Below, piece by piece: positions 1 to 40,000 of a stretch of DNA of 40,000 nucleotides (positions are counted from its first letter, which is position 1; every line of letters starts with the position of its first letter). A program made the translations under genes and the position numbers. The stretch spans positions 4,501 through 44,500 of the forward strand of contig CANRPR010000001.1 of NCBI GenBank assembly GCA_947632535.1. The letters run 5' to 3'. This DNA comes from an uncultured Clostridia bacterium (lineage in GTDB: Bacteria > Bacillota > Clostridia > TANB77 > CAG-508). The notes below the pieces were generated by a model. The model was given only the letters and a program-made list of their open reading frames with translations. It was not told where the DNA came from and searched no databases.

Positions 1-2
1 TC

Positions 3-866
3 GGATTATCTTCTGAAATATTAGATAGAGCTAATTCGTTGCTAACTTCGTCAAACATAGATATAGAAACATTAATGAAAAATATTTATGCCGATAAAAT
101 TAAAATAGAAAAAGAAAAACAATTGATAGAAAAAAATTCTAATCAGATAGAATTGCTTCGTAAAAACTTGGAAAATCAAAATCATGAAATCGAATTAAAA
201 AAAGCTTCCATTATTGAAAAAGCTAAACAAGATGCACGAAATATTTTATTAGATGCGAAAGAAGAAATGAACAATGCTATTGCATTGTCTAATTCTAATG
301 CTTCTGTTAAAGATTTGAACACAACTCGAAATAAATTGAATGAAAAAATTAAGTCTACCATTGCGGTAAGTTCTGAACAAAAAAATATTGATTTACCACT
401 TACTATTGAGGATATAAAAGTTGGCGATGAGGTATTTGTAAATACCTTTGGACAGACTGGTATTGTCTTATCTTTGCCAAATAAATATAATGAATTACAA
501 ATTCAAATTGGCAGTTTAAAGATGAATATTAATATTAAAAATTTGTCCAAGAAAAAATCTACTAAATCAAGCTCTACTTCTCAATCTAGTACATCTTTTT
601 CTAATTCAAAATCAAAAAATATTAATTCTGAAATTAATGTTATTGGCTTAAATGTAGAAGAAGCAGTTTTCTTAATAGATAAGTATTTGGATGATTGCTC
701 TTTAGCAAAGCTTCAAGAAGTTAGAATAGTACACGGCAAAGGCACAGGGGCACTAAGAGCTGGAATTCATAGTTTTCTAAAGAAAAATGCTCATGTAAGT
801 AGCTTTAGACTAGGCACTTTTGGTGAAGGAGAAACTGGTGTTACGGTTGTGACATTGAAAAAATAG
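3..866 (+). CDS. mutS2: Endonuclease MutS2, C-terminal part (5' end lies outside the window), with a Smr domain at the C-terminus
   Basis: Frame 3 is open from the window edge (GLSSEILDRANSLLTSSN...). The listed ORF 39..866 only starts at an internal TTG. The C-terminal Smr-like block reads INVIGLNVEEAVFLIDKYLDD...VRIVHGKGTGALRAGIHSFLKK. Confidence 0.85.
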   Translation, partial: GLSSEILDRANSLLTSSNIDIETLMKNIYADKIKIEKEKQLIEKNSNQIELLRKNLENQNHEIELKKASIIEKAKQDARNILLDAKEEMNNAIALSNSNASVKDLNTTRNKLNEKIKSTIAVSSEQKNIDLPLTIEDIKVGDEVFVNTFGQTGIVLSLPNKYNELQIQIGSLKMNINIKNLSKKKSTKSSSTSQSSTSFSNSKSKNINSEINVIGLNVEEAVFLIDKYLDDCSLAKLQEVRIVHGKGTGALRAGIHSFLKKNAHVSSFRLGTFGEGETGVTVVTLKK

Positions 867-881
867 AATTTTTGCGACAAT

Positions 882-928
882 ATTTTTTAGAAATGCAGTA
901 ATTTATTTTTTAGAAAATGCAGTAATTT
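882..928 (+). repeat. Tandem direct repeat (23 bp + 24 bp), ATTTTTTAGAAA(A)TGCAGTAATTT, directly upstream of the rplM -35 box
   Basis: Copy 1 is 882..904 and copy 2 is 905..928. They are identical except for one extra A. Confidence 0.8.
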
Positions 929-930
929 AC

Positions 931-959
931 TTGACTTTTCCAATATTTTGTATTAAAAT
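931..959 (+). promoter_or_regulatory. Sigma-A type promoter for rplM-rpsI
   Basis: TTGACT (931..936), a 17-nt spacer, then TAAAAT (954..959), about 90 nt upstream of the rplM start. Confidence 0.6.
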
Positions 960-1048
960 ATTTTAGTATTAATGTATAAATGAACTTCTCCCCGGTGGTT
1001 TATTTATCATAAACATATTTATAATAATGAATGGAGGGTATTATTACC

Positions 1049-1483
1049 ATGAATAATACAACATATAGTATAAAGAAAAATGAAATTGAAAGAAAATGGT
1101 ATATAATTGATGCAGCAAACAAACCTTTAGGTAGAGTAGCAACAGAAGCTGCAAAATTATTAAGAGGAAAACATAAACCAACTTTCACACCAAATATAGA
1201 TACTGGTGATAATGTAATCATAATTAACTGTGATAAAGTAGTTTTAACTGGTCATAAATTAGATCAAAAAACATACAGACATCATTCAGGTTATATTGGA
1301 GGTATGAAAGAAATTAGTGCTAGAGATTTATTAGCAAATAATTCTGAAAAGGCTATAATGCTAGCAGTTAAAGGAATGCTTCCAAAAAATAGTTTAGGAA
1401 GACAAACTATAAAAAAATTAAGATTATATGCTGGTAGTGAACATGAAAATCAAGCTCAAAAACCAGAAATATGGGAATTCTAA
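1049..1483 (+). CDS. rplM: 50S ribosomal protein L13
   Basis: Translation [48 protein letters not shown] is typical of L13. GGAGGG lies upstream of the ATG at 1049, so the listed ORF start at 1031 is probably too early. Confidence 0.95.
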
Positions 1484-1503
1484 AGTATTAAGGAGGAAAA
1501 AAA

Positions 1504-1911
1504 ATGCCTAAAGCAAAATCAGAAAAAATAATGTTCTATGGTACAGGTAGAAGAAAAAGTTCAATTGCTAGAGTTAGATTAGTAGAAGGAACTGGTGTTA
1601 TTACAATAAACGGAAAAAGTATTGATGAATATTTTGGTGTAGAAACATTAAAGGTTATAGTAAAACAACCTTTAACAGTTACAAACACTATAGCAAAATA
1701 TGATGTTATTTGTAAAGTAGAAGGTGGAGGTCTTAGCGGTCAAGCTGGAGCAATTAGACATGGTATTGCTAGAGCTTTAAATGAAGCAAATGCTGAATAT
1801 AGACCTGAATTAAAAGCAAATGGTTTCTTAACAAGAGATCCTCGTATGAAGGAAAGAAAGAAATATGGCCTTAAAAAAGCTAGAAAAGCTCCACAATTTA
1901 GTAAGAGATAA
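1504..1911 (+). CDS. rpsI: 30S ribosomal protein S9
   Basis: [15 protein letters not shown] ... [19 protein letters not shown] ... [25 protein letters not shown]. An AGGAGG Shine-Dalgarno (SD) site lies upstream. Confidence 0.95.
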
Positions 1912-1925
1912 TCAACAAATAAAAA

Positions 1926-1955
1926 AATCAGTAAAAATTTTACTGATTTTTTTAT
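1926..1955. terminator. Bidirectional rho-independent terminator between the convergent rpsI and lexA genes
   Basis: Hairpin ATCAGTA-N7-TACTGAT (1927..1947), flanked by an A-run on the 5' side and a T-run on the 3' side. Confidence 0.7.
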
Positions 1956-1964
1956 TTTTATAAC

Positions 1965-2624
1965 TTATATTTTTCTAAATACCCCTGCTACTTTTCCAAG
2001 AATTTTACAATCTGGCACAATAATTGGATCCATTGTAGAATTTTCTGGTTGTAAACGAATATGATCTTTTTCTTTATAAAATGTTTTTACTGTAGCTTCA
2101 TCTTCTATTAAAGCTACTACTATTTGTCCATTTTCAGCTGTATTTTGTTTTTTAACTAATATATAATCTCCATCTAAAATACCAGCTTCTATCATACTTT
2201 CCCCTCTTACTGTTAGCATAAAGCTTTCACTATTTCCAACAAAATCTATTGGAATTGGAAAAGTATCTGTTATATTTTCTACTGCTAAAATTGGTGCTCC
2301 TGCTGTTATTTTTCCTATAACTGGAACTTCTACCATTTCTTTTCCACTATAAAAATTCTTTTCTGAAGGATTGTTTTCTTTTCCATCTACTAATCCACCT
2401 TTTAATAATTTAAGAGTTCTACCTTTTTGTGATTCTTTCTTTATATATCCCTTTTCTGCTAATTTTGCTAAATATCCATGAACTGTTGCAGTAGATTTTA
2501 GTCCCACTGCTTTTCCTATTTCCCTTACAGATGGTGCATATCCATTTTCCATTTGACTTTTTTCTATAAATTTCAATATTGCTTTCTCTCTTTTGTTAAT
2601 AGTGTTTGGATCCTTTTTTCTCAT
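1965..2624 (-). CDS. lexA: LexA repressor (S24 peptidase)
   Basis: N-terminal winged-helix region (REKAILKFIEKSQMENGYAPSVREIGKAVGLKSTATVHGYLAKLAEKGYI), an Ala-Gly cleavage site (ITAGAPI), and catalytic VRGESM ... VKK. The ATG at 2624 is preceded by GGGAGTG. The listed GTG at 2633 lies inside that SD. Confidence 0.9.
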   Translation of the reverse strand: MRKKDPNTINKREKAILKFIEKSQMENGYAPSVREIGKAVGLKSTATVHGYLAKLAEKGYIKKESQKGRTLKLLKGGLVDGKENNPSEKNFYSGKEMVEVPVIGKITAGAPILAVENITDTFPIPIDFVGNSESFMLTVRGESMIEAGILDGDYILVKKQNTAENGQIVVALIEDEATVKTFYKEKDHIRLQPENSTMDPIIVPDCKILGKVAGVFRKI

Positions 2625-2673
2625 ATTTATCACTCCCTATTTTTCTATTGCCATTATGATAACATACAAACAA

Positions 2674-2703
2674 AAAAATGTCAAACAAATTTTTGACATT
2701 TTT
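2674..2703 (-). terminator. Rho-independent terminator of obg
   Basis: Hairpin ATGTCAAA-N6-TTTGACAT (2678..2699), followed by a T-run on the minus strand. A possible lexA promoter overlaps it on the minus strand (TTGACA-17-TATCAT). Confidence 0.65.
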
Positions 2704-2713
2704 TATTTTTCTT

Positions 2714-4000
<1,287 letters not shown>

Positions 4001-4013
4001 CTATAAAATCTTC

Positions 4014-5009
4014 CTAATCTACTATTAAGCCTACTTTTCTATAAACATTTTTTAATATATTATTTGCTTTTTCTTCTGCCTTTTTATCTCCTTTTTCATA
4101 AATTGCTTTAAGCTTATCTGGATTTTCTATTAATTCGTTATATCTATTTTGTAATGGTTCTAATCTTTCTATTATTGCCTCTGCTACAGCATTCTTAAAT
4201 TCGCCATATCCTTTTCCTTTAAATTCTTCTTCTATTTTATCCATTGTTTTATTCTTTATAATTCCATATATTCCCATTAGATTGCTTACACCTGGCTTGT
4301 TTTCTTTATCAAATCTCACGCAATTTTCTGAATCAGTTACTGCTCTTTTTAATTTTTTTCTAATATCTTCTGAGGAATCTGTTAGAAGAATTTTATCCAT
4401 TGGGTCTTTCGCACTTTTACTCATTTTGGCTGTTGGATTTTGAAGTCCCATTATTCTTGCTCCAACTTCTCCTATATATACTTCTGGTATTTTAAATGTA
4501 TCACCATATATTGAATTAAATCTTTCTGCTATGTCGCGTGTTATTTCTAGATGTTGTTTTTGATCCTCTCCAACTGGTACTAAATCCGCATTATATAATA
4601 AAATATCTGATGCCATTAAAACAGGATATGTAAATAGTCCACTATTTATATTATCTGCATGTTTTGCAGCTTTATCTTTAAATTGTGTCATACGATTTAA
4701 TTCTCCCATATATGTATAACAATTTAAAATCCATGATAATTGTGTATGTGCTGGTATGTGTGATTGAATAAAAATTGTATTTTTATCTGGATCTAACCCT
4801 GCAGCAACATATAAGGCTATTAAGTTTAATGTATTTTTTCTTAATTCTTCTGGGTCATTTCGTACAGTAAGAGTATGTAAATCTGCTATCATATAATAGC
4901 AATCATATTCGTCTTGCATTTTAACCCAATTATTTAATGCCCCCAAGTAATTTCCTAGAGTTAAGTTTCCTGTAGCTTGTATGCCACTTAATATAACTTT
5001 CTTCTCCAT
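4014..5009 (-). CDS. trpS: Tryptophan--tRNA ligase
   Basis: SGIQATGNLTLGNYLGAL (HIGH-like region), a KMSKS motif (AKMSKSAKD), and 331 aa, which is the typical bacterial TrpRS length. Confidence 0.95.
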   Translation of the reverse strand: MEKKVILSGIQATGNLTLGNYLGALNNWVKMQDEYDCYYMIADLHTLTVRNDPEELRKNTLNLIALYVAAGLDPDKNTIFIQSHIPAHTQLSWILNCYTYMGELNRMTQFKDKAAKHADNINSGLFTYPVLMASDILLYNADLVPVGEDQKQHLEITRDIAERFNSIYGDTFKIPEVYIGEVGARIMGLQNPTAKMSKSAKDPMDKILLTDSSEDIRKKLKRAVTDSENCVRFDKENKPGVSNLMGIYGIIKNKTMDKIEEEFKGKGYGEFKNAVAEAIIERLEPLQNRYNELIENPDKLKAIYEKGDKKAEEKANNILKNVYRKVGLIVD

Positions 5010-5081
5010 ATTTTTATTCCTCCTTTATATAAAATTTCTTTTTATTATATATAACTTTAATTATTTTTGCAATCGTACAGT

Positions 5082-5115
5082 AAAAAAAGATTCGCAAACT
5101 TGCGAATCTTTTTTA
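5082..5115 (-). terminator. Rho-independent terminator of rpmA
   Basis: Hairpin AAGATTCGCA-AACT-TGCGAATCTT (5087..5110), followed by a T7 run on the minus strand. Confidence 0.8.
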
Positions 5116-5121
5116 TATCTC

Positions 5122-5394
5122 TTATGCTTCTGCTTTTTGTTCTACTGGATAAACACTAACTTTCTTTTTATCTCTACCTAATCTTTCAAATTTAACTGTT
5201 CCATCGACTAATGCAAATAGAGTATCATCACTTCCTATACCCACATTAGTTCCTGGGTGTACATGTGTTCCTCTTTGTCTAATTAATATATTTCCAGCTA
5301 AAACAAATTGTCCGTCTGCTCTTTTAACACCAAGACGCTTAGATTCACTGTCTCTACCGTTCTTAACACTACCTTGACCTTTTTTATGAGCCAT
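5122..5394 (-). CDS. rpmA: 50S ribosomal protein L27 (starts directly at MAHKKG, with no N-terminal propeptide)
   Basis: [31 protein letters not shown]... Confidence 0.95.
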
Positions 5395-5448
5395 TCTCTC
5401 TCACTCCTTTTACTGATATATTTTATCTGTGTTTATTAATATCAAATA

Positions 5449-5835
5449 TTATTTTGCTTCTGCTTTTTCAACTTTAGCTTCTGCTTTAGGTTCTTCTGCC
5501 TTTGTTTCAGCTTTTTTTGTAGTAGCAGTTTTAATTGAAGTAATTTCTACTTTTGTGTATGGTTGTCTATGTCCTTGTTTTCTTCTATAATTCTTTTTAG
5601 GTTTATACTTGAAAACAATGATTTTTTTGCCCTTTCCATGTGCTATTACTTTTCCTTCAACTTTTACACCTTTAACATAAGGATTTCCTATTTCTGTTTT
5701 ATCTCCATTAGATACAAAAATTACTTTGTCAAAACTAACTTTTTTTCCTTCTTCAGTATCTAATTTTTCAAAAAATACTACATCTCCTTCTGCTACTTTA
5801 TACTGTTTTCCACAGCTTTCAATTATTGCGTACAT
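5449..5835 (-). CDS. rplU: 50S ribosomal protein L21 with a Lys/Ala/Glu-rich C-terminal tail
   Basis: [25 protein letters not shown] ... [14 protein letters not shown], followed by the tail [27 protein letters not shown]. Confidence 0.95.
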
Positions 5836-5935
5836 AAATGTACACCTCCCTTTTTGTATACTCGCTAATCCTTATTTTAGGTAGTTAAACTAAATTAACA
5901 TTTACAAACCTTAATTAAGCGGATTACAGTTAAAT
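5836..5935 (-). promoter_or_regulatory. 5' leader of rplU-rpmA, a possible L21-leader-type autoregulatory RNA
   Basis: A ~100-nt untranslated leader lies between the promoter and the GGGAGGTG SD. It has a long-range TAATCC/GGATTA pairing and an internal hairpin. The assignment rests on position only (ribosomal leaders are known upstream of rplU in Firmicutes); no covariance model was run. Confidence 0.3.
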
Positions 5936-5964
5936 AGTATATCATGTTTGACAGAATTTGTCAA
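5936..5964 (-). promoter_or_regulatory. Sigma-A promoter of rplU-rpmA
   Basis: On the minus strand: TTGACA (5964..5959), a 17-nt spacer, then TATACT (5941..5936). Confidence 0.6.
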
Positions 5965-5968
5965 CACT

Positions 5969-8569
5969 TTATTTTCCATAATATGCATCTAATAGAATTT
6001 GTTTTATTTCTGTTACTAATGGTACACGAGGGTTGGCATTAGTACATTGATCTTCGAATGCTTTATCTGCTAATGCATCTACTTTTGCTAAGAATTCTTT
6101 TTCGTCTACACCTGCTTCTTTAAAGCTTTTTGGCATTTCTAGTTTTACCATTAATTCTTTTATTGCATTTATTAATGATTCTACTCCTTCTTCTGTTGTA
6201 CTTGCTTTCATTCCATTCTTTCTTGCTATTGTTGCGTATTTTTCGTCAGCTATAAAATATTCATATTTAGGGAATGATACAAATTTTGTTGGTTTTGTTG
6301 CATTGTATTTTATTACATATGGTAATAAAATTGCATTTGCTCTACCATGTGGTACATGGAATTCTCCTCCAATTTTATGTGCTATTGAGTGATTTAAGCC
6401 TAAGAATGCATTTGTAAATGCCATTCCTGCAATACAACTTGCATTATGCATTTTTTCTCTTGCTACTTTATCACTTCCATTGTTGTATGCGTTTACTAAA
6501 TTATTAAATACTAATTCTACAGCTTTTTCTGCTAATCCATCTGTATAATCAGATGCCATGTTAGACACATATGCTTCTATTGCATGTGTTAAAACATCCA
6601 TACCAGTATCTGCAGTAATTTTCTTAGGTAGAGTCATAACTAAATCTGGATCTATTATTGCAACATCTGGTGTTAGTTCATAATCTGCTAGTGGATATTT
6701 CTTATTTTGTTTTTTATCTGTTATAACTGCAAATGATGTTACTTCTGAACCTGTTCCAGAAGTTGTTGGTATTGCTACCATTTTTGCTTTTGAACCTAGT
6801 TTAGGGAACTTATAAGTACGTTTACGAATATCCATAAACTTCAATTTTAATCCTTCTACATCTGCATCTGGATTTTCGTAGAATAGCCACATTCCCTTTG
6901 CAGCATCAATTGCACTTCCTCCACCTATTGCAATAATTACATCTGGTTTAAATTGCTCTATTGCAGCAACTCCTCTTTTTATTGTATCAAAAGATGGGTC
7001 TGGTTCTACCTCTGAAAAAATCTCTGAGTGAACATATTGTTGTCTTTTTCTTAAATGATATAGTATTTTATCTACATATCCTAGTTTTACCATTGATTCG
7101 TCTGTTACTATGAATGCTCTTGAAATGTCTGGCATTTTTTCTAAATATTGAATTGAGCCAGCTTCAAAATATATTTTTTCTGGAACTTTAAACCACTGCA
7201 TGTTGACCCTCCTTTTTGCAACTCTTTTTATATTAATTAAGTTTACACTTGATACATTTGCTGTTGTTGAATTTCCTCCAAAAGTACCGCATCCTAAAGT
7301 TAAAGATGGCATATTTGTGTTATATATATCTCCTATTGCTCCATGTGTTGATGGTGAATTTACTATAATTCTTCCTGCTTTTACTCTTTCAGAAAATTTT
7401 AAGATTGTATTTTCATCTTCTGAATGTATAACTGCTGAATGTCCTAATCCACCAAACTCTAGTAGTCTTTCTGCTAAGCTAATTCCTTCTTCTTCATTTT
7501 TTACAGTGTAATATGCTAAAACTGGACTTAATTTTTCTCTTGAGAATGGATATTCTTCTCCTACTCCCTCTTCTTTTACAACTAATACCTTTGTATCTTC
7601 TGGTACATCAATTCCAGCTAATTTTGCAATTTTATATGGACTTTGTCCTGCTATCCAACCTTGTAGAGTATAGCCTTTTTCAGCATTGAACATTGTCTCT
7701 TTAATTTTTGCTTTTTCTTCTTTTGTAACGAAGTAACATCCTGCTTCTTTCATTAATTTTTCAAAATCCTTTTGGATTTCTTTATCTACAATTACAGCTT
7801 GCTCTGATGCACATATCATACCATTGTCAAATGATTTTGATAATACTAAATCATTAACAGATGTTTTTAGTTTTGCTGTTTTATCTATATAGCATGGTAC
7901 ATTTCCAGGACCTACACCTAATGCTGGTTTTCCACATGAATAAGCAGCCTTAACCATGCTTGTTCCTCCTGTAGCCAATATTAAATCTACATCTGGATGA
8001 TTCATTAAATAATTTGTTGCTAAAATAGATGGTTCTTCTATCCATAAAATACAATCTTTTGGAGCTCCTGCTTCTACTGCAGCATCTCTTACTATAGTTG
8101 CTGCTGCAACACTACTTTTTTGTGCACTTGGATGGAAACCAAATATTATAACATTTCTTGTTTTTGCAGCTATCATAGATTTGAACATTGTTGTTGAAGT
8201 TGGATTTGTTACTGGTGTTACACCTGCTATAATTCCAACTGGTTCTGCAATCTCTACATAACCTTCTTCATTGTTTTCGTTTATAACTCCTACTGTTTTA
8301 TCATATTTTATGCTGTGGTAAATATATTCTGTTGCAAACATGTTCTTTGTGATTTTATCTTCATATATTCCACGTCCTGTTTCTTCCACTGCCATTTTCG
8401 CTAGTTTCATATGATTTTCTAGTCCTGCCATTGACATTTTCTTAATAATATTATCAATTTGTCCTTGGTCTAGCTTCATGTACTCTTCTGAAGCCTTTTT
8501 TGCTCTTTCAATTAAGTTATCTACCATTTTCTTAACCTTTTGTTCTTCATCTACAGTTACTTCTGCCAT
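5969..8569 (-). CDS. adhE: Bifunctional acetaldehyde-CoA / alcohol dehydrogenase
   Basis: 866 aa with an N-terminal aldehyde dehydrogenase domain and a C-terminal iron-type alcohol dehydrogenase (GGGSAIDAAK, metal-binding histidines in HSIAHKIGGEFHVPHG). Confidence 0.95.
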   Translation of the reverse strand: MAEVTVDEEQKVKKMVDNLIERAKKASEEYMKLDQGQIDNIIKKMSMAGLENHMKLAKMAVEETGRGIYEDKITKNMFATEYIYHSIKYDKTVGVINENNEEGYVEIAEPVGIIAGVTPVTNPTSTTMFKSMIAAKTRNVIIFGFHPSAQKSSVAAATIVRDAAVEAGAPKDCILWIEEPSILATNYLMNHPDVDLILATGGTSMVKAAYSCGKPALGVGPGNVPCYIDKTAKLKTSVNDLVLSKSFDNGMICASEQAVIVDKEIQKDFEKLMKEAGCYFVTKEEKAKIKETMFNAEKGYTLQGWIAGQSPYKIAKLAGIDVPEDTKVLVVKEEGVGEEYPFSREKLSPVLAYYTVKNEEEGISLAERLLEFGGLGHSAVIHSEDENTILKFSERVKAGRIIVNSPSTHGAIGDIYNTNMPSLTLGCGTFGGNSTTANVSSVNLINIKRVAKRRVNMQWFKVPEKIYFEAGSIQYLEKMPDISRAFIVTDESMVKLGYVDKILYHLRKRQQYVHSEIFSEVEPDPSFDTIKRGVAAIEQFKPDVIIAIGGGSAIDAAKGMWLFYENPDADVEGLKLKFMDIRKRTYKFPKLGSKAKMVAIPTTSGTGSEVTSFAVITDKKQNKKYPLADYELTPDVAIIDPDLVMTLPKKITADTGMDVLTHAIEAYVSNMASDYTDGLAEKAVELVFNNLVNAYNNGSDKVAREKMHNASCIAGMAFTNAFLGLNHSIAHKIGGEFHVPHGRANAILLPYVIKYNATKPTKFVSFPKYEYFIADEKYATIARKNGMKASTTEEGVESLINAIKELMVKLEMPKSFKEAGVDEKEFLAKVDALADKAFEDQCTNANPRVPLVTEIKQILLDAYYGK

Positions 8570-8614
8570 AAAAAATTCCTCCTTGAATTTAATCTCGTAT
8601 TTTCATACTATTCT

Positions 8615-8642
8615 ATTATATATTAATATTTAAATTTGTCAA
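8615..8642 (-). promoter_or_regulatory. Sigma-A promoter of adhE
   Basis: On the minus strand: TTGACA (8642..8637), a 16-nt spacer, then TATAAT (8620..8615). Confidence 0.6.
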
Positions 8643-8646
8643 TATA

Positions 8647-8680
8647 AAATCAGTTTTAATGTAGCATTAAAACTGATTTT
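8647..8680 (-). terminator. Rho-independent terminator of the M23 peptidase gene
   Basis: A 16-bp stem, AAAATCAGTTTTAATG / CATTAAAACTGATTTT, around a short loop, with a T-run on the minus strand. Confidence 0.7.
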
Positions 8681-8687
8681 ATGGCTT

Positions 8688-9641
8688 TTATTTTAAATAA
8701 TTTTGTGGATTTACATACTTTCCATTTAACCTTATTTCAAAATGTAAATGTGGACCTGTTGAATTTCCTGTTGAACCAACTGCTGCAATTACATCTCCTG
8801 CAGATACATATTCTCCACTTTTCTTATACAACTTGCTACAATGACCATAATAAGTTTCTACACCATTTCCATGATCTATAATAATTATCTTGCCATATCC
8901 ACTTTTTGTACCTGAAAATGTAATGGTTCCATCAGCTGCTGCTTTAATTGGTGTACCTGATGTTGCAGCTATATCTAGTCCTGTATGTGTATGATTTCTA
9001 ACACTTGAATTTGAGCCATATCTCGAACTTATTCTACCTTGAACTGGTGTTACTGCAATACGGATTCCATTTATAGTATCACTCTTTTTACTACTTGCTG
9101 TTTTGGTTTCTGTAGTTTTCTTTTTGGTAGTCTCTGTTAAGATATTTTTTAAATTTTGAGAAACAGTTGCTATTTCTACTGAATTTACTGCTTCTTTACT
9201 ATTAGTATAAGTTTTTACAATACTAATATTCGTGTTTTCTTCTCCAAATTCATTGTTTAAAGCATCTACAATTTCCTCTGCCTCTTGTAAAGTATTTACA
9301 TATTCTTTGTTTTCTCCATTTTGTGCTATAGCATATTGATAATAAGTAATTTGCGTATTTTCTTTTAGCTTAGCAAAAATTGATTCTTCTTGTGTTTCTT
9401 CTTGCTTGTTTACTAATTTTAATTCATATTTTGGCACTACAGTTAATTCACTATAGGCAATATTTTCTTCTTCATTATTATATAGCTCTTTTGCTATATA
9501 TGCTTCAAATTCTTCTTTATCTCCAATATATCCAACTTGTTCTCCTTCTATGGATACAGTATATATTGGCTTGAATTTCATTAATATTATCGCTACTATG
9601 ATCAAAATTCCAATTGCTATAATATTGGTAAGCTTCAGCAT
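8688..9641 (-). CDS. M23 family peptidoglycan metalloendopeptidase with an N-terminal membrane anchor
   Basis: C-terminal M23 signature HTGLDIAATSGTPIKAAADG ... IIIDHGNGVETYYGHCS ... GSTGNSTGPHLHFEIR. The N-terminal TM is IIAIGILIIVAIILM. The true start may be the ATT at 9677 (see findings). Confidence 0.85.
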   Translation of the reverse strand: MLKLTNIIAIGILIIVAIILMKFKPIYTVSIEGEQVGYIGDKEEFEAYIAKELYNNEEENIAYSELTVVPKYELKLVNKQEETQEESIFAKLKENTQITYYQYAIAQNGENKEYVNTLQEAEEIVDALNNEFGEENTNISIVKTYTNSKEAVNSVEIATVSQNLKNILTETTKKKTTETKTASSKKSDTINGIRIAVTPVQGRISSRYGSNSSVRNHTHTGLDIAATSGTPIKAAADGTITFSGTKSGYGKIIIIDHGNGVETYYGHCSKLYKKSGEYVSAGDVIAAVGSTGNSTGPHLHFEIRLNGKYVNPQNYLK

Positions 9642-9719
9642 CTCTTTCGTATAGTAAGAAATTTTTCTGCTTAAAATATAGCTTCACTCTCCTTTATTTT
9701 TTTAACACGACTAAGTTCT

Positions 9720-9748
9720 ATTATACTATATATTATAAGCATTTTCAA
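9720..9748 (-). promoter_or_regulatory. Sigma-A promoter of the M23 peptidase gene
   Basis: On the minus strand: TTGAAA (9748..9743), a 17-nt spacer, then TATAAT (9725..9720). Confidence 0.55.
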
Positions 9749-9860
9749 GTTTAGTATGCATAATTTTATCTATTTTTTACAATTTATGCAGATTTTTTTA
9801 TAAACTATTTGAAATTTTAACAAGTTTTGCTCATTTTTACTCTTTTTTCCTTCCTTTTAC

Positions 9861-11721
9861 TTAATTTTTCTTATTTGCAATTTGCAAAACTTTATTTACA
9901 AAAGAGAAATTTTGCTTTTTGCAATTATAATCAAAATTATATGTAACTAATTCTAATTTTCTTTTTGCTCTAGTCATTCCAACATAAAATAATCTAACTT
10001 CTTCATAGTATTTTTCTATATTTTTTGGTGAATCATCTACATTAGGTAAAATTCCATCTACTACATCTATTATAACTACATTTTCATATTCTAACCCTTT
10101 ACTAGCGTGTATAGTCGAAAGAATTATATTACTATCATATTCTTCATTTCCATTTTTTATTAGTTTCTCTAAATACTTTAATCTATTCCAAAAATCAGAC
10201 ATCGTTTTTTCTGTTTTAGCAATACTATATAAAACATTAATTTTTTCACAGTAAGAACCCACTTCTTCATCTGAAGTTCTACTTTCTAAAAACTGCCTAT
10301 ATTCTAAATTTTCTATAATTATTTGCATTGTAGAATATGCATCATTGCTAGATATGTTTTTTAACTCTCTTTTTACATTAATTAATTTCTTTGCTTGCCA
10401 TAATTGCAATGTAAAATTGTCTAATATGATATCTAGTATATTTTCTTCCTTTTTCATTAAAAGTTCTCTTACATCTTTTAGAATTTCTTTTCTTAAACCA
10501 CAATTTAATTTAAAATATATTTGTTCAAAAATTTCTATAGAACTAGTATTTCTTGAAAATTCATATATTAACTCTATATCCTTAATAATTCTATCTTCAA
10601 AGAAATTGTTATCTTGTCCTCTTATACAAAATTTTATGTTCTTTTTATCTAACCTATTTATAACAGGAATTGCAGAAGTATTATTTCTATACAAAATTGC
10701 AATTTGTTCTTTGGAGCTTTCCACTTTTTTGATTAAATAGTTATATTCTTCCTCCCTTGTAATCAAACTTTTGTGGATAATTGGTATATTCATACTTTGA
10801 TTTGGTACCATATTTTTTTCTTTTCGTTCTTTATTCAACTTAATAAATTCATTAGCAACTTTTATAATATTCGACGTACTTCTATAATTAGTTTCCATAT
10901 ATAGTGTTTTTGCTCCACTATAAATTTTATCAAACTCCAATAGTGCCTGTGGATATGCTGCTCTAAATTTATATATACTTTGATCTTCGTCACCTACCAT
11001 AAAAATATTTTTGTCTACTATTTTTCTTATTAATTCATGCTGAATTTTAGATGTATCTTGCGCTTCATCCACATTGATATATTTATACTGTCCTTTTATA
11101 TCATTTAAAATATCAGGACAAACTTGCAAAATTTTATTAGCATAAATTAGTTGATCATCAAAGTCCATTAGTTTATACTCTAACTTATATTTCTCATACA
11201 GACAATATATATTATAGAAGTTAATTCCTTCTATTTTTATTTTCTTAATCTCTTCTACTTCTAGCATTTTGTTTTTGCAGTATGAAATTTGATTTAATAT
11301 TTCCTTTATAATATTTTTGTTATCCTTTTGTACTCCATTGCAAAAATTCGCAATTATTTCACTTGGATTTTCTATTATTTTAAATATTTTTCTATTATAC
11401 TTCTTTTCATACTGTTTTAAAATCTGAACAGCAAAACTATGTATAGTTCTAAATTCTACCTTATCTGTATTTCCAAAAATGCTATAAAATCTTTCTTTCA
11501 TGTCTCGTGCTGCTGCAACACTAAATGTCAGCGTTAAAATGCTATCTGGTGCTATTTCTAAACAGTAAATCATATAGCCAATTCTAGAAACAATAACTGT
11601 AGTTTTACCACTTCCCGGAACAGCAAGAAGCAGTAATGGCCCACCGTGTTTCCAATACTGCTTTTTCCTGTTGTTTATTCAATTTTATTTGAAATTTTTG
11701 CGTAAACTCTTTATACTCCAT
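9861..11721 (-). CDS. UvrD/PcrA-family ATP-dependent DNA helicase. The frame shifts +1 at the in-frame CGG at 11646..11644.
   Basis: ATG 11721 (SD AGGTAGGA) gives MEYKEFTQKFQIKLNKQQEKAVLET, then CGG. The +1 frame continues GGPLLLLAVPGSGKTTVIVSRIGYMIYCLE (Walker A) into listed ORF 9861..11573 (DEAQDTS, VGDEDQSIYKFRAA, TIHASKGLEYENVV, VGMTRAKRKL). Confidence 0.8.
11644..11646 (-). other. In-frame CGG at the +1 frame break in the helicase (ACA CGG TGG read as ACA c GGT GGG CCA)
   Basis: The 0 frame stops 13 codons later (TAA at 11607). The +1 frame carries the Walker A motif. Confidence 0.85.
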
Positions 11722-11731
11722 CTATTCCTAC

Positions 11732-12229
11732 CTAATCAAAATATTTGCTTATTTGTTCTAATCCTTCAAATGACTTTTGTCTTAATATTTCATATACAAC
11801 TATTGCAACTGAATTTGATAAATTTAAAGACCTTAAAGTTTCTCTCATTGGTATCCTAATTGTTTTGTCTAAGTACTTTTGCAAAATATCCTCTGGCAAT
11901 CCTTTCGTTTCTTTACCAAATAGGACAAATACTTCATCAAAATCCTTATATATATCTTCCGAATATACTTGTTTTCCTTTTGTGGTTACAAAAAACATAT
12001 TATTTTTCTCTGGCGGATATTTTTCTAAAAACTGAGCAAATGAATCATGTTCCTCAATATCAAGTTTATCCCAATAATCTAATCCTGCCCTTTTTACTTC
12101 TTTTTCTGATAAATTAAAACCTAATGGTCTTACCAAATGCAATTTGCTACCTGTTGCAGCACAAGTTCTTGCAATGTTTCCAGTATTTTGTGGTATCTCT
12201 GGTTCAACTAATACTACATTTAACTTCAT
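11732..12229 (-). CDS. trmL: tRNA (cytidine/uridine(34)-2'-O)-methyltransferase, SpoU/TrmL family
   Basis: MKLNVVLVEPEIPQNTGNIARTCAATGSKLHLVRPLGF ... LNLSNSVAIVVYEILRQ. SD AAGGGAAG precedes the ATG at 12229, so the listed start at 12259 is probably too early. Confidence 0.85.
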   Translation of the reverse strand: MKLNVVLVEPEIPQNTGNIARTCAATGSKLHLVRPLGFNLSEKEVKRAGLDYWDKLDIEEHDSFAQFLEKYPPEKNNMFFVTTKGKQVYSEDIYKDFDEVFVLFGKETKGLPEDILQKYLDKTIRIPMRETLRSLNLSNSVAIVVYEILRQKSFEGLEQISKYFD

Positions 12230-12290
12230 AATTCTTCCCTTTCTTTTAGACATTTTCAACTTTCAATAATTATGCATCACTTTTAAGAAG

Positions 12291-12344
12291 CGTCCCTAAT
12301 TGGACAAAATGTCCAAAAAAGAACCGTCCCCAATTGGTCAAAAT
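12291..12344. repeat. Two 20-nt direct repeats, CGTCCCYAATTGGWCAAAAT, spaced 34 bp start to start
   Basis: Copy 1 is 12291..12310 and copy 2 is 12325..12344 (2 mismatches). Each contains the CCAATTGG/CTAATTGG palindrome. Copy 1 is followed by a GGAC-AAAAT-GTCC hairpin. Confidence 0.7.
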
Positions 12345-13162
12345 TTATAATAATATCTTTGTATTTCTGTCAATAAGCTATCTACATAAATCATGTTTCC
12401 ATCTACATCTTGTAATTTTATGTTTGGAAATGTTCTTAACATTTTTTTATCTCCCCAAAGTGTGTATATAATGTTTGACATTGTTTTGTTTGAATATATT
12501 TTATTATATGTTTCTATTATTTGTTCTTTGTTTTTTACATTCAGGTTATGCTGGGCTACTATTCTTATTTCAAATAGTTTTATTGCACATGCTGTTATTA
12601 TTAAATTTAAGAACATGAATATTATTATAACTGTTTCAATTGTTTTTAATAATTTTATGTTGATTTTGCTTTTTGTCCAGTTAATGATTTTATCTATTTG
12701 TGGATTAAAGAAATGTATTAGAAGGATTGCAAGAATCCCCCATAACATTGAAAAGTATATGCATATTCTTCCATTAATGTTAAGTGGCATATTAGAATAG
12801 TCCCACCATTTTACTTTTAATATAATTTCAGCAAGAAGGCTTATTGTATATTCAGTAATAGCACCTACTATGAATCCACCTAAAAATAGTGTTTTATAAT
12901 TTTTTTTAAATTTCTGCAAAGCTAAAATCATTATAATTGCTCCAACACCGTATATTGTGCAAAATGGTCCATATAGTACGCTGGTTCTATTTTCTAATAT
13001 TCCATGGTTAGTTATAAGGCAATATGTTGTTTCAACAAAGCAACCTATAATACTATAAATCATAAAATATGCAAATATTCTCCATATGCTAAACCCTAAT
13101 ATAGTAAATTTCTTTTTTGCTTCATTTTTTTGTATTATTAGTGTATTTTTCATAAATTTCAT
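12338..13162 (-). CDS. Multi-pass membrane protein (resembles the 'putative ABC-transporter type IV' membrane family)
   Basis: 274 aa with about 6 hydrophobic segments. The motif YSIIGCFVETTYCLI...NRTSVLYGPFCTIYGVGAI resembles that family. Function is unknown. Confidence 0.6.
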   Translation of the reverse strand: MKFMKNTLIIQKNEAKKKFTILGFSIWRIFAYFMIYSIIGCFVETTYCLITNHGILENRTSVLYGPFCTIYGVGAIIMILALQKFKKNYKTLFLGGFIVGAITEYTISLLAEIILKVKWWDYSNMPLNINGRICIYFSMLWGILAILLIHFFNPQIDKIINWTKSKINIKLLKTIETVIIIFMFLNLIITACAIKLFEIRIVAQHNLNVKNKEQIIETYNKIYSNKTMSNIIYTLWGDKKMLRTFPNIKLQDVDGNMIYVDSLLTEIQRYYYKF

Positions 13163-13550
13163 TCCATTCTGGTTTTACTTTTTTTAATTGTATTGGTTTT
13201 AAATTTAAATCTGTAAAACAGTGTTTTGTTTCTGCATTCATAACTATATGTCCTGTTTCTTTGTTTGTAATTTTATATTCCATTTCTAGTCTAATTCCAT
13301 TGTACTTTTTAAATTGAGTATCTATAACAATTATATCATCAAATTTTGCTGGAAATTTATATTCACAACTTACTGCTAAGGTTGGTATTAATATACCTGC
13401 TGCTTCAATTTCTTTGTATGGCATTCCCATTGCATCTAGCATATAACATCTTGCTTCTTCTAAAAACCTTATGTAATTTGAATGATGTACTATTCCCATT
13501 TTATCTGTTTCATAATAATTTATTCTTCTTTCAAATATCATTTTTTCCAC
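13122..13550 (-). CDS. Acyl-CoA thioesterase, 4HBT/YbgC family (hotdog fold)
   Basis: RINYYETDKMGIVHHSNYIRFLEEAR is typical of YbgC-type thioesterases, and the ~140 aa length fits. Confidence 0.8.
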   Translation of the reverse strand: MEKMIFERRINYYETDKMGIVHHSNYIRFLEEARCYMLDAMGMPYKEIEAAGILIPTLAVSCEYKFPAKFDDIIVIDTQFKKYNGIRLEMEYKITNKETGHIVMNAETKHCFTDLNLKPIQLKKVKPEWNEIYEKYTNNTKK

Positions 13551-13571
13551 TCTTTCTATTAATATATCCTA

Positions 13572-15428
13572 TTATCCTACTTCGTCATCACATTCTTCAA
13601 ATTGTGAATTATATAAGTCTGCATAAAATCCATCTTTTTGTAATAGCTCTTCGTGAGTTCCTTGTTCTACAATATCACCATGATTCATTACAAGTATTAA
13701 ATCTGCATTTTTAATAGTAGATAATCTATGTGCAATAATAAAACTTGTTCTTCCTTTCATTAAATTATCCATAGCATCTTGTATTTGAAGTTCTGTTCTT
13801 GTATCTATTGAACTTGTTGCTTCGTCTAAAATTAGGATTTTAGGATTTGCCAAAATAACACGAGCTATTGTCATTAACTGTTTTTGTCCTGCAGAAATAT
13901 TAGTGCTTTCTTCATTTATTACCATGTCATATCCTTTTGGCAAAGTTTTTATAAAATGATGTATATGTGCAGCTTTTGCTGCTTCAATTACTTCATTATC
14001 TGTTGCATCTGGATTTCCATATTTGATATTATCCCTTACAGTACCACCAAATAGCCATGTATCTTGTAATACCATACCAAATATCTTTCTAATTTCTCCT
14101 CTTTCAAAGTCTTGTATATTATGTCCATCTATTGAAATACTTCCATTTTCTACTTCATAAAATCTCATGAGTAATTTTACAATTGTTGTTTTTCCTGCAC
14201 CAGTTGGTCCAACAATTGCAACTTTTTGACCTTCTTTTATGTCTGCTGAAAAGTCATTTATAATAGTTCTATCTTCGTCATATCCAAATTTTACATGTTC
14301 AAATTTTACATTTCCTTTTAAATCTTCTACTAATTTACCTGCATTTAATTTTTCTTGTTCTTCTGGTTGCTCTAGAAATTCAAATACTCTTTCTGCAGAT
14401 GCTATCATGGCTTGTAACATACTTGAAATTTGTGCAATTTGGTTTATTGGTTGTGTAAACTGCTTGTTGTATTGTATAAATGATTGTATATTACCTACTG
14501 TTATTTTACCTTGTATTGCCAAGTATCCACCAACTATTGCAACTCCAACATAACCCACATTTCCAATAAAGTTCATTATTGGATGCATTAGTCCTGATAA
14601 AAATTGTGATTTCCAAGCTGAATTGTATAATTCTTCATTTGCTTTTCTAAACTCTTTTAATGTGTCTTCTTCTCCATTAAAAGCTTTTATTACTGTATAT
14701 CCACTATAAGCTTCTTCTACTTGCCCATTTACATGACCTAAATATTCTTGCTGTGCTGTAAAATATTTTTGAGATTTTCCAACGATTTTTTTAACTAGAA
14801 ATGCACTTATTGGTAATATTATTAATGAAATTAATGTCATAGTTCCACTTATAGAAAGCATCATTACTAAGATACCTATAATAGTGCAAATTGCCGTTAT
14901 TATTTGTGTAATGCTTTGGTTTAGGTTTTGGCTTAGCATATCTATATCATTTGTGATAATAGATAATACTTCTCCATTTGTTCTTTTATCAAAGAATCTC
15001 ATTGGTAATTTATTTATTTTTATTATTAAGTCATTACGCAATTTGTAAGTTAATTTTTGTGAAACTGTTGTCATCATAAATCCCTGTATAAATGAAAATA
15101 CTGCACTTAATACATATAATCCTAATAACATAAATAATATTTGTGCTATTTTATCAAAATTTATTCCTGTACCACCTGATATTTTTGATACTATTCCGTT
15201 AAATATCTCTGTTGTTGCATTACCTAATATTTTAGGTCCTACTATGGTAAATATTGTACCACCTATTGCAAATATAAATACAACTATTAATGCTATTTTG
15301 TATTTTGATAAATAATTATTAATTAATTTTTTAGTTGTTCCTTTAAAGTCTTTTGCTTTTTCTGTTGCAGGTCCAGCTCCTGGTCCTCTCATTCTCCTCA
15401 TTGGAGGCATTCTTCTATTATTTTCCAC
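13572..15428 (-). CDS. ABC exporter half-transporter (fused permease + ATPase)
   Basis: A 6-TM domain followed by Walker A GPTGAGKTT, signature ISAGQKQLMTIAR, and Walker B ILILDEATS. It overlaps the upstream partner gene by 11 nt. Confidence 0.9.
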   Translation of the reverse strand: MENNRRMPPMRRMRGPGAGPATEKAKDFKGTTKKLINNYLSKYKIALIVVFIFAIGGTIFTIVGPKILGNATTEIFNGIVSKISGGTGINFDKIAQILFMLLGLYVLSAVFSFIQGFMMTTVSQKLTYKLRNDLIIKINKLPMRFFDKRTNGEVLSIITNDIDMLSQNLNQSITQIITAICTIIGILVMMLSISGTMTLISLIILPISAFLVKKIVGKSQKYFTAQQEYLGHVNGQVEEAYSGYTVIKAFNGEEDTLKEFRKANEELYNSAWKSQFLSGLMHPIMNFIGNVGYVGVAIVGGYLAIQGKITVGNIQSFIQYNKQFTQPINQIAQISSMLQAMIASAERVFEFLEQPEEQEKLNAGKLVEDLKGNVKFEHVKFGYDEDRTIINDFSADIKEGQKVAIVGPTGAGKTTIVKLLMRFYEVENGSISIDGHNIQDFERGEIRKIFGMVLQDTWLFGGTVRDNIKYGNPDATDNEVIEAAKAAHIHHFIKTLPKGYDMVINEESTNISAGQKQLMTIARVILANPKILILDEATSSIDTRTELQIQDAMDNLMKGRTSFIIAHRLSTIKNADLILVMNHGDIVEQGTHEELLQKDGFYADLYNSQFEECDDEVG

Positions 15429-17580
15429 TATCTAATTCCTCCTTTGATAATTGTGATAATGCAATTTGTTTATATGTTTCGCAGTTTTCCATTAATTCCG
15501 TATGTGTGCCTTTACCCACAATTTTGCCTTCTTCTAGCACTATAATTTGGTTTGCATTCATTATTGTACTAATTCTTTGTGCTACAATAATAATTGTTTT
15601 ATTTTTTGTATTTTTTTCTAATGCTTCTCTTAGTTTTGCATCTGTTTTTAAATCTAATGCTGAAAAACTATCGTCAAAAATTAGAATTTCTGGATTTATT
15701 GCAATAGCTCTTGCTATTGATAAACGCTGTCTTTGTCCTCCAGATACATTGCTACCTCCTTGTGCAATCTCTGTTTTATATTTATCTTCTTTAGCATCTA
15801 TAAATTCTGTTGCTTGAGCTATTTGTGCTGCTTTTTGCATCATATCGTCATCCATATTTGAATTTCCATATTTTATATTACTTTCAATTGTTCCTGAAAA
15901 TAATAGTCCTTTTTGTGGAACAAAACCTATTCTTGCTCTTAGTTCTTTTTGAGAAACATCTTTAATATTTACTCCATCTACTAAAAGTTCTCCACCTGTC
16001 ACATCATAAAAACGAGGTATTAAATTTACAATGGTAGATTTTCCGCTTCCTGTACTTCCTATAATTGCTGTTGTTTTTCCTGGTTCTGCTACAAAATTTA
16101 TATCTGATAAAAGCTCTGTATCTGCATCAGGATATCTAAATGATACATTTTTAAATTCTACTGTTCCTTTTTTGCTGTTATCAAATTGCTTAGTTTTTTC
16201 TTTATCTTTTATATCTGGCTCGGTTTCTATTACTTCATTTATACGATTTGCAGAAACTGCTGCTCTTGGAAGCATAATTGAAATCATAGAAATCATTAAG
16301 AATGACATAACTATATGCATTGTATATTGTATGAATGCCATCATATCTCCAACCTGCATAATTCCGTTATCTATGTTGTGTCCTCCTACCCAGATAATTA
16401 ATAGCATTACACTATTCATTACGAACATTAAGCATGGCATCATCATGCTCATAGCTCTATTAACAAATATATTTGTTTTCATTAAATCTTGGTTTGCACC
16501 ATCAAATCTATTTTCTTCTCTTTTTTGAGTGTTAAATGCTCTAATAACAGGTAATCCTGTTAGAATTTCACGTGCTACTAGGTTTAATCTATCCACTAAA
16601 TTTTGCAATTTTTTGAATTTTGGCATTGCTACAATGAATAATACTAACACAATTCCTATTATACATGTAATTGCAAGTCCAATTATCCATGCCATTGATG
16701 TATTACTCTTAGTTAATACTCTGATAAATCCTCCTATTCCCATGATTGGTGCATAAACAACTACTCTAAATAGCATTGCTATTAACATTTGAATTTGTTG
16801 AATATCATTAGTGCTACGAGTTATTAAAGAAGCTGTTGAAAATTCTCTATATTCTTTATTAGAAAAGCTTAATACTTTCTCAAATACTTTATCTCTTAAT
16901 GTTCTTCCTAAGGTTGCCGCTACTTTTGACGATAAAAACATTATTGTAACAGCTGCAAGCATACTAACAAATGCTACTCCTAGCATTTGAACACCTGTGA
17001 GTAATATATAATTATTTTGTAAGTCGTCTAAATTTATGCCTAATGCACTATATTCTGCTTTTGTAGCTGAAATTACTGATTGTTTTAATATTGTATCTTG
17101 CATTTCATTTATTTGGTTAATTGCCTGTTCTTTTAATGCATTTTTTTGTGCCTCTGGTAATTGTGATATTTGTGTTTGAGTTGACATATATGCTATCATA
17201 AATGGCTTAGCCATTTTTTCATTTAAGTTTTCTCTATCTTTAGAGTTTAGTTTTTTTATTACATATATATCTTCATTTTCTAGTGCTGGATATTTGTTTA
17301 TGTATTTATTGTAATTTTCTGAATCTTGTTTTGTAATTAATGTATAGTTTTCTAGTATTTGGCTATCTTCTTCTGTAAAATTTAGCAAAATGTCCATCAT
17401 GCTTTTTCTTATTGCATCTGGTGCAACATTGGTTATTCCGCCTTGTTGTATACCTTCATTTACAATTTTTGATGTATAATCTGGTAAGGCTAAATCTGTT
17501 GTAGCTTGTAAGCATAATAACATAACAATTGCAACTACATGAAGCCATGTATATTTTAAGTTTTTTAAGACTTTTAGCAT
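15418..17580 (-). CDS. ABC exporter half-transporter (fused permease + ATPase) with a large extracytoplasmic insert after TM1
   Basis: Walker A GSTGSGKST, signature VSGGQRQRLSIARA, and Walker B ILIFDDSFSALD. SD GAAGGAGGAG precedes the ATG at 17580, so the listed start at 17610 is too early. Confidence 0.9.
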   Translation of the reverse strand: MLKVLKNLKYTWLHVVAIVMLLCLQATTDLALPDYTSKIVNEGIQQGGITNVAPDAIRKSMMDILLNFTEEDSQILENYTLITKQDSENYNKYINKYPALENEDIYVIKKLNSKDRENLNEKMAKPFMIAYMSTQTQISQLPEAQKNALKEQAINQINEMQDTILKQSVISATKAEYSALGINLDDLQNNYILLTGVQMLGVAFVSMLAAVTIMFLSSKVAATLGRTLRDKVFEKVLSFSNKEYREFSTASLITRSTNDIQQIQMLIAMLFRVVVYAPIMGIGGFIRVLTKSNTSMAWIIGLAITCIIGIVLVLFIVAMPKFKKLQNLVDRLNLVAREILTGLPVIRAFNTQKREENRFDGANQDLMKTNIFVNRAMSMMMPCLMFVMNSVMLLIIWVGGHNIDNGIMQVGDMMAFIQYTMHIVMSFLMISMISIMLPRAAVSANRINEVIETEPDIKDKEKTKQFDNSKKGTVEFKNVSFRYPDADTELLSDINFVAEPGKTTAIIGSTGSGKSTIVNLIPRFYDVTGGELLVDGVNIKDVSQKELRARIGFVPQKGLLFSGTIESNIKYGNSNMDDDMMQKAAQIAQATEFIDAKEDKYKTEIAQGGSNVSGGQRQRLSIARAIAINPEILIFDDSFSALDLKTDAKLREALEKNTKNKTIIIVAQRISTIMNANQIIVLEEGKIVGKGTHTELMENCETYKQIALSQLSKEELDSGK

Positions 17581-17621
17581 TTTTTCTCCTCCTTCATGAT
17601 AAAAACACATCGTATTTTATT

Positions 17622-17650
17622 ATTATATTCCATACTACGCCTTTTTTCAA
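17622..17650 (-). promoter_or_regulatory. Sigma-A promoter of the ABC exporter operon
   Basis: On the minus strand: TTGAAA (17650..17645), a 17-nt spacer, then TATAAT (17627..17622). Confidence 0.55.
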
Positions 17651-17652
17651 TT

Positions 17653-17674
17653 ATTTCTTTGTGATTTCTTTGTG
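17653..17674. repeat. Perfect tandem 11-bp repeat (ATTTCTTTGTG x2) just upstream of the ABC promoter -35 box
   Basis: 17653..17663 and 17664..17674 are identical. Confidence 0.85.
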
Positions 17675-17716
17675 AATTTGTTTTTATATGTTGTCTATTT
17701 AGGATTACTAATGATA

Positions 17717-17745
17717 AAAGAGTACTTCAAAATCTAGTACTCTTT
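17717..17745 (-). terminator. Hairpin that could terminate the orphan intergenic transcription unit
   Basis: AAAGAGTACT (17717..17726) pairs with AGTACTCTTT (17736..17745) around a 9-nt loop. On the minus strand it is followed by TTTATCATT, which is only moderately T-rich. Confidence 0.4.
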
Positions 17746-17982
17746 AATATTTTGCATAGTTTTGGACTTTCGCCATTTTGCTATCAGAACAAAACTACTA
17801 TTTATGTGTTTATGACATTGTCAACGGAATTAAACCTCTTTGATACAAATCCATTGTTTTAATATACTGTTAAATTTCTCGGTAGAATCCTTAAATTGCT
17901 ACCCATCCGGGATAGAAATTTTACATTTCTTCAAATGAATCAGATATATTAAATATATTTTATTCATTAGTGTATCGAAGTG

Positions 17983-18114
17983 CTAGAACGTGAGCACCGG
18001 GCGGAACCCATTATTGTTGTTCGCATTGCCATTAGTCGCATTCGAATTCAACACGCCTGCATTAGCTCCATTATTGCAATTGCCACCGCGAATCAAGAAC
18101 GGAATGCTAGCCAA
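17983..18114 (-). other. GC-rich island encoding a DGR variable/template-repeat-like sequence (C-type-lectin-fold VR consensus), as an orphan 43-codon ORF
   Basis: The minus-strand translation from TTG 18114 is MASIPFLIRGGNCNNGANAGVLNSNATNGNANNNNGFRPVLTF*. It is rich in AAT/AAC codons and ends in the GC-rich GGGTTCCGCCCGGTGCTCACG followed by a small hairpin. The surrounding DNA is far more AT-rich. Confidence 0.45.
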
Positions 18115-18180
18115 TTACCGATTTAATCCCTAAATAATTATATATCATATTTCCCATTTTTTAACAAGTCTTTATTTGCA

Positions 18181-18215
18181 AAAAGATATAGCTTGATAAT
18201 CAAACTATATCTTTT
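18181..18215 (-). terminator. Rho-independent terminator of the acyl-CoA ligase gene
   Basis: AAAAGATATAG (18181..18191) pairs with CTATATCTTTT (18205..18215), with a T-run on the minus strand. Confidence 0.75.
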
Positions 18216-18225
18216 TATTGTCACT

Positions 18226-40000: not shown

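Follow-up and report, generated by a model that had tools for sequence, protein, structure and literature searches.

Of the described systems with which the locus reported here can be compared, the closest are diversity-generating retroelements (DGRs) for which the RNA surrounding the template repeat (TR) is known. In BPP-1 the TR is flanked by essential RNA on both sides, comprising the 3′ end of avd upstream and a spacer (Sp, corresponding to Rfam RT-10) downstream; Sp is base-paired to the TR 3′ end beside the adenosine that primes synthesis (Sp A56), and is wrapped around the reverse transcriptase (RT) and Avd. For the Bordetella phage it has been established that pairing between TR and spacer beside the priming adenosine is required for cDNA synthesis (Handa et al. 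2018), and the DGR RNA of this phage also contains an upstream-downstream duplex, the “cPRT Stop” duplex, that has been reported for 207 DGRs. Structured motifs adjoining reverse-transcriptase genes were described more generally by Weinberg et al. under the names RT-1 to RT-19; these authors placed RT-10 between the TR and RT of BPP-1, and suggested other RT motifs for other DGRs.

The arrangement of the parts differs between DGRs. Cassettes that include a MutS-like (MSL) gene form Architecture D in the classification of Wu et al. 2018, who also catalogued cases where TR and RT lie on different strands, and who concluded that, for DGRs generally, TR and RT need not be co-transcribed. Targets may be remote, as in Treponema denticola and other DGRs where the variable regions (VRs) lie up to megabases from the RT, while the Trichodesmium TR is strongly expressed from a promoter of its own, as an RNA of ~265 nt that serves 12 genes.

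In the 40-kb stretch of DNA analysed here (which will be called the window throughout), positions 17712-18164 of the minus strand are a bona fide solo DGR template RNA gene of ~450 bp; what the window holds is thus one component of a DGR, and no DGR as such. The likeness to BPP-1 lies in the RNA itself, in that a box directly following the TR pairs over a long range, through 11 bp, with the RT-14 core of the spacer, while the leader and an AUCCC sequence can form a duplex that brackets the TR. By analogy, the leader/AUCCC duplex may be the counterpart of the cPRT Stop duplex and the box helix that of the priming duplex, and a priming site and protein contacts for the window RNA can be proposed on the same model. 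However, the RNA shows no resemblance to RT-10 in sequence, its best Rfam match being to RT-14, with a weak one to RT-9, and RNA units of this family are not followed by an RT on the same strand, the window being without RT or Avd altogether. Its relatives are like Architecture D in having avd and a small MutS_I gene beside the RT, with the TR on the other strand, whereas the window has the RNA gene alone. The DGRs with remote targets, including that of Trichodesmium, differ in another way: there the TR adjoins the RT, only the VRs being far away, whereas here it is the TR itself that is detached. Finally, RT-14 (Rfam RF02921) was defined as a motif near RT genes, without an assigned role, whereas the copy in the window is not near an RT.

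The template-RNA unit and its parts

In 5′ to 3′ order, the unit comprises a sigma-70-like promoter, a 5′ leader, a 43-codon Asn-rich TR, a 16-nt box, a structured spacer RNA (~230 nt in length, with Rfam RT-14 as its core) and a terminator-like hairpin. The individual features are as follows.

18137..18164, minus strand: promoter-like site, TTAAAA-16 nt-TATAAT, scoring 10/12 in a consensus scan; putative function
18123..18131, minus strand: conserved 5′ leader AGGGAUUAA, identical in 11/12 loci compared (L024 has AGGGATCAA)
17978..18117, minus strand: template repeat (TR), from sequence, ORF and homology, its 5′ limit set by analogy with the VR/TR alignments of relatives
17983-18114, minus strand: TR pseudo-ORF of 43 codons, 12 of them AAY, with the translation MASIPFLIRGGNCNNGANAGVLNSNATNGNANNNNGFRPVLTF and then a stop
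17989-18009, minus strand: GC-rich, IMH*-like 3′ end of the TR, GGGTTCCGCCCGGTGCTCACG, read from the sequence
17980-17997, minus strand: small hairpin GTGCT-N8-AGCAC in the TR 3′ end, read from the sequence
17970..17985, minus strand: box TAGCACTTCGATACAC, adjoining the TR on its 3′ side; all family members examined have it unchanged
17971-17981, minus strand: ACUUCGAUACA, 5′ strand of the long-range helix with the RT-14 core (11 pairs, paired in 12/12 sequences)
17934..17968, minus strand: extra hairpin specific to the window, a ~35-nt insertion relative to all relatives (alignment A1; inverted repeat I3, with 17-nt arms that are 88% complementary)
17881..17932, minus strand: two conserved spacer stem-loops, P1 and P2, read from the sequence (helices 4 and 5 of A1)
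17755..17885, minus strand: RT-14 RNA (Rfam RF02921), the spacer core, 52.1 bits against a gathering threshold of 48.1, E=5e-6 (local scan)
17834-17847, minus strand: 3′ strand of the long-range helix, UGUAUCAAAGAGGU, within RT-14
17813-17825, minus strand: short hairpin within RT-14, which also includes the single-stranded CAUAAACACAUAAAUAG
about 17757-17800, minus strand: terminal helix of RT-14
17712..17748, minus strand: terminator-like hairpin AAAGAGUACU-loop-AGUACUCUUU followed by UUUUAU, the end of the unit (inverted repeat I4, with 13-nt arms that are 92% complementary)

Much of what the initial annotation had read from this region is borne out. The minus-strand ORF at 17983..18114 and its translation are exactly as it gave them, and the GC-rich island that it described is there, a 100-nt sliding window peaking at a GC content of 0.46 as against ~0.22-0.32 in the flanks and a mean of 0.288 over the whole window; both the GC-rich end of the repeat and the small GTGCT-N8-AGCAC hairpin are likewise present. 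Its count of 14 Asn codons within a stretch of 24 codons was too high, the actual number being 12 (AAY). Its statement that the unit is just 43 codons long holds for the ORF but not for the feature, which is larger, with the RT-14 RNA on the 3′ side of the repeat and with promoter-like and terminator-like sites flanking the whole.

The leader AGGGAUUAA probably lies at or near the 5′ end of the RNA; in relatives a -10-like hexamer (TACAAT in L006, L019 and L021; loci are denoted here by L numbers) is found at most ~5 nt upstream of the AGGGATTAA leader. For the bracketing duplex, the AGGGAU of the leader could pair with the AUCCC beyond the 3′ end of the TR, and the sole variants of this partner sequence, GUCCC and AUCUC, are both wobble-compatible. 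At the other end of the unit, a strict terminator scan made no call on the hairpin at 17712..17748, probably because the loop is longer than 8 nt. In most relatives (e.g. L005-L007, L010-L012 and L024) the terminator position is occupied by unrelated, GC-richer hairpins with T runs. The next promoter-like site in the window, at 17650-17622, belongs to the gene for an ABC transporter and is also conserved in a relative without the element.

Relatives of the unit and the role of RT-14

Homologous units are present in at least 15 loci, in uncultured gut Clostridia. A word-indexed protein search with the TR peptide returned only two TR pseudo-ORFs, recorded as short “proteins”, whose contigs are L002-L004. 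The pattern CCGGT-N9-10-box yielded nine loci in genome representatives, all of them from uncultured Clostridia or Clostridium metagenome-assembled genomes, together with one metagenome contig, and four further family loci came from protein look-ups. No family member was found in the viral collection, either by the box pattern or by that of the RT-14 core. When the window peptide was compared with 1.84 billion representative proteins using HMMER there were 48 matches at E<=1e-3, the best of them mostly short Asn-rich ORFs with the same scaffold, plus the C-termini of longer proteins; wherever the contig of a short-ORF match was read (3/3 cases), the ORF proved to be the TR of a DGR locus that has a VR.

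The common layout in these relatives is a target gene (ending in the VR), the TR, the box, a conserved RNA of ~230 nt and a terminator-like hairpin, with a set of RT, Avd and MutS-like genes on the opposite strand, convergent with the first group. In L002-L004 the target gene ends in the VR, with the TR ~120-220 nt downstream and then an RT-14-like RNA, and in all relatives with a separate TR this repeat lies no more than about 250 nt downstream of the target gene. The RT matches RVT_1 (6e-19), the Avd protein matches bAvd (7e-20) and NCBIfam DivGenRetAVD (score 87.2, cut-off 80), and the two are accompanied by a small protein with MutS domain I (MutS_I). In L019 and L021 the cassette adjoins conjugation genes (TraG/VirD4, VirB4-like ATPase, sortase, CHAP). 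L024 and L025, which are independent assemblies, share a frameshift in the RT gene at a common position, and in L005, L007 and L012 no RT adjoins the unit (the sequence covered extends 6.8 kb upstream and 1.1 kb downstream in L012, and 971 nt downstream in L005). The target is a protein of ~600 aa with a pseudopilin-like N-terminus, for which neither a Pfam match nor a PDB sequence match was found; its AlphaFold model (pLDDT 53, with the C-terminal domain below 50) is too poor for a fold search, and as regards a C-type-lectin or FGE-sulfatase fold it is only the C-terminal motif pattern that fits.

Comparison of VR with TR shows 10-20 mismatches at A sites and 0 elsewhere in L004, L005, L008, L009, L012, L013 and L014, while in L002, L006 and L010 the A-site mismatches number 10-16 and are joined by 3-4 at non-A positions, most of the latter lying close to the 5′ edge of the repeat. 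Since the VR/TR differences fall at TR adenines, the relatives can be judged to be genuine DGRs that are active now or were so until recently. The assignment of the window segment to a DGR, as originally proposed, stands accordingly: it is homologous to TRs whose neighbouring VRs differ from them solely at TR adenines.

Within the family, the segment is closest to the TR of L002, a DGR locus that carries a cognate VR of its own; the two TRs share 80% nucleotide identity, the 12 AAY codons of the window copy compare with 11-13 in the TRs of relatives, and the scaffold RGG.C..G..AGVL.S....G.A....GFRPVL is kept. On its 3′ side GGGTTCCGCCCGGTGCTCACG is followed by TAGCAC and then by TTCGATACAC, with spacer RNA beyond and not a VR-type flank. 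In the ten relatives with separate VR and TR it is the TR that is trailed by the box TTCGATACAC and the spacer RNA, the sequence after the VR being TTTGATATG... or CATAGTGG...; in L007 and L011 the box comes straight after a VR-like gene end. The window repeat is also preceded by the leader AGGGATTAA, which is TR-specific. From the full set of AAY codons, this leader, the box and the spacer RNA, the segment is to be read as a TR rather than as the remnant of a VR, and the earlier suggestion that it might be left over from a target gene does not survive, these same features marking a TR.

It is extremely improbable that the segment is no part of a DGR at all, whether as a small Asn-rich peptide gene or as the decayed VR end of a former target gene. 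There is indeed an ORF that starts with TTG, and gene callers have annotated homologous TRs as proteins of 40-93 aa; however, no Shine-Dalgarno-like sequence is visible before the TTG, the starts of the homologous pseudo-ORFs vary, and their frame and stop coincide with the frame of the target gene. A decayed VR end would not be expected to have a TR-type leader, box and spacer RNA, nor to have kept every AAY codon when the VRs of relatives have lost 10-20 adenines, while any reading outside DGRs has to contend with an RT-14 match above Rfam's curated threshold. On the combined evidence of TR-type flanks, kept AAY codons, RT-14 match and lack of a Shine-Dalgarno-like sequence, the small-protein and VR-remnant readings were both rejected.

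As to the spacer, the window copy belongs to RT-14 by score, the match covering the full model (positions 1-144), starting about 100 nt 3′ of the repeat on the same strand and giving the second highest score among the copies examined. By adjacency to an RT it would not belong, the nearest genes in the window being two with housekeeping roles, one of acyl-CoA synthetase type and one for an ABC transporter. In the relatives the motif scores 33-43 bits in L002-L004, L006, L007 and L012, and reaches 56.9 bits in L024 and L025, beside the frameshifted RT gene. Because the 56.9-bit match lies directly after the TR in these two loci, RT-14 can be identified as a DGR spacer RNA; by its context in relatives, it is the post-TR spacer RNA of this DGR family.

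The fold was examined in an alignment (A1) of 12 non-identical copies running from the 3′ end of the TR to the last helix. Its consensus has 49 pairs, with compensatory double changes at 21/49 and pairing in 96.9% of cells; the observed values were not reached in any of 500 column shuffles (0/500), and no slid register comes close. Helices 4 and 5, that is P1 and P2, have compensatory changes at 3/6 and 9/10 pairs respectively (P1 being GAAGAAAU-GUAA-AAUUUCU, followed by AUCCCGGA and then by P2, GGGUAGCAAUUUAAGGAUUCUACC). In the long-range helix the box strand ACUUCGAUACA pairs with UGUAUC-AAA-GAAGU, but its 11 pairs are almost invariant and so are uninformative for covariation. The structure as a whole is backed by covariation, and includes pairing between the 3′ flank of the TR and the spacer. 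The window copy has one hairpin in a short form, as in the Rfam consensus, and keeps the other scorable helices and all invariant positions save for one G-U wobble. What is new in detail here is that RT-14 is assigned the role of a DGR spacer, with a fold supported by covariation.

Surroundings and state of the window copy

When 30 ORFs of >=100 aa from the window (those listed, except for 10 that overlap larger ORFs on the opposite strand) were scanned against Pfam, no RT (RVT_1), no bAvd, no small MutS_I protein and no target or lectin-type gene was revealed. A tblastn search of the window with relatives' RTs, Avd and MutS-like proteins and targets matched only the TR; the RTs of the family gave nothing at E<0.1, and no fragment of a target or RT gene is left. 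The two approaches agree with the original statement that the 40 kb contain no avd or RT gene. A second copy of the repeat, for which the initial annotation had recommended a search, was sought within the window by blastn, tblastn and an A-tolerant alignment, and these found only the one repeat, and no VR in the 40 kb. A complete cassette is thus absent from the window, where there is no nearby DGR-clade RT, accessory gene or VR target. Beyond the window, an A-wildcarded 39-mer of the TR had 0 matches in the genome and viral collections (the TR itself being unmatched, the source genome is not among the species representatives). Among the best 120 of 2,320 target homologues there was no cognate VR, the best candidate agreeing at 23/25 invariant positions, nor was there one among the 48 representative matches, where the best agreed at 22/25; and none of the 120 target homologues listed (of 2,320) is on the source contig (61,485 bp).

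The genes of the window form an ordinary chromosomal set of low-GC Clostridia type, the Pfam picture including rplM/rpsI, lexA, obg, trpS, adhE, a mur/dcw cluster, purF and ABC transporters. Among syntenic relatives L001 is the closest; it shares the gene order purF, acyl-CoA synthetase, insert, ABC, ABC, and its synthetase is 88% identical. The segment missing from L001, about 17690-18241, contains little beyond the terminator of the synthetase gene and the unit from promoter to terminator, and L001 carries an unrelated ORF of 219 aa at the place of the unit.

This synteny bears on a possible assembly artefact, in which a foreign DGR fragment would have been stitched into the metagenome-assembled contig. 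The source genome is sparsely sampled, with the clusters of the flanking proteins being singletons on one 61-kb contig, and collapse of VR with TR may have occurred in other metagenome-assembled genomes (L007 and L011, where the VR is fused to the post-TR box); however, with both flanks syntenic to L001, such a stitching would have required two independent chimeric joins inside about 600 bp, and outside the TR the unit is as AT-rich as the host DNA. An artefact is therefore considered very unlikely.

The differences between the window TR and that of L002 number 24, of which 19/24 are at third codon positions. Expressed as codon changes they comprise 16 synonymous and 7 non-synonymous, proportions that indicate constraint of a coding type over nearly all of the history of the TR. 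The reading frame, every scaffold codon and the 12 AAY codons are kept, and the scaffold residues match most of the listed family VRs. As regards how the unit reached its present position, its leader follows a -10 hexamer as in relatives, which argues for an origin at the DNA level; an RNA-mediated retrocopy is unlikely, as the -10-like hexamer of relatives is placed in the same way as the TATAAT of the window and a copy of the RNA would be promoterless. Insertion with a target-site duplication was also considered, but the lone flanking repeat, a 22/29 match between the promoter of the unit and that of the ABC-transporter gene, is too weak, a match of this quality being reached in 2% of Markov resamples and both sequences being promoter-like.

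The unit, then, is identified as TR plus spacer RNA, is intact, and has no partners within 40 kb. An intact free-standing TR-RNA module of this kind is the other point that is new in detail.

Fresh relic or template in trans

In the intact relatives, the RNA unit would be made from its own promoter-like and terminator-like sites. On the model of the Bordetella phage DGR, the RT and Avd from the opposite strand would then associate with the spacer and reverse-transcribe the TR, misincorporating opposite adenines, and the resulting cDNA would replace the VR, which is the 3′ end of the gene for the pseudopilin-like surface protein just upstream. Transcription may likewise be presumed for the window unit, but since the window has neither the target gene nor genes for RT, Avd and the MutS-like protein, it cannot diversify anything in cis. 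It is either a fresh relic or a template that is used in trans.

The odds that it is a recently orphaned relic can be put at about even. A DGR akin to the conjugation-linked ones of two relatives would have been acquired at, or have recombined into, a variable intergenic spot, and everything but the RNA gene would then have been lost recently, presumably by deletion, leaving a relic that only looks functional and may at present do nothing; mutagenised cDNA would be produced again only if a compatible RT and Avd were to enter the cell. Decay within the family is illustrated by the RT frameshift shared by L024 and L025 and by the RTs missing where they would be expected in L005, L007 and L012. 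It also speaks for a relic that neither the 120 listed target homologues nor the 48 representative matches include a cognate VR, that the A-wildcarded TR pattern had 0 matches in genome and viral collections that do not include the source genome, and that every relative with a separate TR has it no more than about 250 nt from the target gene. However, the copy itself is not decayed: scaffold residues, frame and the 12 AAY codons are kept, the invariant, protein-facing parts of the RNA are unchanged save for the one G-U wobble, and its RT-14 score is the second highest among the copies examined. Nor is the cleanness of the excision, with the segment at about 17690-18241 corresponding almost exactly to the stretch from promoter to terminator, what would be expected from two random deletions.

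These same features of preservation are what make an active, split DGR worth serious thought, although it would be going too far to back it at even odds. Here the TR-RNA gene would serve in trans for an RT-Avd(-MutS-like) set located elsewhere, and the cDNA would home to a remote VR. (Such an RT-Avd set could sit, for example, on a resident conjugative element.) TR-RNA units in this family have promoter-like and terminator-like sites of their own and are never on the strand of the RT; with box and RT-14 core intact, any RT-Avd of the family should recognise the window RNA; TR and RNA bear signatures of purifying selection; and the insert is a clean module running from promoter to terminator. 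L012 and L005 show VR/TR differences confined to A sites without having an adjacent RT, and there is documented precedent both for VRs up to megabases away and for a plasmid-borne avd-TR-brt acting in trans. Standard DGR pipelines, moreover, need a repeat within 1 kb of an RT and would miss a remote TR. Against this, no cognate VR or RT was found in the collections searched, where the best VR candidates reach just 23/25 and 22/25 invariant positions, and none of the 120 listed target homologues is on the source contig; a TR that lacks a neighbouring target is without precedent in the sample, and RT pseudogenes and RT-less loci can equally well be read as decay.

The strongest form of the proposal, namely that this is a naturally split DGR in which a free-standing chromosomal template RNA gene is remote both from the RT, Avd and MutS-like genes and from the VR, is put forward tentatively, with a probability of roughly 0.3. 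If the naturally split DGR is real, any compatible RT-Avd, for instance one on an incoming conjugative element, would load the host template and rewrite a distant gene, and solo TR-RNA genes would make up a hidden class of DGR parts that RT-anchored pipelines miss.

Whichever of these histories applies, RT-14, hitherto an orphan Rfam family, gains a role in a widespread DGR family of gut Clostridia, and it is seen that DGR template RNA genes can stand as intact modules away from RT, Avd and target. Surveys anchored on the RT, with a repeat called within 1 kb of it, cannot see such detached template units. If the unit proves to be a relic, it would be a cleanly preserved stage of DGR decay, with the RNA gene outliving the proteins. 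If it is used in trans, the templates and enzymes of DGRs would be separable and exchangeable parts in nature, which would bear on the interplay between DGRs of mobile elements and the host chromosome, and on the engineering of DGRs with multiple templates.

Repeats at the two promoters

Two repeats were found at or near the promoters of the solitary template-RNA gene (the TR-RNA unit, carrying the template repeat, TR, of a diversity-generating retroelement, DGR) and of the neighbouring ABC-transporter gene.

17653-17674 (plus-strand coordinates): 11-nt unit in perfect tandem, ATTTCTTTGTG twice (on the gene strand, CACAAAGAAAT twice)
18134-18162 and 17619-17647: imperfect direct repeat of 29 nt, 22/29 matches, spacing 515 nt

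The tandem lies upstream of the ABC-transporter promoter and may be an operator of that operon; a similar pair, containing TCACA, is kept in L001, the syntenic relative that has the same flanking genes and lacks the TR-RNA unit. One copy of the longer repeat falls in the TR-RNA unit's promoter, the other in that of the ABC-transporter gene. Of the Markov resamples, 2% reached a match of this quality; the repeat may be a chance likeness of two promoters or a trace of the unit's insertion.

Apparently interrupted genes elsewhere in the window

21537-23616, minus strand: topoisomerase I, as two overlapping ORFs (506 and 200 aa)
29079-29414, minus strand: ORF consisting only of PASTA domain (111 aa)
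29407-30987, minus strand: large serine recombinase gene (526 aa; Resolvase, Recombinase and Zn-ribbon domains)

The longer topoisomerase ORF carries the Toprim domain and the Topoisom_bac core, the shorter one the end of that core and the zinc ribbons, a split that would fit a frameshift, a pseudogene or a sequencing error. The PASTA ORF adjoins the recombinase gene (together 29079-30987), and murE-mraY-ftsW/spoVE-murG follow immediately downstream of the pair. An inserted element appears to have broken pbpB/spoVD in this dcw cluster, in a region reaching at least 38899; the cargo of this putative element would comprise a cohesin protein, a 1569-aa NPCBM/F5_F8/dockerin protein and a sulfatase-family protein.

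Unusual arrangements among related loci

The following contigs carry related DGR loci from uncultured gut Clostridia.

L012 (oriented copy), 4761-7941: target gene with its variable region (VR), TR and RT-14-like RNA, immediately upstream of rplU-rpmA
L007, 1-369, and L011, 1911-3744: target gene whose VR-like end runs straight into post-TR box and spacer RNA
L024, 662-1760, and L025, 433-1531, minus strand: DGR RT in two reading frames

No RT was found in the 6.8 kb upstream or the 1.1 kb downstream in L012, and despite this its VR and TR show 16 differences, all of them at A only; it is another member of the DGR family with a non-adjacent RT. A separate Asn-rich TR is absent from the fusion regions of L007 and L011 (in L011 followed by RT, Avd and MutS-like genes), reflecting either VR-TR recombination that deleted the TR or a repeat collapsed in assembly. 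In L024 and L025, two independent assemblies, the break in the RT falls in one and the same place, around residues 187-196, beside an intact VR, TR, RT-14 RNA, Avd and MutS-like gene; this means either a DGR in decay or programmed frameshifting.

The target protein family

The target family is large: a database search at E<=1e-10 gives 2,320 proteins (P0131-P0250 among them). Its members gave no match in Pfam and no sequence match in the PDB, and the AlphaFold model is poor. Their N-terminal helix is prepilin- or pseudopilin-like (GITLIALVITIIVLLILAG), and one source names one member PulG. Conjugation genes adjoin the target in L019 and L021 (1-14250), which suggests that it is a diversified surface or mating adhesin.
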